A stretch of 64,000 bases of DNA from an uncultured archaeon (GTDB taxonomy: Archaea > Asgardarchaeota > Thorarchaeia > Thorarchaeales > Thorarchaeaceae), in contig CAZSWP010000010.1 of NCBI GenBank assembly GCA_964610875.1, positions 23,764-87,763 on the forward strand. Reading direction: 5' to 3'. How positions within the stretch are numbered: position 1 is the stretch's first letter; every line of letters starts with the position of its first letter. The notes below the pieces were generated by a model. It was not told where the DNA came from and did no database searches. It worked only from the letters and a program-made list of their open reading frames with translations. Position numbers and translations under genes: made by a program. Shown here one piece after another: positions 1 to 64,000 of the stretch.

Positions 1-801
1 CTCATGCCAGACGGAAAAGTGGTTCAGCTCCCCTCAACTCATGATCTTGGTGACAACTTCGCCAAGGCATTTGACATCAAGTACCTTGCAGAGAATAATG
101 AGATGGAATATGCTTGGCAGACCTGCTATGGGCCTGCTATATCTCGTATATACGGAGCAATGATATCCATCCATGGAGATGACAAGGGTCTCCGTTTACC
201 CTTCAAAGTGGCACCTTATCAAATAGTAATTATTCCGATTTTCAAAGGGAAAAACGCGGATGAGGTCCTCAAGTATTGCCAAGATATTGAAAAATCATTA
301 AAAAAGGTAGGTCTTCGTGTATATCTTGATGACCAAGATCAAACACCTGGTTGGAAATACAACTATTGGGAAATGAAGGGAGTACCTATTCGTATCGAGG
401 CTGGTCCGCGTGATATCAAAAAGGATGCCGTCGTTGTATTCAGAAGAGATACAATGAAACGCGAATCCGTGAAACTTTCCGACCTCAAAAAGAAAATTCG
501 TAGTCTTGGAAAGGAAATTGATGATAAACTCCGATTTGATGCAGAATCCAAGTTTGAGGGTCTCATAGTAGATGCCGAAACTTACGGTCAAATAGAAGAT
601 GCTCTCCAAAAGGGCAAGATTGCACGGATCTCGTTCTGTACCACTGAGATGGAAGGTCTGTCATGTGGTGAGGAGATAAAGGACCGGACTGGTGGCGAGA
701 TTCGTGGCACTCGTACAGATATTGAAGAGAAACCTGAGAGCGTTTGTGTTGTCTGTGGAAAACCTGCACAATCGGTAGTTTATGTTGCTCGATCATATTA
801 A
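1..801 (+). CDS. proS: Prolyl-tRNA synthetase, archaeal/eukaryotic type (3' part; gene starts before the window)
   Basis: H.LG.NFAKAFDI and WQTCYG..SR motif 3 region, HGDDKGL.LP..AP.Q, TPGWKYNYWEMKGVPIRIE anticodon-binding domain, C-terminal Zn domain ending in Tyr. Confidence 0.95.
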   Translation, partial: LMPDGKVVQLPSTHDLGDNFAKAFDIKYLAENNEMEYAWQTCYGPAISRIYGAMISIHGDDKGLRLPFKVAPYQIVIIPIFKGKNADEVLKYCQDIEKSLKKVGLRVYLDDQDQTPGWKYNYWEMKGVPIRIEAGPRDIKKDAVVVFRRDTMKRESVKLSDLKKKIRSLGKEIDDKLRFDAESKFEGLIVDAETYGQIEDALQKGKIARISFCTTEMEGLSCGEEIKDRTGGEIRGTRTDIEEKPESVCVVCGKPAQSVVYVARSY

Positions 802-811
802 AATAAAGGAT

Positions 812-846
812 GAGAGAGTCTTTTTGACTCTCCTTCTACTTTTTCC
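812..846 (+). terminator. Hairpin plus pyrimidine tract after proS
   Basis: GAGAGTC-TTTTT-GACTCTC followed by CTTCTACTTTTT. Confidence 0.6.
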
Positions 847-903
847 CACATGTGTACTCTATTAAGTAAAATAATTAAATTTATAGATCGAGCGTGGTCT
901 TCA

Positions 904-1890
904 ATGAAGATACTGGTTCCCTATAACGATGAGATTGTAAAACAAATTCAATCTATCATTGGAGATGTTGCAGAGGTCATTGGATCTGATAGAACACCTG
1001 AAGCAATGTTAGAGGCTGGTAGTGACGCAATAGCTGTAGCATCTGGACGAGTACCCGGCGAGTATATTTTGAAAGCTAAGAATCTAAAGATAATCCAAGC
1101 ATTTGGAGCAGGAATTGACAAGATTGACAAGGATGCTGTTCTAAAGCGTGGCGATGTAATAGTATGTAACAATCATGAGAATGCTCCTGAAGTGGCTGAG
1201 TATGCCATTATGCTTCTTCTCGCCGTAGCTAAACGAATAATTCTCAGTGATAGAGAGATGAGAAAAGGGGATTGGGCTCATGGATGGGGTGGTCCAAGCC
1301 CATCTATTGAGATCCGCGGAAAATATGTTCTACTCATCGGTCTTGGTAATATTGGTAGAGAAGTAGCTAAACGATTACGTTGTTTTGATGTAAAAATAAC
1401 TGCAGTCACTCGCACTGGCAGTTCTTCACATTCTCACCTTGTTGATAGACTAGTCAGTATTGATGATATCGAACCTAGTGTGAAGCGAGCTGATTTTGTG
1501 ATACTGGCACTTCCTCTAACCAATAATTCTGAAGCGCTAGTTGATGAGGAGTTTCTCTCTTGGATGAAATCCTCCTCCCTCTTAATCAACATCTCAAGAG
1601 GTCCTATTGTGGTTGAATCAGCTCTCTATGATGCCTTAGAAAAGAAGCAGATTGCTGGTGCTGCTATTGATGTCTGGTGGAAATATCCCAAGAAATGGGG
1701 CGGGTCAGGAAAAATCCCATCAGAAGAATACCCATTCCATGAATTGGACAATGTAGTCATTTCGCCTCACCGAGCCGCATATTCTGAGCACATAATGAAG
1801 GATCAAATACAGTTTGTTGCTGAGAATCTTCTGAGATTCATCAAGGGTGAATCTCCTGAAAACATTGTTGACATGAAACTTGGGTATTGA
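904..1890 (+). CDS. D-isomer-specific 2-hydroxyacid dehydrogenase (glyoxylate reductase/SerA-like)
   Basis: GAGIDKID, VAEYA, GLGNIG Rossmann motif, LINISRGPIV, AAIDVW, SPHRA; likely start ATG 904 (ORF track 850). Confidence 0.9.
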   Translation: MKILVPYNDEIVKQIQSIIGDVAEVIGSDRTPEAMLEAGSDAIAVASGRVPGEYILKAKNLKIIQAFGAGIDKIDKDAVLKRGDVIVCNNHENAPEVAEYAIMLLLAVAKRIILSDREMRKGDWAHGWGGPSPSIEIRGKYVLLIGLGNIGREVAKRLRCFDVKITAVTRTGSSSHSHLVDRLVSIDDIEPSVKRADFVILALPLTNNSEALVDEEFLSWMKSSSLLINISRGPIVVESALYDALEKKQIAGAAIDVWWKYPKKWGGSGKIPSEEYPFHELDNVVISPHRAAYSEHIMKDQIQFVAENLLRFIKGESPENIVDMKLGY

Positions 1891-2033
1891 CATCTATCAA
1901 ATCTCATTTTTGGTGGTGGTTATCTACCCTAGCTGTCACCTTATTATAAGGTCAAACGATGGCTTTAGACCATAACTCAGGGAGGCTCTGTTCTCAATAA
2001 GTACTGAGAGTCAAACCTTTTAGGTGGACCAAG

Positions 2034-4259
2034 ATGACGACAGAACAATACACAGAATCAGGGGAAATCATATTGGACATCACAAGTCTTGCAGACATAC
2101 CTGGTGTGGGTGACAAGGTCACTAAAGCACTTGTTGACCATTTTGGTTCAGAATCAGTCGCTATGAAAGTGATTTTGGACTCGCGTGTTGATCTGGTTGC
2201 AGCTGTCCCAGGTATTGGTGACAGACAGGCAGTAAACATTGTAAAAGCCGCTTTCGAATCACAATTCGGTGTCAGTTCTAATACAATACTTCGGAGTCCG
2301 GATGTTAGGAAGATATTCGAATCTGTGATGGATATCATCCGTGATTATGCTAATACGAGCTATGCCCGTGACAAGCTCTTTCTCTATTTTCCACTACCCC
2401 CTGAACGAATTGATGATATCCATAAGAGACAGGAATATTTTAGTCATGCACTAGAGATGGCACGTGGACTATCCACGGAACAACGCGAATTCTTGAAGAA
2501 ACATCTTGGACAGATTCGCGGGCTCTTCAAAAGAATACGACACAAACGTATTGAAGGTCGCGTGATAATCACGAATGATGACAAGGTCTTTGACAAACTG
2601 GTGCAAGAAGGAGTTGATCGTTGGTGTCCAGTATACGTTCTTTCGGAGGGCGAGAGTGGTGCTGATTATGCACAAGGCTATGACCTTGTGATTTACATAT
2701 CGCCTTTGGGTGTCTACGATGATTCAATTGACATGTTGGATAATGTGGAAATCCTTGGAAAAGACTGGTCCATCTCTAAAATTTTACCAGAGATGACTGT
2801 CAATTTCTATTCACGAAATTACCATGTGATTGATGCTGCTTGCAGTCTCGCTGATGAGTTCAGTAAATTACCAAGTAATTCTGCAATGAGTATATTTGCA
2901 AAAGGTCTTGATTTTGAGAAATTGAATCAAGTTGGTGCCATTCTAAGAAATCTCGATGAAAATGGAGATATCGCTCAAGGTGTTGATGCTGAGCTGGACA
3001 GATATCGAAAAGCAGTCAAAGCATATCCTACAGCAATTGCTGAAACAGAGGCATGGATGAATCAAGAGATTCACTCACGAATCGAGAAGAGTCAAGTTAC
3101 GCTTGGTGGACAACAGATAATCAGTATACTACAGTCAGCAGACCTCGAAGGTGCAGAAGGGAACACACTTCGCAATATGCTTCCTGCTGAAATAGTAGAA
3201 ACCTTCACCTCAACTGTTAGTGAGGCTGAAGAGAAACTTGTAGCAATGCTTGGTCTCACCATCCGTGAAGCAGATTGGGTCATCGGAGTGATTAGCGATG
3301 AGATTGCACTTCCTGCAAAAATGGTTCCTATGGCAATCAATGATTTGGAAGATAAATTACGCAGGCGATTTGCAGACCGCCAATTCAGACTGATAAAGAA
3401 ATTTGCTGGAGAGCTTGAAGCATTACAAGATGTTGTTACTGAAGCTGTACAGACTCTACTCGAGTTTGACCTCTTTTTGGCGGTGGGTCTTTTCTCCGTA
3501 GATTATGATCTCGACATGCCAGTTGTTTCAAACGAATATAATGGCTTAGGTGTGAAAGGTGCGAATAACATCTTTTTGGTGGAGAGTCATTTGAAAGGAA
3601 AACATGGCAAAGTTGTTCCTATTGATTATGCTATTGGGAACACGCCGTTTCGACCTGCCGGAACAAATGGTGAGAACTGTGCAATTCTATCAGGTGCAAA
3701 TAGTGGTGGGAAGACAACAACAATACAGACACTGGCTCAAATTGCCACTCTTGCACAGACTGGATTTCCAGTTCCCGCTAAGGAAACCTTCACCTGTGTG
3801 TTCGAAGAGATATTCTTCTTCTACAAGAGTCGGGGTATGGTGAGTGCTGGAGCATTCGAAACCACACTAAAACAATTCGCAGATATTGTAGTTTCTGACA
3901 AATCAAAACTAGCACTCTTTGATGAAGTAGAAGCCATAACAGAACCAGGCAGTGCAGCTAACGTGATTGCTGGATTGATTGAAATCCTTCAAAGAGACCC
4001 AAACAGTTCGACGGTGATATGCAGTCACCTTGCACGAGAGATACAAGATGCAACTGATGTCCCTGTACGAGTTGATGGAATCGAAGCACGAGGACTTGAT
4101 GAAGATCTCAATCTGATTGTAGATAGAACACCAAAATTCGGTGTACTTGCTAGAAGCACTCCCGAACTTATTGTAGAAAGACTGGCAAAGCTCTCGCGTG
4201 GAGATAAGAAAGAGGTCTATGAGAAGATTCTTGAGAACCTAAGTCGAGGGCGTACTTGA
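2034..4259 (+). CDS. Archaeal MutS-like ATPase with N-terminal helix-hairpin-helix (MutS5-type)
   Basis: Two HhH motifs (IPGVG, VPGIG); MutS domain V with Walker A GANSGGKT, SAGAFE signature, Walker B LFDEVE and CSHL. Confidence 0.85.
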   Translation: MTTEQYTESGEIILDITSLADIPGVGDKVTKALVDHFGSESVAMKVILDSRVDLVAAVPGIGDRQAVNIVKAAFESQFGVSSNTILRSPDVRKIFESVMDIIRDYANTSYARDKLFLYFPLPPERIDDIHKRQEYFSHALEMARGLSTEQREFLKKHLGQIRGLFKRIRHKRIEGRVIITNDDKVFDKLVQEGVDRWCPVYVLSEGESGADYAQGYDLVIYISPLGVYDDSIDMLDNVEILGKDWSISKILPEMTVNFYSRNYHVIDAACSLADEFSKLPSNSAMSIFAKGLDFEKLNQVGAILRNLDENGDIAQGVDAELDRYRKAVKAYPTAIAETEAWMNQEIHSRIEKSQVTLGGQQIISILQSADLEGAEGNTLRNMLPAEIVETFTSTVSEAEEKLVAMLGLTIREADWVIGVISDEIALPAKMVPMAINDLEDKLRRRFADRQFRLIKKFAGELEALQDVVTEAVQTLLEFDLFLAVGLFSVDYDLDMPVVSNEYNGLGVKGANNIFLVESHLKGKHGKVVPIDYAIGNTPFRPAGTNGENCAILSGANSGGKTTTIQTLAQIATLAQTGFPVPAKETFTCVFEEIFFFYKSRGMVSAGAFETTLKQFADIVVSDKSKLALFDEVEAITEPGSAANVIAGLIEILQRDPNSSTVICSHLAREIQDATDVPVRVDGIEARGLDEDLNLIVDRTPKFGVLARSTPELIVERLAKLSRGDKKEVYEKILENLSRGRT

Positions 4260-4265
4260 TTACCA

Positions 4266-4844
4266 TTGAGAGTACTCATATTCGGCGATGCACACATTCC
4301 AAGAAGAAGCGACTCGGTTCCAGAGCCATTCTATCATCATATCAAACAGACTAATTTTGATATGGCTCTCATCACTGGTGACTTGGTCAATGAGCAAGCC
4401 ATGAGAGCCGCCTTACCGCCATTACCTCGTACATTCATTGTACGTGGGAACATGGACTTTTCAGGAAGCGAATACAATTTTTCTGAACAAATTCATGTTG
4501 GAGGATTTCGGTTTTTGTTGTTACATGGAACCCAACTCAGGCCCAGAGGGAATGTTCAACAACTCTATGATATTGCTGAACATGTGGAAGCCGATGTAGC
4601 AGTACATGGCCATACTCACGAAGCTGCAATTGAACTCTACAAAGACAAACTTATACTAAATCCTGGTACGATATCCGGTGCTACTGGTGGTTGGTCTGGA
4701 AAGACTACAGCCAGTATGATTGATCTTACAGTAAGGGGCTGGTCTATTGAAGTCACTCTATTCAAGACTGATTGGAAAAAGGTGAGTGAATCCAAAGCAC
4801 TCTTTGAGAAAAGGGATGGAATCATCAAACGAAAGCAGGAATAG
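4266..4844 (+). CDS. Metallophosphoesterase, MJ0936/Vps29 family
   Basis: GDAHIP, GDL, VRGNMD, HG, HGHTH and NPGTISGA motifs; TTG start. Confidence 0.85.
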   Translation: MRVLIFGDAHIPRRSDSVPEPFYHHIKQTNFDMALITGDLVNEQAMRAALPPLPRTFIVRGNMDFSGSEYNFSEQIHVGGFRFLLLHGTQLRPRGNVQQLYDIAEHVEADVAVHGHTHEAAIELYKDKLILNPGTISGATGGWSGKTTASMIDLTVRGWSIEVTLFKTDWKKVSESKALFEKRDGIIKRKQE

Positions 4845-4858
4845 ACAAAACGGAACTC

Positions 4859-5482
4859 CTATTCCCAGGGACTTGGACTGAGTAATCGCATGTAGATACG
4901 TTTCAAGATATTGGTAGATTCTTGTAACGCGATTTTGATTGACTTGTCATCAATTTGTTTCCTCGGTTGTTCATCCTTGTTCTCCTTCTTAAATCGTCCA
5001 AGTAGTCTGTCTGCAATGCTCTCATCCTGTTCAACATCTTCATTCACATCTACTGAATCAGCTGCTTTCTGCATTTCTTCTATTGGAATGATATCTCTGG
5101 TTAGGGGGAGTCTTTGAAAGAAATTGAACATGACCAAACGTGCTTCTGAACCATCTACTCTCTCATCTGGAATATCTCCCACGAGTATCATAGATTCTTC
5201 TCGTATCTTTTTTGAAAGGATGCTCTGGATATCCGTTGCAAGTATTCTGTTCTGCCCACATGCAATACCAATCTGTATCATGATCATACGAACTCGATCA
5301 AGAATGACTCCTGTGTCAGCTCCAATGACCGACTTTCCTCGCATTGTTGCCCTCCAATCATCATAAGCACCATTGACTCTAGTCAATTCCTCTTCTGTAC
5401 ACTGAATCTTTGGTAGGTCGTCGTAGGGGATTAATGGGCACCAGACATCCATAGGTCCCCAATTATTACTAGTCGTGGGCAT
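4859..5482 (-). CDS. Hypothetical protein
   Basis: 207-aa ORF filling the gap; no recognised motif. Confidence 0.65.
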   Translation of the reverse strand: MPTTSNNWGPMDVWCPLIPYDDLPKIQCTEEELTRVNGAYDDWRATMRGKSVIGADTGVILDRVRMIMIQIGIACGQNRILATDIQSILSKKIREESMILVGDIPDERVDGSEARLVMFNFFQRLPLTRDIIPIEEMQKAADSVDVNEDVEQDESIADRLLGRFKKENKDEQPRKQIDDKSIKIALQESTNILKRIYMRLLSPSPWE

Positions 5483-5527
5483 GTTTTGAACTCGTTTTGC
5501 TATTTTTTCAGTGTATTCAGTGTGTAT

Positions 5528-6445
5528 CTATGCTCTTCTCTTAACTACTAGAATGACGACTATCACACAAACAACAATGATTACACTACCACCAATCAAT
5601 AACCACATGTCAATTGGTTGTTGTTCTACAGCCTTTTCAACAAGCATTGAGAATTGTCCTTCATAAGCATCGTCCATCTGAGGGTGCTGTGGATCATTAC
5701 CGAAGAGTTGTGCTAAATCAGAGTCCTCTGGAAAGACCTCATTTTCAATGTATTCTCTACAATGGTCATATGCATAGGCAAATGCTTCCTCCACAGTCAC
5801 ATCGGCATCATCATTCAGATCTGCAGTATCAGTCGAAAACGCATTGGTGAGGAAATGATTGAACAGGCATCCAGAAACCTCTTCAGTTTCTTCTCCGGCT
5901 AGTCCTAGTTCTCCCTGATCTGTTGCAGATATGTGAATGTGCGGTGCATCCTCATTCTCAAAATCTTCAATGAAATCGCCAGAGTGACAAGTGGATAGAA
6001 CCATCAATTTCTTCTGGCTTTGAATATCTCCCCATGCATCAAGATATTCCTCCCCTCCGAAGTTTCTTTGGTCCATCCAGGTTCCATGTGCAAAAACATA
6101 GAAGAATGCTAAATCATTTTCATCAGCATTTTCAACAAGGAAATCAATGGCATCGAGAAGGATGTTTGCTGAAAGATAACCTCTAGTAATCTCAATATGA
6201 TCGTTCTCCCACCCCAATGCCGTGAGTGTATCATTCCATTTTGTAGTATCTGCATAACCCGTTTCTAGGTCTGTCCACTGTGAAGGATAATCATTCATCT
6301 CCAGTAATACCGCCCACCCCTCTGAAGGGTTTGTTTGAGCAGCAACCGTTGATATAGAAGAAATCGAAATTACAGATACGCACAAAAGAAGCGAAAGCAC
6401 TCCCAAACCAATCAATGACCTGTTCATCAAGACCACAACAATCAA
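5528..6445 (-). CDS. Caspase-family (clan CD) cysteine peptidase, secreted and membrane-anchored
   Basis: Signal peptide; His/Cys dyad in FFYVFAHG and VLSTCHSG; C-terminal TM helix plus KRR. Confidence 0.75.
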   Translation of the reverse strand: MIVVVLMNRSLIGLGVLSLLLCVSVISISSISTVAAQTNPSEGWAVLLEMNDYPSQWTDLETGYADTTKWNDTLTALGWENDHIEITRGYLSANILLDAIDFLVENADENDLAFFYVFAHGTWMDQRNFGGEEYLDAWGDIQSQKKLMVLSTCHSGDFIEDFENEDAPHIHISATDQGELGLAGEETEEVSGCLFNHFLTNAFSTDTADLNDDADVTVEEAFAYAYDHCREYIENEVFPEDSDLAQLFGNDPQHPQMDDAYEGQFSMLVEKAVEQQPIDMWLLIGGSVIIVVCVIVVILVVKRRA

Positions 6446-6658
6446 AACTATTTGAAAAACAAGATATAATGTTCACAGTTTAAGCAATTTTTTCTATTCT
6501 ATCATCTCATCAATGTGGTAGATATAATTATGTCAGTATATTCAACAATTACGCTAAGAAAGCATCTCCGTACATTAACAGGTTCGTTTCCCCTAGCTTT
6601 GGTTCTCTCTTAATCGTGTCTAGTATAAACGGAAGAAGACTTTGAATCAGCAATGAAT

Positions 6659-6693
6659 AATAAAAAAACAGGAGGGAGGCAAGGAATGCCTCC
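6659..6693 (-). terminator. Hairpin plus T-tract terminator
   Basis: GGAGGCA-N5-TGCCTCC followed by a T-run on the minus strand after the 6703 stop. Confidence 0.6.
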
Positions 6694-6702
6694 AAGAATG
6701 AG

Positions 6703-7650
6703 CTATTTTCTCATCTTTAGAACAATTGCTAGTACAACTACTACAACAATTGCTCCACCAAAAATGAGTAGAGATGTGGCGTCAAGAAGTGGTTCTGTTA
6801 TAGCAACTTCAATGCCAATGATTGGGTCATATTCAAGGGTTTCATTGCTAAAGTATTCGAATGCTAGATAGACTGATTCGCCTGCTTCTTGACCGATTCC
6901 ATCACCATAGCTTGCTTTTACTTCCAGAGTATTCTGTGCAGCTAAAGCTGTTTCATTGTATTCCATATATCCATCGGAAAAGCTGAATTTTGTTCCAGTA
7001 CGTTGGAAACCATTTGGATTTCCTTCTGACTGTCCCTGCCCGTGATTACTCTCTGTAATGGTGTACTGCATCACAAGAATAGAATCATCATAGGTCCAGT
7101 TCCATCCATCAATCACAACATCGAACTTCACTTCGTTTGGTGTCTCTGTATAGAGATGTACACGAAGCTGCACCATCACATCAAACTCAGCAAGACTTGG
7201 TAGTTGTCCGTAGTCGCCACCAGCACCACCGGGTCGTGGATCATGTTCGCTGGTTGTTGTGAAGTTGAAATGAACAGCTGTTACATTATCACCTTCTTCC
7301 TCAACGACGAAATCACTGAACTCCCAATTTTCGGTAGGAAGCATGAATCTCGGTCCAACTATATCATCAGTTCCCCTTGTAAAGACCCCATCATCATCAG
7401 TATCGTTAGCCTCGAACAGGCTTATGAACCGTAGATGGTAGTCAACATCCTCTGTTACAGGACTCCACCAATGAAAGTGTGGTTGACCTGCACCAGTAAC
7501 TCTAATCTCTAAATCCGCAGTACTTAGCTCTGAGATTCCTGCGGAGTATTGATATTGTACAGCACTGCCCTGTGCGGCAACTACAGGGAGTCCAATTCCC
7601 AACATTGCCACTGCAAGCAATGAAATCAGGATTTTTTTATGGCTCTGCAT
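6703..7650 (-). CDS. Secreted acidic surface protein with C-terminal TM anchor
   Basis: Signal peptide (..PVVAA|Q), acidic beta-rich body, C-terminal hydrophobic helix plus KMRK. Confidence 0.75.
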   Translation of the reverse strand: MQSHKKILISLLAVAMLGIGLPVVAAQGSAVQYQYSAGISELSTADLEIRVTGAGQPHFHWWSPVTEDVDYHLRFISLFEANDTDDDGVFTRGTDDIVGPRFMLPTENWEFSDFVVEEEGDNVTAVHFNFTTTSEHDPRPGGAGGDYGQLPSLAEFDVMVQLRVHLYTETPNEVKFDVVIDGWNWTYDDSILVMQYTITESNHGQGQSEGNPNGFQRTGTKFSFSDGYMEYNETALAAQNTLEVKASYGDGIGQEAGESVYLAFEYFSNETLEYDPIIGIEVAITEPLLDATSLLIFGGAIVVVVVLAIVLKMRK

Positions 7651-7851
7651 TTTATCACCACATTAACACCAAATGTTAGTTAATATAATGACTCTTAGAA
7701 AGAAAGCCCATAAAACACAACTATAAGCATCTTATAGCAAATTAAAATATATTAGAAGGTTTATGGGAGCTTTAAACGTTTTTTAAAACACTATGAATGA
7801 AATTAAAAAACAACAGGTCTATACGAGAATAGACATAGTAGCGAAATAACA

Positions 7852-8730
7852 ATGAATTTGGAGGAGTCGTATTTGATGTCAGAGTATCCTGTATACATCG
7901 TTGATGCTTTTACTGATATACCCTTCTCGGGAAATCCTGCCGGTGTCTATCTCTGTCCAACATCCCTGAATGAACAACAGATGCAACTGATAGCTCGTGA
8001 ACTGAATCTATCGGAAACTGCTTTTCCTATTCCTACTAGCAGCGAATACTATACAGATGCCAATAGATTCCACTTGAGATGGTTTTCTCCACTCGTTGAG
8101 GTCCCTCTGTGTGGACATGCGACTCTGGCAACAGCTCATGTACTCTGGTCTGAACTACAGAATGAAAATGACACTTTAGCGTTTGAAACCAAATCTGGTA
8201 GATTAGAGGTACACCGGGGGACTAGCGGATACGTGATGGATTTTCCTCGGGGTAAAGCAGAATCAATTCCAATAACCGAAGATATTACCTGTGCCTTGGA
8301 ACTGTCTATCGAATCGGTGGTGGACATGCTCTATTGTGAAGATCCCAATAAACTTCTCATAGTTGTCAAGGATGAGACGGACGTGAAGGATCTCCAACCT
8401 GACTTTCTTGAATTAAGTAGGATATCGGAAAAACACAATGCTGGAAGCATCATTGTGACAACAATCAGTACATCGACAGAATATGATTTCATTTCTCGCA
8501 ACTTTGCTCCCATTAGGGGCGTGAATGAAGATTCAGTAACAGGATCCTCTCATGTGATTCTTGGTCCTTATTGGCAAGCGGCCTTAAAGAAGGACACATT
8601 GGTTGCATATCAAGCGAGCTCTCGCGGTGGATCTATGACTGTGAAGATGGTCAATGAAGACAGAGTCCTTCTAATTGGAAATGCCGTTACCATAACTAGA
8701 GGCACAATGACGATTCCTGTCCGTTACTAA
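7852..8730 (+). CDS. PhzF-family isomerase
   Basis: VDAFT..PFSGNPAGV, LNLSETAF, RWFSP..EVPLCGHATLA, EDSVTGS. Confidence 0.92.
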   Translation: MNLEESYLMSEYPVYIVDAFTDIPFSGNPAGVYLCPTSLNEQQMQLIARELNLSETAFPIPTSSEYYTDANRFHLRWFSPLVEVPLCGHATLATAHVLWSELQNENDTLAFETKSGRLEVHRGTSGYVMDFPRGKAESIPITEDITCALELSIESVVDMLYCEDPNKLLIVVKDETDVKDLQPDFLELSRISEKHNAGSIIVTTISTSTEYDFISRNFAPIRGVNEDSVTGSSHVILGPYWQAALKKDTLVAYQASSRGGSMTVKMVNEDRVLLIGNAVTITRGTMTIPVRY

Positions 8731-8751
8731 TTTAGAATGCAATTACAAAGA

Positions 8752-9312
8752 TCACATCATTTTCTTCCCAATATCCCAGGCTTTTGCGAGATATTCTCCA
8801 ACTGACCAATAGCGATTATCTGGCATTGTAAGTATTATGGGATTCATCTTCTTGATGTCTATCTTATCATCCGTGAGATATTCCTTGGTTGTGTACGACT
8901 CAACAACATCTCCCAATACAATGGTATTGGTTGGCAAATCAATCAAATCTCGGAGTCTACACTCGATTGTGAGAGGACAATCTTGAATCATAGGTGCATT
9001 CTCAAGTTCTCCATAGAAAACTGTGAAAACATCTGTCTTGTCAATCTTCTTTCCTGAACCCAGTCCACAATAGTCTACTTTTGTCACCATATCCATACTA
9101 GGGAAGTTAATGCTGAACTCTCTGTTTTGTTTTAGACCATCCATTGTGTAATGGCGCTTATTGATTGCTGCACCCCAGATTGGTGGATTGTAGTTCAGAC
9201 GTGTTATCCATGCAACAGTCATGAAATTGACCTTACTCTCTACTTTCGTTCCTATCAGCGTGACGGGCATCGGGTAGGGTGTCACTTGCTGCCCTATCTT
9301 GACCTTATTCAT
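8752..9312 (-). CDS. Flavin reductase family protein
   Basis: PMPVTLIGT, NFMTVAW, EFSINFP, APMI..CPL..EC. Confidence 0.88.
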   Translation of the reverse strand: MNKVKIGQQVTPYPMPVTLIGTKVESKVNFMTVAWITRLNYNPPIWGAAINKRHYTMDGLKQNREFSINFPSMDMVTKVDYCGLGSGKKIDKTDVFTVFYGELENAPMIQDCPLTIECRLRDLIDLPTNTIVLGDVVESYTTKEYLTDDKIDIKKMNPIILTMPDNRYWSVGEYLAKAWDIGKKMM

Positions 9313-9350
9313 CTCGTTTCACCTACAACGCTGTAGGAATTAGAAACTTT

Positions 9351-10046
9351 TCATTTAAGCCAGACGCTGCCCCTCAATTTCAACAATCTGAACAATGAAT
9401 CAATGAGAAGTGCAATCCCACCAAGATGCACAAGAAAATGGAATGGTGTGGCATAGACATCAAGATATCCTTGCGCTTGTATACCCGTTGCAACAAAAAG
9501 GGATGACACACTCAGAATCAGTGCTAATATGATATACAGACCCATCACCATCCACTCATTAGGTCTCAACCTCTCCACAATCTTGCTTTCAGATAGAATG
9601 AACAGTGTCAGTATAATTCCTTGGAGTGCTATCAGTGCCCAGAGTGTAGAATCAAAGCCGAAAATGAGCATGATTTGTCCTCCACCTACCAAGACGAATA
9701 AGACTGGAGTGATTGGAAACAGTATTGCAGTAAGACCTAGACTAAACCCGAATGCCCTGTGATATCTCTCAAGGGGCGTTGCAATCAACTTGTGATATAT
9801 CGTGAGGGTGATTGTAATCAGAATCACAATGATTGTGTATATTCCCACTAGTCCTATAAGTTCTGTATTGGGCACGAAGGGATAGACAACCTCATTGTAG
9901 AATATCATACTAGCGTAGAACAGGAGTGGTAACAGGAGCAGTACAACAAGTGAAAGCATGAATGGTATCAATCGCTGCAACCACTCGGACTTTCGCTTCG
10001 ACTCATTATCACTATGATTCGTCGTCATTGTATCCCTCGTTTTCAT
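9351..10046 (-). CDS. Hypothetical multi-pass membrane protein
   Basis: About six hydrophobic segments. Confidence 0.65.
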   Translation of the reverse strand: MKTRDTMTTNHSDNESKRKSEWLQRLIPFMLSLVVLLLLPLLFYASMIFYNEVVYPFVPNTELIGLVGIYTIIVILITITLTIYHKLIATPLERYHRAFGFSLGLTAILFPITPVLFVLVGGGQIMLIFGFDSTLWALIALQGIILTLFILSESKIVERLRPNEWMVMGLYIILALILSVSSLFVATGIQAQGYLDVYATPFHFLVHLGGIALLIDSLFRLLKLRGSVWLK

Positions 10047-10132
10047 TAACTCTTTGTTATACTAAATATGACCTTGTAAGAATTGTGTTTGCTATAAAAT
10101 CGTATTACATATGTTCTGGGAAAAGGTGATGG

Positions 10133-10596
10133 TCACAGTCGTTTTTTGTAGTCTTCCTTTCTCAAAAGAGTACCGCAATATGGGCAATCCATTATAGACT
10201 CATTCCATAGACTATTCATCATTTTATTATCCAGATCCTCACCACAACTATAACAAGTCCAATTATCTTTCGTAACAATGAATCTCTCTATTTTAGAACA
10301 CAATTTACAAAATAGCGCAGTTATTAGAACTATAGCAAAACCCAGATTGAAAGAGTAGAATATCTTTAGGAAATTGGTAGGCGCGACGATTGTCCATAGA
10401 AATAGATAGATGATAATGAATGATGAACATACAAAACTACAAAATGAGAAGATTATTTGTCTACATGTTGACTCTCTCTCCACTACTTGCCTGCTGTAAG
10501 TCCTGTATTCATCATCAATAGTTGTATGACTGAAAGCTCTATTCGCCATCTTGAACTGTCCTGCATCAAAATATACTTCTCCCAGAGAGTTCCAGA
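10133..10596 (-). pseudogene. 3' half of a split TPR-2TM-zinc-ribbon gene
   Basis: Frame extends upstream of ATG 10549 as WNSLGEVYFDAGQFKMANRAF (TPR helices); two TM helices; CYSC..CPYC; joins in frame to 20334-20581 through a shared TCTGGAA. Confidence 0.75.
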
Positions 10597-10702
10597 AGAA
10601 TAGAAAGGATGTCCCGCTTGATAATAAGAGGTGGTCGACATTATAGATCTATCTAGAATACCATGAATCTCTTGAACGACTCACAAGTATTGAATGATTT
10701 AC

Positions 10703-19699: not shown

Positions 19700-20340
19700 T
19701 CATAAATCCATTTTATTGTATGACCAGTAGCTGATGATGAACAGCACAATTGATAATCCCAAAGAGCCCAAAAGGAAGATTGGCAAGGTGTTCAAAGGAA
19801 TGGCATTTTCATATCCCATAATGGAAGATGCTGTCATTCCCAGGGGGTTAAGGATTTGGAAAAACTCCAGCTGTAGAGAACCTGTTGTGAGAAGAAGCTG
19901 TATGATGTACCAAAAACCAACACCTCCAACAGCGGCAACGGACACTCGCTTAAAAATAATTGATGCCATTACTCCAAAGGCAACTAGAAGCACAATATAG
20001 CATACAACAGCTTCAATTAGTAAGAAAAGCACAGAGATTGAAACACTGGGAGGTATGAATACTGCAAACGCAATAACTCCTCCAATGATAGTTGCAGTTG
20101 AAACGACTAAAATTGCTGTCAGAACTTTAATTCCAAACAATTCACTACGTTTTATGGGATAGGATAAATAGGTTTTCAGAGTGCCGTCTTCAATAGAACC
20201 TGCAATGGATACTGAAACAACAATTGGAACAACTAAAGCAAGAGGGTGAATCAATCCAATGAAAACAGCTCCTGCAACAGACTGGGGATAACTAGCTGCA
20301 AATTCACCTATTTGCTGTGCTGGAATGGTACCATTCCAGA
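19700..20340 (-). pseudogene. ABC-2 permease lacking its 5' end
   Basis: E.GTLKTYLSYPIKR..LF..K motif; frame is open back to the island boundary; no convincing own start. Confidence 0.7.
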
Positions 20341-20581
20341 TATCACGTTTCTATGGTTCCAGCTCTAATGTTCTTTTCATTGCACTGATACTATCTCGAT
20401 ATCTCCGAAGTTTTTCTAATATCATACCATGGAGATAATGTGCTTCTGCTCTCTCAGCATCAAGTGAAAGTGCTAGAAGAATAATGGTTTCTGCATCTTC
20501 ATAGCACCATTGATCATACTTGATCTTTGCTTCCTCATATAGTGACTCGTAATCGTCAGGCATCTCTGACAAAGACTGCAT
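20334..20581 (-). pseudogene. 5' half of the split TPR gene (contains an in-frame TAG at 20351-20353)
   Basis: TPR pattern AEAHYLHGMILEKLRRYRDSISAMKRTLELEP*KRDIWN. Confidence 0.75.
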
Positions 20582-20631
20582 CTTGAATCCTAATAAGAAT
20601 GGAGGACACTATACAGCACCAAACAGCAACG

Positions 20632-20639
20632 TTAATATT
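20632..20639 (+). promoter_or_regulatory. TATA-like box of tRNA-Asn
   Basis: TTAATATT about 25 nt upstream of the tRNA 5' end. Confidence 0.5.
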
Positions 20640-20664
20640 GCTACTCGATTTGTCACCGAATCAA

Positions 20665-20863
20665 GCCACCGTGGCTCAGTCAGGTAGATTTGTGCTTTTG
20701 ACGAAGCACATCGCCGAAAGCGACAGATGCAACGAATCCTCGTTGTGCCGCTAAAGCCTGTTATCTTTCAATCAACAGGTTGAGAGTCAGACAGTTGTTG
20801 GTCCGAGGTTCGATCATTCTCGCACGTCTGTGGTGAGGAAAGGAACCCCTCGCGGTGGCGCCA
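20665..20863 (+). tRNA. tRNA-Asn(GUU) with four introns (about 20688-20718, 20725-20754, 20764-20792, 20815-20846)
   Basis: Removing four hairpin inserts gives a 77-nt cloverleaf: GCCACCG TG GCTC AGTCAGGTA GAGC G ACAGC CTGTTAA GTTGT TGGTC CGAGG TTCGATC CCTCG CGGTGGC G CCA. Confidence 0.88.
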
Positions 20864-21059
20864 CCGCATTATAGTTAATTATCTGAAAAATTCTCAGAAC
20901 CGGTGATGAATAAACCTCGCTACATCCACCAGTGTGTATACTCTAATTCTGCTTTTTCCAACTCACGAATTGCTTCTTTTGTTTTCTCAGGATGATGGAT
21001 GATTAATGATGGATGATTGCCGTCGGAAGATCATGAAAAGAATCGTAGAAGAATGCAAT

Positions 21060-21953
21060 CTAGATAGAGAGAAAGTCAACCCGATAGTAAAAGAGATCGA
21101 AACAAAAAAACACACTGATGATGAGAGTGTGCTTTAGTGATACTCTTTTTTCAAAGTAATAATATCCAATCACCGGAACTAGCAAACGTGGTATCTGCAA
21201 GAGAGAGTGAATGTTTATTGAACTGAAAATGAATGCAGAGTTGAAATATGAATTAGTCCCTCTCTCCGTAATCACGAAAATATATGGCACGGCATTAAAT
21301 GAAACATAATACTCATCATGATAATTAATGCCTGTGGATATGATGTAGGGCAGTATCACAAAAAGCAAAAGCAAGAACAAAGCAATTATGAAGATCATCT
21401 CATCCTTGACAGTCTTTTGATACTGTTCTCTCATTGTTTCATTATCATGTGCTATTGCATCGTATTTACTATCTATGGGTGAATCTTCTTTCCAATGACT
21501 CGAGTACAAAACTAGGAAACCTAGTAAGGTCATAACTGGAATTGGGACTATCAAAATCTGCAAGCTGAAAAACGTAGAGAACAAAAGTGGGATGGCAACT
21601 AATAGATCTCCTAAGAGCCCATATATCATGACTCGAATCATGCTGGTTGCTCTTTCCCTATAGCGGATTCCTTCAAAAATGAAGAGTACCCTAAATGGAA
21701 GTTGAGCTAAGAACATTGTCAAGTAGAAGTTAAAGAATCCAATTGACCAGCTCCCAGAACTACTAAAATATGCAACACTCCAAGTGAATGATAGAATATT
21801 TAGTGTAAATAGAGTGGGATGGTGTCCTGCAGGGGCACCCCATGTTTGAATTGAACTAAAGGGGACTAAGAATGCCAAAAATACGAAAAACAGTCACCAT
21901 TTTATTCTCTCAGCAGTAAAGAATGTTTGAAAACGTGTTTTAAAATCTGACAA
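21060..21953 (-). pseudogene. Decayed multi-pass membrane protein gene
   Basis: TTG 21953 with RBS, in-frame TGA at 21894-21896, likely frameshift in the T7 run near 21104-21110. Confidence 0.55.
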
Positions 21954-22169
21954 TCTACCCACTCCATGGATTTATGGCCAAATGTATGCATTTCTTCTTC
22001 ATAATTTGTTTATCAGTTTTAGCAAGGGATAGCAATTCTCTCGATGAATGCGCCTGTGTAAAAATAAAATCTCTCACACTAAAGATGGGTGGAGCTTATT
22101 TTGTGTCTGAATCAATTGATATGATTGACCAATTCTATATCGGAACTCAATGAACCAACTGTAATCTCT

Positions 22170-23243
22170 CTAGTCTAATTGACAGCGTAGTAACGTTTTC
22201 CCAAATACCTTACTGCTACTGCAAGCATCACAACGTATGCAAGTCACTTCACTCTGCCCTGTTTCCAGTTTCCTCACAATGTCTGATTCTCGGATAAAGG
22301 GGCGACTCATGCTGATAATGTCAACCAAGTTCTGTTCAATGGCCTGCTTCATTGTTTCTAATCTAGTAAACCCTTGTACTAGTGCAACAGGCATATCTCC
22401 TGTGACTTGCCTTATCTTCTCAGCATGTCCTGCAAAAGATAGTTCTCTGAATTCTGGATTGGTATGAAGGGCACGTCCTTTCAGGTCTGGGTTTCTATCA
22501 TAGCCTCCACCACTGATCTCAAGTAAATCCAGTCCTCTTTTTGCCATATTCTTTGCAATAGTACGACTCTCATCTATTGTGAGTCCTCCATCTGCAAAGT
22601 CATCGCAGTTTAGCTTTAACATAATTGGATTGTTACCCACTCTCTTTCTGATCTCACTATAGGTTTCAAGTAAGAAACGTTGTCGCTGTTCAAGAGGCCC
22701 TCCCCACTTATCATCCCGCTTGTTTGTGTGAGAAGCAAGGAACTGACTAACTAGATACCCATGTGCACCATGTATCTGTACACCATCAAAACCTGCTTGT
22801 ATAGATCTCTGAGCAGCATCACCAAATGATTGAATGATTTTTAGAATCCCATCATTTGTAAGGGCTTGTGATTTTCGTCCCTCACCCTCATATTCACTTG
22901 GCCCTGCTTTATATTCCACATTTCTCATACCTGCATGGTTCAACTGAGCTACAATCTTGCTATCATATTCGTGAACGACATCAGTCAACTTACTAAGTTG
23001 GTCTAAATGCCTATCCTCACTAATACCTGCTTGTCCTTGATGAGCCTTACCACTATTCATAACATACAGGTGCCCTTTGACAATCAGACCAACTCTCCCT
23101 TTAGCAAGATTTTCATAGATTGTAATTGCTTCGTCCTTCAGTGTTCCATCATCCTTTGCAAAATAAGTGGTTGTCGCACTTCTCATGAATCTGTTCTGTA
23201 GTTGTAAATTACCTACAGTGATTGGAGTAAAGAGGGAGTTCAT
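22170..23243 (-). CDS. NADH:flavin oxidoreductase (Old Yellow Enzyme family)
   Basis: NRFMRSAT, QLNHAG, AGFDGVQIHGAHGYLVSQFL, N.R.D.WGG, C-terminal CIRCDAC; start ATG 23243. Confidence 0.92.
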   Translation of the reverse strand: MNSLFTPITVGNLQLQNRFMRSATTTYFAKDDGTLKDEAITIYENLAKGRVGLIVKGHLYVMNSGKAHQGQAGISEDRHLDQLSKLTDVVHEYDSKIVAQLNHAGMRNVEYKAGPSEYEGEGRKSQALTNDGILKIIQSFGDAAQRSIQAGFDGVQIHGAHGYLVSQFLASHTNKRDDKWGGPLEQRQRFLLETYSEIRKRVGNNPIMLKLNCDDFADGGLTIDESRTIAKNMAKRGLDLLEISGGGYDRNPDLKGRALHTNPEFRELSFAGHAEKIRQVTGDMPVALVQGFTRLETMKQAIEQNLVDIISMSRPFIRESDIVRKLETGQSEVTCIRCDACSSSKVFGKTLLRCQLD

Positions 23244-23262
23244 ATGTTCATTCCTGCTCTTA

Positions 23263-23715
23263 TCATGCATGTGATACATATGGGCCCTTGTATTCAGCCA
23301 CAAATACAACAGCTGAGAGGATAGCGAATATCCCTCCAATGATTGCCGGTGACACAGCCACCCACCCAAGGTCGCCAATGTCTTCTACAAGAAATTCTGC
23401 AAACATCGTTGCAATGGTTATCGCCGCTATTCCGGAACAGACGCCAAAACATGGAGTACATTGCACCCTCTCTCCCGTATCTTCATAGGTATCAATCCTA
23501 CCCATTGGTGTATCCTGTGATGCAATTACTCGTTGTACTGCAGCCAACCCCCCAGTATACGCAAAAGCAGCTCCCACGAACATCACAAAAGTAAAGACAC
23601 CGCCAGCCAATGCTCCAATACCATCGTCAAATATAGCAATACTGACGATAGTCTGTACGATCATACATGTAGCAGCAATCACAAACATAATTGCTGCAAC
23701 TTTCGAACCTGCCAT
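23263..23715 (-). CDS. Hypothetical 4-TM membrane protein
   Basis: Four hydrophobic helices; operon spacing with the ZIP gene. Confidence 0.7.
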   Translation of the reverse strand: MAGSKVAAIMFVIAATCMIVQTIVSIAIFDDGIGALAGGVFTFVMFVGAAFAYTGGLAAVQRVIASQDTPMGRIDTYEDTGERVQCTPCFGVCSGIAAITIATMFAEFLVEDIGDLGWVAVSPAIIGGIFAILSAVVFVAEYKGPYVSHA

Positions 23716-23718
23716 CTT

Positions 23719-24507
23719 TTATCCGCCTCCGAAAAAGAACTCAAAGATATTATCCAATGTCATCATAATCACAAACCCAATTATCAAACCCCATGTTGCC
23801 AGTCGCGCATTACCACCTGCATGACTCTCTGGGACCATCTCATCTCCAACAACAAAGACCATCGCCCCAGCTGCAAACGCAAGTCCATATGGAAGGAGGA
23901 AGGTTGAGAATGCAACTACCGCAACTCCCAAGAGTCCTCCGATTGGTTCGACTAGACCAGTGGCTAAGGCAAGCCCGGCGGCATATTTTCTCGAATATCC
24001 TTCTCTCACCATTGGAGCTGCAACAGCCAAACCTTCTGGTATATTCTGCAGACCAATTGCTACGGCCACTGCCAGTCCATTTGCAATATCGTTCCCTCCA
24101 AACGCTACTCCTACAGCAAGCCCCTCAGGGAAGTTATGTATTGTTATTGCCAAAACTAGCAACCAAACTCTCGCCATATTCGATGATGGTCCTTCTTCTC
24201 CTTTCTGAAAATGCTCGTGGGGTATGTATCGGTCTGCAAGATGAACGAATACACCTCCAAGAGCAAATCCAAGACCAACGACAGTGAGCACTTCCGTCCA
24301 GTTTGTGATCATCTCTAGAGATGGTACCAGTAGACTAAAAGCTGATGCAGCTAGCATAACCCCTGCTGCCAATCCCAACATAAAATCTAGAGTTCTTCTC
24401 TTGAATTGACCACCCAATAGTACTGGAATTGCTCCAATACCTGTAGCAGTCCCTGCAAGTAGACTGGCAATTATCCCTAATGCCATTGAGTCTGAAATCA
24501 GCTGCAT
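23719..24507 (-). CDS. ZIP-family metal transporter (ZupT/GufA)
   Basis: AAGVML, PHEH, HNFPEGLAVG, QNIPEGLA, DEMVPESH. Confidence 0.93.
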   Translation of the reverse strand: MQLISDSMALGIIASLLAGTATGIGAIPVLLGGQFKRRTLDFMLGLAAGVMLAASAFSLLVPSLEMITNWTEVLTVVGLGFALGGVFVHLADRYIPHEHFQKGEEGPSSNMARVWLLVLAITIHNFPEGLAVGVAFGGNDIANGLAVAVAIGLQNIPEGLAVAAPMVREGYSRKYAAGLALATGLVEPIGGLLGVAVVAFSTFLLPYGLAFAAGAMVFVVGDEMVPESHAGGNARLATWGLIIGFVIMMTLDNIFEFFFGGG

Positions 24508-24582
24508 CCTCTTTCACCTAGTTCTACCATAATATATGTTGCCAGTATAAGGCCGTTTTCATTTTGTTTGACATAGTAAAAA

Positions 24583-24602
24583 ATTAGAACACGTGTTCTA
24601 AT
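24583..24602. promoter_or_regulatory. Perfect 20-bp palindrome, candidate metalloregulator operator
   Basis: ATTAGAACACGTGTTCTAAT, about 75-95 nt upstream of the ZIP start. Confidence 0.6.
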
Positions 24603-24758
24603 AAATCCAAAGTTTCACTCTATTTCTGTTCTACAAACTCTCGTGAAATATTGTAGACAACTTGATGATTAAAATCGGGACATCCACGCATCAATGCGTC
24701 CTCCTCATCAAAGAAAGCAAATCGACCTCCTGATTGCATAACCAGAATCCAAGGGTAA

Positions 24759-25646
24759 TTACAATCCTGCATCTTCTATCAAATAATCGTACACACTCTG
24801 CCAGATAGTACCATCATCACGGTACTTGTTCTCAAAGTTATTAGTGTTAATCCACTCTTGCAGTGCATTAGCTGCCTCTTGTGAAAACGTATCATCTGAA
24901 ATCTGTGATATAAGTCCAAGTTTTTCCAATGATTTTTGAATTCTAGTGGCAACATCACCTTCAATCTTCATCAATCGAGATGGATCTTCTCTACTTAGTA
25001 GAGTCATGTCATATATCTTGAAGATACGTTCAAGCTCTTCAATTGGGCTTGGATGTTCATCAACACGGACATCGACATAACGGTCATTTCCTCCCTCATA
25101 TCCTCCTTTCTCTCGAACAACAAGAATAGATGCAGACTGCATGCCTCTTTTATCTCCGCCTGCTGCCTGACCTGCTTTTAGTCCAGCAAAGAGTTTGTCA
25201 ATCAAATCGCCCTCTGTACTTTCATATGCTTCAGCCATATCAACAACAACTGCTTCGCCTGCCAAGATATTTCCTTGACAAGTATAGCCTTCACCAGTTA
25301 TATGACCCGCCCAATCCATACACTCCTCTCCAGTATGAACCGCAACTCGCCCATTTCCATCAACAATACCCATCTGTCTATGCTCTGCTCCTTCATCACT
25401 CATAATAAGCGTGTCCAGTGTTTCAGTTGCAGATTTTCCCTCATTAAGAAGGTCTAGTCCTCTGGGCCCGTAGGAAACATTTGCCCATGCCTGCGTTGCA
25501 ATTGCCCCTACATCTGCTATTGCCCATGGCACAACTGAACCAACACAGGGAAACTTGGATTGAACAATCACTCCCAGATCTCCGCTATCCGGGTTTCTTG
25601 CAACAAGAGAAAAGGTACTTAATGAAGCAACATTTCGCTTTTTCAT
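24759..25646 (-). CDS. DUF1028 (Ntn-hydrolase-like) protein
   Basis: TFSLVA, GAIATQA, QGNIL, GGDKRGMQSA, RVDEHP.P; start ATG 25646. Confidence 0.88.
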   Translation of the reverse strand: MKKRNVASLSTFSLVARNPDSGDLGVIVQSKFPCVGSVVPWAIADVGAIATQAWANVSYGPRGLDLLNEGKSATETLDTLIMSDEGAEHRQMGIVDGNGRVAVHTGEECMDWAGHITGEGYTCQGNILAGEAVVVDMAEAYESTEGDLIDKLFAGLKAGQAAGGDKRGMQSASILVVREKGGYEGGNDRYVDVRVDEHPSPIEELERIFKIYDMTLLSREDPSRLMKIEGDVATRIQKSLEKLGLISQISDDTFSQEAANALQEWINTNNFENKYRDDGTIWQSVYDYLIEDAGL

Positions 25647-25718
25647 CCTACAACACCTATCTTGTCTAAAGATGAAGCCCATCAATATGGCTATCGGTTC
25701 AAAGAAAAATGAAAAAAG

Positions 25719-25825
25719 TGGTGGGCCCGAGGGGACTTGAACCCCTGGCCGTTCCCTCATCTAAAGGAAACCTTCAGATGTACAGGTTATGAGCCTGCTG
25801 CTCTACCAAGCTGAGCTACGGGCCC
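25719..25825 (-). tRNA. tRNA with CAU anticodon (probably Ile2), 30-nt intron at position 43/44 (25752-25781)
   Basis: GGGCCCG acceptor, GCAGG-CTCATAA-CCTGT arm, AGGGG-TTCAAGT-CCCCT, encoded CCA; 77 nt after intron removal; the GGGCCC acceptor favours Ile2 over Met. Confidence 0.88.
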
Positions 25826-26028
25826 TATTTGTTTAGTCGCAATCAACAGGCTTGGCGTTCTTGATATTAAGCTTGTGCAATACTCCTAAGACTGAAACTA
25901 CAAGGTCCTTTCATATATCTTTCAGAAGTCGTATCTTTTTTGCTTTTGAGAATTCATGTGCTACTATGGATTATGTGACTTTAAATCACTAAACAAAAGA
26001 CTACGAGTAAACAACCAGAGGCCAATGA

Positions 26029-26376
26029 ATGATCCTGCTATTCACTTCAAACCACTGTGCCTGGTGTGACATCCTCAAAGGCATGATAGAAGAAGCGATG
26101 CAGATGTTTCCAGAATCACTAGAAGTCTATGAGATCGATATTGGCAGATATGAAAATCTTGCACAAATTTATGGGATCCTAACCGTTCCTACACTTGTAT
26201 CTGGAACATACACTATGACTGGGATTCCGTCTTCTCTTGACCTTCAGTCTTTTCTTCTACAATCGTTCACAGCAAATTCTTGCGAAGATAATAGTCCATA
26301 TCGCATGATAACAAAAGCACGCGTAAAGAACCAGAAGAAGAGGCTGAAAGAGAATTTCGATACGCCATATGCTTGA
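26029..26376 (+). CDS. Thioredoxin-fold protein
   Basis: CAWC active site, YGI..VPTL cis-Pro loop. Confidence 0.8.
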   Translation: MILLFTSNHCAWCDILKGMIEEAMQMFPESLEVYEIDIGRYENLAQIYGILTVPTLVSGTYTMTGIPSSLDLQSFLLQSFTANSCEDNSPYRMITKARVKNQKKRLKENFDTPYA

Positions 26377-26432
26377 TATAGTGGTCACATGCGCAACGTT
26401 AATAAAACTACAGCTCAGTTCGCTGTTACTAC

Positions 26433-26510
26433 GCCCCGATAGTGTAGTCCGGCCCAGCATCTAGGCCTTTCGAGTCTAAGACCCGGGTTCGAATCCCGGT
26501 CGGGGCACCA
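26433..26510 (+). tRNA. tRNA-Glu(UUC)
   Basis: GCCCCGA/TCGGGGC acceptor, TAGGC-CTTTCGA-GTCTA, GGTTCGAATCC, CCA; no intron. Confidence 0.95.
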
Positions 26511-26548
26511 TTATTTTCTATCGATCTAATCATAGGTGTATTTTGTAG

Positions 26549-27406
26549 TTATTTCAAAGCTATAATCATATTGAAATCTGATGATATGTACGAATGAGTC
26601 AAAGCTCCTGAAGAAATGATATCAATCCCTGCTTCAGCATAGGGCACAATATTCGACTCATTTATACCACCTGAAGTTTCAAGAAGGATTTTATCTCTCA
26701 AGCCTTTCTCAGTTAGAACTTTGTGAACTCCTGCTACATCCTCTGCACGAAAATTATCTAGAAGTATAATATCTGCTCCCACATCTATTGCTTCTAGGGC
26801 CTCATTTAGGTTTCTTACCTCGCAAGATATTTTCTTCGAGAATGAAACGCTTCTCTTCGCGCCTTCAATAGCTTGTCTGACTCCCCCAACCACTGCAATA
26901 TGATTGTTCTTGATCAAAACCATATCATCCAGAGCGTAACGATGCGAATCACCACCTCCAACAACCACTGCTCGTTTCTCAAAGTACCGAAATCCCGGTG
27001 TTGTTTTTCTAGTAGCTGCAACAATCACTTTCTTACCCGCTTTTTTTGTAGCTTCTACCATTCTATAAGCCATTGTAGCAATTCCACTCATTCGCATGAC
27101 GATGTTAAGACACACGCGTTCAATCATGAGTAGTGACTTGGCAGGTCCTTTTAGTCTGATAATGGCATCACCTGGATTCACCCAATTTCCTTCAAAGGTA
27201 AGAACTTCATATTTGATGCCAGAAAAACCTGCAATAGCCACGACTTCCTCAAGTCCTGCAAGTATCGCTTTACTCTTCGCATATATTGTACCAACTCCAT
27301 CTGCATCAAAAGGCTCGATTGAATTGGTTGTTATATCTCCAGAACGAATATCTTCTCTTAGAAAGGCTCGTAGATTTCTAATTATCTCCGGGGGTGGTTG
27401 ATTCAT
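26549..27406 (-). CDS. nadC: Quinolinate phosphoribosyltransferase
   Basis: ED...GDITT, ER..LN...MSGIAT, TRKTTPG, HR..L.D..LIK.NH, LLDN, SGGI. Confidence 0.95.
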   Translation of the reverse strand: MNQPPPEIIRNLRAFLREDIRSGDITTNSIEPFDADGVGTIYAKSKAILAGLEEVVAIAGFSGIKYEVLTFEGNWVNPGDAIIRLKGPAKSLLMIERVCLNIVMRMSGIATMAYRMVEATKKAGKKVIVAATRKTTPGFRYFEKRAVVVGGGDSHRYALDDMVLIKNNHIAVVGGVRQAIEGAKRSVSFSKKISCEVRNLNEALEAIDVGADIILLDNFRAEDVAGVHKVLTEKGLRDKILLETSGGINESNIVPYAEAGIDIISSGALTHSYISSDFNMIIALK

Positions 27407-27411
27407 ATTAG

Positions 27412-28050
27412 CTACCTCCCTTGGGCTCTTTCATGTTTTGGATTTCGTATAATAGTTCCCCGCGGCTCTTCCTCACCAAAGATTTCCGCTTGAAATACCA
27501 TAAATTCTGTTTTTTTGTCCATCCATGCTCCTTTTGGAAGACCTGCTTTATTACAGGTGTGCTCTAAGTACTCTTTAGTGTCCCAACCCCATTCCACTGG
27601 CACTTGTGGTAGCAGCAACCCACGAAACATACCTCTACTTGCTATGAGACCATCCCTTCCCACTTCCACTAGATTGAGGAGTTCTTCTGGCTGTTCGTAT
27701 ACTAGCTCTTGTGGTGGAGTAAGGACACTAAGTTCTATGACAATGGAGTCTAACTCATCTTTTGTCACAGGTCTAAATCGAGGATCATTGACCGCGGAGT
27801 CAAGTGCTGAATCAATTGTTGCCTTGACAAGAGGTTGGGTTGGATACGGCCTACCAATACAGCCTCTCAATGCTTTACGTTCTTTCTGTAATGCGTTTAT
27901 GGTCACGAAAACACCTGATTCTCTCCAAAGATGATCCGGTGTGTCCTTAGGAGGATTAGGTTTTCTCTCATCCTGAACATATCTATCAACAGTCTTCCTT
28001 GCAATAGTCACGAGGAATTTTCCATCATCATCGGAGTAGATATTATTCAA
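27412..28050 (-). CDS. AMMECR1-family protein
   Basis: GVFVT, LRGCIG, DPRF, LLLPQV. Confidence 0.93.
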   Translation of the reverse strand: MNNIYSDDDGKFLVTIARKTVDRYVQDERKPNPPKDTPDHLWRESGVFVTINALQKERKALRGCIGRPYPTQPLVKATIDSALDSAVNDPRFRPVTKDELDSIVIELSVLTPPQELVYEQPEELLNLVEVGRDGLIASRGMFRGLLLPQVPVEWGWDTKEYLEHTCNKAGLPKGAWMDKKTEFMVFQAEIFGEEEPRGTIIRNPKHERAQGR

Positions 28051-28084
28051 GGCTTATCACAGACTGCTATATTCTTGAGAACGG

Positions 28085-29413
28085 TTATGTGTTTCGGAGT
28101 CGTGACTGGGAACGCAATGGAACTGCTCCAACTATCCCTGGTCCTATTACAAATCTCCCCTCATTGAAGACAATGTTTCCTCCAACAATGGTCACTTCTG
28201 GTCTTGCAAGCACACGCCATCCTTCAAATGGTGTGATTTTACTTTTTGAGAAAAAGTCATTTCCTTTGATGTTCCATTCTTCTTTAGCAACAACAATGAT
28301 GTCCGCATCATAGCCTGGACTAAGAACTCCTTTTCCAGATAGTCCAAATATCCTAGCTGGACCTGATGAACACACACGAAGATACTCTACCCAAGAGAGT
28401 CGACCTTCAAACACCTCTGTTAAAATGAGTGGCACTGTGGTTTCCAGACCAGGGATACCTGGTTTTGCATCTAAAAATTGGGCTGTCTTCTCATTCTCTT
28501 TGTGTGGTGCATGGTCAGATGCAATAATATCAATTCCACAACAACTAAGAAACTCTCGTAATCCCGCATTATCTTTTTTCGTACGGAGTGGAGGTAACAT
28601 CTTTGCTCTACCATCTGATACTAAGAAATCATCTCCAGACAGTAACAGATGATGAGGAGTAACTTCCGCTGTCAATCTGTCTTCTGCTCTGTTGTCTGAT
28701 ATTAATTTGGCAGCATCAGAACAACTCACATGACATATATGGAGACGACCATCAATATCGGACTGAGCTTGAAGGAACATACGTATAGCTGCTATCTCAT
28801 TATCACAACTATATCTCTCAAGATACTCGTCTATCCCCTTCAAATCATGTTCATCATGTGGAATATCTGGATGTATGAGCAGTGGTCGGTCGAATCTCTT
28901 AGATAGCTTCGCACATTCCAAAGCCCTCTCTTTTGTAATCTCTGTTTCTGAATCCAATGGGGCATGAGGATACACCTTGAACCCCATGACCTGTCCTGCA
29001 AATGAAGAATCATATTCGCTTACATCTTTCGGAATCCCTGCATGGAATCCCACGTTTACAAAACGACTAAGCCGGGCTCGTACAATTTTTTCCTCTAGCA
29101 CATCTGCATTCAGTAAAGGTGGTGATGAGTTTGGCATATCTATTACAGTAGTAACACCACCAACTGCTGCAGCCTTTGTGCCAGTTTCAAAATCTTCCTT
29201 TTCTGATTGTTTCATATCGCGAAGATGGACATGTACATCTATAGCGCCAGGAAGTATGTATCTCCCACTGCAGTCAATGACATCCTTAGAATCAGGTTCA
29301 TTTCCTACCTCATAAATTCCTTCAATACTTCCTCCTCGTATAGACACTGACCTTTGTGTTTCCTTACCATTGAGGATTACAATACCATTACGCAAAGTGA
29401 TATCTACTGACAT
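28085..29413 (-). CDS. pyrC: Dihydroorotase (amidohydrolase family)
   Basis: DVHVHLR, GGVTTVIDMPN, EVTPHHL, PPLR, SDHAPH. Confidence 0.85.
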   Translation of the reverse strand: MSVDITLRNGIVILNGKETQRSVSIRGGSIEGIYEVGNEPDSKDVIDCSGRYILPGAIDVHVHLRDMKQSEKEDFETGTKAAAVGGVTTVIDMPNSSPPLLNADVLEEKIVRARLSRFVNVGFHAGIPKDVSEYDSSFAGQVMGFKVYPHAPLDSETEITKERALECAKLSKRFDRPLLIHPDIPHDEHDLKGIDEYLERYSCDNEIAAIRMFLQAQSDIDGRLHICHVSCSDAAKLISDNRAEDRLTAEVTPHHLLLSGDDFLVSDGRAKMLPPLRTKKDNAGLREFLSCCGIDIIASDHAPHKENEKTAQFLDAKPGIPGLETTVPLILTEVFEGRLSWVEYLRVCSSGPARIFGLSGKGVLSPGYDADIIVVAKEEWNIKGNDFFSKSKITPFEGWRVLARPEVTIVGGNIVFNEGRFVIGPGIVGAVPLRSQSRLRNT

Positions 29414-29462
29414 CTGTAATCATCGCCGTCCTGTTGTAGGAGGGAAGAGGTGGTATGATTAT

Positions 29463-30293
29463 TTAGTCGCTCTCTGGAACCTTAAACTTGTTGGCTATAA
29501 AACGAGTTATGTCAGTTGAGGTGATGATGCCAATTAACTTGTTACCTTCCCCAACTACTGGTATTGTATTGATGCTGTTTTCTAGCATCATCTCCGCTGC
29601 CTTGGATATACTGCTACCTATTTCTATCAATGGGGGCTGCTGCAACATTGCATCAACGACACGGATTTTTTTGACCTGGTTTGCCCTATGTTTATCGGGC
29701 ACTTCTACTGTGAACCGTGCCATTGCTTCAGCAACCATTCTCTCAGTCAAGAGACCTAGGACTCGTGCTCCGTCAGTTACTGGTATACCTGATATTCCTC
29801 TGTTTAGCAATTCCAGACGAGCTTTAATGAGTCGATCTACTGGGTTCACAATTAGTATTCCATCAGTGGTCATCAAATCATCGACTTTAATCTCTTCAAA
29901 TTTCCGTACCAATTCAATGAGCTGTGTCTTTGTTATCATGCCGACCAATTTGTCTTCTTCGTCAATGACGGGACATCCACTCATCTCACGTTCAAGCATC
30001 AATTGTGCCACATTTATTACATCATCATCCTGTGATACTGAAATGACTGTATCACTCATCGCACTTGAAACATGTAGGCGCGAGATTGAGATAGCTACAA
30101 CTTTACTAACACCCAATCGATCAGCGATATCTGCATAAGTCAAAATCCCTTGGATTTCATCATCTTGCATGACAATCAGTCTGTCTGTCTTCTTTTTCTC
30201 AAGTAGGTCAAGTGCATAGGACAATCTTTGGTCCTTGTCAATAGTCACAGCCTCAACCATAATCTGTTTGACTTCCAATTCATGAGCCTCCAA
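29463..30293 (-). CDS. Four-CBS-domain protein
   Basis: Repeated CBS motifs (PV.D....LVG.IT). Confidence 0.88.
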   Translation of the reverse strand: MEAHELEVKQIMVEAVTIDKDQRLSYALDLLEKKKTDRLIVMQDDEIQGILTYADIADRLGVSKVVAISISRLHVSSAMSDTVISVSQDDDVINVAQLMLEREMSGCPVIDEEDKLVGMITKTQLIELVRKFEEIKVDDLMTTDGILIVNPVDRLIKARLELLNRGISGIPVTDGARVLGLLTERMVAEAMARFTVEVPDKHRANQVKKIRVVDAMLQQPPLIEIGSSISKAAEMMLENSINTIPVVGEGNKLIGIITSTDITRFIANKFKVPESD

Positions 30294-30343
30294 TCAACAA
30301 TGTCGATAATGTATTATCTGTGGTTTTTTATATTCACCAGCTA

Positions 30344-30904
30344 CTATCTACACTCTTCGCAGAGATATCTCCCATCTTCAAAGATGAGTTCTGTTGAGTA
30401 TTCTCCACAACTATCGCAGATTCCTCCCATCTCAAGAAGCTCATCTTCTTCTTCACGAGGCATTTCATCTCGTTCATCGCGAAGTCTTAGTGACTCAACT
30501 AATACATCAATAAGTTCTGGTGACCATCGCAATATGTCTCTTGAAGTAACAATTCCAACTAGTGAATCGTTTTTTAGTACAACTACCCGACGGATGTTAC
30601 TCTTTGCCATGATTCGCATAGCATCGGTTAGAGGTGTGTTCGGAGTAACGTGAAAGAGAGGTGAACTCATAACCTCACGAACGCTCGTACTTTCTGAATC
30701 GCGTTTCTCTGCAATTACTCGTCGGACAATATCTGCTTCTGTGATAATACCTACCGGACGTTCTCCATCTACAATGACAATAGAACCTAGATCCATTTCG
30801 CTCATTAATTTAGCAACCTGAAGTATTGAAGCATCAGGTGCCATTGTTATGACATTGACTGCCATGATGTCTTTGATGGCCATCGAATGAGTGTGATTTG
30901 ACAT
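30344..30904 (-). CDS. CBS-pair protein with C-terminal zinc ribbon
   Basis: Two CBS domains; GICDSCG...YLCEEC. Confidence 0.88.
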   Translation of the reverse strand: MSNHTHSMAIKDIMAVNVITMAPDASILQVAKLMSEMDLGSIVIVDGERPVGIITEADIVRRVIAEKRDSESTSVREVMSSPLFHVTPNTPLTDAMRIMAKSNIRRVVVLKNDSLVGIVTSRDILRWSPELIDVLVESLRLRDERDEMPREEEDELLEMGGICDSCGEYSTELIFEDGRYLCEECR

Positions 30905-30981
30905 TAGAACGACCTCTACCCCAAATAGCTGGTCTGATGTTCTTCACTTTCTAGGTTAGTTCTTAAATGTGTCTGTAGCAC

Positions 30982-33003
30982 TCAATCATCTAGCAGCTGT
31001 CCATTCCCAGGGGGTAGTACTCTCATTAGTTCTTCCTGTGTGATATTTGCGACCATTTGAGCTTTCTCGTCAGAAAGCTTTGATTTCAAACGAACCATAA
31101 TCTCCTTTATCAAGTCACCTTTCTTTTCATTCCCTGGACCCACTCTGACAAAAGATTCACAGTGCTTCTCTATTGCAGGTAAAGGTCCAGACATCGGAAT
31201 TGCATAATCCTCATCAAAAAACACACCTACTGCTAACTCTACGGGTTGGTTTCTGATGTAATTCTTTGTACCATACAACATCACTGCACCTGAAGGAAGA
31301 TATTCTCCCGAAGGTGGAGTGAAACTCACCTGTTCTGGATTCAACCAGAAGGCATCACCACTGGTGAATCCGTCTTGCCACGCTCGAGAAAATGTCACTG
31401 CAAATTGAGCAGCCTCTTCAAGTGTTGTTTCTCCTGGTTCAGTATCAGGCACCTTCACAATCACATATGGTGCTCCATGAATTGATGCGTGTAAGAAGAC
31501 ATCATTTGCATTCATGTGCCTCTTTGCCAAGCGCTCATTAGTTCGTGCGTCCCTCCCACCCAGAATTAAATAACCCTCAGATGATTTGAACCATCTATAC
31601 TTCTCGTACCATTTTTTCTTGCGAATTCTTACTGGTTCTATTGTTGTTTCAGGCTCAACATAGCTCTCTTCAAGACTTTCCAATTTTGTTTTTGTCTTTT
31701 CAATTTGTGTCTTAGCGCCTTTGATTTTACTACGAGATTTCTTTGACTGTTCATAGGCCTTTGCAGCGTTATCTTGTGCACTGAGTCTGATATCTAATCC
31801 TACATCAACATCGCCTAGTTGAATCACTATCTCTGCTTGTGAGGGCAAAATGCTTTGAATCATCATGGCTGATTCATTACCCTCTTTTTTGCCTTCTTCA
31901 ATCCGTTTCATAATCTCGGACCATGATCGTCCGTTTGTTCTTGCAGCGGTAACAGTATCCAGTACTTCCTGAACAGTCTGAAAATGGGAATAAATCAAAT
32001 CTCCTTTCTTCTGCATCTCTTCAGCTTTTCTCTCAAGTCTATCAATACTCTCCCGTTGTTTGTCAACAATTCTCTGGAGACGTTCTCGCTCTTTCTCAAA
32101 ACCGCTCTTTTCTTTTTGTTCTTCAAGCTCTCTCTCAGGAACACCATAGTATTCATCTATTGCTCTACTAAACGTATCAAATTCCTCGGACTCAAATTCA
32201 TTGTAGAGTGCAAAATCAAAGGGAACGAATGCAACCTTTTCCTCCTCTTGCTCATCACTCTCTTCCAAGATGATTAATGGCTCTTTTACTCCTCTCCGCA
32301 GTCGTGATATGAACTCCTTTACTCCCATATCCAAATCTGCAATTACTTGATCATCCAATTCGGATGCTTTCAATGTGGGGTTTATACCTGCTAGTTTACA
32401 AATCTCCTCACAACTGATAGCATCAAGATTCAATCTAGAAGCAAGAGTTCTTACTACATTTGCTTTCGAATCGTCCATTATAGATTTGACCGAGATAGCA
32501 TCCTCGGAGAGTATGTCTTTACCTCTTGGGGGTGGAAATTCATACTCTGCCTTTGGAACAATGTCACGGTCTCTCATCTTCTTATAGTGCTTGGCGACAA
32601 AAATACTGTCATCTGGATTTAGTAATAGCAAATTACCACTGCCGAATAGTTCTGCTACAAGCTTATGGGACTCGTTTTCATCCCCCACCTCAAATACTAT
32701 GATACGATCAAAATCATGTTGATGCACACTTAGAATACGTCTATCACGAATATATTTTCTCAAGACAGAACAAAACTTGGGTGGCATTCTTGGTGGGACT
32801 CGACGAAAATCAGTAAGGTGCACTCTACGTCCCGGTTCTATCAGAAGCTGTGTTGTCCCTCCTGATGGTTGGTACAGTTTTAAAACAAAGACATTTCCAA
32901 ATTGATACACGTTCTTGATGAATGCTCCTTCACCAGCTTCTCTGATTTCAGGTAGTATCAAGCGTATGTCGATGTTGCTCATTGAGTCCTTCATTTCACT
33001 CAT
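30982..33003 (-). CDS. rqcH: Ribosome quality control factor Rqc2/NEMF (RqcH) homolog
   Basis: DRII NFACT-N, ELFG.GN, KWYEKYRWF.SS, GGRDA..NE, HA..HGA, SGEYL..G. Confidence 0.92.
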   Translation of the reverse strand: MSEMKDSMSNIDIRLILPEIREAGEGAFIKNVYQFGNVFVLKLYQPSGGTTQLLIEPGRRVHLTDFRRVPPRMPPKFCSVLRKYIRDRRILSVHQHDFDRIIVFEVGDENESHKLVAELFGSGNLLLLNPDDSIFVAKHYKKMRDRDIVPKAEYEFPPPRGKDILSEDAISVKSIMDDSKANVVRTLASRLNLDAISCEEICKLAGINPTLKASELDDQVIADLDMGVKEFISRLRRGVKEPLIILEESDEQEEEKVAFVPFDFALYNEFESEEFDTFSRAIDEYYGVPERELEEQKEKSGFEKERERLQRIVDKQRESIDRLERKAEEMQKKGDLIYSHFQTVQEVLDTVTAARTNGRSWSEIMKRIEEGKKEGNESAMMIQSILPSQAEIVIQLGDVDVGLDIRLSAQDNAAKAYEQSKKSRSKIKGAKTQIEKTKTKLESLEESYVEPETTIEPVRIRKKKWYEKYRWFKSSEGYLILGGRDARTNERLAKRHMNANDVFLHASIHGAPYVIVKVPDTEPGETTLEEAAQFAVTFSRAWQDGFTSGDAFWLNPEQVSFTPPSGEYLPSGAVMLYGTKNYIRNQPVELAVGVFFDEDYAIPMSGPLPAIEKHCESFVRVGPGNEKKGDLIKEIMVRLKSKLSDEKAQMVANITQEELMRVLPPGNGQLLDD

Positions 33004-33069
33004 ATCGGGTAACCGAGCGTTTTATAACATGTCGTTTGACGAATTGCAATAATACTCAGGTGGTTATCG

Positions 33070-33447
33070 ATGCAAGTTACACGAAATATAGTCCAACGAC
33101 TGTTTTCCAGATGGGAGGATAGTCCCAATGACCAGCAGTATTATGTAAAGATGCTATTCGCAATTCTAAGCGCTATCGTGTGTGGCGTTGCTGGCCCAGC
33201 TTTTGCAGGACTCCGTGGCTTGCTTTTTGGCACACTTGTTTATATTCTGAGTCTTTATGTTGTTGTATATATTCTTGAGATAGATCCAGAAGAGCTTGGT
33301 GGTCGTCAGAAGCTGATTACCGGAACTCTACCTTCTTATCTATTGCTTTGGGTACTTCTTTGGACAGTACTTTATGCGTTCACTCTTCCTCCTGAAATCA
33401 TTGAGAATCTCAGATTTGTGACGGATGCTATACATATGGGATTGTGA
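33070..33447 (+). CDS. EMC6/Rab5ip-like small membrane protein
   Basis: Three TM helices; G..G.F.G and SYLLLW...WT..Y resemble the EMC6 pattern. Confidence 0.55.
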   Translation: MQVTRNIVQRLFSRWEDSPNDQQYYVKMLFAILSAIVCGVAGPAFAGLRGLLFGTLVYILSLYVVVYILEIDPEELGGRQKLITGTLPSYLLLWVLLWTVLYAFTLPPEIIENLRFVTDAIHMGL

Positions 33448-33601
33448 AATTCTCAGGAAATTCAAGATATTGGAGTCTAATTGCCAAAAATATCATTCCT
33501 CTCTCAGGTAGCAAATCTAATATCGGCAAATATCGCAACAATATAAAATGAACTTGCGAATCACGCAATCCTTAATAAACAAAACTCTCTACTATCAAGT
33601 C

Positions 33602-34084
33602 ATGTCTGAGGAACTTGATAAACTAGACCAACAGATTCTTGGGATTTTACAAAAGGATGCAAGAGCCGCATTTACCAAAATTGCTCAGGAATTAGACCAA
33701 CCTGATACAACAATCCATTTCCGAACAAAGCGATTACAAGAGAGGAACGTTATCAATAGGTTCAGCGCCTTAGTGAGACCGGAAGCCTTGGGCTATAATA
33801 CTGCAGCCATATTTAGGATAGAAATTGGTGGACATATCCTTCCTGACATAAGTAAAGAACGTACTCGTACTTTTGCTGAAGAGCTTTCAAAACAAGAAGA
33901 GTATCTTTGGATTGCAATAGATGAAGAACCAATGATTGTACATGCTTTAGTGATGGGTACTGGTTCCGAGGATATAGATATCAGGCGCGAAGCACTGACT
34001 GATTCCCCTGATGTTAAGAATGTGATAATCATTCCCATTAGCAAACTAGTGAAAGGTTGGGAAATCAGCGGAAACCCAGAATGA
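33602..34084 (+). CDS. Lrp/AsnC transcriptional regulator
   Basis: LDKLDQQIL..LQ.DAR..F..IA..L HTH; start ATG 33602. Confidence 0.9.
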   Translation: MSEELDKLDQQILGILQKDARAAFTKIAQELDQPDTTIHFRTKRLQERNVINRFSALVRPEALGYNTAAIFRIEIGGHILPDISKERTRTFAEELSKQEEYLWIAIDEEPMIVHALVMGTGSEDIDIRREALTDSPDVKNVIIIPISKLVKGWEISGNPE

Positions 34085-34806
34085 GAGTTGACACCCCAAT
34101 GACGAAAATCAAAACAGGAATACCCGGGTTCGACGAATTAGTTGAAGGTGGGTTTGTACCCGGATCAACAATCCTGCTCTCTGGCCAAGCTGGAACTGGA
34201 AAGAGTATATTTGGACTACAATTTCTCTACGAGGGTGCAAACACCTACAATGAGCCCGGTATTCTAATTACACTTGAAACAAGACCCAATCAAATTCACA
34301 AAGAAGCAGAACAATTTGGATGGAATCTAGTAGATTTGGTGAAAGATGGCAAATTTGTAATCATAGATGCAGCTTCTAGCAAAGCTGGTCTACCCACCTC
34401 TGAAAAATATGCGTTGAGAAGAGGTTTTGATATGACCCAGCTAGCTGAAATAATATACAAAGCTGTAGATGAATATAGAGTTCGACGGCTTGTATTAGAT
34501 TGCATCTCTGGTCTTACACTCAGATTCAGTGAACCCGGTTCTGTTCGACAAGAATTGCATAGGATTTCCTCTCTTCTAAATGAGCTCGGGGTCACCTCCA
34601 TATTCATCAGTGAAATCAATGATCCAGATGCACATAGTCGCATAGGCGAAGAGGAGTTTGTAGCTCACGGACTTATCCTCCTTAAACTCAAGGAAACAAG
34701 TAATGAACTTCAGAGAGGCCTCCTCATCTGGAAGATGCGTCAAAGAGCACATAGCATGAAGCGTCACAAGTTCAGCATCGGGTCAAAAGGAATTGTAGTA
34801 GACTGA
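34081..34806 (+). CDS. KaiC/RAD55-like RecA-superfamily ATPase
   Basis: TGIPGFD...GG, GQAGTGKS, RLVLD, KMR. Confidence 0.9.
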   Translation: MRVDTPMTKIKTGIPGFDELVEGGFVPGSTILLSGQAGTGKSIFGLQFLYEGANTYNEPGILITLETRPNQIHKEAEQFGWNLVDLVKDGKFVIIDAASSKAGLPTSEKYALRRGFDMTQLAEIIYKAVDEYRVRRLVLDCISGLTLRFSEPGSVRQELHRISSLLNELGVTSIFISEINDPDAHSRIGEEEFVAHGLILLKLKETSNELQRGLLIWKMRQRAHSMKRHKFSIGSKGIVVD

Positions 34807-34822
34807 ATCCTGACGAAAGATA

Positions 34823-35317
34823 TCATAGAAATGCTAGAAGTTGAAGGAGTATATATCCCAGCATAAGGAATGGAATCAATGGTGTTATTTTGGAATCTCT
34901 TTCTCTTTGGCTCTGTGCAATAGTTGAGTAAATGTAACCTCCAAGCAACATCACAAAAATTGGAAATAACACTCCTAGAACCCCCTCCAGAATGACCATT
35001 TCCCATGATGAGAATTCAATTCCAGGACTTGTGATAGTAATGACTACCAGTGACTTTGCATCAGCTCCTCCTATGGACTCCATTTTGAACAAAAATATCA
35101 CTAAAGGTACTACGATGAAAACTGCGGTGACATGAACATACAGATACTCAACCAGATGGCCTGAAACCACTATGACCATAAATCCAATAATTCCTGCTGC
35201 AATTACGAATGCATTCTCAATCCTTCGTTGTCTGAGGTCTAGAACGGAAAAAATTCCAAGAATAAAAATACCCGTCAGAAAACAGGCTATATTTGAAATT
35301 GTGACCTCAAAGACCAT
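34823..35317 (-). CDS. A24 prepilin/prearchaellin peptidase
   Basis: DL..R.I.N and GGAD.K aspartates; P.IPF. Confidence 0.8.
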   Translation of the reverse strand: MVFEVTISNIACFLTGIFILGIFSVLDLRQRRIENAFVIAAGIIGFMVIVVSGHLVEYLYVHVTAVFIVVPLVIFLFKMESIGGADAKSLVVITITSPGIEFSSWEMVILEGVLGVLFPIFVMLLGGYIYSTIAQSQRERDSKITPLIPFLMLGYILLQLLAFL

Positions 35318-35462
35318 CTGAATTCCTCAGTCTATTTCTGTATACACTATCGTATATACTCATTCTATTTTGTCCAAGAGTAACACAGATTAAGCACCGA
35401 TTAGCCACTCTGTTTCTTGTGGGACAGTAGTTCCGTATGACCAAGTGGAAGAAGATGGTATA

Positions 35463-36350
35463 ATGAAGGACCCTATGCAAGTCATTCACAACACAACCTA
35501 TAGGCTTTTGAAAATGGCAGCAACAAAATTGCCTGCTGATATTGAGAAGGCTTTGAGGGATGCGCACAAGCACGAAACCGATGAAACTGCGAAGACGCAG
35601 TTAGGAGCAATTATCGAAAACATAGAGATAGCTGAAACTGGCATTCCCATGTGCCAAGATACAGGTATAATGATCTTTTACGTGAAGGTCGGTGATAAGT
35701 TCCCCTTCATTGGTGAAATAGAAGCCGGTATCAAAGGTGGTACAATTAAGGCTACAAAAGAGGTACCTCTGCGTCCAAACGCAGTGAATCCTATTATAGG
35801 TGGCAACTCTGGCGATAACACAGGCAAGAAGATACCATGGATAAACTGGGAGATAGTTCCTGGTGATTCATTGGAAATCACAGCATTTCCAAAGGGCGGT
35901 GGGAGTGAAAATGTTTCCATCGTTGGAATGTTGAAACCAGGTGTTGGCCTAACTGGAGTGAAGAAACTCGTTGTTGATAACGCTATGAACTACATGGGAA
36001 AGGCATGTGCTCCAAACATCATAGGTATTGGCATTGGCGGTGGTGCTGACATTGCTATTAAGATTGCCAAACAACAGCTCCAACGTCCATTGGATGATTC
36101 ACATCCAGAACCAGAAGTGGCTGAAATTGAGAACCAGATTATGGAGGCAATCAATTCCTCAGGAATTGGCCCCATGGGTCTTGGTGGAGCAATCACAGTA
36201 CTAGGTGTGAAAGTAGACTACGCAATGCGCCATCCTGCAAGTCTGCCTGTTGGTGTAGCAGTGCAATGCTGGGCAGCAAGGAAGAGTACTGCGGTGATAT
36301 CTAAAGACCTCGATGTTGAATACATTACACATCCGCTGGAGGCGAAATAA
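35463..36350 (+). CDS. Class I fumarate hydratase, alpha subunit
   Basis: PMCQDTG, PLRPN, KGGGSEN, GKAC, CWA. Confidence 0.92.
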   Translation: MKDPMQVIHNTTYRLLKMAATKLPADIEKALRDAHKHETDETAKTQLGAIIENIEIAETGIPMCQDTGIMIFYVKVGDKFPFIGEIEAGIKGGTIKATKEVPLRPNAVNPIIGGNSGDNTGKKIPWINWEIVPGDSLEITAFPKGGGSENVSIVGMLKPGVGLTGVKKLVVDNAMNYMGKACAPNIIGIGIGGGADIAIKIAKQQLQRPLDDSHPEPEVAEIENQIMEAINSSGIGPMGLGGAITVLGVKVDYAMRHPASLPVGVAVQCWAARKSTAVISKDLDVEYITHPLEAK

Positions 36351-36351
36351 T

Positions 36352-36960
36352 ATGGCTGAATATCATTTTACTACTCCCATCTCTGAAGAAGATGCTAGAA
36401 AACTGAAAGCTGGTGATATTGTCTATGTCACCGGTGAACATGTCTACACAGCACGTGATGAGGCTCATGAACGTGCACTTGAGATGTTCGAAAATGGTGA
36501 AACGCCCCCCGTTGATTTCGAAGGTAGTGTTATCTACCACGTAGGTCCTGTTGCTTGGCAGAAAGATGGAAAATGGGTAATTGTTTCTGCAGGCCCAACT
36601 ACTAGTATTCGTATGGAACTTTTTGAAGACGACTTTCTCCGCAAATACAAAGCACGTATCATTATTGGAAAAGGCGGCATGGGTGCAAAGACTTTGAAGG
36701 CACTGGGAGAAGTGGGTGCTGTCTATTGCAGCTTTACTGGTGGCTGTGGCGCACTCGCTGCAAAGGGACTCAAAGAAGTGAGAGCCTATGAATGGCAAGA
36801 CCTTGGGATGCCTGAAGCACTCTGGGTCATCACAGCTGAGAAATTCGGTCCGCTCTTAGTTACTATGGACTCTCATGGAAACAGTATCCATGATGATATG
36901 GACAAGAAAGTGGCTGAGAAGAAAGCAGAGATCTATACGAAAATAGGAGTGAAGGAGTAA
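36352..36960 (+). CDS. Class I fumarate hydratase, beta subunit
   Basis: TARDEAH, GPTTS.RM, GKGGM, DLGMPEA. Confidence 0.92.
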   Translation: MAEYHFTTPISEEDARKLKAGDIVYVTGEHVYTARDEAHERALEMFENGETPPVDFEGSVIYHVGPVAWQKDGKWVIVSAGPTTSIRMELFEDDFLRKYKARIIIGKGGMGAKTLKALGEVGAVYCSFTGGCGALAAKGLKEVRAYEWQDLGMPEALWVITAEKFGPLLVTMDSHGNSIHDDMDKKVAEKKAEIYTKIGVKE

Positions 36961-37328
36961 TCTAATACAATCTGGCGGCGGACAAATCCGTCTGCCCCTC
37001 TCATTTCTAGTAGTTACTCTTCTATTACCCGCCAAGTGCTGACAATATTGGTACTGATATTCCATATGCCGCTACTATCAAAAGCACCAACACAGCAAAT
37101 ACCATGATTGCTTGTTCAATATCCATATGTACTACTCCCGACAATGTCCAATCCACATAAAGTCGACATATTAGCATATTCCCGAGATAATATAATCATT
37201 TTCTCTACAGCATTCACATCGCGCGAAATCATCAATCACTCTTGGTGTTTTAGTCGAACAGTAACTCTTAAACGGTGTATTTTGTGCGGGGGACTTGTCT
37301 GAGACAAAACTCCCTTGGAGGAAAACCG

Positions 37329-39026
37329 TTGGAACAACTCCCCTACAAGACGATATTGTGTGATGTTCTCGTAGTCGGTGCTGGTGGCGCTGGTTGTCGT
37401 GCTGCTATTGAAGCAACAAAGCACAATCTTGATGTCATTATGATAAGCAAAGAACTCCTCGGTAAAGCACACACTGCTATGGCTGAGGGGGGTTACAATG
37501 TATCACTAGGAAACGTTGACCCTAAAGACGATGTTGAAACCCACTTCAAAGACACAATCGTTGGTGGCAACTACCTGAACAACCAAGACCTCGCACACAT
37601 TCTGGTGGAGAATGCGGCCGATTGCATCTATGACCTTGAAGACATGGGTGCTGTATTCGACCGGACTCCTGAAGGCAAGATTGCCCAGAGACCTTTCGGT
37701 AAGCAGAGCTGGCGACGGACTGCCTATGCTTCTGATAGGACGGGGTCTGAAATCATGGTCACCTTAACAGAAGCCATCAGAAAGACCTCTGTAAGGGTGT
37801 TTGATGAGGTATTCGCGACAAAGATTCTTGTCAAAGATGGAAGGGTGGCTGGTGTATGCGCTGTGGACTTGAAGTATGGTGACTATATTGTATTCAGAGC
37901 AAAGTCTATTGTCATGGCTACTGGTGGTGCAGGACGAATCTACAAGGTCACCTCAAACGCCCAACTCGATGTTGGTGACGGTTATGCTATGGCCTATGAA
38001 GCCGGCGCAGAACTCATTGACATGGAAATGGTGCAATTCCATCCAACATCGCAAGTTTTTCCTGAATCCGCTAAAGGCAAACTGGTCACTGAAGCAGTAC
38101 GTGGAGAGGGTGGAATCCTGCTCAACAATAAGGGCGAGCGGTTCATGAACAAATACTATCCTGAAGTCATGGAGCTAGCTGGCCGTGACCAAGTGGCACG
38201 GTCGATCATGACAGAAGTACTTGAAGGTCGTGGCTCACCAAACGGTGGAGCTTATCTAAGTATTTCTCACCTGCCAAAAAGAATTGTTGAGTTCCGGTTG
38301 GAGAGCATGATAGAACAGTTTGAAGACGCTGGTGTTGACATTCGTGACGAACCCATGGAAGTTTCACCAACTGCACATCACTTCATGGGTGGTATCAAAA
38401 TTGATACCAATTCTGAATCTACCATTCCTGGGATGTATGCATCCGGCGAGTGTACCGGAGGAGTACATGGTGGAAACCGACTCGGAGGAAATGCCCTTGC
38501 AGACACACAGGTGTTCGGAGCCTTATCTGGAAAGAACGCTGCGGAGTTTTCAAAGAAACATGCACACACTGGAATAGACAAAGATACTGTTCAGAAGGAA
38601 TTCCAGCGACTAGAAGCCATGCTCGAACGAAAAGAAGGAATTTCACCTTCCGAAGCTCGTAAAGAGTTAACAGAACTCATGTGGAGCAAAGTACAGATTT
38701 TTAGAAATGAAGAAGATATGGCATACGCTGTGAAAGAACTGAAGCGCATTGAGAAAGAAGTAGTTCCAAAGATCAAAGTTGATGTTGATGAGAAGCGCTT
38801 CAATCCTGGTTGGCATCAAGCACTTGAATTCGAACACATGGTCCTTACTGCAAGAATGGTAGCAGAAGCAGCATTCATGAGAAAAGGAAATCGTGGTGCT
38901 CACTATCGTGTAGATGCTGATCCTAAAGATAAGGGATACTTCAATATCATCATCAAAAAGAACAAGGATGGCGAGATGGAACTCTCAAAACAAGACGTTG
39001 TCGTCACAAAGATAGAACTGCCATGA
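37329..39026 (+). CDS. tfrA: Thiol:fumarate reductase flavoprotein subunit (TfrA/SdhA family)
   Basis: GAGGAG, T.MAEGG, QFHPT, EAVRGEGG, HHFMGG, HGGNRLGGNAL; TTG start with GGAGG RBS. Confidence 0.85.
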   Translation: MEQLPYKTILCDVLVVGAGGAGCRAAIEATKHNLDVIMISKELLGKAHTAMAEGGYNVSLGNVDPKDDVETHFKDTIVGGNYLNNQDLAHILVENAADCIYDLEDMGAVFDRTPEGKIAQRPFGKQSWRRTAYASDRTGSEIMVTLTEAIRKTSVRVFDEVFATKILVKDGRVAGVCAVDLKYGDYIVFRAKSIVMATGGAGRIYKVTSNAQLDVGDGYAMAYEAGAELIDMEMVQFHPTSQVFPESAKGKLVTEAVRGEGGILLNNKGERFMNKYYPEVMELAGRDQVARSIMTEVLEGRGSPNGGAYLSISHLPKRIVEFRLESMIEQFEDAGVDIRDEPMEVSPTAHHFMGGIKIDTNSESTIPGMYASGECTGGVHGGNRLGGNALADTQVFGALSGKNAAEFSKKHAHTGIDKDTVQKEFQRLEAMLERKEGISPSEARKELTELMWSKVQIFRNEEDMAYAVKELKRIEKEVVPKIKVDVDEKRFNPGWHQALEFEHMVLTARMVAEAAFMRKGNRGAHYRVDADPKDKGYFNIIIKKNKDGEMELSKQDVVVTKIELP

Positions 39027-39038
39027 GAGGAATCAAAG

Positions 39039-40601
39039 ATGGCAAAGATAATCAAAACCAAGGTTCAGAGATATAATCCTGACAAAGATGATGCACCATA
39101 TCTGCAGGAGTTTGATGTCGAGTACGAGCCCGGAATGACGGTCCTTGATGTACTCTTATCCATACAAGATGAATTCGACTCCAGTCTTGCCTTCCGTTGG
39201 GAGTGCAGAAGTGGTCAGTGTGGTTCCTGTGCAGTACGCGTTAATGGCACTGCACGGATTGCATGCAGAACAAAAGCAGATCCTAATGGTCCTCTAATCT
39301 TGGAGCCCTTAGAGAAGATGCCTATAATAAAGGACCTTGTTACTGACATGGCACAGGTCACTCATAGAATACGTCGTATCAGGCCATATGTTGCTCGTGA
39401 CAAACCTGCTCAACGTCCTGAGATAATCAAAGCCGACCAGATTGAGAAACTCCGTGAAATTCGTAAATGTATTGAATGCAGCGCTTGTATCTCTAATTGC
39501 CCTATCGTGCGAGAAACATGGGATTACCCTGGTCCGATGATAATTCGTCAGCTTGCACGACTTGAGCTGGATCCTCGCGATGTTGAAGACCGAGTTTCAA
39601 TGGCAATGAACGAGTCTCTTTACAGTTGTACTACCTGCAAGATGTGTGAGGACATTTGTCCAAAGAGCATAAAGATTCCAAGTCTTGCTGTTGAGCTACT
39701 TCGTGCTAAGGCTGTCGAAGCGGGTTATCCACTTGCTGAAGGCCAACAGGGCTTTGTAGATCAGATAAAATCAACCGGTCGTGCAGTCCCTGAGAAAGAC
39801 ACACCATTACTCAAAGAGATTGAAACAGAAGAATTCCTTGTAGATAATCCACGTGGTCGTGTTGGCTTCTTCACAGGATGTTTGATTGACTACAGAATGC
39901 AGGAAACCGGTAGAGCCCTGATTGAGGTGTTAAACCGGAATGGTATCGATGTCATTGTACCAAAAGAACAATGGTGTTGTGCAAGTCCTGCGTTCAGAAC
40001 CGGAGACCTTCATACAGCTAGTGCAGCTGCTGAGAGGGTCACAGAGATTTTTGAAATCGCTATGGAGAAATTCAACTTTGACATAGTGGTTGTTGCTTGT
40101 GCTGGGTGTGGTAAGACTCTTCGTGAAGACCACAAACCCTACATTGAAGAGAAACGCGGCGAACCACCAAAGTTCAAAGTATATGACATGGCAGAGTACA
40201 TGCTTGATGTGATTGGAATAGAGAACATTGTTCTTCCAAAAGGTGAGATTGACCTGAAAATCACCTATCACGAACCATGTCACCTCGGTAGAGGTCAGGG
40301 TGTATACGACCAACCTATTGAGTTATTGAAGCTCATCCCGGGTGTCGAGTATATAGAAGACCCATACAAGAATCGTTGCTGTGGTGCAGGTGGAGGCGTG
40401 CGTGCCGGTCAACGTGAGCTCTCAATGCAAATTGCAACAACAAAGAAGGAATACATCTTAGAAACTGATGCAGATATGGTTACTACGGAGTGTCCATTCT
40501 GTACAATCCAACTAAAAGATATGATGAAAGGAGAAAAGATGTCAGTCCGGTATATTCCTGACCTCTTAGCAGAATCATACAGAAAAGGCGATGAACAGTA
40601 A
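39039..40601 (+). CDS. tfrB: Thiol:fumarate reductase Fe-S subunit (SdhB fused to HdrD-like CCG domains)
   Basis: CRSGQCGSC 2Fe-2S, two 4Fe-4S motifs, two CCG domains (WCCA..; CCGAGGG, CPFC). Confidence 0.85.
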   Translation: MAKIIKTKVQRYNPDKDDAPYLQEFDVEYEPGMTVLDVLLSIQDEFDSSLAFRWECRSGQCGSCAVRVNGTARIACRTKADPNGPLILEPLEKMPIIKDLVTDMAQVTHRIRRIRPYVARDKPAQRPEIIKADQIEKLREIRKCIECSACISNCPIVRETWDYPGPMIIRQLARLELDPRDVEDRVSMAMNESLYSCTTCKMCEDICPKSIKIPSLAVELLRAKAVEAGYPLAEGQQGFVDQIKSTGRAVPEKDTPLLKEIETEEFLVDNPRGRVGFFTGCLIDYRMQETGRALIEVLNRNGIDVIVPKEQWCCASPAFRTGDLHTASAAAERVTEIFEIAMEKFNFDIVVVACAGCGKTLREDHKPYIEEKRGEPPKFKVYDMAEYMLDVIGIENIVLPKGEIDLKITYHEPCHLGRGQGVYDQPIELLKLIPGVEYIEDPYKNRCCGAGGGVRAGQRELSMQIATTKKEYILETDADMVTTECPFCTIQLKDMMKGEKMSVRYIPDLLAESYRKGDEQ

Positions 40602-40603
40602 AC

Positions 40604-40637
40604 AAGAATGGGGCATTGCCCCCTTCTTATTCTATTT
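40604..40637. terminator. Hairpin between convergent genes
   Basis: GGGGC-ATT-GCCCC with flanking AAGAA/TTCTT. Confidence 0.55.
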
Positions 40638-41903
40638 TTACCTTCCCTTCAAGAACTCCCGCAACATTCTATGAACTTGTAAGAGTGCCAAATCATGGGA
40701 TAAAAGTCCATGATCATATAATGACCAGACTGAATGTGTGTAGATCATTACATGTGATGCTCTAACAGTTCCATTCATCGCTGACATTGCATACTGTGCA
40801 GCTCGAAGGAGCGGAATTTCATCTTCTGAAACATTCCCAAGTAATTTTTCAAATGCGGACGACTTGCTGTCCATCATGGCTTGCCAATAGTCTGAGAGAT
40901 TCTCGGCAAACCACTCTCTGACACCCTCTGAATGAGGTAATGAAATGCTACTGGGTTTAGTTTCCCAATCCACTCCCTTTTTTGATTTTGTGAGGGCGGA
41001 AACCTTGAGGTCGGTCTTCTTCAGAAGACGCTCCCCAATATTCTTTTCAAGTCTTTCAAGAAGCCATTCCACTGTTGGCGTACTTATGATACCCTTTCGA
41101 GCAGTTTCTGATATTCGATGAGCAAATATTCCATTATGCCCGAGTATACCATATTTTACAACCGCAGTAGCTATAAGAGTGTCGAATTTTGCTAAATCAG
41201 TGGGTTCAGTGATTTCTTTGATATGTTCATCTTCAATGAACTTGTTCGGTTGTTTTCCAGGAACCTTTCTTATCAGATATTCTCCAAGGTGCCAAAAAAC
41301 AGCTCTCATAGGATAGCTAAACTTACTATCAGGTAACTCGGTGAGTAGCGAGTATGGTAGGATGAAGCAATGCCCGAGGTTATCTGCATCCTCTGCAGAA
41401 AGGGAAGCTGTCATTCGAATCAATGGTATATTGTCATCCTTCGAAGCCAAACCACTTGATGATTCAAGAATTCCTATTTGACTTCGTTTTCTAACAGATT
41501 CAGTGTACTTCCTAAGAAGATTACTTGTGGAATCAACATCTGCTCTGATATGATAGGTTGGTCCCTTTTCTGGTGTCCAATGATCGACAGCAGCAAGATA
41601 TCGAGCAAGCCGCTCGAGAAGAGTGGATTGCAACAGTTCTTGGAGTTTTTTCGACAGTTTCATACCATTTTTTGGTTTCTCAGTTAGAATCTTTGGATTG
41701 TGACCAAGGTCCTCAATCATTCTGTGGATTGAATAGACAAGAATAGAGGCATGAGGCGTATCATAGGTTCTTTCTTCATGCCAAGCTGCTCCATGCATCA
41801 ATATTGCCCATATTGCTGTGGGTTGAGCAGTTTCAGTCATTTTGATTACTTGCTTGGCCGCATCATCTTCTTTACAATCTTTGATTGCTTGAAAGAGATT
41901 CAT
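40638..41903 (-). CDS. Hypothetical helical protein with repeated His motifs
   Basis: 421 aa, GGAG RBS; PHASIL, GHCFIL, GHNGIF, SHVMIY. Confidence 0.7.
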   Translation of the reverse strand: MNLFQAIKDCKEDDAAKQVIKMTETAQPTAIWAILMHGAAWHEERTYDTPHASILVYSIHRMIEDLGHNPKILTEKPKNGMKLSKKLQELLQSTLLERLARYLAAVDHWTPEKGPTYHIRADVDSTSNLLRKYTESVRKRSQIGILESSSGLASKDDNIPLIRMTASLSAEDADNLGHCFILPYSLLTELPDSKFSYPMRAVFWHLGEYLIRKVPGKQPNKFIEDEHIKEITEPTDLAKFDTLIATAVVKYGILGHNGIFAHRISETARKGIISTPTVEWLLERLEKNIGERLLKKTDLKVSALTKSKKGVDWETKPSSISLPHSEGVREWFAENLSDYWQAMMDSKSSAFEKLLGNVSEDEIPLLRAAQYAMSAMNGTVRASHVMIYTHSVWSLYDHGLLSHDLALLQVHRMLREFLKGR

Positions 41904-41960
41904 TTGACTCTCCTAGTCTTATTTCTGAAGTTATCCGTGATATGTGTTCGGTATAAACAC

Positions 41961-42506
41961 TCATGAAACGATAAATGACTCTCTACATACATTACAGGTT
42001 ACAGTTTCCCCTTTCACAGCTACACGGTCGATATCTGCACGACAATATGGACATCCATGAACCGTCTTTGGTGGGGGCCCTGTCCCAGTACCCAAGATGA
42101 AATCTCCGGAGTCATAATCAAGTCTTCCTGAAATCTCCCTGCCATCTAACAAATCTGCTAGTATCTTTGATACTTCCATAGCTTGAACTCCAGCTTCTTG
42201 GGCGATTCGTTCTAATGATATCTTTCTCATTGATTGAACTGCTCTTTTGACTGCGGTTACAGGATCAACCATGGCTTTCTTCTCTGGTGGGCGTGGTTGT
42301 AATTGTGCTCCTTGCAATTCGGATGCATCTATCTTTGAAGCGGAAACAACATCAACTGTTGAGCCTCCAGCAGCTTCAAGTTTTACCTTCAGATCCGCCA
42401 TTTTCGTCTTGTAATCTTCTTCTGTTACCCATCCTTTCATATAATCAAGGTCCAAATCCCGTATTGCATCTCTGATTTTCTTAACATCATCCATCTGTTC
42501 ATCCAT
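41961..42506 (-). CDS. PCI-like winged-helix protein with C-terminal zinc ribbon
   Basis: ISL..IA......EV..IL..L.....ISGRLD; CPYC..CNVC. Confidence 0.65.
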   Translation of the reverse strand: MDEQMDDVKKIRDAIRDLDLDYMKGWVTEEDYKTKMADLKVKLEAAGGSTVDVVSASKIDASELQGAQLQPRPPEKKAMVDPVTAVKRAVQSMRKISLERIAQEAGVQAMEVSKILADLLDGREISGRLDYDSGDFILGTGTGPPPKTVHGCPYCRADIDRVAVKGETVTCNVCRESFIVS

Positions 42507-42584
42507 CCAGTATCAGACCTATTGATAGATTACCAAGAATCATGATTGCTATATCAATATAAGCTGGACGAAAGGGCTGTTTCA

Positions 42585-43319
42585 TTAAACATCATCAACC
42601 AATTTCTTACCTTCAGGTAGTTCTCCAAACAAGCGACCCTCTTCTTCTGCTTGTTTAACCGCCTGTTTTGCCTTCTTTCCGCCTATTGATTCAAGTGCAC
42701 CAGCTGCAGTCTGTCTAACAAATACTGAGTCGTCGTCGTTCAAAGCCTCGATTAGAGCATCTGTTGATGCTTTCCCTTTTTTGTCACCAAGTTGTGCAGC
42801 AACATGAATTCTCACCATATATCTAGGGTCTTTCAGCCCGTCAATTAGAATGTCTGTTGCTTGTTTATCGTCTATCTTTCCTAGACGTTCAACAGCCCCA
42901 AGTGCAACCTGTTCGTCCTCGCTATTGATTTCTATCTCCAATTCAAAGAGCATCTCTTTTGTAGCTTCTATTCTCTCGGTAGGTTTCTTTGGTGATTTCT
43001 TCGATACCATCGAATCTGATTTTTTTCGTGCTCTTTTCTTCGGCTCTTTTTCCTTCTTCTTCGGCGTTCCCTTTCCTTTTTTCTTGACGCCGGTCTTTTT
43101 CTCTGCGTCGGGACGTTTTGTTTCATCAGGTAGGAGTTTCTTTGCAGAGGCTATTATTTTTTCAGCACCTTTTTGCCCTAGCCCACTTACCTTGCTGGCA
43201 AGCTTGGCAGGATTCATCCTAGCTAGTTTCAGTGGATTTGTGAAACCTGCCTCTCTCAGTTTTTCTTCCATCTTTTCTCCTATGCCAGCAACATCTGTCA
43301 GTTTGGGTCTTTTAGGCAA
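42585..43319 (-). CDS. HhH plus HEAT-repeat protein
   Basis: V.GIG...L..AG HhH, Lys-rich linker, L.D....VR..AA..L repeats. Confidence 0.75.
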   Translation of the reverse strand: MPKRPKLTDVAGIGEKMEEKLREAGFTNPLKLARMNPAKLASKVSGLGQKGAEKIIASAKKLLPDETKRPDAEKKTGVKKKGKGTPKKKEKEPKKRARKKSDSMVSKKSPKKPTERIEATKEMLFELEIEINSEDEQVALGAVERLGKIDDKQATDILIDGLKDPRYMVRIHVAAQLGDKKGKASTDALIEALNDDDSVFVRQTAAGALESIGGKKAKQAVKQAEEEGRLFGELPEGKKLVDDV

Positions 43320-43453
43320 GGGGTTACCTCCTTATTACCTACGCAGTTATTTTTCAATCCCATATCTGTAATATAAACCATGACTTTAGTCTTTACCACA
43401 TCACAAACCCCTTAACTTGTGCCATTCGAACATCCAACGAGGTAGTTTACACA

Positions 43454-43843
43454 ATGCATGAGTTTTCTGCAGCATGTTCTATTGTAGAAGCTGCTAATCA
43501 AGCGGCTCTGGAAAACAATGTCTCAAAGGTCACTGCAGTAAACGTGGAGATTGGTGAATTTACATTCCTTGTACCTGAACAACTTATTTTCAACTTTGAA
43601 ATTGCTAGCAAGAACACCCTTCTCGAAGGTGCTGAATTAATGATAACAAAAGTAAAAGGTCAATTGAAATGTAATGATTGTGGTTTTGAGGGCGAATCCC
43701 TCATTGATCCTTCAATACCTCCTCAGATAGCAGTTTTTGCGCCCATGAAATGTCCAAAGTGTGGCGGCAGTTCAACAGAAATCGTTGGTGGGAAAGATTT
43801 CATAATTACTAACATTGAAGCTGAAATTGCTTCTCCAAACTAA
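43454..43843 (+). CDS. hypA: Hydrogenase nickel metallochaperone
   Basis: MHE start, CNDC and CPKC. Confidence 0.93.
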   Translation: MHEFSAACSIVEAANQAALENNVSKVTAVNVEIGEFTFLVPEQLIFNFEIASKNTLLEGAELMITKVKGQLKCNDCGFEGESLIDPSIPPQIAVFAPMKCPKCGGSSTEIVGGKDFIITNIEAEIASPN

Positions 43844-43894
43844 CAAAGACTCATAACATAATCACATGAAGATATCTGCATGTGTAGGATTTGA

Positions 43895-44272
43895 CTATAT
43901 CAAAATCGCATTGAGTATGCCATCTTGTCCGGGTCTACTTGTGACACGTGCCCGTCCTTTTGATGTGACGATTATTGTGCCTTTCGTGATGACTTTTCGG
44001 CGCTGATAATCCAAGTTAGCTGAGTTTTCTTCGACATCTTCAATCTCTGCACGGAAGGTTTCATTCTTTTTTGGATCTGTGACGTTCACGTACTTGGCTT
44101 CAAATAGGGGCACTTTCTTTGTCTTGCCCTTACTATCCATAGTTTTCCTCTTTGGTTCTCCTATTTGTGTTTCGGTTGGTATTCTACCCATCTGATGTTT
44201 TCTTTTGCCTCTGAATTTCTTCAGTCGTGAACCAGTAGCTGTTCGCCCAGATCTTCCGTGCCAAATTCCCAT
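43895..44272 (-). CDS. rps8e: Ribosomal protein eS8
   Basis: KRKHQMGR, ITKGTII, VTSRPGQDG. Confidence 0.96.
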   Translation of the reverse strand: MGIWHGRSGRTATGSRLKKFRGKRKHQMGRIPTETQIGEPKRKTMDSKGKTKKVPLFEAKYVNVTDPKKNETFRAEIEDVEENSANLDYQRRKVITKGTIIVTSKGRARVTSRPGQDGILNAILI

Positions 44273-44419
44273 TTTGGACTACCTCTTTTGAGTCAGTGTC
44301 GCTCATATTGGAGATGTTTTAAATGTTGCTTAGTGGCCATTCTTCCAGTGAGCTCATAACGACCATTTCATATGTATTTATTTTTGAAATACAGATGTCC
44401 AGTAATTAAGGTGATTTCA

Positions 44420-45433
44420 ATGACCAAAATTGAGAGTGCTCATGGTGCAGGCGGGAAAATAATGCAACGCCTGTTAGAAGAGGTAATCATTCCATCCTTT
44501 GGCATACGTAAGATTGGTACCATTGGTCTTGATGAGATGGATGATGGTGCAACATTGATTGTTGAAGGCAAACAATTCATTGTCTGCACAGATGCACATA
44601 CAGTATATCCTATTTTCTTTCCGGGAGGCGACTTAGGAAAATTAACTGCTTGTGGCACAGTGAATGATTGCTCAGTCATGGGTGCTCGACCCATTGCATT
44701 GACGAACACACTAATTGTGGAAGAAGGGACTGAGATCACAACAATTCAGACTATATTGAAATCCCTCAACGACATCATAGAACCGTTAGGAATCGCTATG
44801 GTTGCAGGTGACACAAAGGTGATGCCCAAAGGGACACTTGATGGCGTCATCATGACAACGACTGGTATTGGTGAGGTCTATCTGGAGAAACCCGTCACCG
44901 ATACTGGTGTGCAACCCGGTGACGCCATCATTTTGAGTGGTCCTGTTGGAAATCATGGTACTTGTCTACTCGCGCATCGTGAAGGCCTCAAATTTGATAC
45001 GAATCTCATCAGCGATGTAGCTCCCCTGTGGGAACCCATACAAGCTAGTCTTGACATTGGCGGGGTGCATGCAATGAAGGACCCCACTCGTGGTGGTACT
45101 GCAGTTGCTTTGAACGAGCTTGCTACTAAATCCAAAGTTGAAATTGAAATCAGAGAAACCGATATTCCTATTTTGAAACAAGTCCAGTCCTTGTGTGAAC
45201 TACTTGGGCTTGATCCACTACATATGAGTAATGAAGGCATGATAGTAATGGCTGTCGATCACAAAGGGAGTGAAGAGATAATCAATGTGCTACATAGCTT
45301 TGATCAGACCAAACACGCATGTGTGATTGGAACTGCAAAAAGGGGGACTCCAAGAGTGGTTATGGAAACTGAAATCGGTGGAAAAAAACTATTACAAGTT
45401 CCATATGGCGAACCAGTCCCACGAGTCTGCTAA
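44420..45433 (+). CDS. hypE: Hydrogenase maturation carbamoyl dehydratase
   Basis: HGAGG, GDTKV, DPTRGG, C-terminal PRVC; start ATG 44420. Confidence 0.95.
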   Translation: MTKIESAHGAGGKIMQRLLEEVIIPSFGIRKIGTIGLDEMDDGATLIVEGKQFIVCTDAHTVYPIFFPGGDLGKLTACGTVNDCSVMGARPIALTNTLIVEEGTEITTIQTILKSLNDIIEPLGIAMVAGDTKVMPKGTLDGVIMTTTGIGEVYLEKPVTDTGVQPGDAIILSGPVGNHGTCLLAHREGLKFDTNLISDVAPLWEPIQASLDIGGVHAMKDPTRGGTAVALNELATKSKVEIEIRETDIPILKQVQSLCELLGLDPLHMSNEGMIVMAVDHKGSEEIINVLHSFDQTKHACVIGTAKRGTPRVVMETEIGGKKLLQVPYGEPVPRVC

Positions 45434-45991
45434 TCAATATAATGAAGACTCTTCTCGTTCCTTCTGTTCCTCAAGGATTTTCTTCATCTTGTATTTCAGT
45501 TGTGCTTTGAGCTTGATTCTATCTGGGTCTAAACCAAAATAATCTGCAAAGAGTGGTGTTGTCTTCAACATCTTACTACGTCCTTCAGGTTCTGACTCGA
45601 TGAACTTCTTTTCTTCCAAGTCTTTCACATGTTCATAACAATGAGTACCTCGTTGTGCAACAAGATCGGACTGGAGGATTGGTTGTCTCAGGGCAATGAA
45701 AACTAGTGTTTGCAGTGTTGCAAAGGAGAGCAGCCCTCCTGGAATCAGTTTTCCTACTTTTGGTGTTAATTCGGGTTTTAACTGAAGCACAAAACGATCT
45801 CTGGGAAGTGCTATCACCTCGAGCGCCCCCTCTCTTTTATTGTACTCGTAACTCAACTCTTCAATGAGTTTTCTTACTGTTGATTCCGCCTTTCCCACCA
45901 GTTCAATGAGATCATCTATCGTCAAAGCTCGACCTGCTGCGTAAAGCGCTGCTTCAATAGTCAATAGATCATCATCAGTCATTTTGGACAC
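45434..45991 (-). CDS. scpB: Segregation and condensation protein B
   Basis: IEAALY, TL..IA..QPI, RG, TT..F..YFG. Confidence 0.92.
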   Translation of the reverse strand: MSKMTDDDLLTIEAALYAAGRALTIDDLIELVGKAESTVRKLIEELSYEYNKREGALEVIALPRDRFVLQLKPELTPKVGKLIPGGLLSFATLQTLVFIALRQPILQSDLVAQRGTHCYEHVKDLEEKKFIESEPEGRSKMLKTTPLFADYFGLDPDRIKLKAQLKYKMKKILEEQKEREESSLY

Positions 45992-46714
45992 CTAGAATTC
46001 TAACTGAAGTTGCACCTCTGCACTCTGTCCATCCTCCTCATCAACTTCTGGGGGTTCCAATAATTTGACGTGGATACGACCACAATCATCCCAGATATCA
46101 AGGCAAGCTCGTGCATATAGGTGGAGTATCGCGAAAAATATCCTGACCACTTCCTTTCTTGTGTTATTTATGAGGAGGTCTGTAAAGAGCACAACATCCC
46201 CGACTTTCATGATCTTCCGTAAATCATCTAGGACTTCAGAAATTGTTTCCTCAACATTTTGTCGGTCTATCTCCATTTTGAAAGCAAGTGGGTCTATTCT
46301 GGTCTGTACTGTTTTACGTTTTGTGGGACTTGATCTTCTCCGCACTCCTTTGGTCAGGACTCGGTCCATTGCAACCATTAATTCTTCTAAGGTGACCCTA
46401 CGATTTGAAAGCCGAAATGGTGGTTGAATCATAGGGATTTCAATATAATCGTCATCATCATCTGTTTCAGGTGGTAGAATGCCAAGTTCTACCAGTTCAC
46501 GTGTTTTCTTCATGAAGATTACAGATGCTGAATAAAGAGCATTGCCCGATATTCGAAAATCAATATCACCAAGACGCTTCATCTCCTTCAAAAACCCTGC
46601 AACTAACTTACCAACATCTACATTCCAAGGCTCAATCTTGTCAAGTTGAAGTACATCGGTGAGTAGTATGTACGGTGGCACTGCCCAGAATGGCGAGTCA
46701 TCATCTGTACTCAT
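45992..46714 (-). CDS. scpA: Segregation and condensation protein A (kleisin)
   Basis: IEPWNVD, SG.AL, R.VTL.EL, F.AILHL. Confidence 0.88.
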   Translation of the reverse strand: MSTDDDSPFWAVPPYILLTDVLQLDKIEPWNVDVGKLVAGFLKEMKRLGDIDFRISGNALYSASVIFMKKTRELVELGILPPETDDDDDYIEIPMIQPPFRLSNRRVTLEELMVAMDRVLTKGVRRRSSPTKRKTVQTRIDPLAFKMEIDRQNVEETISEVLDDLRKIMKVGDVVLFTDLLINNTRKEVVRIFFAILHLYARACLDIWDDCGRIHVKLLEPPEVDEEDGQSAEVQLQLEF

Positions 46715-49700
46715 GCGGTGCCAGCAACCTCCTCAAGGTCTACCGAAACTATCTTTGATATTCCGTCTTGATTTGACACGCCAACCAAAAGGTCCGCTTT
46801 TCGGACCGTCGTGTCTCTCAGTGATACAACAACAAATTGTGATGCCTCAGCCATCTCTGAAATGAGTGTTGCTACATTATGAGCATTGACATCATCCAAC
46901 GCCGCATCAATCTCATCGAACACATAGAAACTAGCTGGGCTATACATCTGAATAGCAAAGATGAGCGCTAAACCTGTCAATGTCTTCTCTCCGCCACTCA
47001 TGGCATCTAATGACACAAGTTCCTTTCCCCGGGGCTTTGACCTCACCGTGATACCGCCCATAAGTGGGTGCTCTGGATTTTCAAGCATCAATGTAGCTTC
47101 TCCACCAGGTGATAGTTTCGCAAATACACGTGAGAAATTATCCGCAATCTCATTATAGACTATGAGAAACTTACGTGTTTTCTCTGCCTCGATTTCTTCC
47201 ATGAATGCTAGAATCTCTTTATGCTCTAGCTCCAATCTGGTCTTCTTTTCTACAATCTCTTCATACTTGTTTTTCTCAATCTCATAGTCATCCAAAGCTT
47301 TGAGATTGACTGCACCAATTGCCTCTTGTTCACGTTCCAGCTCTCTAATCTTTTCCTCAAGCTCTTCAATTTGCTTGTATGTTATCTCTTCTAATTTTCT
47401 ACGTTTTTCAATTTCCATTTCCGAATCTGTTAGTGTACCCAACTCTGCAATTAAGGCTACGATATCATTCTCAAGTCGTGCTTGCTCAGTCTGCAGCCTA
47501 TACACCGATTTCTCATTAGCTGTCTGTGCCTCTCTAATCTCTTCTTGACGAAATCTGAGGTTTCTCAAGTGTTCTTTCAATTGGTATTGTTTGACACGTT
47601 TGTCTTTTACTGCGTCGTCTATCCTTGTACGTTCATCACGAAGATGATCAAGATCACGATTCTTCTCAGAGTATTCTGTTTCCAAACGTTCTACCTCTTC
47701 CCTCAGACTAGGAAGCATCACCAACATTGACTGTACTCGCATCTCTAGTTCTGTTTCTTTTGGTATGAGTCGTTCATTCAATGCCACACTCAAACCAGTA
47801 ATTTCATTGTTCAGATCGTTTCTCTGTTGTTTTTGTTCTTCAATTGTTTCTTTCAAATCCCTAATCTTCTGACTGATTTCCGATGCATCTGAGGTGGCAA
47901 GAGATTCATTTGCGGAATCTCTGAGTGCTCTCACTGTTTCTCGGTGTTCCGTAAGCTCTCTATCTCGTTCTCTGAGTTCTTCAACCTGTACTTCAAGCTG
48001 TTCGATAGTCTTTCTGGCTGTTGTAATTCTCTGTTTCAGTCCCTCAGATCTTGTTATCACTTCATTGTAGCGCTCTTGTAATCCCTTCAGTTCAAGACTC
48101 TTCCTGTAATTTGTTCTTGACAGAATCTCAATCTCTTGTTCCAATTCTTTCTTCTTTTCTCTAAGCTCTGTCTGTTGTGTACGTAATCCTGAAAGAATAT
48201 TCTCAAGACCTACTAATTTCTCTGCTATTTCATCACTATTGTCTTCAACTTGAAGTGAAAGTCCGCTTGAATCCTTATGATAGTGCCCTCCCGTTACTAG
48301 CCCTGATTTCTCGATGAGATCTCCCTCAAGAGTAACAGCTCTTTTTCGACTAAATCCTAGGCGCTTTGCTGTTTCAAAGTCCTCAGTGACTATTGTATCT
48401 GAGAACACAAATTCAAATGCAGGAAGAAACTTTGGATCAAAGCTGACCAGGTCTATTGCAAAGCCAATTATTCTTCCGTCACTGGGTAGTTTTCCAGGGC
48501 CTCTTGTCTTAATCTTGCTAAGTGGAATGAATGAGGCACGTCCTACTCGTTCACGTTTGAGGATTTCTACGCAGCTCGTTGCAACATCATCATCTTCCAC
48601 TACAACATAAGATAGTCTACTACCGCCTGCAATCTCAAGAGCAATGGAATATTCTGGATCGATAGTTCCCAATTCTGCAACAGTACCATAGATTCCCTCT
48701 ATTTCTCCAGTATCTCGTAGTTCTAATACCCTTGCAAGTGCGTGCTTTCTCTTTAGAAAAGCCTCTTCAGCGTCTCTTAGTGCATCTTGCCGTGCTTGTA
48801 ATCGAATAAGTTGTTCACGAGTATCGCTGACAATTCTAGCGGATTCAGCTGTTTCCTCATCTATAGTCTTGAGTTTCCGCACAATACCATCAAGTTCTGT
48901 CTGCTTCTGTTTCTCTAATGATTCTGCTTCCTCGAGTTCCATCTCAGCTTTTGGTATATGTGCTTGCAACCCATCCAGCTCGACATCTGATTTCTTTAAG
49001 CTCTCTTCTGCGTCTTGTATTTCCTCATATGCCATTCCCAATTCTTTAGAATCGGTCTTAATTGCAGAACGTATCTCTGATACTCCTTCGTCCAATGATC
49101 TCATTTGATTGTTTAATTCTTGCAACCGCTGACTGTTCTCATAAAAATTAGATTGCTCAGTTTCAAACTGCTCTTCGAGGGTGGTCAAAGATGAAGAATT
49201 CTTTTCAATCTCCTTGGATAGACTTTCCAAGCTCGACTCTTTCTGCTCCAAACCAGTCTTTGAAGACACAATCTGCTGTTTTACCGTTTCAAGTTGCTTG
49301 ATTAATGCATCATGCTCTTCTTTTTGACTATCATACTCATGTCTAGCTCGTTCAAGGTCTGTTTCAACATGATTTATCGCGGCCTGTGCTAATCCATATT
49401 GTTCCGAGATTCTTGAAGAGTCTCCACCTGTGATTTGATCAATCCCTGTATCTATATTCTCAATCTCTGTTTCTGTTTCTTGGAGTCCTATTCCAACTTC
49501 TGAGAACTCCTTGGTAAGTGTGTCTGCTTCTTCAGCTCGTTCCGCTAATGTTTCATTGATTGTGACTATTCGACTCTGACTCTTCACAATGGTCCAAGCC
49601 AATTTGTCTACAGTGACTTGTTGAATCTCAGCCTTAACCTTGTTAAACCGTAAAGCGTCTGCCCTGTCTATCTCCAGTTTCTCAAGGTGTCGTCTACGTT

Positions 49701-50301
49701 CCTGTAGCTGGGTCTCGACTTTCCCAAGGTTTCTCTCGCTCTCATCTAGTTTCTTCAATGCTCGTTCTTTCTGTTCATCATAAGCTGAAATACCTGCAAT
49801 CTCTTCTATGAGTTTGCGCCTATCCTCAGCACTGACCTTTACCATCTGAGCAATCTCGCCTTGAAGAACTAGATTGTAGCCGTTAGGATCTACTCCTATA
49901 CTGCCTAATACATCTAAAACAGTAGAACGAGTAACAACTTTTCCATTGATTCTACATACCGATTTTCCTGACTCATCCAGCTCACGTTCAATAACCACCT
50001 TGTCCGCTTCAACCTGGAGTTTTCTGTCCGTATTATTGAAATGAATTTCGACCACTGCTGCTGTCGCTTTTGGAGGCATGTCTGGTTTTGGTGGTGAGTA
50101 GAGTAGTTCCGAAAAAACATTGGCACGAAGGGTTTTCGCACTCAGTTGGCCAAGTACAAAAAGAATTGCATCAATGACATTTGACTTTCCGGAGCCATTT
50201 GGACCAACTATACATGTAAATCCTTTATTGAGTTTTATTGTAACTTTGTCTCGGCCAAACGACTTGAAGCCTTTGCATACTAGCTTCTCTATGTGGACCA
50301 A
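46711..50301 (-). CDS. smc: Chromosome segregation protein SMC
   Basis: GFKSF, GPNGSGKSN, coiled coils, hinge, MSGGEK, FDEIDAALD. Confidence 0.97.
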   Translation of the reverse strand: MVHIEKLVCKGFKSFGRDKVTIKLNKGFTCIVGPNGSGKSNVIDAILFVLGQLSAKTLRANVFSELLYSPPKPDMPPKATAAVVEIHFNNTDRKLQVEADKVVIERELDESGKSVCRINGKVVTRSTVLDVLGSIGVDPNGYNLVLQGEIAQMVKVSAEDRRKLIEEIAGISAYDEQKERALKKLDESERNLGKVETQLQERRRHLEKLEIDRADALRFNKVKAEIQQVTVDKLAWTIVKSQSRIVTINETLAERAEEADTLTKEFSEVGIGLQETETEIENIDTGIDQITGGDSSRISEQYGLAQAAINHVETDLERARHEYDSQKEEHDALIKQLETVKQQIVSSKTGLEQKESSLESLSKEIEKNSSSLTTLEEQFETEQSNFYENSQRLQELNNQMRSLDEGVSEIRSAIKTDSKELGMAYEEIQDAEESLKKSDVELDGLQAHIPKAEMELEEAESLEKQKQTELDGIVRKLKTIDEETAESARIVSDTREQLIRLQARQDALRDAEEAFLKRKHALARVLELRDTGEIEGIYGTVAELGTIDPEYSIALEIAGGSRLSYVVVEDDDVATSCVEILKRERVGRASFIPLSKIKTRGPGKLPSDGRIIGFAIDLVSFDPKFLPAFEFVFSDTIVTEDFETAKRLGFSRKRAVTLEGDLIEKSGLVTGGHYHKDSSGLSLQVEDNSDEIAEKLVGLENILSGLRTQQTELREKKKELEQEIEILSRTNYRKSLELKGLQERYNEVITRSEGLKQRITTARKTIEQLEVQVEELRERDRELTEHRETVRALRDSANESLATSDASEISQKIRDLKETIEEQKQQRNDLNNEITGLSVALNERLIPKETELEMRVQSMLVMLPSLREEVERLETEYSEKNRDLDHLRDERTRIDDAVKDKRVKQYQLKEHLRNLRFRQEEIREAQTANEKSVYRLQTEQARLENDIVALIAELGTLTDSEMEIEKRRKLEEITYKQIEELEEKIRELEREQEAIGAVNLKALDDYEIEKNKYEEIVEKKTRLELEHKEILAFMEEIEAEKTRKFLIVYNEIADNFSRVFAKLSPGGEATLMLENPEHPLMGGITVRSKPRGKELVSLDAMSGGEKTLTGLALIFAIQMYSPASFYVFDEIDAALDDVNAHNVATLISEMAEASQFVVVSLRDTTVRKADLLVGVSNQDGISKIVSVDLEEVAGTA

Positions 50302-50503
50302 GACATTTTCCCCTTTCAGTTCTACTAGACATCGACAGTATCAAATGGCGTGCCTGTCATACCTAGAGGATACACATTCCTTTATACGGTTGGTATCACC
50401 TGGGTAATACTCAGACATTATCTGTATATGCCTCTATGTATGTGTCAGTAATCGAAGTTCAGCTAAAAAAGGTAGCTGACGCGTACTTCTAGCGACTTAC
50501 TTC

Positions 50504-50869
50504 TTAGTCGACCATATTTACAAGGGCGCGTTTCAAAGCCATGCGAAGTAATCCCATCTGCTCTCTTGCCCCCTCTCCAGCAATAGCTGCAAGAACCATT
50601 TTTTCGTCTCCAAGAATCATAATATATCCCTGTTCTGCAGAGATGCTGACCTCCTTGAGACCTCCCTTATCAATTCCTGCTGCTAGTTTTGAAGAATTAG
50701 TTGCAATTTGAACCGCTAAATCCGCCACCGAGTTGTGTTTTATGTCATCTGTAATAGTATGACCAAAGACTACCTTACCTTTAGCATCACAAACAATCAT
50801 CCCTTCAATATCAGTATTGTCAGCCATTGTTTCAGCAACAATATCTTTGATTTTTGCATCATCAACCAT
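50504..50869 (-). CDS. Roadblock/LC7 protein
   Basis: About 120 aa; I.G..V.D..G, EV.I....G, MGLLR. Confidence 0.8.
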   Translation of the reverse strand: MVDDAKIKDIVAETMADNTDIEGMIVCDAKGKVVFGHTITDDIKHNSVADLAVQIATNSSKLAAGIDKGGLKEVSISAEQGYIMILGDEKMVLAAIAGEGAREQMGLLRMALKRALVNMVD

Positions 50870-51026
50870 TATTTGTCAACCCTTGGGAGGTTCTATCTGA
50901 ATGTGAGGTAGGACTCGTTTATATCTTGTGTGTTAGTTGTATTTTAACTTCTATGTTTTAGAAATTGTATGAAAGTTTATTACTGTACATGAGGAGTCCT
51001 TACCAAATTTTTGGGAGTATAACCAG

Positions 51027-52661
51027 ATGCCCATGTTAAGAACAAGCTCGGAAGCTTTCCCAGCAACAAAGAAGCTTCTGAGTGATATTCCGTATGTCCT
51101 TCGTGTAGAGTTTGGAGAACTCGCACACGACACCACCAAGATTGTAGGAAAGCCTATTGCATGCTTGAATTGTGGCGGCTTCCTAATCAGCGTGGATCAA
51201 ATAAAAGAGGACCCGAAAGTAGGGAAGCATTTCAATTGTCCCTTCTGTGGTACTCTCAATGTAATAACTGGGGAGGTTGTGCTTGCAGGAGAAGACACGG
51301 ACTTTGAAATCGAGCCGCCTCCCGAAACATCAACCGAAACAGATACAGTACAGACTGGCGGCAAGTCCTTTTTAGCGTTGATTGATGTTTCCGGTTCAAT
51401 GTCAGGTGCTAATCTTTCCGCTGTCAAACGAAGCCTGACAACAAGTATTGATAGTCTAGCGGCTAATTCGCCAGATACATATTTTGGTATTATTGAATTC
51501 GAAAGTTCAGTAGTTGCTAGGAATTTAGAAACTGGAGCCCCAATCGAGCTTCCTCGCGACTCCTATGCAAGTTTTGATGCCATTATGGACTCGACAAAGA
51601 ATCTTCTTGACAAAATCAAACTTGTGAAAGTTGGGGATAATCATGACCATCTAAAGAAGCACATTGCTGCTCTACGAGACAAAGGTGGAACTGCGCTTGG
51701 TCCTGCAGTAGCAATGGCGTACATCATAGCAAAACACAGGTCTGTAGGACGTGTTGTACTTTTGACTGATGGGCTTGCAAATGAAGGGATTGGCGCGCTT
51801 GAGGGTTACCAAGTAACACCTGCAACTGACTACTACCAAAATCTCGGAAAGAAGTTCTTGGACCTTGGTACTGCAGTTGATGTTGTTGGTATCGCATCTG
51901 GAGCAGGTATGGAGCTTAAAACATTAGGATTGATGCCGGAAGCAACTGGTGGTCAGATGTACTATGTAACACCCAATGAGCTCGATAGAAGTATGTCCGC
52001 ACTTGCTGGTGCAACCCTTCTAGGTCGTGATGTCGAAGTAAGGCTTGTTACACCACCGGGTGTGAAAATCAAAGACGTCTCCGGTGTTTCTCGGGCTGTG
52101 ATCGATGAACTGACGAAGAAGAGTGAGAGTAAGATTGGTGTTGTCGGAAAAGACCACGAGCTCTATTTCCAAGTGGAGCCTGAGAGTGAGATAAAGGAAG
52201 AAGAACTTCCCATACAGGTACAGATTACTTACACTGATGACGAAGGAGCACGTAGAGTCAGAGCTGTGACGACCAAGCTTAAAGTGGCCAAGAAGGAAGA
52301 AGAAGTCCTTGAAAGTCTAGATCCAACTCTTGGTGCTACTTTTGTCACCCAGAAAGCAGGTGAGGACTCTTTTGCTGGAGGTACCAAGGGTAGAGCAAAA
52401 GGGAAGAAGCGTATTGCTGCATTCCGGTCCGCCCTGCAAAATCATGAATCATCCCTCTCAACTGAGCAGAAAGCCCAAGTTGCAAAAGCAGACAAGGTTC
52501 TTGCCAGCGAAGAAGCAGAGATGGAACGCCTCGATGATGTCATGGAAGAGGCTCCTTCTGGAGCTCCATCTGCAGCGGCAGATGAAGCTTACACAATGGG
52601 TCTGGCACAGATGAGAAAGAGCTCTAAACAGATGTTTGAAGACGAAGAGGATGAAGAATAG
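51027..52661 (+). CDS. Sec23/Sec24-like zinc finger-vWA-beta-sandwich protein
   Basis: CLNC...CPFC...N, DVSGS MIDAS, TALGPA, TDG, TGG, IQVQITYT...G.RRVR.VT. Confidence 0.75.
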   Translation: MPMLRTSSEAFPATKKLLSDIPYVLRVEFGELAHDTTKIVGKPIACLNCGGFLISVDQIKEDPKVGKHFNCPFCGTLNVITGEVVLAGEDTDFEIEPPPETSTETDTVQTGGKSFLALIDVSGSMSGANLSAVKRSLTTSIDSLAANSPDTYFGIIEFESSVVARNLETGAPIELPRDSYASFDAIMDSTKNLLDKIKLVKVGDNHDHLKKHIAALRDKGGTALGPAVAMAYIIAKHRSVGRVVLLTDGLANEGIGALEGYQVTPATDYYQNLGKKFLDLGTAVDVVGIASGAGMELKTLGLMPEATGGQMYYVTPNELDRSMSALAGATLLGRDVEVRLVTPPGVKIKDVSGVSRAVIDELTKKSESKIGVVGKDHELYFQVEPESEIKEEELPIQVQITYTDDEGARRVRAVTTKLKVAKKEEEVLESLDPTLGATFVTQKAGEDSFAGGTKGRAKGKKRIAAFRSALQNHESSLSTEQKAQVAKADKVLASEEAEMERLDDVMEEAPSGAPSAAADEAYTMGLAQMRKSSKQMFEDEEDEE

Positions 52662-52673
52662 GTGTCTTCTATG

Positions 52674-52715
52674 GAGTGGACAGATGCCAGTCTGTACCAC
52701 TCAACTTTATTTTCT
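52674..52715 (+). terminator. Hairpin plus T-rich tract
   Basis: GAGTGG-ACAGA..TCTGT-A-CCACTC then TTTATTTTCT. Confidence 0.6.
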
Positions 52716-52858
52716 ATAGCTTATCTAGACAATACACGACTATAATAGAATGCGCAAAAGGAGATACTTATGCAAAACACATCTCCACAAGTCTAAAATA
52801 GTCAACAGTGCCGTGTAGATTGCAAATGCACAATCGATAGCAGCGGTGGTACCGTAGT

Positions 52859-53158
52859 TTGATAAGTCAAGAAAAGCTACAAACAATCCTTGAAAGGCTC
52901 AGAGCACAAGAAGACGTTCGCGGAGTGGTCGTCACTACTATGGAAGGTCTACCTCTGAGTAGTGACCTTGATGCTGAAACTACGGAAAACGTGGCTGCCA
53001 TCATTACCTCTCTTGTTGGAAAGGCGCTTGATGCAGTTCGAGAACTTCGAGAGGGAGGACTGTCCTTCCTGACTCTGGACACTACAAAGGGTCAGATCAA
53101 TATCGCACCAGAACCAAAAGAGGGCCTTATACTGGTGGTCCTCAAAAATAGCGAATGA
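52859..53158 (+). CDS. Roadblock/LC7 protein (short)
   Basis: VRGVVV...EGLPLSS, AAI.., G. Confidence 0.85.
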   Translation: MISQEKLQTILERLRAQEDVRGVVVTTMEGLPLSSDLDAETTENVAAIITSLVGKALDAVRELREGGLSFLTLDTTKGQINIAPEPKEGLILVVLKNSE

Positions 53159-53171
53159 AGAGGTATATATT

Positions 53172-53636
53172 ATGAGCGATCCAAAAGTCTTCGATAAGAT
53201 TCTCACGGATATCATTCGTCAGGACAAGGGAATAAAGCGTGTCATTCTCGTTGACAAAACTGGTCTGACTATCGCGAATGTGGCTAAGTTGAGCTATTTT
53301 CCTGTAGACACTGATAGCATCGGGGCGATTGCAAGCGCGGTATTCTGTGCAAGCGAAGAACAAGGTAAGAATCTTCAGATTGGAGAACTGGAGATCGTCA
53401 CATCCGAATTTTCAGAGGGCAAGATATTCGCATCCGCCTGTGGAAAAGGAGTACTCTGTGTGGTATCAGAAGCGGAGGTAAATATTGGTATGATCCGACT
53501 TGTGATGAAGAAACAGGGTGTACAGTTAGCAGATGAGCTTGAAAAGTTCCTTGCTGTAGAACCCACCTCGCCAGCCAAAGACGAATTAGATGAGGAAGAC
53601 CTGAAGTCTGCTCTTGCAGAACTCGAGAAGGTCTAG
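53172..53636 (+). CDS. Roadblock/LC7 (MglB-like) protein with an acidic C-terminal helix
   Basis: ILVD.TGL.IA, IGAIASA, NIGMIRL. Confidence 0.85.
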   Translation: MSDPKVFDKILTDIIRQDKGIKRVILVDKTGLTIANVAKLSYFPVDTDSIGAIASAVFCASEEQGKNLQIGELEIVTSEFSEGKIFASACGKGVLCVVSEAEVNIGMIRLVMKKQGVQLADELEKFLAVEPTSPAKDELDEEDLKSALAELEKV

Positions 53637-54131
53637 CCGATTTCCATAGCTAGCCATTTCAGATATCCTGTGCCATAGAATTATTTCTGACTACTTTGAA
53701 CTTGTCTGAGATTATTAGATATATTGGCACCGTTAGGCATCTCGGGAATACAAATTAACGATAAGAAACTGAAGATAAAACAATCTTGTCAGTGTATACG
53801 GGAAAGTAGCACTAAAATTGAAATCGATATTTTTAGTGGACATAATTGAGAAAATCATAGACCTTCCCGCCCCACAAAGGCTTTTATGAGACATGATAAT
53901 TCTAACTCTCAAGACCTTCCTATTCGGGGAATCATAATAAGGTGTGACTTCATCACCGTATTACCCGTACAGCAATTAAAGACTACAAGGAACAAGGTGC
54001 CATCTCGTGAAGGAAAATAATGATTGCATCACGGTTTTCGCTAATACAAAAGATGAGATGGTATCAGGTGAGATAGGACACAACATCTCCATAAAACAAA
54101 CCTCTAAAATTACTAAAGGTGATTTATTCAA

Positions 54132-54695
54132 ATGAGGAAAGATGATAAGGGCCGGATTCACCTCAAGCTGGTATTCTATGGACCCTCCCTCGGGGGCAAA
54201 ACAACAGCCCTTCGCTGGCTCTATGGAAAGGTAGAAGGCCTACAGAAGGGTGAGTTCACAGCTATCGAGGATGAGACAAACCGAACCCTGTTCTTTGACT
54301 ACGTGCCTATGAGTGCTGGAGGAAGGGTTTTATTCGATGTCTTCACAGTAGCGGGACAGAAACGACACAGGCATCAGAGGAAGGTTGTTCTTCAAGGGAC
54401 TGACGGGATTCTCTTCGTTGCGGACTCCTCTCCGGACCAGAGAGAAGAAAATACAGAGAGTTTTGAAGAATTGAAACTGTTCCTTGGTGATGATCTTGGA
54501 CGTAACATTCCGATAGTAGTAATGCTTAACAAACGGGACTTACCTAACAGAATGTCACGGGACGAGATGTTGGACCTACTGGGTCTGGGAAGTAACGTCC
54601 CAATCTACGAAACCATTGCTATTCAGGGCGTCGGTGTCAAACGAGCCTTTCAGGCAATCGCACGAGAAGTCATATTGAAAAGGATGTACAAGTAA
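54132..54695 (+). CDS. MglA-like small GTPase
   Basis: YGPSLGGKTT, RTLFFDY, TVAGQ, FVADS, NKRDL, ETIA. Confidence 0.9.
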   Translation: MRKDDKGRIHLKLVFYGPSLGGKTTALRWLYGKVEGLQKGEFTAIEDETNRTLFFDYVPMSAGGRVLFDVFTVAGQKRHRHQRKVVLQGTDGILFVADSSPDQREENTESFEELKLFLGDDLGRNIPIVVMLNKRDLPNRMSRDEMLDLLGLGSNVPIYETIAIQGVGVKRAFQAIAREVILKRMYK

Positions 54696-54711
54696 AGCCA
54701 AGGTGAGGTAA

Positions 54712-55083
54712 ATGAGTCAATCACGCGGGGACACATTGGAAGGGGTTCTGAACGAACTTCAGGGAAGCATTCCTGAGATTGAGGCATGTGCTATTGTAAG
54801 TGTTGAAGGTCTCCCTATCGTATCGGCTTTGCCTACCGATGTAGATGAGGCAAAAGTCGCAGCTATGACTGCAGCGATGCTCACTCTTGGAGAAAAAGCT
54901 GCAATTGAATTAGGAAAAGGCGAACTAAAACAGGTCATTATTGAAGGAATGAATGGATGGCTTCTTGCGATACAAGCTGGTCTTAATGCGTGCCTCACAG
55001 TATCAACTACTGACCAAGCAAAACTTGGTCTTGTTTTCCTTGACATGAAACGTGCTGCTGAAAAAATCGGCCAAATGATCTAA
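54712..55083 (+). CDS. Roadblock/LC7 protein
   Basis: VSVEGLPI.S, VAAM.AA.L.LG, KLGLVFLD. Confidence 0.9.
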   Translation: MSQSRGDTLEGVLNELQGSIPEIEACAIVSVEGLPIVSALPTDVDEAKVAAMTAAMLTLGEKAAIELGKGELKQVIIEGMNGWLLAIQAGLNACLTVSTTDQAKLGLVFLDMKRAAEKIGQMI

Positions 55084-55161
55084 TTGGTACAGTCATCACA
55101 TAACGCTAACTCTTTAATGAACTCGTACTGTTCTGTAAGATTGACTGGATAGTGAATATGC

Positions 55162-55929
55162 TTGAATCTATCAGGACCAGTATACAGACTCTACGAATGG
55201 TGGCTTCATAGACAGATAGATGAAGAAACCGCACCAAACCATGTTGGTATAATTTTAGATGGAAATAGACGATATGCAAGATATCATGGAGAGGACAAAC
55301 CATGGTTCGGTCACAGAAAGGGCGCCCAGAAGGTCATGGAGGTCCTGAGAATTCTCTGGGAGGCTGGAGTTAAGGTCTGTACCCTCTATGGATTTTCAGT
55401 GGAGAATTTCACTCGCGACTCTGAAGAAGTAACCGAAATAATGGCTATTCTGAAAGAGAAATTTCTAGAGGTTGTAGATAATCGCGACATTCATAAATTC
55501 AAAGTTCAAATCAGAGCGATCGGAAGGACTGACTTATTGCCTGAAGAATTACAAGAGGCAATCGCTGCTGCTGAACAGGAAACACAATCTTACAATGACT
55601 ATGTGCTCAATGTAGCTATCGGGTATTCAGGTCGTGCTGAAGTAGTTGATGCTATGCAAGCAATTGGAACAAAAATCAAAACTGGTGAGATAAGTCCTGA
55701 AGATATTGATGAGGAACTTATAGAAAAGCACCTTTATACAACTCATGTTCCCGACCCCGATTTGATTATACGTACATCTGGAGAGGAACGTCTCTCGGGT
55801 TTTCTTATTTGGCAGTCCGCGTATTCTGAGTTATATTTCGCTCAAGTCTATTGGCCAGCTGTTCGTCGCATTGATATTTGGCGCGCAATCAGATCCTATG
55901 GACGCCGCGCTCGCAGATTTGGTAAGTAA
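55162..55929 (+). CDS. uppS: cis-prenyltransferase (UppS family)
   Basis: ILDGNRR, FS.ENF.R, Y.GR.E, RTSGE.RLSGFL.WQ, R.FG. Confidence 0.95.
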   Translation: MNLSGPVYRLYEWWLHRQIDEETAPNHVGIILDGNRRYARYHGEDKPWFGHRKGAQKVMEVLRILWEAGVKVCTLYGFSVENFTRDSEEVTEIMAILKEKFLEVVDNRDIHKFKVQIRAIGRTDLLPEELQEAIAAAEQETQSYNDYVLNVAIGYSGRAEVVDAMQAIGTKIKTGEISPEDIDEELIEKHLYTTHVPDPDLIIRTSGEERLSGFLIWQSAYSELYFAQVYWPAVRRIDIWRAIRSYGRRARRFGK

Positions 55930-56037
55930 GAACTAGTTGTACAAGAAAAACATGATACAGCGTTTTATACATCTATCCGTACTTGTATCACTGAGTAAGA
56001 GAAATCTAGACCTAAATTGACCTTGGGTGAATCATGA

Positions 56038-57231
56038 ATGGCAAGAACCCCACTTGATGTATACATTGGACTTTCTCAAACACGGCTTGGTGAGGATATA
56101 CATGAAAGAATCCAAGGCATCGCTGAACGATATACTAGTATGGAATTTGCTGGTGATAGGCTTACAACATATCTAAGTAGATTCATAGAGCTATGTAGTC
56201 GTCTGATTGCATACCTTGACTCTCGGTATATTGTTGGACTTGAAGACTTAACAATGTCAATAGATATTCTAGACCACTTCACATCTACCAATAAGTGGTG
56301 GCAAGTGGACAGAAAAGACCCTGGTCTTGTGTTGCGACCCAGAATTCGAAACCCACGAGAATTCATAGAATCCGTATCAAGTGTTTCACTAGGTCCGGAT
56401 ACAAAAAATAGAATCTGTGGAGCAGCTGACAAGATTCAACGATTTCTAGAAGAACAACAAGTAGCAAGCGCAAGTAATCGAAAGCAGCTTACTACAACAC
56501 TCGTGTCAAGTTGGAGTTTACTATCCGGATTCATTGCTAGGAGTCAGGGCAGAAATACGACAACAGAGGGTGATTTTGAATATGCATATGATGTAGTTCG
56601 GTTTCTTCTGTTTTATCTATCATATGAAGAATTCACTGCATTATTAGCAATTAGAAAAATCACTAGTAATAAGAAACTCATAACTGCTTCTTCAATATCA
56701 TTCTCGCTCGGGTTTGAAAAGAAACTAGAGTCGTCAATAGCATGTAAATTAGAAGAACTGCATAGTGAACATCTTACACAGATTACTCCTTCATTACCCA
56801 GTGCATCTAGAAACATCCTCACTAATTCATTAAGGATGCTTGCTCAATTGTACGCTGTGCAGAACGGCATGGACAAGCTTGACGAGGAAGACTACGAGAG
56901 TGCAACAATTGGTGCACTTAAGATACTAGAGAAAGTCAATATATCATCAACTGTATTCAGTGATGAATCATCTGTTGTCAAGTTCTTCAAAAATCTAAGA
57001 ACCACCTCTGAACTGAATGAGAAGCTTGTTCTTTTGATTCGTAGAATGGAAGGTCTTTTCATTTATTCGACAAGAAACAGGGACTTTCTTTTACAACATT
57101 CTCGCTTAATTTCCCGCATTGTTTCTCTCTTACTAGTTCTTGCGGGAAATACCCAATTGACATCAGATGTCTTACAAGACGCTGATCTCAAGAGAGGTCT
57201 GATTCTTTTTAATGATCTTATCAGTGACTAG
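56038..57231 (+). CDS. Hypothetical protein with four internal ~100-aa repeats
   Basis: Four A....R/G...V/T...D...A-type motifs, resembling an AAA-lid or histone fold. Confidence 0.7.
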   Translation: MARTPLDVYIGLSQTRLGEDIHERIQGIAERYTSMEFAGDRLTTYLSRFIELCSRLIAYLDSRYIVGLEDLTMSIDILDHFTSTNKWWQVDRKDPGLVLRPRIRNPREFIESVSSVSLGPDTKNRICGAADKIQRFLEEQQVASASNRKQLTTTLVSSWSLLSGFIARSQGRNTTTEGDFEYAYDVVRFLLFYLSYEEFTALLAIRKITSNKKLITASSISFSLGFEKKLESSIACKLEELHSEHLTQITPSLPSASRNILTNSLRMLAQLYAVQNGMDKLDEEDYESATIGALKILEKVNISSTVFSDESSVVKFFKNLRTTSELNEKLVLLIRRMEGLFIYSTRNRDFLLQHSRLISRIVSLLLVLAGNTQLTSDVLQDADLKRGLILFNDLISD

Positions 57232-57964
57232 CTTCTTCAGGTGCATCAATTAGTATTCTAGCATCTACTACTAGAGCTCCCTTTCCTTTCTCATATACAA
57301 ATGTAGGATTACAATCCAGTTCATTTATTTCAGGATTCTCTTCTACCATTTTAGATACTTTGAGCATAATTTCAACCAATGCATCTACATCTCGTGGTCC
57401 CTGCCCTCGTATTCCGTCAAGAATCTTGGATGCTTTTATTTCCGAAACCATCTCTTTTGCGTCTCTCTCCGTAAGTGGAATCAATCTGAATGTGACATCT
57501 TTTAGCACTTCAACAAAGATTCCACCCAATCCGAACATCAGTGCATGTCCGAACTGAGGGTCTCTAGTTACACCCACTATCACTTCTGTTCCCATGTCTG
57601 CAAAATCACTGATGAAGACCCCACGGCTCAAGTCAACTTCTATTCCTTTCTTATCACCGTATTTCTTTGCATTCTCCATAATCTCATTGAATGCTTTGCG
57701 TACTTCTTCTTCACTCTTTAGATTAATCTTCACTCCACCAGCATCAGATTTGTGAAGAATATCTTTGGATAATATCTTCAAAACTACTGGGAATCCAATC
57801 TTAGCCGATTTCTCAACAGCATCATCTGCTGTTACAGCATTGTCATATGGAGGAATCGGGATGTCATAAGATTTCATAATGTCTTTGGCTTCATGCTCAA
57901 GGACAAAGGATCTCCCCTCTGAGCGTGCAGTTTCAAATATTTTCTTTGCAATCTTCATTACCAA
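57221..57964 (-). CDS. acdB: ADP-forming acetyl-CoA synthetase, beta subunit
   Basis: EHEAK, GFPVVLK, HKSD.GGV, DPQFG, ELDCNP, DAR. Confidence 0.9.
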   Translation of the reverse strand: MVMKIAKKIFETARSEGRSFVLEHEAKDIMKSYDIPIPPYDNAVTADDAVEKSAKIGFPVVLKILSKDILHKSDAGGVKINLKSEEEVRKAFNEIMENAKKYGDKKGIEVDLSRGVFISDFADMGTEVIVGVTRDPQFGHALMFGLGGIFVEVLKDVTFRLIPLTERDAKEMVSEIKASKILDGIRGQGPRDVDALVEIMLKVSKMVEENPEINELDCNPTFVYEKGKGALVVDARILIDAPEEASH

Positions 57965-58032
57965 TCAGACCTCTTGTTCGTGTTTGTCTGTTTCTATTAT
58001 TTATAATCTACTCTTCTGTCTAGAATTAAAAA

Positions 58033-59481
58033 CTAACTGCCAGAATTGACTGTTTTCTTGAACTTGTCACCGTATTTTATCTCACCATAGAGCGCGAGCG
58101 CCTTTGCTGCCAGTGCACCCTTCTCCCCTGTAGCATATGTAGGAACGCCCATGAGTTCCATTATCTCTCCCGCTTTTGTTGTAAATGCTCCGCCCATTGA
58201 GATTACAATGAATGGTTTACCTGAGAGTCTAGCATAATTTGCAATGTTGTTTGTTATCTCCATTCCGAGGCTAGGGGTCTGAAGGAGCATACCCACGACA
58301 AAAATATCGTACTCATCACTGGCAATCGCCTCTTCGAAGACTGCATCATATCGTGACGAATCGGTATCTCCTACAACATCACACGGATTTCCCCATGCAC
58401 AGTATGCAGGCAATCGCTCTTCGAACCTTTTATCCAATTCCTCAGATGGATGTGGAATAGCTAGGTTAAGCGCCTCCAATGCATCTGTAGTCATAACTCC
58501 AAGTCCACCACCATTAGTCACCATTAAAACTCGATCGCCCTTTGCAGGTGGTTGCATGGCAAGAGCTTTGGCCATATCGAACATCTGCTCAAAGTTATCT
58601 GCACGAATAATTCCCGCTTGTTTATATGCGGCATCTGCTACATTGTCTGAACCAGCTAATGAACCTGTATGAGAGCTTGCGGCATCCTTTGCTCGTTGTC
58701 CTCTTCCAGATTTCACCACTAGTACGGGTTTCAGTTTAGTGACAGACTTAGCAGTTTGGAAAAAAGTTCTTCCTTTTCCCGAATCGTAACCTTCAGTGTA
58801 GTAGCATATGACTTGCGTAGTATCATCCTCAGCTAGATAACAAAGGAGGTCATCATCATCAACATCACACTTGTTGCCTAAACTGACTAATTTACTGATA
58901 CCTAATCCAAGTTCAGCCGTCCAGTCAGATATGGCTGCTGCAAATGCGCCTGATTGTGATACAAGTGAGATATTAGCTACATTACTTGGTCTAGGTCTCC
59001 CGCATCGATGTTCAGGAAGAAAGAAGGTGTCGATACGTGAATGGGTGTCTATTACCCCCACACAATTAGGCCCAATTATCCGAATATCGTTTTTCTTTGC
59101 TATTGCTACTATCTCATCTTCTATCTCTGCACCTTTAGGACCTGTTTCTGAAAATCCACCAGATATTATAATTGCTGCCTTACTCCCCTTTGCTGCAATA
59201 TCTTGAAAAACCCTAGGAGTCAGTCTTGCAGGAACAGCTACCACTACAAGGTCCACAGGATCAGGAATGTCTTGAAGAGATGGATAACAGGGCACGCCCA
59301 ATACTGACCTGTATTTTGGATTAACTGCATAAACTTTCCCTGTATATTGAGGTCTTGTGAAGTTTTGAACAATTGCTTGACCAACACTATTGGCACTGGT
59401 TGAGGCACCATAGATTGCTACACTCTTTGCATGAAAGAACGTATCAATTCCTTCAAGATTTTCACACAGCATAACCATCAC
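58033..59481 (-). CDS. acdA: ADP-forming acetyl-CoA synthetase, alpha subunit
   Basis: GAS, GPNC.G, SQSGA, SHTGSLAG (phospho-His), TNGGG, NP.D. Confidence 0.92.
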   Translation of the reverse strand: MMVMLCENLEGIDTFFHAKSVAIYGASTSANSVGQAIVQNFTRPQYTGKVYAVNPKYRSVLGVPCYPSLQDIPDPVDLVVVAVPARLTPRVFQDIAAKGSKAAIIISGGFSETGPKGAEIEDEIVAIAKKNDIRIIGPNCVGVIDTHSRIDTFFLPEHRCGRPRPSNVANISLVSQSGAFAAAISDWTAELGLGISKLVSLGNKCDVDDDDLLCYLAEDDTTQVICYYTEGYDSGKGRTFFQTAKSVTKLKPVLVVKSGRGQRAKDAASSHTGSLAGSDNVADAAYKQAGIIRADNFEQMFDMAKALAMQPPAKGDRVLMVTNGGGLGVMTTDALEALNLAIPHPSEELDKRFEERLPAYCAWGNPCDVVGDTDSSRYDAVFEEAIASDEYDIFVVGMLLQTPSLGMEITNNIANYARLSGKPFIVISMGGAFTTKAGEIMELMGVPTYATGEKGALAAKALALYGEIKYGDKFKKTVNSGS

Positions 59482-59573
59482 CGCGAAGCATAGTCAGTTC
59501 TGCTACATTCCCCTGATGCCGTTGCTCTATACTTGTACGTTTTCATATGGTATCATAATTCTAATAGCCTTAA

Positions 59574-60608
59574 TTGCCAGTGTGCTTCTTGCTGATATCT
59601 GTGTCAATTAACATTCTTGATGATGGACGAGAGATTCTCGAAGCGCCAAAAGACGAGTTTGACATCTGGATGAGAAAAGCTTACGAATCACGTATTAGAG
59701 AGTATGGCAATGCACTCTTGTGTTACAGTCCCACGGGATATCCCTATAAAATTGAATCCCATCAACATGAAAACCCACACTCATTTGCCTCACTCAGTGT
59801 AACAGGAACTGCATGTTCACTTAATTGTGAACATTGTAGCGGAGTACTCCTTCGCGGCATGCAGCCTACAATGACACCGGAAGCTCTCTATGAACGGTGT
59901 TCTGAAATCAAACAAAAAGGAGGAGAGGGTGTACTAATCAGTGGAGGTTCAGACTCAAGAGGACATGTTCCCTTGTTGAGGTTTGGACCAGTATTCAAAC
60001 GCATAAAAAACGACTTGGGTTTACGGGTAGTAGTTCATACTGGTCTTGTTGACAGTGAAACTGCTCAGATGCTTGGAGATACTGATATAGATGCTGCGAT
60101 GTTGGATGTCATTGGTGATAATGAAGTAGCTAAGACTGTGTATCATATAGATGATGGGCCTGAGAAGATCAAGAAGTCGCTAGATTTGCTAGTATCTCGA
60201 GGTATTCCAATTGCTCCTCATATCATGGTTGGGATGAATTACGGAAAGCTTGGTGGTGAATTAGAAGCGCTTAAAATAGCCATAGATCGTGATCCTGCAG
60301 CATTAGTGATTATTGTTCTTAGTCCCCAGAGAAATACACCTATGCAAGGATTGAATCCTCCTAGTCCTGAACTCGTATCTCGCATATTGACAATTGCTAG
60401 ATTGGGTGCAGAAAAAACACCTCTTCTCTTAGGTTGCGCTCGACCAATTGGGAATCACAAGATTGACACTGATCTAGGCGCCATAAAATCAGGTGTGAAT
60501 GGTATTGCTTATATTAGTCAAGAAGGAGTCAATTTTGCAAAAGAAATTGGACTAAAGCCAGTGTTTATGGATGTGTGTTGTAGTCTTGCCCATATTCATC
60601 TTGATTAA
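59574..60608 (+). CDS. Radical SAM protein (biotin-synthase-related)
   Basis: CSLNCEHC, LISGG, HTG, LGCARP, C-terminal CC. Confidence 0.88.
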   Translation: MPVCFLLISVSINILDDGREILEAPKDEFDIWMRKAYESRIREYGNALLCYSPTGYPYKIESHQHENPHSFASLSVTGTACSLNCEHCSGVLLRGMQPTMTPEALYERCSEIKQKGGEGVLISGGSDSRGHVPLLRFGPVFKRIKNDLGLRVVVHTGLVDSETAQMLGDTDIDAAMLDVIGDNEVAKTVYHIDDGPEKIKKSLDLLVSRGIPIAPHIMVGMNYGKLGGELEALKIAIDRDPAALVIIVLSPQRNTPMQGLNPPSPELVSRILTIARLGAEKTPLLLGCARPIGNHKIDTDLGAIKSGVNGIAYISQEGVNFAKEIGLKPVFMDVCCSLAHIHLD

Positions 60609-61146
60609 GCCGTTGCTCTGTAATCAAACCCGAAATCTCATACCCAAAATCAAACATCCAGAGTCCTAGTGCCACAAAGAAGAAATCCGGCCAAGCAATT
60701 GATAACAATAGTGCAACCAGTTTCAAAGTGAATCGATATTGAAAGAATGTCTGGGCAGTTGGATTTCTTCTGCGATCTACCCAATCATTTCCACGTTCAT
60801 CAAGAATTGCTGACAATAATAGCATAATGAGTACAGCCATCCACTCTAGGATGTCTACTATTTCAGGTATACCTCTAAACATCAGGAGCAATCCAATCAA
60901 TACGAAACCGATGCCAAATTGTACATGGGTTACTTTCCCTGAAACAACAACACCAATGATAATGGCGGTGAAGAGAACAAGATCCCACTGTCCCTCGCTC
61001 ATTAACCAACCAAAACAAAACCCTGATATTCCCAAAGGCGCCCAAGCTAAGTCTGGTATTTCTATTCTGTCTAGAAAATCATCTCCCATTTTTAGACTTA
61101 GACCTGCAAGGAAATATGCCAGATAATAGAAGACCCACTCAATCAA
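60565..61146 (-). CDS. Conserved archaeal membrane protein
   Basis: About six TM helices; K.GDD and DE.GND motifs. Confidence 0.7.
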   Translation of the reverse strand: MIEWVFYYLAYFLAGLSLKMGDDFLDRIEIPDLAWAPLGISGFCFGWLMSEGQWDLVLFTAIIIGVVVSGKVTHVQFGIGFVLIGLLLMFRGIPEIVDILEWMAVLIMLLLSAILDERGNDWVDRRRNPTAQTFFQYRFTLKLVALLLSIAWPDFFFVALGLWMFDFGYEISGLITEQRLNQDEYGQDYNTHP

Positions 61147-61285
61147 TAGATCACCACATTAAGGAATAAGTGACCCCTCAGCCTAACTATGACACATCAT
61201 TGAACATTATGTTCTTCGATAGCCAAAGGTCATCATCGGAGTCATATTTGACTTTGATATATTCACAGATAAGAATTCGTAAATA

Positions 61286-61570
61286 CTACTCAATATGCAG
61301 TGGTGTACCAATAGCCTGACCTGGCAAGTTAGTTCTAAACTTGGCCCGTACTGCGCCACTATTTCCATGTACACCCAATACTTTACCGAGGAATTCCCTT
61401 TCGTTCTCACTAACCCACTTGACTTTCCTTCCTACAAGTGTTGCAGCTTCTGCTTTTGATTCGATTCCATCAAATACCAATATCACTTGATTTGGGTGCT
61501 GTTTATGTTTACCTCTTCGGTAGCTAGTGACAACACCTCTTCGGCCCTTCAATACATCGCTTTTTGACAT
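61286..61570 (-). CDS. rpl35ae: Ribosomal protein eL33 (L35Ae)
   Basis: YRRG...Q, G.V...HGNSGAVRAKF..NLP. Confidence 0.95.
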   Translation of the reverse strand: MSKSDVLKGRRGVVTSYRRGKHKQHPNQVILVFDGIESKAEAATLVGRKVKWVSENEREFLGKVLGVHGNSGAVRAKFRTNLPGQAIGTPLHIE

Positions 61571-61646
61571 TCGGTCATTCCTCTATTCGAGATTCTCGAT
61601 GACGCCTTTGATGAATCATATAAGAGTTGCGAATTGGTTGTATTTC

Positions 61647-62285
61647 TTATCCCGACTTAATTCCTGGTCCTCCTTCCTGATTACTTTCAGTTTCAATATC
61701 CCCTGTCTGAAAGATAGAAGTAAAGGTACGTCTCAGTTCCTCATCAAGGAGCACATCCCGAACTGACCAACCCACTTTATTCTGTTTTTGAGCAATTCTG
61801 AATAGTGCGAACCACGCCTTTCCATCAACCTGAGAACCTCTCATGTATAGGTCTTCAACGATTCTACGTGCAGCCCCAATCTTATCTTCGGCATTGGATA
61901 CCGTGGAAAGGAGATTATTCTCGAGTTTCTGAAGATGTTTTACTCTGTATACCATTTGTATTGCATTAGCTGATGATAATAATACAATTAGTACTATTAG
62001 TGGGATAAAAAGCAGGAACTCTGTCAAAGACACTGTAACCAGTGTTATCAGGACCAGATATACAGTCATTATACTCTCGAAAATAACACCATCTGCTACA
62101 GAATTCTTTACACTCTCTACACTCCAACCATAATACTTAGCAAGAGCACCATTCGGTTTTTGAAAATGTGTGATCGCATCAACATATACGTTTCTTCCTC
62201 TTCTTGCATGCCATAACCAAGCTGTCTGTAAAAACACTGCATTCAACACAAGGAGAATTGAAACATAGGGAAGACTAAGCTGCAT
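61647..62285 (-). CDS. Hypothetical membrane protein
   Basis: Three TM helices, GAGGAG RBS. Confidence 0.7.
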   Translation of the reverse strand: MQLSLPYVSILLVLNAVFLQTAWLWHARRGRNVYVDAITHFQKPNGALAKYYGWSVESVKNSVADGVIFESIMTVYLVLITLVTVSLTEFLLFIPLIVLIVLLSSANAIQMVYRVKHLQKLENNLLSTVSNAEDKIGAARRIVEDLYMRGSQVDGKAWFALFRIAQKQNKVGWSVRDVLLDEELRRTFTSIFQTGDIETESNQEGGPGIKSG

Positions 62286-62344
62286 GACTCTCCTCTAGGG
62301 AATACCCTGTTTAAGCCTATGGTCTTATGCCGAATACTGATTAC

Positions 62345-62507
62345 TTTCGGACACCCGTCCAGGCTATAGTTGTTCATTACGATGTACACGTCATGTCCAC
62401 AAATCTGAACCGCTTTCAAGACATGGGAATCTCAGAGTATTCTCTAGCATGCGCGGGTCTTGGACATATCCTCCCGGAATTGATACCTGGACTCGCGCTC
62501 TCCGAGA
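62345..62507. ncRNA. Candidate structured RNA (long nested hairpin)
   Basis: Six nested helices in the intergenic gap; strand and expression unknown. Confidence 0.3.
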
Positions 62508-62557
62508 TTTTTACCTACGGAATGACTTATCTCAATCTCTATGTGTTTCATTTTTTG

Positions 62558-63490
62558 GTGAATCATGTGGATAGAGTACGTCATATCGAACCACAATCCA
62601 TTAACAGTATACAGGACCTTGTATCATCAATGGACGCTGTTGGTGTGCTAGGTGCAGGTAGATTGGGTCGAGCTGCAAAAATAATGCGTAGGATGTTCGA
62701 TGACGCTGATTGTTTCACATATCTAGCCATGTCCGGTCCAATGGTGCCAGGAGGTCTCCGACATATCATCAGTCATCTTGTGAAAAAAGGTCATATTGAT
62801 GTTATTGTCACCAGCGGAGCAAATATTGTTCATGACTTAGTAGAAGCCTATGGCGGGAATCATCATAGGGTATCACTGGGTCAAACGGATGAAAAGTTAC
62901 GTCATGCTGGCATGGGACGAATCGCAGATATCTATGTGGAAGAGAAACACTTCGAAACATTAGAGAAGAAAATTTATGATTTCCTAGATTCACTATCTCC
63001 AGAACAACATATCTCACTTGCTCCTAGTGAATTCTTACACGAATTAGGCCTAACTCTGGATGATGAAAAATCGATTGTTCATCAGGCTGCATTGAGAAAT
63101 GTTCCGATATTATCCCCTGGTTTGATGGACTCGATGCTTGGTTTTCATCTATTCACATATAGTACGATGAAGACTCTCTCTTTGGATTTTATAAAAGACC
63201 TACGAATCCTTGCAAGCATGGTGAATGTAGTCAAGAAGACTGGGGCAATAATACTTGGTGGAGGTCTCTCAAAGCATTTCACAATGGGAAGTACCATTCT
63301 TCGTGGGGGATTGGACTTAGCATTGCAGATTACTCTTGATCGACCTGAAGCTGGAAGTCTGAGTGGTGCACCCTTGCAAGAAGGTGTATCATGGCAAAAA
63401 GTTCAAACTGAGGCAAGTTTTGAATCAGTGATAGGTGATGCAACAATCATTTTCCCACTACTTGTAATGGCCACTATCGATTCAAAGTAG
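62558..63490 (+). CDS. dys: Deoxyhypusine synthase
   Basis: SG.MV..GLR, TSGAN..HD, GGG..KH, GSLSGA...E.VSW.K, DATI; start probably GTG 62558 or 62567 rather than 62327. Confidence 0.92.
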   Translation: MNHVDRVRHIEPQSINSIQDLVSSMDAVGVLGAGRLGRAAKIMRRMFDDADCFTYLAMSGPMVPGGLRHIISHLVKKGHIDVIVTSGANIVHDLVEAYGGNHHRVSLGQTDEKLRHAGMGRIADIYVEEKHFETLEKKIYDFLDSLSPEQHISLAPSEFLHELGLTLDDEKSIVHQAALRNVPILSPGLMDSMLGFHLFTYSTMKTLSLDFIKDLRILASMVNVVKKTGAIILGGGLSKHFTMGSTILRGGLDLALQITLDRPEAGSLSGAPLQEGVSWQKVQTEASFESVIGDATIIFPLLVMATIDSK

Positions 63491-63574
63491 ATACTTGTCA
63501 ATCATTGCTATCTTAGTAAACCTCTTATACATTGTTAACTATTGATAACTATTGTAGTAATGTGGTGAACACTA

Positions 63575-63976
63575 ATGAGTGGTATAGGTTCTCCTATTCC
63601 TTACAAGAAGGATTCTGTTTTCTTCCAATACTATGTGAAAGACTTTGAACGTGCAAAGAAATTCTATTCTGAAATTCTTGGTTTCGAAAAGACTTGGGAT
63701 GGTGGCGAAGAAGTTGGTTGGATGCAATTTGCTCTTCCAGTTAAGGGTGCTCAACTAGGACTGAATCTTCAACGTGAGGGAGAGGTAAAACAAGGCTCTG
63801 GGACTCTGACACTCGATGTAGAGGACCTAGAAACAACCCGTAACTATCTGACAGACAAGGGCGTACAAGCAGATGTGATAGTAGACGTTCCTGACATGGT
63901 GTCTTACTTCAACATAATCGACCCGGATGGTAATAAAATTCAGATTGTGAGTGATCCAAGAGTAAAGAGCGAGTAA
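63575..63976 (+). CDS. VOC/glyoxalase family protein
   Basis: V.D.ERAK.FY...LG, DV.DL, DPDGN. Confidence 0.88.
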   Translation: MSGIGSPIPYKKDSVFFQYYVKDFERAKKFYSEILGFEKTWDGGEEVGWMQFALPVKGAQLGLNLQREGEVKQGSGTLTLDVEDLETTRNYLTDKGVQADVIVDVPDMVSYFNIIDPDGNKIQIVSDPRVKSE

Positions 63977-64000
63977 TCATTTATTCTCTGTCACACTCCA

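Follow-up and report, generated by a model that had tools for sequence, protein, structure and literature searches.

How could an archaeon be supplied with tRNA-Asn when its genome appears to hold no gene for it? The question is raised by positions 20665–20863 (+) of the window, by which we mean the whole 64,000-nucleotide stretch analysed here, on contig C10 of a 3.75 Mb Thorarchaeia assembly (124 contigs, ~41% GC, 95% complete, 5.8% estimated contamination). In its unspliced form this locus was missed by both ARAGORN and Rfam/Infernal, each of which detects two other tRNAs in the window; an earlier sequence-only reading had expected standard annotation to pass over the gene, and for ARAGORN and the Rfam tRNA model, the two finders run, it was right. 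The tRNAs for Asn, Cys, Tyr and Ile(GAT) are among those missing from the 35 ARAGORN calls and 30 Rfam matches obtained across the whole genome. A second tRNA-Asn, the presence of which the sequence-only reading had asked about, was found in the 95%-complete genome neither by ARAGORN with introns allowed nor by blastn-short with the mature sequence. We used blastn-short in place of a scan for GUU anticodon arms with or without an intron at 37/38, which was noisy and overlooked the true gene because its second intron splits the anticodon stem. As the only tRNA-Asn gene of the genome is invisible to ARAGORN and Rfam, annotation pipelines could report an organism without tRNA-Asn. Judged by its sequence, the locus is a genuine tRNA-Asn(GUU) gene with four predicted introns of the bulge–helix–bulge (BHB) type.

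The locus is 199 nt long and consists of five exons and four introns (Table 1), with introns accounting for 122 of the 199 nt (61%). When the exons are joined, ARAGORN calls a 77-nt tRNA-Asn(gtt) with a 7/4/5/5-bp cloverleaf, in which the acceptor stem has 7 bp, the D-stem 4 bp, the anticodon stem 5 bp including one G·U pair and the T-stem 5 bp, and which ends with a G73 discriminator and CCA. Re-reading of the window thus reproduced exactly the exon and intron lengths and boundaries originally proposed, including the intron content of about 61%, and the ARAGORN call on the spliced sequence bears out the proposed 77-nt cloverleaf with G73 and CCA. The five exons are colinear and lie on one strand within 199 nt, which sets the gene apart from the split or permuted tRNA genes of Nanoarchaeum, Caldivirga and C. 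merolae. A quinolinate phosphoribosyltransferase is encoded 6 kb away, with nearest matches in Thorarchaeota or Promethearchaeota MAGs at 56–69% identity.

Table 1. Parts of the interrupted tRNA-Asn(GUU) gene and its putative promoter, in window coordinates.
Feature	Positions	Strand	Length (nt)	Description
Putative promoter	20622-20640	+		BRE-like ACAGCAAC plus TATA box TTAATATT (20632-20639), ~25 nt 5' of tRNA nucleotide 1
Exon 1	20665-20687	+	23	acceptor 5' strand, U8 G9, D-stem 5' strand, D-loop, G22
Intron 1	20688-20718	+	31	site 22/23 (D-arm); HBh'-type relaxed BHB
Exon 2	20719-20724	+	6	micro-exon AGCGAC, A23-C28; invariant among the 11 genes sharing the four intron sites
Intron 2	20725-20754	+	30	site 28/29 (anticodon stem); HBh' type, strict central helix
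Exon 3	20755-20763	+	9	micro-exon AGCCUGUUA, A29-A37, anticodon GUU within
Intron 3	20764-20792	+	29	canonical site 37/38; hBHBh'
Exon 4	20793-20814	+	22	A38, anticodon-stem 3' strand, variable loop, T-stem 5' strand, U54-U59
Intron 4	20815-20846	+	32	site 59/60 (T-loop); hBHBh' with the T-stem as h
Exon 5	20847-20863	+	17	C60, T-stem 3' strand, acceptor 3' strand, G73, encoded CCA (20861-20863)

Evidence for this anatomy comes from relatives. We searched 40 relatives with BLAST and then scanned all 86 family genomes with a sequence pattern, which recovered an orthologous tRNA-Asn gene with the same exons in 47 genomes (46 besides this one); exon 3 is matched exactly in 47/86 genomes, and a reversed control pattern matched 0/86. 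In the spliced alignment the introns of these orthologues occupy six sites (22/23, 28/29, 37/38, 43/44, 50/51 and 59/60) in many combinations: three of the 47 genomes have one intron, 12 have two, 15 have three, 14 have four, this genome among them, and three have five. A single genus covers the whole range from one to five. Every gene is interrupted, the canonical 37/38 site is always occupied, and the architecture of our gene recurs in a set of 11 genomes that spans several genera. In relatives without a given intron, the exons are contiguous exactly at the predicted junction; for example, the intron 1 site is empty in 27/47 relatives, which read GGTAGAGCGAC uninterrupted. Because intron-less relatives read through the predicted junctions, the intron boundaries are fixed independently of any splice motif. 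The sequence-only reading had pointed to intron presence and absence in relatives as a check, and the junctions agree across 47 genomes, six sites and one to five introns. The Rfam tRNA model, moreover, scores less interrupted orthologues at 54.3 bits (one intron) and 39.7 bits (two introns). The three five-intron genes (L125 in G063, L133 in G077 and L135 in G079) are 218–225 nt long and equal the published maximum for any Asgard tRNA.

Are the inserts of a kind that an archaeal splicing endonuclease would recognise? Following the literature, we define a BHB as a four-position central helix (H) and two 3-nt bulges, with cleavage after the second bulge nucleotide (arrows below). The bulges are exactly 3 nt at all four introns. 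The central helix of intron 2 is strict (AGCG/CGCU, 4/4 pairs; bulges AC↓A and AA↓A; 7-bp hairpin), and the other three are relaxed forms with 3/4 pairs: intron 1 has AGGU/GCCG with an A·G mismatch (bulges AG↓A and AA↓A; 8-bp hairpin), intron 3 CUGU/UCAG with a U·U mismatch (bulges UA↓U and AC↓A; 9-bp hairpin) and intron 4 UUCG/AGGA with a G·A mismatch (bulges AU↓C and AC↓C; hairpin of ~8 bp). The ends described beforehand as strict or relaxed therefore divide into one and three, and the four hairpins named beforehand are all present, forming an h' helix of 7–9 bp in each intron. On the exon side, the anticodon stem serves as helix h for intron 3 and the T-stem for intron 4, but such a helix is lacking at introns 1 and 2. 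The cloverleaf that ARAGORN calls on the joined exons is matched by the same contiguous sequence in intron-less relatives.

The proposed positions 22/23, 28/29, 37/38 and 59/60 all stand, the last favoured by the motif itself. Intron 4 forms its best BHB at 59/60, and a shift to 60/61 would give an identical product with a poorer motif. In a free-position BHB scan of the T-loop intron, 59/60 was best in 9/10 relatives tested, and in eight of these nine, splicing there restores the T-loop TTCGAGC of two intron-free relatives with the same T-arm. The T-loop of this genome's own spliced tRNA-Asn is TTCGATC.

Covariation supports these helices. In an alignment of the 11 genes sharing the four intron sites, variation is concentrated in the hairpins, with exons and intron H' strands almost unvarying; the nearly constant exon 1 changes in the acceptor strand in a compensatory manner (G-C/A-U and U-A/C-G). 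In the BHB structure 85.8% of cells are paired, as against 36–49% with the partners slid, and double-sided changes affect 23 pairs, as against 5–12 in the slid controls; none of 500 shuffles reached the observed values. A register-based, alignment-free count over 20, 22, 47 and 29 instances of introns 1, 2, 3 and 4 revealed two to six Watson-Crick or wobble pair types at nearly all h' positions. For intron 1, the h' pairs show two to five types per position, and the first H pair, which joins a D-loop base to intron position -3, covaries (A-U in six instances, C-G in six and U-A in two). The H pairs of intron 2 are 100% paired in the alignment, with 4/4 pairs in 20/22 family instances. For intron 3, H pairs 1–3 are paired in 47/47 instances and h' positions in 39–47 of 47, with two to five pair types per position. 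Intron 4 shows four to six pair types per h' position, and 7/7 of its h' pairs carry double changes in the alignment.

The sequence-only reading had also implied a splicing endonuclease of broad specificity, and the genome encodes a candidate of this type. A search with PF01974 detects two EndA paralogues, an alpha subunit (G000:C12, 102.8 bits) and a beta-like subunit (G000:C3, 70.8 bits). The alpha subunit, of 191 aa, aligns with A. pernix EndA over 178 residues (E value 1.7e-44), and its catalytic Tyr/His/Lys region is intact. Its loop GQPVGIRKPK aligns to the Crenarchaea-specific loop (CSL), with IRKPK opposite the VEKPR that contains K44, the RNA-recognition residue in the A. pernix CSL that is required for cutting non-canonical introns (Hirata 2011, PMC3241643). 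Compared with the A. pernix (alpha-beta)2 enzyme (PDB 3P1Z, 3AJV), the loop region is alike (GQPVGIRKPKSPEFEKP here versus GQPLDVEKPRGADFEGP), a Lys is aligned with K44, and a separate beta paralogue is likewise present, although the enzyme here is predicted from sequence. The beta-like subunit (207 aa) has the M. kandleri fusion 5X89 as its closest structure and is nearer to it than to a crenarchaeal beta. An RtcB ligase is also encoded (588 bits). At the level of genes, the genome thus appears equipped with an EndA for non-canonical or relaxed motifs, of the (alpha-beta) type with a specificity-broadening loop, and with a ligase. This set agrees with the (alpha-beta)2 EndA with an L1 loop already assigned to Asgard archaea generally (Kaneta et al. 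2018, PMC5829648).

We consider it highly probable that the locus is the sole functional tRNA-Asn(GUU) gene of the genome, expressed from its own promoter, with its four BHB introns removed by EndA and its exons joined by RtcB into a 77-nt tRNA. The most likely course is ordinary archaeal protein-catalysed tRNA splicing, carried out four times on one precursor. First, the TATA/BRE promoter would drive a transcript of ~200 nt. Each short intron would then fold with its adjoining exon into a BHB of two 3-nt bulges, a four-position helix and an intron hairpin, and the heterotetramer-type EndA (alpha plus beta, with the Crenarchaea-specific L1 loop in alpha) would be expected to cut at both bulges. 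Finally, RtcB would ligate the exons into a standard 77-nt tRNA with its encoded CCA. With exons 2 and 3 as short as 6 and 9 nt, simultaneous cutting at eight sites would be risky; more probably, each intron is cut out and its flanking exons are joined before the next is processed.

Several observations count against this explanation, namely the 3/4 pairs in three of the central helices, the estimated MAG contamination of 5.8%, and the preference of RNAfold for other structures. Forming all four BHBs gives -62.9 kcal/mol, compared with an unconstrained minimum of -75.0 kcal/mol (a gap of 12 kcal/mol), and for introns 3 and 4 the predicted probability of the H helix is near zero. The alternative helices of the minimum-energy fold use intron sequence that is not conserved. 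Since the nearest-neighbour model disfavours even the canonical intron, conserved in 47/47 genomes, we do not regard it as informative about BHB motifs.

The same calculations bear on a narrower alternative, in which only some of the inserts are EndA introns and intron 1, intron 2 or both, which lack the outer exon helix, leave by another route or depend on a strict order or a helper. These two introns are of the HBh' type, and their H helices interfere with each other in silico, the probability of the intron 1 helix rising from 0.10 in the full precursor to 0.83 once intron 2 is removed. Moreover, a recent Asgard census (Goswami, Ghosh and Sinha, bioRxiv preprint 10.64898/2026.10.13.758758) reports many D-arm inserts without a canonical motif and demonstrates splicing for none. 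We nevertheless judge this alternative improbable. Intron 2 has a perfect 4-bp helix, kept in nearly all instances, between 3-nt bulges; the first H pair of intron 1 links an exonic D-loop base to the intron and covaries; and CSL-bearing EndA cleaves HBh' substrates (Hirata 2011; Kaneta 2018).

A broader alternative, that the locus is a decaying tRNA pseudogene with accumulated insertions and that the real tRNA-Asn lies in the unassembled 5% of the genome, is still less probable. It would accommodate an assembly that is about 95% complete and in 124 contigs, as well as the failure of ARAGORN and Rfam to recognise the locus. Against it, every exon position is intact, the substitutions that relatives show in the acceptor and T-stems are compensatory, the identical four-intron architecture is found in 11 genomes from several genera, and 47/47 recovered family genes are interrupted, at least by the canonical intron. 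The promoter element and CCA are conserved as well. The TATA-like box that had been pointed out upstream is present, and an 18-nt motif combining BRE and TATA (ACAGCAAYGTTAATATTG) precedes the gene by 25–30 nt in nearly all relatives, across 13 genera, within flanks that have diverged beyond alignment; these features suggest a promoter function. Finally, an assembly artefact, or a chance cloverleaf obtained from four freely chosen deletions, which could indeed over-fit such a structure, has a negligible probability and is refuted by independent assemblies of 46 other genomes, in which the gene recurs with subsets of these inserts at identical positions, by contiguous junctions in relatives and by the empty reversed-pattern control, which together place the tRNA-Asn structure far beyond chance.

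Two aspects of the ends of the gene deserve separate mention. Conservation of the upstream element at tRNA-Asn is unusually strong and gene-specific: among 66 genome matches to the motif core, a tRNA lies downstream at the tRNA-Asn gene only. We accordingly rejected ACAGCAAYGTTAATATTG as a general tRNA promoter, as no other tRNA of this genome follows it. At the 3' end, CCA is encoded in most orthologues, and about a dozen relatives have CTT, CTA, CTC or CCT instead; CCA encoding is not fixed within the family.

How unusual, then, is a tRNA-Asn gene with four introns? Known Thermoproteales tRNAs have up to three introns per gene and resemble the present case in carrying several non-canonical BHB introns in one gene alongside an (alpha-beta)2 EndA with the Crenarchaea-specific loop. 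On this basis the sequence-only reading had regarded four introns as exceptional, a view that does not survive comparison with Asgard genomes, and its premise of three as the known maximum per tRNA gene is outdated. In three complete Atabeyarchaeia and Freyarchaeia genomes, 92–95% of tRNA genes are interrupted (Valentin-Alvarado et al. 2024, Nat Commun, PMC11291895), and four introns are listed there (Supp. Data 4) for Arg-TCT, Ile2-CAT and Leu-GAG of Freyarchaeia and for Trp and Lys of Atabeyarchaeia-2. The Asgard census gives a mean of 2.2 intervening sequences per tRNA gene in its three focal families and a maximum of five inserts in a single gene, and in the family studied here 14/47 genomes have four introns and 3/47 five.

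The parallels with these Asgard genes are close. As in Atabeyarchaeia and Freyarchaeia, the host is an Asgard archaeon, introns occupy non-canonical D-arm and T-arm positions, and a gene can hold up to four of them; here two lie in the D-arm/anticodon-stem region and one in the T-loop, and the gene escapes ARAGORN and Rfam. The census likewise found D-arm inserts often missed by tRNAscan-SE, enrichment at BHB motifs, repeated gains and two EndA paralogues in most genomes. There are also differences. The tRNA-Asn genes of Atabeyarchaeia and Freyarchaeia have two introns, whereas ours has four and its host class is Thorarchaeia. The focal families of the census are Freyrarchaeaceae, Jordiarchaeaceae and Atabeyarchaeaceae, and 'Thor' is absent from its main text. 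Our gene leaves knowledge of the upper limit of introns per tRNA unchanged; to the Asgard groups for which heavily interrupted tRNA genes have been published, it adds Thorarchaeia.

More broadly, the tRNA-Asn gene of this family is a well-sampled locus (47 genomes, six sites, one to five introns) for studying intron gain, loss and relocation, and could also serve to explore which substrates the Asgard (alpha-beta)2 endonuclease accepts. In Thermoproteales, the multiple-intron tRNAs of which were described by Sugahara et al. (2008) and Fujishima et al. (2010), ~28% of introns belong to sequence families shared between tRNA types. The four introns here differ in this respect: searches elsewhere in the genome gave no significant matches, and as copies of one another the four have pairwise scores within shuffle noise. 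Within the family, by contrast with the other site pairs, the 30-nt introns at 43/44 (for example, in L040, L044 and L125) and at 50/51 (for example, in L045, L113, L125 and L128) form one sequence family, with a mean between-site identity of 0.68 compared with 0.31–0.45 for other site pairs and 0.36 for shuffles. The two sites are 7 nt apart and both are occupied in two genomes (G063 and G067). To judge from these sequences, an intron seems to have been relocated or duplicated to a site 7 nt away within the same gene. On whether the family's tRNA-Asn genes are a natural series for intron turnover, in which the 43/44–50/51 introns may record local re-insertion or duplication within the gene, we are evenly divided. 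If true, this would provide a concrete arrival route for Asgard BHB introns. How introns arrive is a question that the 2026 census left open, and a within-gene route lies outside its tests, which addressed copying between tRNA types and not inside one gene.

The isoacceptors absent from the ARAGORN and Rfam results (Cys, Tyr, Ile-GAT and others) are probably hidden for the same reason as tRNA-Asn, which would imply further multi-intron genes in this assembly. About half of the 30 Rfam tRNA matches exceed 90 nt, the longest reaching 164 nt.

Three further observations were made along the way. An interrupted tRNA-like gene, unreported by the ARAGORN or Rfam searches, can be recognised by eye at G000:C89:150-420 (-); its acceptor strands read GGGCCAG...CTGGCCC, its anticodon loop is CTCTTAA (Lys-CTT-like), and it contains two inserts of ~30 nt. 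Within the window, the tRNA at 25719-25825 (-) has anticodon CAT, scores 61.9 bits with Rfam and carries a 30-nt insert at 43/44 (anticodon stem/variable loop), with no obvious likeness to the 43/44 intron family of tRNA-Asn; ARAGORN with introns allowed mis-parses it as tRNA-Val(tac). Finally, at least 67 nt surrounding the motif CTTAATATT are identical between G000:C3:~151150 and G000:C37:~35365; this may be a repeat or mark a redundant MAG contig.
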